From: Phaeosaccion multiseriatum
Lineage: Eukaryota; Protista; Ochrophyta, other classes
Reading direction: 5' to 3'
Length of the DNA: 64,000 nucleotides
Assembly: GCA_965112735.1 (NCBI GenBank)
Contig: OZ218954.1
Coordinates: forward strand, 434,001 to 498,000
Positions 1-64,000 of the stretch are shown in pieces. Made by a program: the position numbers and the translations under genes. A model generated the notes under the pieces. That model saw only the letters and a list, made by a program, of their open reading frames with translations. It was not told where the DNA came from and searched no databases. Position 1 is the stretch's first letter. Every line of letters starts with the position of its first letter.

Positions 1-155
1 CTCCCTCCCTCCCTCCCTCCCTCCCTCCCTCCCTCCCTCCCTTCCTCCCTCCCTCCCTCCCTCCCTCCCTCCCTCCCTCCCTCCCTCCCTCCCTCCCTCC
101 CTCCCTCCCTCCCTCCCTCCCTCCCTCCCTCCCTCCCTCCCTCCCTCCCTCCCTC
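1..155 (+). repeat. (CCCT)n intronic microsatellite, the dominant repeat of the window (also ~6245, 9280, 14875, 19420, 20048, 26385, 30490, 34200, 43255, 45120, 53700)
   Basis: Direct reading. Confidence 0.95.
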
Positions 156-228
156 GCTCTGTCCCTCCCTCTCTCCCTCCCTCCATCCATCCATCCTTCC
201 CCTCCCCTCCCTCCCACCTAACTCACAG

Positions 229-23110
<22,882 letters not shown>

Positions 23111-23937
23111 TTAAAGGTCGCTGAGGCTGGATTCATCGATGTGTTCGATACTGACTAAGGTCCAATGGGGATGAATACATTGATACACACGTAGAGCAGC
23201 AGAGCTACAAGGGGGACAATGAGAAGCTCAGGACAAGATAAGATAAGACAAGATACGATAGATAAGAGAAGATAAGATAAGCTAAGTAAGCAGGAGGCAG
23301 CTCACTAAACGAGCCTTAACCGTGGCGCCCGTTTCGTTTCGCCGGAGGTAGAACTTTCTTTTCACAGATGGCATGTTCCCGCCCTTTCCTTATCCTCGAA
23401 CAAGCAGACATGGGGCAAGCCAGCAGCACCGCCAGCAACGATGTACCTCTCGCAGTACCAACCGAGTGCTGCTGGACTAAGTAACACCTCTCGAATCAGC
23501 AGCAGCCCCACTCTCATATGGCAACCTGTGAATATATTCATGTACATGCACTACGAAGTACCCAACAGGGACAGCGCTTGGCCGACAAGGTTTGCCTTCC
23601 GTACAAAGGGCTCTCATTGCACACCTCCCTCAAACTCAAACTGGTGTATCCCCACCTCACTCAAACTCAAACTGGTGTATCCCTGTAAGCTGCTGTTGAT
23701 GGATGTAAGTCCTTCGTCAATGGTCTCCATCGACTTTTGTGAAACTCAAACTACAGGGGCATGGACTTGGCACTCAAACTACAGGGGCATGGACTTGACG
23801 CTGCCAAAGCCCCCCCCCCCCCCCCCGCCTCCAGTCTAATATCGACATCGAAAATCGATACATCGACCCCATCGACATACTGGCTGGTCCATGACCCTGA
23901 ACCTCAAACTAGAGGGCTACATAGACTGAAACGCAAA

Positions 23938-41620
<17,683 letters not shown>

Positions 41621-41820
41621 GGCTATGGCCCGATACTTCGAGCTTGCAAGCGCCACGTCGCTTCTCTCCTTTGTCCTTCCCCACGCGCCTACTATTCGCC
41701 CTTTTGCCCCATTAGCATCCCTCCCTTTTTTGGGAAGGCTGCAGTCTGTTACACGTCGTCGCCAAGTTGTCTGGATTCGACTTCGCGGTTACAGAGGCGG
41801 AGTGCCAAATAGTTTTGTAG
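41621..41820. promoter_or_regulatory. Short bidirectional promoter region between CFAP74 and gene 3
   Basis: Divergent ATGs at 41620 (-) and 41821 (+), 200 bp apart; region free of microsatellites. Confidence 0.6.
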
Positions 41821-42811
41821 ATGGCTTCTGATGAGGAGGCAGGAGGGGGGGCTGATCCGGCGAGAGAAGCAGGAGATGCTGCAGCGGACACTGGGGGCAG
41901 CAAGCCCACCAGCACGAGCGAAGAAGCGAAGGGGAGAGACGACCTCCCACGAGCAGGAGGAGCGGGAAAGCCATCCCTGGGGGAGATCAGCATGCACCAA
42001 GGGGGGCCTATGGACCCACCACCAGTAGCAGCAGAAGCGGCAGCAGAAGCAGGGAGAGGGAAGCAGCGAGAGGCCATCAGTATGCATGATGGGGGCGCGA
42101 TGGGCCCACTACCATCAGACGAGGAGGAGGAGAAGCTCCGCTGGGAGAAGGAAGAAGAAGAGGAAATACCGGGTTTCCCTCCATCAGCAACCGAGGAGGT
42201 GAGGAAGGGAGGGAGAGTTGGAGACATGGAGGAAGGGAGGGAAGATCAAAGGACGAAGGAGGTGCTTCTACTGCTGTTTATTTTCCCCTTCATCTCTGCC
42301 TTTCTCCTTTTCCCATTCTTTTTTTCAGACCTTGTATTGACTAGAATCCTTCCTCCGTCACCCCTCCCCCTCTTCTCGCCTCTATCAAACCACGGAGCCA
42401 GCAACCTGGTCCCTTCCTTCCTTCCTTCCTTCCTTCCTCCCTACTTCCCTTCCTCCCTTCCTCCCTTCCTCCCTCCTTCCCTACCTCCCTCCCTCCCTCC
42501 CTCCCTCCCTCCCTCCCTCCCTCCCTCCCTCCCTCCCTCCCTCCCTTCCTCCCTTCCTCCCTTCCTATCTTATCTTACTCTCTTGCCCCCCTCCCCTCCC
42601 CCCTCCTCCTCTTCCAACCAATCGGACAGCAAGGAAATGACCCACCTATCATCAGTACTCCCATCTGCTGCCATCTTCCCTCACCCCCCCTCCCGCATGC
42701 CATCGCCATACCAGCCACTCACTTATTGTAACCAAGCCACAACTGGCGGGCACGTCCACTGGTTTCACTACCCCAGCCACTACCCATGACCCTGACCCTC
42801 ACCCACAACTC

Positions 42812-42850
<39 letters not shown>

Positions 42851-45800
42851 CCTGACCCTCACCCTCACCCTCACCCTCACACCCTGACCCTGACCCTGAT
42901 CCCGACCCTGCCCACAGCTTGAGCAAAAAGAGGGGGAGGAGGAGCCCCCGCGACGGTCCCTCACCACCGACATGTCAGAGCACCTTCAGTCCATCAGCAG
43001 GTAAGTGTGGGTGCGTGCGTGTGGGGGCGTGCGTGTGGGTGCGTGCGCGGGTGGGGTATCATACGTTCGGGGGGATTCCTGGTTGTCCCGTACTTTTGGG
43101 AGGTAGGGCTTGCCTACATGTGTATCTATCTCACCAACGTGTGTGGGTGTGTGTGTCCGTGCGTGTGTGTGAGTGTGTGTGTGTGTGCTGTGCGTGTGTA
43201 AAGGTCAATCACCGTCAAGGTGCCTCTAACCCCTCTGTTCCCCCCCCCCCTCTCCCTCCCTCCCTCCCTCCCTCCCTCCCTCCCTCCCTCCCTCCCTCCC
43301 TCCCTCCCTCCCTCCCTCCCTCCCTCCCTCCCTCCCTCCCTCCCTCCCTCCCTCCCTCCCTCCCTCCCTCCCTCCCTCCCTCCCTCCCTCCCTCCCTCCC
43401 TCCCTCCCTCCCTCCCTCCCTCCCTCCCTCCCTCCCTCCCTCCCTCCCGCCCTCCCTCCCTCCCTCCCTCCCTCCCTCCCTCTCGTCGTCCCTGCCGACA
43501 GGGGCGGAGAGCTGATGAATGAGATGATGAGTGGTCTCTGTGGAGGGCTTGATCAATTGGGGACGAAGGTAGACTCTACCACCAAGAACCTCACTTCTAG
43601 GTGAGAGTTTTAGTTTGAGAGTCTGAGTTTGTGAGTTCAACTATAAGATGCGCTTGAGCATGAGTCTATTAGCCTTCCCTTCCCCTCCCTCCTGCGTCCT
43701 TCCTTCCTGCCTCCCTCTCTCCCTCTGCCCCTCCCTCCTCCCTCCCTCCCTCTCTCTCTCTCCCTGTCTTCCTTTCTGCTATCGTGGCCGCTACCCGCGT
43801 TCATCAGTCCCGTTCGTTCGTTGGCTTACTCGACGCCCCCATTCCCATCAACTGCCATCCCCCGCCCATAGAGTGACCAAGCTGGAAACCCAAGTGAGCT
43901 CCGTGGCCCAGCAGGTATGTCAACAAAAGGTGACTTGTCTGTATGTCATTGAAGATGCGTATGCCAGTGAAGAAGAATACGGCAGCCAAAAGGGTATTTT
44001 GTATTGAATGTGTCAGCGAAAAACAGAGAGCCTCCCTCGGCCCTTTCATTGCCTCATCCCATCATCCCATCCACTGCCATCCATCCTCCCATCCACCCCC
44101 ACCTCTCTTACTCCCATCCCATCCACCTCTACTCTCTTACTCCCATCCCATCCACCTCTACTCTCTTCCTCCCATCCCATCCACCCCTACTCTCTTACTC
44201 ACATCCCATCCACCCACAAACTCCACCCACCCACACGCCCACCCACTTACAAACTACAGCCACGTGCTCACGCACCCACCCACCCACCCTCCCCCCATAA
44301 TGCCCTTTCATTGACATACCCTATACCCAGGTGCGGTCTCTGACCCAGAACCAAGAGGAGATGCGTGCCCTGCTGGAAGGGTCGCTGCTGAACTTGGACA
44401 AGAAGTTGCAGGAGAGCGCCGAGAAGCTTCAGAGGGAGGCAGCCAAGGCACAGCACAAGCTGCAGAAGGGGTTGGATGAGCAGGCCAAGCAGGTGTGTGG
44501 GGGTGTGCGGTGGTGTGAGGGTGTGCGTTTGTGTGTGTGTGTGTGTGTGTGGTTGAGAGTTGCCCATTCGGAAATACACTCACAAATGGCTCCTGATACT
44601 CACTCCCCACGGGTGTACACAATGAGAAGCATGTGAGAGGTACATGAGAGGCACACGCACACACGCTCAGAACAACTGGCACAAACTGAACAACCAACAG
44701 GTGACGACCAACACGGAGGACCTGCGCATGCTCTGTGACAGTTTCAATACCCTGGAGCGGTCCCACGGGGCCCTCAAACACCAGGTGGGTTACTATGTCC
44801 ATGAAAGGGAGATGTATGTCAATGATTTGGGATAGTATTGACGTTCATTGACTTACGCTGTACACATCACAGGTGGGAGAGGAGGGCGAGCGGGTGCGAG
44901 AGCAGATGGATAGCCAACAGCTGACGACGGAGGGGCTCACAGAGAGAGCCGACCAGCAGGAGCAGGTACGCCAGCTGGGAGCGAGGGAGGGAGGGAGGGA
45001 GGGAGGGAGGAGACTTGTTGATCCCTATCAAGGTCGAGTTTATCGATTCTTACACGTGCTCCAGTATGCTCACTGGAATTAAAACTCCCTTCCCAACGCA
45101 TCACACGTGCTCTCTTTCTCCCTCCCTCCCTCCCTCCCTCTCTCCCCTCTCTCCCTCCCTCCCTCCCTCCCTCCCTCCCTCTCTCCCTCTCTCTTTCCCT
45201 CCCTTCCTCCCTCCCTCCCTCCCTCCCTCCCTCTCTCCCTCTCTCTTTCCCTCCCTTCCTCCTTCCCTCCCTCCCTCCCTCCCTCCCTCCTTCCCTCTCT
45301 CCCTCTCTCCCTCCCTCCCTCCCTCCCTCCCTCTCTCCCCTCTCTCCCTCCCTCCCTCCCTCCCTCCCTCTCTCCCTCTCTCTTTGCCTCCCTTCCTCCC
45401 TCCCTCCCTCCCTCCCTCTCTCCCTCTCTCTTTCCCTCCCTTCCTCCTTCCCTCCCTCCCTCCCTCCCTCCCTCCCTCCTTCCCACCCTCCCTCCCTCCC
45501 TCCCTCCCTCCTTCCCTCTCTCCCTCCCTCCCTCCCTCCCTCCCTCCCTCCCTCCCTTCCTCCCTCCCTTCCTCCCTCCCTCCCTCCCTCCCTCCCTCCC
45601 TCCCTCCCTCCCTCCCTCCCTCCCTCCCTCCCTCCCTCCCTCCCTCCCTCCCTCCCTCCCTCCCCTCCTCGCCTCTGTCGCGGCTACACTTACTGCTTGA
45701 CCGATCGCCTCAGGCCGTTACCAGCTGCACAGACCTGACGGAGAAATTGGAGGAGGACATGGGAACGGTGAGTTTGAGTTTCAGTTTGAGTTTTGAGTGA

Positions 45801-48338
45801 TTCTTACCCCATGAGTGGTGAACGTGAGCGGTTGGTACTCTGGCCATTCGTGACCCCGTTCCGCTGCCTTCACCCGCTGCCCTGACTGGCTGCTGTATCA
45901 CCTCCAACTGCCACCTTACGTAATCTTATGTGTGTTACGTATGTTGTTACGTTTCCTTATTATCGTAGCTGCGTGAGGACCTCTCCGGAATGAGCAGCGT
46001 TGTGGCGGACTTCCAACAGGTCAGTTTCATACGGTTTCATACGGTTTCATACGGTTTTAGTTTTTGTGGAGTTCGCAATCAGTGACCAATATCGATGGAG
46101 ACATCGATCTGAATTCGAGGCCAATGTTCCTGTCGAAAATTGCCTACCGACAGGTTGTCGACGTCGTGAAGAACGAGGTGTGCAACGTGGCGGAGCGTGT
46201 GGGGGAGCAGGACAAGCAGGTGAGTGAGTGAGTGAGTGAGTGAGTGAGTGAGTGAGTGAGTGAGTGAGTGAGTGAGTGAGTGAGTGAGTGAGTGAGTGAG
46301 TGAGTGAGTGAGTGAGTGAGTGAGTGAGTGAGTGAGTGAGTGAGTGAGTGAGTGAGTGAGTGAGTATGTGAGTGAGTGAGTGAGTGAGTGAATGAGTGAG
46401 TGTGTGAGTGAGTGAGCAAGTGAATGAGTGAGTGAGTGAGTGAGTGAGTGTGTGAGTGAGTGAGTGAGTGAGTGAGTGAGTGAGTGAGAGAGAGAGTGAG
46501 TGAGTGAGTGAGTGAGTGAGTGAGTGAGTGAGTGAGTGAGTGAGTGAGTGAGTGAGTGAGTGAGTGATTGAGCGAGCGAGTGAGTGAGAGAGTGTGTGAG
46601 TGAGTGAGTGAGTGAGGGAGTGAGCGAGCGAGAGAGGGAGGGAGCAAGATTGAGACATACGTACCTAAGGGAAAGAGGAGGGAGGGAGGGAGATTGAGAC
46701 ATGCATGCTCTTCCCACTTCAATCTTACCGTACCTACTTGCCTACTTACACACCTTTCTTTCCTTCCTACTTACGTACCTACTTACGTATCTATTACGCC
46801 TTCATCACCAGCGGAGTGAAGCGGAGCAGCGCAGCCATGCACTGGGCAGAAGGCTCAGCAGCCTCAGCGGTCGATTCAATGACTCACAGATGCCGCCGGA
46901 GGAGCCCGAGGAGCCCGAGGAGGAGGCTTTTGCCCCGGAGACTGAGGACGAACGACGCGCACGACTCCTTCACACTTGCACTCGTCTCACTATCAATGTT
47001 GCTGCGGATGTGAAACGGGCGCTTGAAGACTCACAGCAAGGCCATGCTCTGGAGGGGGGAGGGCTCCATTCCGAGGAGGGCGGCTCTGGCACTGGCTCCG
47101 GCGGCCATGAAACCGTTGAAACCGTTGAAACCGTTCCGACCTTGGCTGCTCTTCGACGTTTGGATGCGCTCCTCGACACGGCTGTCCCGCTCTGTATGCG
47201 TACGGACAGTGCGACCACGAGGAGGATGTCCGCAGCAGTTGGTGATACAGCAGCGGATGCAGCAGTTGGTGATACAGACAAGAGCCCCAACCAACAGGAG
47301 CAGCAGACGGAGGAGGAGAACGAGTGTATCAAGAAACTCACCGCCATCATGAAGGCCGTTACTGTACAGACGGAAACCATCCGACGGTTACAGGAAGTAG
47401 AAACCGAGCAAGAGGAGGAGGATAGCAGTGGAAGGGACGACAACGAGAGGGACACGGGGTCGGGATCAGGGTCAGGGTCTCCGCGCCGACATGGATCCTC
47501 TTCGCTGCTCGGTCTTCGGTGTCAGGACGGCAGGCAGGAGCTTCTTCCCCGCCTGGACGGGCTGCAGGAGGCGGCTTGCGACTTTTTGAGGTGCGTTTCA
47601 GTTTTGCTTTGGGGAGGAGTAAGGGCCCGCGACTGTGGTCATACCGAAAGCGGTACGCTACCTGCCTACCTACCTCCCTCCCTCCCTCCCTCCCTCCCTC
47701 CCTCCCTCCCTCCCTCCCTCCCTCACTCACTCACTCACTCACTCACTCACTCACTCACCCAATCCTTGCTTGTCGGGCTCTTTCTTCTTCTTATCCTTCC
47801 TTCCACTCCATTCCTCTCTCCCTCCCTCCCTCCCTCCCTCCCTCCCTCTCTCCCTCCCTCCCTCCCTCCCTCCCTCCCAGTGACTACCTGAATACAGCGT
47901 CGCTTAGCGTGCAGCTGACAACAGTCGAGGAGAGCCTGCGGCAGAAGAGCGAGCAGGACGTCCGACGCCTGAGCAGCAAGATACACAAGGTGTGTGCGTA
48001 CGTGTGTGTGTGTAAAAATCTCTACGTTAGGGGTGGTTAGCTTTGGTGGCTCTATTTTAGGGGTGTGTAGGTGTGAGCGGCAAGATACACAAGGTGTGTG
48101 CGTACGTGTGTGTGTGTGTAAAAGTCTCTACATTAGGGGTGGTTAGCTTTGGTGGCTCTATTTTAGGGGTGTATGGGTGTGAGCGGCAAGATACACAAGG
48201 TGTGTGTGTGTGTGCGCGAATGTGTGTGTGTGTGTGTGTGTGTGTAAAAGTCTCTACATTTGGGGTGATTCGCTTTGGTGGCTCTACTTTAGGGGTGATT
48301 GGGGTGTGTGGGTGTGGGTGTGGGTGGGTGGGTGCGGA

Positions 48339-48375
<37 letters not shown>

Positions 48376-49263
48376 TGGTCTCTACATTAACTCTGTCTTC
48401 GGTACTTTTCCTCTCCGTTAAGGGTACTATACCTCCTTGTCTGTGTGTGCGCGTCTGTGCTGTGATACCCACCCACCCTCTGTCCTGACACCCACTGACC
48501 CTCTGTCCTGACACCCACCCACCCACTGTCCTGACACATACAGCTGCAAGAGCGCCTACTGGACAGTGAAGAAGCGATGCATCGGGCGGGCCAAGGGCGG
48601 AATCACACAAACAACCCAGACCCTGCGTACGTACTACTTATGTAATACTTATGTAACACCCGTGTACCGACATACAAGTAGCCTATCGACACTTACGTAG
48701 GATACTCACGTACTATATTCTCATAGCTCAAGGATAGCCTACCCTACCCTACCCTACCCTACCCTACCCCATCTTCCCTAATCAACCAACTCAACCAACC
48801 AATCAACCAACCAACCAACCAACCCCCTCCCCCTCCGCTGCCGTTCCTCCGTCGTTTCCTCCCTGCCCCCCTTCCCGGTCCATCCATCCACTGCCATCCA
48901 TCCACCGCCACTCATCCTTGCAGCCCGATCTACTTGGGAAGTAAGGCGGACTATGCGTGGGTGCTGCAGGTTCGTTGACATATGCGTATCGATGGGGGCT
49001 ATCTATCGTTGACATATGAGTATCGATGGGGGCAATCTATCTATGCCCATGTCTATTATGTCGAATCGGTGTCGTTAAACCCCCAAACTCAACCTCACAT
49101 TGGATCTGAACTCTCTATCGTATCACCAACTGCTGCACAGGAGAATGAGAAGCTGTGGACAGAGGTGGAGAGGCTTGGAGTGGCGTGTGGAGATCGCGAC
49201 TATGAAGCAACCGTGGTATGTCCTGACACCGACCATCCTGACACACACACACACATACACACA

Positions 49264-49310
<47 letters not shown>

Positions 49311-52300
49311 CTTCCCCATCCCCCCACCTCTCTGTCCTGACACGCTTCTTCTGCTCTGACACCCACCCTCTGTCCTGACACCCACCCACCCACTGTCCTG
49401 ACACCCACCCACGGTCCTGACACCCACCCACCCTCTGTCCTGACACCACCCACCCACGGTCCTGACACCCACCCACCCCCCGTGTCTGACATCCCTCCGC
49501 GCAGGTGGCGGCGGAGGCGAGAAGGGCTCTCAACGCGCTGAACGAAGAGGTGAGGAGTGGGTGTCCGGACAGTGGGTGGGTGAATGTCAACTCAAGATAG
49601 GAATGGGTGGGTGTCAGGACAAAGAGTGGGTGGGTGTCAGGACAAAGAATGGGTGAGTGTCGGGACAAAGAGTGGGTGGGTGTCGGGACAGAGGGTGGGT
49701 GAGTGTGATGACAAAGTGATTGTGTGTCAGGACAAAGAATGGGTGGGTGTTGGGACAGAGGGTGGGTGAGTGTGATGACAAAGTGATTGTGTGTCAGGAC
49801 AAAGGCCCCGCCTTTCTTTTGCCATCTTCCTCCTTTGCCCTCTTACGTACCAAATGTCCTGACACCCAACACTGACCACTCACTGTCCTGACACCTAAAA
49901 CACTGACTGTCCTGACACCCAGCACTGGCCACTCACTGTCCTGACACTTCAAACACTGACGACTCACTGTCCTGACAACCATTGCTGCAGGCTATGGCAG
50001 CGGAGCGTCGTGCTCGAGGAATGTCTCACTCTCTGCCGTCCCCTCCTCTCGAGCTTGACCACGGGGAGAATCGAGATAGTCGACGTCGTCGTCGAAGCAC
50101 CAATCCGCAAACAACAGATGACGACTGCTCGGAGGACTCACAGTTGTCGGAAGAGGAAGGGGAAGGAGAGGGGCGCAAGAAGAGAAGGCGGGGTTCGAGG
50201 GGGGATGGCAGTGGAAGGCGGAGGAGTGGAAAGCACCAGGTGGGTGGGGTGGGGGGATGGCAGTGAATGACAGTGGGATGGGTGTCGTCGGTGGGTGGTA
50301 AAGAGGAGAGGAGAGAGGGGATCCTTTTGGCTTGCTTGTTACTTGTTTTGGCTTGCTTGCTACTTGTCTTGGCTTGTTTGCTACTTGTCTTGGGGTTTGC
50401 TTGCTTGCTTGCCATGCAACCAACCACCTTGTTGAGTCACTGTTGAGTCACTGTCGATTGGAACTTTCTTTCTACATCATTCCATCCTATAGAGGGAAAG
50501 GATGTGGGCACATCGGTAGCTGCTTCAGCCTCTCTTCTCCTCTCCTCTCCTCTAACCATCCCCTCCTCTCCTCCGCCCCCTCTCCTTCCTCCTTTCCCCT
50601 CCCCCTCCCTTGCCCTCCCCCTCCTCCTCCTCCCCCTCTCCTTCATTTCCCCTCCCCTCCCCTCCCCTCCCCTCCCCTCCCCTCCCCTCCCCTCCCCTCC
50701 CCTCCCCTCCCCTCCCCTCCCCTCCCCTCCCCTCCCCTCCCCTCCCCTCCCCTCCCCTCCCCTCCCCTCCCCTCCCCTCCCCTCCTCCTCCTCTCCTTCC
50801 TTTCCCCTCCCCCTCCCTTGCCCTCCACCTCCTCCTCCTCCCCCTCCCCTCCTCCTCCCCCTCTCCTTCATTTCCCCTCCCCTCCCCTCCCGTCCTCTCC
50901 CCTCCTCTCCCCTCCTCTTCATTTCCCCTTCCCGCACCCTCCCCTCCCCTCCCCTCCCCTCCCCTCCTTCACCGTACTCAAGCGCACACGTCCTTCCTCC
51001 TCCGGTGGAGTATACGTTTCCGACGACGACGACAACAACCTCGATGAGGGTGAAGGGGACGACGGAAACGACTCATCTCATCCCCGCCCTCCCCGACAGC
51101 GCAACCGCAGCGAATCACCAGTTGCTTCCTATGGCGTCCTCACAGGCAGCAACAACAACAACAACAACAACAACAATCATACCACCAACACCTCCAGCAG
51201 CAGCAGCGGCAGCAACAGCAACAGTGGGCGCCCCTCCTCCTCTGGATCCAAGAGGAAGAACGACAGTACCTCCCCTTGCCTGACGGTGGCGGCTTTGCAT
51301 AGGCCTTCATCAGGGACAAGTAGCGGCAGCAATGGTAGCCGACCCACATCTTCTCACTCCGATGGCGGCGGTGGGCGAGGGGGGGGGATGGTGGTAACCG
51401 ATGGGGAAGAAGAAGGTAGGGACACGCTGCCTGCTTTGCTGCCCCACACCGGCTCCCGTCGAGACCTGGCAACCTCGGGGGGTGGGAATCCCCTCAGCAC
51501 CAAGGTTCGAAACCCGTCTCTCGCTGGAGGATCACAAATGGGTCTGGATGTTGCACATGTGTACGAGAGGCTGAACGAGATGAGCGCGCAGCTAAGGAAG
51601 GTCCAGGGCGATATGGTGCCTCGGCCCGAGATTAAAGCCATGCTCAAGACCAAGCTCGACAAGGTGGGTGGATGGCAGTGGGTGGATGGTCGTGGATAGA
51701 TGGCAGTGGATCGATGGCAGTAGATGGATGGCAGTAGATGGATGGCAGTGGATGGATGGCAGTGGATGGATGGTCGTGGATGGATGGTCGTGGATGGATG
51801 GCAGTGGATGGAGGGCAGTGGATGGATGGTCGTGGATGGAGGGCAATGGATGGATGGCAGTGGATGGATGGCAGTGGATGGATGGCAGTGGATGGATGGC
51901 AGTGGATGGATGGTCGTGGATGGAGGGTAATGGATGGGCGGCAGTGGAAGCCCTCACTGCCCCATACGACTGGATTATAGGCAACCTTTCTTCTTTTCCT
52001 ACCTTGCTGCCTCACTGCCTCACTGCCTCACTGCCTCACTGCCTCACTGCCTCACGGCCTCACTGCCTCAGTCAACTTGCCCCACTCTCCTAGCATCCCT
52101 CATGAGAAGCAAATAAACCCCCAACCCTCATATCTATGACTGACTCTCTCCCACCCACCCGCCACCTATCCACCCACCCACACTATCTGTATCACCAAAT
52201 CCCTCCCCTCCACTCACAGAAGGATCTCCGCCGCCTCACCCAAATGCTCTCCAACGCCAATGCCTCTGGAGGCCTCCCTGGCGTTAACGGAGGCTCACAA

Positions 52301-54071
52301 GACGATATGGCCAACAGCGTCCTGGCGTCGAGGCTAAACAATGCACCGTTTCGCTGCCTCTCGTGCGATCGCCCCTTACCCGACGTGGGCAACAAGTCAA
52401 CGCTGAGCCACCTGGATTCGCTCTCCAAGGTAAGGGGTTAATGAATCGTTAATGGATCGTTAATGATACCCCATTTGGCCCATTACCTCCACACACACAC
52501 ACACACACCCGGGTATAAAACCGCCACCGTTAACCCGTCAACGTTAACCCGTCAACGTTAACCCATCAACAGGGCCGTCCTCGCACGGCGGAGGGCGGGG
52601 ACGGAGGCGGAGGACGTTGCCCCCATCACTCAAATGCCCTGCAGAGTCTCCCCGAAGGCGGCAATGGTCAGGGTCAGGGTCAGGGTCAGGGTCAGGGTCA
52701 GGGTCAGGGTCAGGGTCAGGGTCAGCTTCCCCGGGGGGTAACTGACAAGTTCCAGAGCCTCGACCTGGCGGCACAAGGCCTGGGCCTCAACAAGGGGGCG
52801 CGTGGAGGAGGAGGAGGAGGTAAAAGCATATCTCTTTGAGGTTCCTACTCAACAGAGACTGAAACAGAAATGGAACTGGAACCTGAAACTGCCCTTCCTT
52901 CCTTCCTTCCTTCCTTCCTTTCCTCTCTTTGCCCATTAACTGTCTACTGCCGATGCATGACCATCTCACCTCCTCCCTCCTTCTCTCTTCTTCTCTCCTC
53001 TCCTCTCCCCTCCCCCCTCCCCCCTCCCCCCTCCTCCTCCTCCTCCTCCTCCTCCTCCTCCTCCTCCTCCTCCTCCTCCTCCTCCTCCTCCTCCTCCTCC
53101 TCCTCCTCCTCCTCCTCCTCCTCCTCCTCCTCCTCCTCCTCCTCCTCCTCCTCCTCCTCCTCCTCCTCCTCCTCCTCCTCCTCCTCCTCCTCCTCCTCCT
53201 CCTCCTCCTCCTCCTCCTCCTCCTCCTCCTCCTCCTCCTCCTCCTCCTCCTCCTCCTCCTCCTCCTCCTCCTCCTCCTTCTCCTCCTCCTCCCCTCCTCC
53301 CTCTCCTTCCCCTCCTCGCTTACTCCCTCCTCTCCGCTGCGTATTACCAACTCACGAGGAACAGGGCACGGCTTCAATGGCAGCGGAGGAGGAGGTGACG
53401 CGGAAGACAACAGCAGTGAGGCGTTTTCTCTGGAGGACGGCCCTGCCCTAAGCAAGTACCCTCGAATGATGCCCCCGCCCAACAGGTGTGTCTGTAGGTT
53501 AGGGGTGATGATGCCTGCATGTCCCCGGTGGGTGGGGGGGAGGGGTTCAATTATGTCAGTGGAGGACGACTCTGCTCTAAGAAACGAACCCTCCACTCAC
53601 AGATACACACGCGTATGCAGTGCCTCCTACTAGTCGCAGTAATCAAGTCCTGCCTCACGAAAATCGCTTTCCCCTCCTCCTCTCCCTCCCTCCTCCCCCC
53701 CCTCCCTCCCTCCCTCCCTCCCTCCCTCTCTCCCTCCCTCCCTCCTTCCTTCCCTCCCTCCTTCCTTCCCTCCCTCCCTCCCTCCCTCCATCCCTCTCTC
53801 TCTCTCTCCCTCTCTCCCTCCCTCCCTCCCTCCCTCCCTCCCTCCCTCCCTCCCTCCCTCCCTCCCTCCCTCCCTCCCTCCCTCCCTCCCTCCCTCCCTC
53901 CCTCCCTCCCTCCCTTCCCCCTCCCTTCCCTCCCTCCCTCCCTCCCTCCCTTCTCCCCTCTCCTTCCCTCTCTCCCGCTCTCCCTCCCTCCCTCCCTTCA
54001 ATAGGATAAGAAGCGCTGCTGGAGGTGGCGGTGCCGGTCTCGCCGACAGGGGAAAGCTCCTGTCTCGATGA
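41821..54071 (+). CDS. Multi-exon coiled-coil protein with C-terminal [11 protein letters not shown] motif (QRICH2/C16orf96/DUF4795-like), possibly flagellar
   Basis: Exons include 41821-42198, ~42918-43000, 43502-43600, 43872-43914, 44331-44492, 44671-44784, 44873-44965, ~46812-47591, 49141-49215, 49991-50239, ~50983-51663, 52220-52429, and a terminal exon 54005-54071 (TGA). Heptad-rich segments, then MLKTKLDK|KDLRRL and [13 protein letters not shown]. Some middle exons are uncertain. Confidence 0.65.
46220..46625 (+). repeat. (GTGA)n microsatellite starting exactly at a GTGAGT splice donor
   Basis: Direct reading; related (CACT)n tracts at 33090-33200 and 58470-58610. Confidence 0.95.
49330..49980. 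repeat. Arrays of the TGTCCTGACAC(CC) motif in both orientations
   Basis: C-rich orientation 49330-49490 and 49855-49978, G-rich orientation 49610-49800; similar arrays at 6860-7040, 14200-14370, 16080-16150. Confidence 0.9.
51670..51950 (+). repeat. Tandem array of the GGATGGCAGT(GGAT) motif after a splice donor
   Basis: Direct reading; reverse-complement array at 20375-20582 lies before an acceptor. Confidence 0.9.
53030..53290 (+). repeat. (CCT)n microsatellite in intron
   Basis: Direct reading. Confidence 0.95.
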
Positions 54072-54973
54072 GAGAGAGGAGAGAGGGAGCAGGAGGGGGC
54101 GCCTCTCGACTGACTGGCCAAGTATTGTTATGTAGTTTGGAACGTGACGTTATGTAAGGGGGATGGGATGGCCGCCATCTGGCCTTGTTACAAAGGTAGG
54201 CAGCAGCGGATGGCACTCTAGGGTGCATCGGCGACGAAGAGGAGGAGACGTTATGCAACGTTTTGTAGTGTTATGTAACGTTATGTAGGGTGGATGGCAC
54301 TTGGGGTGCGACGGCGACGAAGAGGAGGAGACTCCGACGACGGTCACCACGCGGAGAGAGAGAAAGAGAGGGAGAGAGAGAGAGAGGTGCTGATTTTCTA
54401 ATTCTGTTTCTCATCCTCTTATCTTACCTCTTATACTTACCCCCTCTATTGCACTCTTTGTATGCATGTATTTGGATAGATAGATAGACAGATAAATGAC
54501 AACTCAACGGCCCATCTATCTGTAACGATGACCTCCTCTATCCTCTATTGCACTCTTACGTACGAAGTGTGTGTTTATATAAGATAGATGACAACTCAGC
54601 GGCATCTATATGTGACGTGCGGCAAGGTAGACAGACAGGTGGATCTGGCTGTAAACCTGCTCCTCAGATGGCGACAGGTGGATACATAAAAGACAACCAA
54701 TTCCTCTGTCTACAGATGGACAAACAGACAACCAACTGCTCTACAGGAAGACAGATGGATACACATAGACAACCAACCCCCCAGGGTGGCCTACTCTTCT
54801 TCTCTCTGTCTACTCCCTACCACTCCCTAGGTGGACAGACCAGACTACCAACCCCTCGACCTACAGATGGATAGATTGGATAACCAACTCCCCCTCCTGA
54901 TAGACCAGACAACAAGACAACCAACCCGTCTACCTACAGATGGATCGACAGGATATATAACCAACTGCTCTAT

Positions 54974-57900
54974 TTACTCGAGCTTGACAATGGTCCTTCC
55001 GTCCTCCATACGAATCACCACGGGGCCCTTCCCCTTGGCGGCGGGCTTCTTGGCGCCCCCCAGGCCAACAGGGTGATTGTCCCCCAAAGCAGCAGCATCA
55101 TCATCATCGTCACCCTCTTCTCCAGCAAGCTTCGCAGCACTTCTTCCGCCCACTCCGCCCATCGCTCCCGAAAGAGAAGAAGAAGCAGGGCCCTCCTCGT
55201 CCTCCTCCTCCTCCTCATCTCCCCAGTCGTCGTCTTCATCCCACTCGTCATCGTCATCATCATCATCCCAGTCATCATCATCATCATCATCATCATCCCA
55301 GTCATCATCTTCATCATCATCCTCATCCCCCCGACCCCCCCTCGCCCTCTTGCTGCCACCACTGCTGCCTCCACTTCCCTTCGCACCGACCGGACTCGAA
55401 CCCGCGCCCAAGCCTGACCCCAATCCTGTGCCCGGCCCGGAGCCAGAGACGGAACCGACCCTGCCGGCAGCGGTGCTCAGACCAATGCCCTGGCTGCCCC
55501 CCCGGGTGGTCTCCACCCCAGCTCGGATACCCCCTCCCCCTCTTCCTCCCCTCCCTTTGACCCCGCCTTCCCCGCCATCCGTCCTGACACTTGATAGCGC
55601 GGAGTTGAGCCATCGAAGATCATCATTCTCCTCTCGCCGAGCCCCCACCTCCTCATCGTCATCATCGTCATCATCGAGGTCGTCGTCGTCGTCATCATCA
55701 TCGTCCCAGTCGTCCAACCAACCAAGCTCGTCATCGTCATCATCACCCCCTCTTCCTCTCTTGCTCCCGCTGATGCTGAAGAGGCCCCCATCCTCCACCC
55801 CTGCGTCATCGAAACTCATATTCAGTCCATCCCCGTCTCCATCCAACCGATATGCTGCCAGCATGGCCCGATTTTCTCTCTTTTCTTTCTCCTTCATACG
55901 CTTCTCCTTCTGTCGCTGTTTCAGAGCCTTCTCCTTCTCCTTCTTTAGCAATTTCTCCTCTCTCTTCTTCGCCCTCTGCCGCTTCGCCTCCTCTGACTCG
56001 GCCCGCGCCAGTTTGTTGCTCTGGAGGAAGAGGAGGACGAGGGGAAGAGAGGGGGGGGGGCGGAGGAAGTGGAGCAAGGGGAGCAGGAAGAGGAGGGAGG
56101 AAAGGAGCGAGGGAGGGAGGGCGGGAGGGAAGGAGGGAGGAAGGGAGGGAGTGTGGAGAGAGGCAAAGGGTTAGGGAGAAGAACTGCGACTCAAGACTAC
56201 ACACACTTCACTCCTTCTCTTCCTCTTCCTCCTGCTCCTCCTCGCTCTCCTCCTCTTCCTCTTCCTCCTCCTCCTCCTCCTCCTCCTCCTCCTCCTCCTC
56301 CTCCTCCTCGCTCTCCTCCTCCTCCTCCTCCTCCTCCTCCTCCTCCTCCTCCTCCTCTTCTTCTTCTTCTTCTTCTCTTCCTCTTCCTCCTGCTCCTCCT
56401 CGCTCCCCTTCTCGTCCACGTCCTCCTCGTCGTCCACGTCCTCCTCGTCGTCCTCGTCCTCTCCCTCCTCGTCGTCCCTCTCTCATGCCCTCCACTCACC
56501 GCCAGTTTCTCCGCCCTCCGGATGCTCCTCTCCTTCTTCTGTGCCTCCTCCTTGGCCAGTTGACGCTCCGTTTTGGGCTTCGTTGACCTCGGGTACCTGT
56601 GAGGGGATAAGTCAATGAGATGATGATGAGATGGTAAGTCAGTGATAAGACGAAGTCAGTGGCGTGCTGTTGTGGCGAGGTAATTGTCGATAGTCTACAC
56701 CCACCCACGCCTTCACTTCCACCCCACATTGCAACATCACAACCCATACTTCCTCCCTTCCTGCATCCCTCCCTCCATCCCTCCTTCTCTCCCTCCCCTC
56801 CCTTCATCTCCCTCCTTCCCTTTATCCCTCCCTCTATCCCTCCCTCCTTCCCTTCCTACTCCCCTCCCTGCCTACTACTCTCCCTCTCCGCCTCCCCTCC
56901 TCTCAGCCCTTCTCCTCTCCCTCCCCTCCCTCCCCTCCCTCCCCTCCCTCCCGTCCTCTCCCTCACTCCCTCCCCTCTCTCCCTCACTCCCTCCCCCCTT
57001 GCCTGCTTCTCTGCCTCCCTCCCCTCCCTCCCCTCCTCTCCCTTCCCCCCTCCCTCTCTCCCTCCTTCCCTCCCTCCCTCCCTCCCCTGCACGTACCTCT
57101 TCTTCCTCCGTGTGGCCGTCCTCGGGGCGTCCGGATCCACACCCGACGCTATCAACCTCTCCCTCCTCCCTACACACACACATACACACACATCCACACA
57201 GAGATACACACAGACAAACACACACACATACACAGACAAACACACACATATACAATTAGCATGGTTCGGTCGACTCCGTATGTCAATATATACATAACAT
57301 ACACACACTTATATTACATAAATACATACGTATTGTCCTCACCTTCCCGCATGCCGTCCCTAATCTTCAAGCGGTAGTCGGGATCATCCCTCCACTTTGC
57401 CTTAATGGCGTCGCTGATGGCCTGTGAGTTTCAATTTGTCATTCGACAGTTTGAGTGTCCAATGGATGGATCGAGCGAGGTAAGGGAGGGAGGACGGAGG
57501 GCGTGAGTGAGTGCGTGAGTGCGTGAGTGAGTGCGTGAGCGAGTGAGTGAATCAGTGAGTGAGTCAGTCAGTAAGTGAGTGAGTGAGTGAGTGGGTGAGT
57601 GAGTGAGTGAGTGAGTGTGTGAGTGAGTGAGTGAGTAAGTGAGTGAGTTGCCAGGCCCTCTAACTCTATATAGTGCCATCCACTACCATCCACCCCCCTT
57701 ATCCACACGCCCCTTCCCCATCCACTGCCATCCATCCACCCCAAATCCACAACCCTCCCCATCAAACCGAAACTCAAACTGACCTTGCGATGCCCCTCCG
57801 ACTTCCTCATGGTGCCATCCCTCATTCTGGAGGCTCTGTATTCGGGATCACGCCATTTGGCCTTCAAGTTGGCGCTAATCTTGCTGCGCACGTCCTGTTT

Positions 57901-58874
57901 GAGTTGGAGTTGGAGTTTTGAGTTTTGAGTTGGAGTTGGAGTTTGGGGGTGGGTGTTGTTTTAGTGACTTAGGGTTAGGGTGTTCTTCTTGTAACGAGTC
58001 GTACAGACAACAGGGAACACAATGGAAGGCGGGAAACACACCTCAAGTAGAGACACATGTGACCGGAAAACACACCAATAACGAAGGGACACACGTGACC
58101 GAAACCACCTCCAACGTAGAGACACACGTTACCCTCCGCACCTGAGGAATGGCCTTGGACCGCATGGCTCGGAACTCCGGGTCCTTCCACATCTCCTTCA
58201 CCTAGTCAGGGGTGTCAGGTGTCAGGTGCCAGGTGTGAGGGGTGTCAGGAGTCAGGTGTCAGGTGTGAAGTGCCATGGGGTAATGCCGAAAATATTCACC
58301 TCTGTTCTTTTCTGTCTCTCTCGCGAGTACCCAGAGGGTATAAGGTGCCAGGTGTCAGGTGTCAGGTGTCAGGTGTCAGGTGTCACCTCCCTCCCTCCCT
58401 CCCTCCTTACCCTCCTGACCCTTCACAACAAACGCCCCTCGCCCCACCTGTCTCCTCCCACTCACGTAATCACTCACTCACTCACTCACTCACTCACTCA
58501 CTCACTCACTCACTCACTCACCCACTCACTCACTCTCTCACTCACTCACTCACCCACTCAATCACTCACTCACTCACCCACTCAATCACTCACTCACTCA
58601 CTCACCCACTCACCCCACCCACCTCATCCCACCCCACCCCACCTCACTCCACCAACCCACCCGCGCACGCACCCACACATCCACCTACCCACTCACCCAC
58701 CCCCTGTCCTGACACCCACCCACCCACTGACTTACTCAACTCACCTTGGCGCTAATCTTGGCACGGGTATCGGGTGTATGAGCTATGCCTTTCCTATTGG
58801 GCAGATTCTTCATGCGAGCAGCCTTGTACTCAGGGTCGGCCCACTTGGCTTTGAGAGCGAGGCTCAGCTTCTGC

Positions 58875-58911
<37 letters not shown>

Positions 58912-59404
58912 GATATATATACATGTACATTGATATCAATATCTCACCACGTCTCGATATTCGATGTCCGATCCGATATCAATTGGTTTCCATGGTCGGT
59001 ATGCGAGCCTGCATATACCTCCGACTCAATTCTCTTGGCACGGTGTTGATCTTGAATCTCGTCCCTCATCATCTCAAACTGGAAACACACGCCAGCACCT
59101 CACCTGTTGACGCTCCTTGCGGGCCTTCTGACGGCCCTCCACGTCCGCCGCTTTCCGAACCTTTGCCTCCCTCTTCTCCTTCTCTTTTTGCTCCTCCCAC
59201 TCTTCTAGTGTGTATCCCTTGGCAGCGAGGTCCGCGATCTTTCGCTTGAGCATCGCTGCTTTCGTCGCCGCTGTTGCGTCGGAAGATGAGGTTTGCGGGG
59301 AATGGGGAGGAGGAGGAGGAGGAGGAGGAGGAGGAGGAGGATGAGAATGAGGAGGAGGAGGAGGAGGAGGAGGAGGAGGAGGAGAAGGAGGAGGAGGAGG
59401 AGGA

Positions 59405-59436
<32 letters not shown>

Positions 59437-60544
59437 GAGGAGGAGGAGGAGGAGGAGGAGGAGGAGGAGGAGGAGGAGAAACTGCCACCCCTGCACGAAG
59501 AGACTTCAAATGAATGAGTCAATCCACTCTGTTCGTTCCTTACTTGAATCTTTCGAGGTGTTACGGGAAAGGGGGGAGGGAGGGAGGGAGGGAGGGAGGG
59601 GAGGGAAGGGAGGGAGGGAAGGGAAGGGAGGGAGGGAAGGGAAGGGAGGGAAGGGAAGGGAGGGAGGTACAGGCACAAGGGCCCGCTTGCTTACCTGCGA
59701 TCTTGGCCTTTGTCTCTGGAGAGTGCCCCTTGCCTTTGTTCCAAGGCACTTTGCCCCTGTTAGCGGCGGAAATCTTCGCTTTGGATTCCGTACTATGTGC
59801 GATACCGCCATTCTCCGTCAGCACATGCCCGTTTAAGGTCAGCATCGGGCTTGTTGGTTGTCCATCAGCTGCTGGTGCGGCGGCTGTTGTGCTCTTCGAC
59901 GAGGACGATAGCGACGCGTCAGCCCCCGCCTTTGGCTTTGGGGTCTTCGCCTTCGTCGGCTTCTTGGCTGCCTTCACATCATCCCCAATGCTTTCGCTTT
60001 TGCTGTTCTTGCTCTTGCTCTTGCTTTTGCTGGTTGTAGTGGTGGTGGTGGTGGTGGCGGCGGCGGCGCTTCCTGCCGCACTGCCCAAGGCTGTGTTGCT
60101 GCTGCTACTGCTACTACTGCTGCTGCGGTTACTTATTCTATTAGTACGTTGGATACTGCCACACAAATCCAAACCAGCCCCCCCAAGCCCCACCGGAGCT
60201 CCTCCTCCACCTCCACCTCCCCACCCCGCCGCTGTCGTTGCTGCACGCGCAGGTGTATAGTGCTGCCGTCGTAAGGGGCCACGCCACCGCTCGATGCTGC
60301 TGATACTGCGACTATTGATGCCATGCAAGCGGCTTCTACTATCGCCCCCGCGGGTCCTACGGCCTACCCTGCTGCCACCGGCCCATCTACTATTGCTGCT
60401 GCTGCTGCTACTAACGCCCTCATTGATGTTCCCGCCATGCTTGAGTAGAGTGGCAGCAGGAGCGGTGATCCATCCTGAGACGGACAGTAAGAGCACCAAA
60501 GACAACACCACCAGCAGGGGCTCCTCCACACGAGCCCGCTTCAT
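54974..60544 (-). CDS. NUMOD3 (nuclease-associated modular DNA-binding domain) repeat protein with KWxDPEYR repeats and acidic tail; putative bipartite plastid targeting leader
   Basis: ATG 60544, MKRARVEEPLLVVLSLVLLLSVSG-WITAP followed by an S/R-rich stretch. NUMOD3-like: HSTESKAKISAANRGKVPWNKGKGHSPETKAKIA and HTPDTRAKISAK. Repeats: KAKWADPEYK, MWKDPEFR, KAKWRDPEYR, KAKWRDDPDYR. About 9 exons; Asp-rich last exon ends at 54974. Confidence 0.75.
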
Positions 60545-61268
60545 TTGGGACCAGCTTCAAACCCACGTGTGCTGTCCTGTTGTGTGAATGCTGATCTGCT
60601 GCCAACCCTCCCTCTTCCCTCGCTCCCACAGTAGTAGCAAGTCCCAGCTGGAGAAGCAAAAAAAACAAAAAAACATATGACACCTCGGCACCTCAGAATT
60701 TCCCCTGTGAAACCTGGAGCACCAACACGTAAATATAGAGCGTTACATTATTAGCAGTCAGAAATTTCCGGGGTCTTGCGGGGATGCGGACCCAGGGGGG
60801 CACGTGCTTGCCAACCTCCTCGTCCCAGCATGCAGGCACTTTCCGCCCTAATTGGCGACAGGAGAGCGAGGTGGGGAGAGAAATCACGTAACAGGTAAAT
60901 CGTTTGACGAGCGGCGGGCAAACCGGGAGAGGCACGGGCGGGCGGTGTGCGTGGTGAGGAAGAGAAGGGGGAGTGAGGAGAAAGACTACTACAAGCAATG
61001 CATAATCCACGGAACATTTTCTTCTCCGATTGAGATTGGACTGCCTCCTGCCTCTCCTCTTCGCACATTTTATGGCTGCTTTGTCTCACCGCAACCTCCT
61101 CCTGTCTGCTGGCTGTGCGAATCCACTGCTCTGCAGGCTTCTCCTTAGCTAATTCATTTCATCAAACCTTTATTTTTCTTTCTTTCCCCTTCCCTGTTTC
61201 TTGCTTGCCTGCCTTTCGTCGCAGCGGGCATTTGGAGCGTCTGCGAGACTGCAGCCATGCTCCCCCCC

Positions 61269-62629
61269 ATGAAGCAGAACGGCTTCGGGAGGTGGGCCCT
61301 CAGTCTGGTGCTGTGGTGCCTCCTCGCAGCAACACCGGGTGAATGTGGTGAGTGAGTGATGGGCACTGGCCGCCCTTTTCCCTGGGCCGGACTCTGTCTC
61401 CGTACCTGATCTCCGTCTGACTCTCCCTCCCCTCCCCCTTCTCTGACATCTCCTATCGCCCTGTTCTTCCTGACTTCCTCCACCCCATCGTCCTCCTCGC
61501 TCATCCTTGTTCTCTCCATCATCGACTCTTCCTGCCTCTCGCCCTGCCTCGATAAGCAACCCCCATCGCGTGCTTTCCCTCCTCGGGCAAGAGCCTCATC
61601 TCATCTCACCTGACTGCCAGCTAATCAGCACCCCTTTTTCCTTGCCTCACCTGGCCTGGCCTGGCCTGGCTGCTGTTGTTCCGTGTGGCGAGTCCGACTT
61701 TCACGGAATAGCCCTCAGCCAGGCCAGCTCTATTGAAGTTGTATCCACCCGCCCACTAACGCGCCCTCGCACTGCTGCTCACCGCCCTCCTTTCCCTGTG
61801 CGGCCTCCTCACTGCCCCTACTTCTCCGTGGTTGTGCTACATCTTTCCTATCTTTCCTTGCTTGACCACACTCTCCCTCCTCTTGCCTGCTGCATGAGAA
61901 GCCTCCTTCGCACCCGGCACTGGCATTTCAGAGCACATTTTCATCCCTCAGCCGGGCGTCACTCGCGACGAAGCGATGGATATATGTGCGGCCAATGGGG
62001 CCGCCCTCGTGTCCGTCAACGACCAGACCGAAGACGAACACGTCAAGGCTCTCATCCCAGATATCAACAACGCCCATGTCTGGGTTAGCTTCGAGCGGGA
62101 AGCAGGCACCACCCGCAGCACAACAGCGTTCAAGTGGGCAGACGGCACGGCGACGGCGGAGAACACGATGGCGGACGATGAATGGGGCTGGAAGACCAAC
62201 CAGCCGAACAGTAGGGGCAACGACCAGCTCTGCGGCTCGTATTACTTCGGAGGCGGCCTGGAGCCCGGCTGGAGCGATGTTCCCTGCAGCGACCCTGGCC
62301 CTGTGGCTGGCTTCGTCTGCGAGCGAGGCATAGGTGCGTAAGGTAGTGGCCTGAAGAGGGCTTGGTTGGAAGTGGCGGTACCACACTATTGCGCGCGCGT
62401 TGCTTAAAGGGGAAACGCCCTCTTCATCCTCTTCCACCTCGCCTCTCCTTCTTCATGTTGTAGGTTGTTCACGATCATCACCACCTCCTCCTAGTCCACC
62501 ATCTCTTGCTCTACAGCCCCCCCCCCCCCCCTCTTCCCCGCTTGAAGGGAAAGCGCCTTTTCCTCCTCATCCCCGCTCCTGCTCTTCCTCCACCTCCACC
62601 ACCTCCTCCTCCTCCTCCTCCTCCTCCTC

Positions 62630-62695
<66 letters not shown>

Positions 62696-63432
62696 CACCA
62701 ACTCTTCCACCACCACATCCTCCTCCCCCGCCTCCTCCTCCAACAAGTATTCCACCCCCCTCTCTTCCCCTTCTGGTCTAACCTCTTAGTCTGCATCGTA
62801 TTTCGGGCCCTTAGGCACTGATTTGAATTCACCCGCCCCCCAACACACCCTTCCGCTGCTACTCGTGTCTTCCTCCTTTTGCTCGCGTCTTCCTCCTGCT
62901 GCCGTGCGGCCTGCTTCACTTGCGGCCGCTACTCCTCGAATGGTTGTGACACACCATGGGTGGCTGTCACTGAGCAGTGGACTTCACCCAGAGCAATACC
63001 TACACCTCTTCGGCCTCGGAGTACTTCTACGTCCCTCAGCCTGGCGTCACTCGTGACCAAGCGACTGCCCGGTGTGAGCTGAATGGGGCCGCCCTCGTGT
63101 CCGTCAACGACCAGACCGAAGACGAATACGTCAAGGGACTCATCCCAAGTATCAACGAGTTCGAAGATGACCATGTCTGGGTTAGCTTCGAGCGGGACCC
63201 AGGTACCACCCTCAGCACAACGGCATTCAGGTGGGCAGACGGAACGACAACGCCGGACGTTATGGCGGACGATGATGGATGGGGCTGGAAGACCGGCCAG
63301 CCGAACGATGCCGGCAAAGGTCAGCGCTGCGGCTCGTATTTTTTCGGAGGCAGCGGGGGGCCCGGCTGGAGCGATGATCCCTGCAGCGGCACTGCGGTTG
63401 GCTTCGTCTGCGAGCGAGGCATAGGTGCGTAA
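61269..63432 (+). CDS. Secreted multi-domain C-type lectin, one lectin domain per exon; probably continues beyond the window
   Basis: Signal-peptide exon 61269-61347 (MKQNGFGRWALSLVLWCLLAATPGEC, phase 1, GTGAGT donor). Lectin exons 61932-62333 (402 nt) and 62978-63424 (447 nt), both phase 1-1. C-type lectin hallmarks: C..NGAALVSV...E, VWVSF, F.WADG, W...QPN, C...WSD.PC...FVCE. Reading through each donor gives GIGA*. Confidence 0.8.
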
Positions 63433-63702
63433 GGTAGTGGCCTGAAGAGGGCTTGGTTGGAAGTGGCAGTACCACACTATTGCGCGCGCGTTGCTTCAGG
63501 GGGAAACGCCCTCTTCATCCTCTTCCACCTCGCTCCTCCTTCTTCATGTTGTAGGCTGTTCACGATCATCACCACCTCCTCCTAGTCCACCATCTCTTGC
63601 TCTACAAGCCCCCCCCCCCCCCTCTTCCCCGCTTGAAGGGAAAGCGCCTTTTCCTCCTCATCCCCGCTCCTGCTCTTCCTCCACCTCCACCACCTCCTCC
63701 TC

Positions 63703-63759
<57 letters not shown>

Positions 63760-64000
63760 CACCAACTCTTCCACCACCACATCCTCCTCCCCCGCCTCCT
63801 CCTCCAACAAGTATTCCACCCCCCTCTCTTCCCCTTCTGGTCTAACCTCTTAGTCTGCATCGTATTTCGGGCCCTTAGGCACTGATTTGAATTCACCCGC
63901 CCCCCAACACACCCTTCCGCTGCTACTCGTGTCTTCCTCCTTTTGCTCGCGTCTTCCTCCTGCTGCCGTGCGGCCTGCTTCACTTGCGGCCGCTACTCCT
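61944..64000 (+). repeat. Tandem ~1091-bp duplication (lectin exon + intron containing CCT and TAC microsatellites), at least ~2 units, truncated by window end
   Basis: GAGCGAGGCATAGGTGCGTAAGG at 62321 and 63412; the introns downstream match apart from a few substitutions and microsatellite length. Confidence 0.95.

Follow-up and report, generated by a model that had tools for sequence, protein, structure and literature searches.

Near-identical introns between divergent domain exons in a putative C-type lectin gene, probably of an ochrophyte alga

The lectin locus and its predicted structure

The window analysed here, a 64-kb stretch of eukaryotic DNA with 57% GC and an abundance of microsatellites, closes with a locus that is best explained, judging from its sequence, as the 5' part of a gene for a C-type lectin with several domains, either secreted or located at the surface. 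The exon-intron structure of this gene is predicted (Table 1), and begins with a signal-peptide exon that includes a hydrophobic core (hydropathy up to 2.7) and has its start ATG at 61257, with a second in-frame ATG at 61269. Two further exons, A and B, both in phase 1-1 under the predicted splicing, each correspond to one module. They share the donor GTGCGT, with a donor-to-donor distance of 1091 nt, while in-frame phase-1 acceptors are found at 61899, 61902 and 61932 for exon A, and at 62975 and 62978 for exon B. An earlier note on this DNA had described a signal-peptide exon followed by phase 1-1 exons, each holding one whole lectin domain in units of about 1091 bp; the sequence agrees with this description, and all four of the peptide pairs quoted there for exons A and B are present. 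The note was also correct in counting two visible exons, since no lectin exons besides A and B were found in the 64-kb window. Intron 3 runs to the end of the window, which implies that a further exon probably lies just past 64000. Intron 1 gave no blastn match to introns 2 and 3, and is non-homologous to them.

Both lectin exons are preceded by tandem NAGNAG acceptors, at 61896-61901 (GAGAAG) and at 62972-62977 (GAGCAG), each of which sits behind an AG-free stretch of approximately 160 nt. This arrangement suggests an acceptor inherited from a common ancestral unit, and possibly a distant branch point.

Table 1. Positions of the predicted parts of the lectin gene, of the divergence strata within it, and of two other genes in the window
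Feature	Position	Strand	Remarks
ARM/HEAT-repeat-like multi-exon gene	~16000-23100	plus	weak Pfam hits; very long trinucleotide tracts
NUMOD3-motif gene	59561-60544	minus	Pfam E 4e-15
Signal-peptide exon	61257-61347	plus	30 codons + 1 nt; phase-1 donor GTGAGT; predicted from sequence
Intron 1	61348-61901	plus	unique sequence
C-type lectin exon A	61902-62333	plus	phase 1-1; QPN and WSD motifs; splicing predicted
Intron 2	62334-62977	plus	644 nt; (CCT)10(ACT)21 microsatellite
Older homogenised stratum	62308-62520	plus	last 26 nt of exon A and 5' part of intron 2; 8/212 differences (4%) from the next unit; change-point analysis
Youngest stratum	62521-62936	plus	0 substitutions in 390 aligned nt against intron 3
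C-type lectin exon B	62978-63424	plus	phase 1-1; QPN and WSD motifs; splicing predicted
Intron 3	63425-64000	plus	ends at window edge; (CCT)4(ACT)18 microsatellite

Other features of the window

The lectin gene is arranged head to head with a gene carrying the NUMOD3 motif, with about 710 nt between the two start codons. The N-terminus of the NUMOD3 gene product is signal-like and continues into a Trp and a Ser-rich stretch, an arrangement which we take to resemble the bipartite targeting signal (signal plus transit peptide) of secondary red plastids. Further upstream, the (GTGA)n and (TCAC)n microsatellites at 57485-57648 and 58460-58623 form an inverted pair, being 164 nt long, 83% complementary, and separated by 811 nt. 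The ARM/HEAT-like gene includes a run of about 100 ACT units at 21947-22247.

The window also carries a dispersed 12-mer, (A/T)GTTGGTGATAC, which occurs at 31 sites with at most one mismatch, against 0.2 expected, on both strands between 557 and 49131. Many of its copies lie in long open frames, where they are read as AVGDT or LYHQL, and the motif, possibly a protein-binding site or the relic of a short repeat, is absent after 49131, the lectin gene included.

Domain identity and the putative binding site

Both exons match Lectin_C (PF00059), with E values of 1e-10 and 3e-10 and scores of 42.7 and 41.2 bits, the curated cut-off of this family being 22.6 bits. Structure prediction from a single sequence yielded a pLDDT of 32, while the AlphaFold model of exon B based on a 124-sequence alignment reached a pLDDT of 86 and a pTM of 0.81, and Foldseek matched that model to Mincle, langerin and CD23 with probability 1.0. 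The two helices and four conserved Cys residues of the C-type lectin fold are found in the model (C32, C117, C135 and C144 are retained), and both exons retain the full set of four structural Cys residues as well as the core Trp.

The residues expected to bind Ca and sugar depart from the usual pattern, and do so in the same manner in the two domains. When aligned with the family, exons A and B both carry QPN at the EPN/QPD position, the Glu position two residues ahead of the third Cys is occupied by Gln, and the WND position reads WSD, so that the ligand set of Ca site 2 is non-canonical in both. The earlier note had placed variation at the specificity motifs; these three are in fact the same in both exons, and the primary Ca/sugar site is therefore predicted to be shared by domains A and B, with their differences located in the surrounding loops and elsewhere. 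In the ligand region, point estimates of dN/dS, from two sequences, range from 1.2 to 2.2, and amino-acid changes affect 11 of 30 positions, as against 27 of 102 in the rest of the domain, a difference that is not significant (P = 0.36).

In their fold, and in the presence of tandem domains after a signal peptide, the lectin exons are like multi-domain C-type lectins such as those of the mannose-receptor family, the bivalve multi-CRD lectins and clam MmCTL4 (PMC12842671). They differ from these proteins in sharing only about 25-35% identity with them, in the replacement of WIGL by WVSF, where the WIGL Gly becomes Ser, and in the substitution of Gln for the Glu ligand. In MmCTL4, where QPN and WSD are likewise found, the binding of mannose and xylose is weak and depends on Ca (PMC12842671), and by analogy with this clam lectin, sugar binding by the domains described here is plausible. 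The putative lectin would bind glycans in a Ca-dependent fashion, through a common primary site flanked by differing loops, and could serve in the recognition of microbes, prey, mates or substrate.

Homologue searches were run exon by exon. When exon B, alone or together with exon A, served as the query of word-indexed protein searches, nothing was returned, in a setting where only proteins of similar length were visible; an exhaustive protein search yielded only generic C-type lectin domains at about 25-40% identity, and an Atlas search only generic Lectin_C clusters. The orthologous locus was not found in metagenome and viral scans, ten open reading frames of the window had no counterpart in the collection searched, and among approximately 15 billion proteins no close relative of the lectin was found. 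Nor was an algal C-type lectin with near-identical introns between divergent exons described in the literature searched, in which most subscription journals were not represented.

Divergence of exons and introns

The most conspicuous property of the locus is the disparity between its exons and its introns. Outside a microsatellite gap, introns 2 and 3 are 98.6% identical, with 8 substitutions in 576 aligned nt, and their (CCT)n(ACT)n tracts differ in length by 27 nt. Exons A and B differ at 65 of 396 aligned nt and at 38 of 132 amino acids, in addition to in-frame indels (Fisher P = 6e-19 for exons versus introns). These counts bear out the contrast between near-identical introns and divergent exons to which the earlier note had drawn attention.

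It is of importance that the contrast extends to silent positions. Silent divergence of the exons, pS, is 0.20 (18/92), as compared to 0.014 (8/576) for the introns (P = 4e-11), and the four-fold sites of unchanged codons alone, with differences at 7 of 49, exceed the same intron count with P = 5e-5, a result that still holds when the intron rate is set at its upper bound (P = 3e-4). Four methods place the exon dS between 0.23 and 0.29, or about 15 times the intron rate; dN is 0.17, and the whole-exon dN/dS of 0.60-0.76 is high for a folded domain. The diversifying selection that had been claimed to lie behind the contrast is not borne out by this ratio, silent sites being as diverged as replacement sites. 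Whether the exon divergence is mainly synonymous, a point to which the earlier note had tied its reading, depends on the measure: by counts it is not (Nd about 47 versus Sd about 18), while per site pS is at least as high as pN.

With silent exon sites so much more diverged than the introns, a single recent duplication cannot account for both. A recent duplication followed by fast positive selection was ruled out as well, the silent exon sites being too old. The comparison thus supports a contrast that is far beyond chance and calls for recombination between units, in which the exons are, to judge by their silent sites, old paralogues, and the introns appear to be recently homogenised.

Divergence is also distributed in strata along the unit. 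The exon body differs at 60 of 369 positions (16%), and the two strata that follow it (Table 1) are progressively younger. The main change-point falls at 62308-62320, that is, 14-26 nt ahead of the donor at 62333 and directly past a 6-nt indel, where divergence drops as a step, so that the peak is bounded at the exon end (the 3' side being the one compared). Within the exon no gradient is seen, the halves differing at 31 of 184 and 29 of 185 positions. A 45-nt identical run within the exon (P = 0.014) may represent a short conversion tract, or merely a conserved core. Three such strata would be expected from repeated exchange tracts.

Exchange between units and alternative explanations

The pattern is rather probably the product of repeated gene conversion, or unequal crossing-over, of adjacent units, whose tracts end at the exon either by selection for distinct domains or by a block that mismatches and indels impose. 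An ancient tandem duplication of an exon-plus-intron unit would have built the array, and neighbouring units would have gone on exchanging DNA by either route, with the result that differences between introns were erased. Selection in favour of binding domains that differ would have purged those exchanges that overwrote an exon, or such exchanges would have stalled at accumulated mismatches and indels, and the outcome would be old, differing lectin domains set between young-looking introns. Conversion would thus be the process, and selection its barrier. A model of conversion combined with purifying selection predicts introns that are more diverged than silent sites (10.1101/2025.10.29.685298); the reverse order, in which silent exon divergence exceeds intron divergence, has been recognized as the signature of selection against conversion in the L/M opsins and in RNase1 (PMC3213168, PMC3924837). 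Two observations speak against this reading of the lectin locus. For the single exon pair available, dN/dS is not significantly above 1 and binding-site changes are not significantly clustered, and exon A, as the edge unit, would escape homogenisation even without selection.

The latter point leads to a neutral explanation, which is considered unlikely, in which a block consisting of the 3' part of the intron, exon B and the 5' part of the intron was duplicated by a nested series of recent unequal crossovers whose breakpoints lay in intron 2. Exon A would then be an old terminal copy, shielded by the unique sequence on its upstream side and by a mismatch barrier that reinforces itself, and no selection on specificity would be needed. 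That exon A is the first unit, next to the unique intron 1, fits this proposal, as do the stepwise fall in divergence from 5' to 3' (16%, 4% and 0%), the dN/dS below 1, and the terminal introns of spider silk arrays, which are likewise exceptional (PMC9779670). It accounts less readily for the coincidence of the main breakpoint with the end of the exon, which, for a target of about 50 nt within the 1090-nt unit, would be expected by chance about 5% of the time, and for the lack of a divergence gradient within the exon.

A more adventurous interpretation, judged improbable, would see the identical introns as dedicated handles by which lectin cassettes are frequently, and possibly somatically, swapped, gained or lost, or are alternatively spliced, generating a variable receptor repertoire. 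Symmetric phase 1-1 exons permit in-frame gain, loss or skipping, 600 nt of near-identity make a good recombination substrate, the ligand-region dN/dS point estimates exceed 1, and oyster bindin provides a precedent in which intronic recombination, microsatellites and the splicing of lectin repeats are joined (PMC5712786). The specificity motifs are invariant, however; the orphan, inverted or inactivated lectin exons that would be hallmarks of an Ectocarpus-like system are absent from the 64 kb, and even for brown algae there is no demonstration of somatic recombination (PMC11378527). On a wider scale, to which we give little credence, near-identical introns throughout the genome could be the handles by which symmetric exons, each encoding a domain (lectin, LRR, ankyrin, PKS modules), are exchanged, with whole lectin domains being swapped, gained or lost within and between loci, in the germ line or the soma, to give an algal repertoire of variable glycan receptors.

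Two further explanations concern the intron itself, and both are regarded as very improbable. One holds that the intron is conserved for its function, in that it forms a structured RNA, serves as a docking element in splicing, or conceals a Pro/Thr linker exon, and it may point to an open phase 1-1 frame rich in Pro and Thr at 62495-62746. The donor of this frame is weak and its start implausible, and function would not yield 0 differences in 390 nt across 0.25 dS of time. A structured RNA was rejected, there being no near-threshold Rfam match (best score 20.7 bits versus 49) and no excess of folding energy over mononucleotide shuffles (z of +0.7 and +0.4). The other attributes the identity to assembly or polishing, in which a single intron consensus would have been collapsed across units, and the 390 nt with zero differences do adjoin a microsatellite; nevertheless, the introns remain distinguishable by 8 substitutions and by the lengths of their (CCT)n and (ACT)n tracts, the 1.1-kb units are anchored by unique exons, and a collapse presupposes introns that were already near-identical. 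Independent insertion of a mobile intron was also discarded, given the same position in both units, an identity that extends into the exon, and the absence of any other copy in the window. As regards the Pro/Thr-rich frame, which is probably a chance occurrence, it extends through the microsatellite of the intron, and the 27 nt by which intron 3 differs in length are a multiple of three.

Relation to known systems

Exchange between units that is halted at the exons has its closest parallel in the primate L/M opsins, where conversion has homogenised the introns, exons are more diverged, silent sites included, and the explanation given is selection against exon conversion (PMC3213168, PMC3924837). 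At the lectin locus, intron divergence is likewise significantly below both exon and synonymous divergence. The opsins are encoded by separate genes, two in number and lying about 24 kb from each other, their tuning sites are known, and proof has come from comparison across species, whereas the units of the lectin locus are domain exons inside one gene, seen in one genome only. By analogy, it is the opsins that the locus would most resemble in the way it works, with the process transferred to the interior of a gene for a multi-domain lectin.

Other repeated systems share some of these traits. The SSSGP arrays of the Hessian fly encode secreted proteins with conserved introns and flanks and a diversified mature coding region, for which short conversion tracts have been proposed (PMC2955719); they are whole-gene tandem repeats under strong positive selection, unlike the intragenic lectin repeat with its overall dN/dS below 1. 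The MaSp2 spidroins of Argiope are built, as is the lectin, from intragenic exon-intron units, with introns that are about 97.6% identical and exceptional first and last introns (PMC9779670), but their exons are homogenised too, while the lectin exons are 16% apart. Sperm bindin of the Pacific oyster (reviewed in PMC5712786) combines tandem lectin domains, intronic recombination, intronic microsatellites and a role in recognition. It differs in its F-type fold and in the highly variable intron that recombines in mid-domain, and both positive selection and alternative splicing have been demonstrated for it; the lectin introns are near-identical and lie between domains.

The ROCO-LRR and NB-ARC-TPR genes of Ectocarpus, from a probably related algal lineage, resemble the lectin gene in devoting one symmetric exon to each module of a candidate recognition protein (PMC3341825, PMC11378527). 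Their repeat exons are 72 nt long or TPR-sized, they encode intracellular signalling proteins, and they are accompanied by inverted or inactivated spare exons; within the 64-kb window no such spare lectin exons were found in introns. In the account of Zambounis et al. (2012), LRR/TPR exons have been shuffled, inverted and inactivated within a region that is highly recombined and not conserved, and neither homogenised introns nor gene conversion is mentioned (PMC3341825). The precedent for conserved introns that had been claimed from Ectocarpus does not match this account, and neither the recombined, unconserved intervening DNA nor, in the two sequences compared, the site-level positive selection of those genes is seen at the lectin locus. 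Filing the locus with Ectocarpus exon shuffling was rejected, the hallmark spare exons and unconserved intervening DNA being missing. The pattern appears to be the known signature of conversion held back by selection, and is not yet evidence for an immune system based on exon shuffling.

Significance

Opsins, RNase1 and gall-midge effectors have already supplied examples of the pattern as such. What would be new, as read from this sequence, is an intragenic array of C-type lectin domains in which introns have been homogenised and exon divergence preserved. If the interpretation in terms of selection is true, the locus offers a small and measurable example of how selection can resist gene conversion within one gene, in a lineage, probably that of an ochrophyte alga, whose recognition receptors are poorly known. 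The step in divergence marks domains that the organism may keep different, and which are good candidates for ligand tests. Were the same inverted pattern to hold at many other loci of the genome, it would provide a model for the recombination-driven diversification of modular recognition proteins and enzymes.
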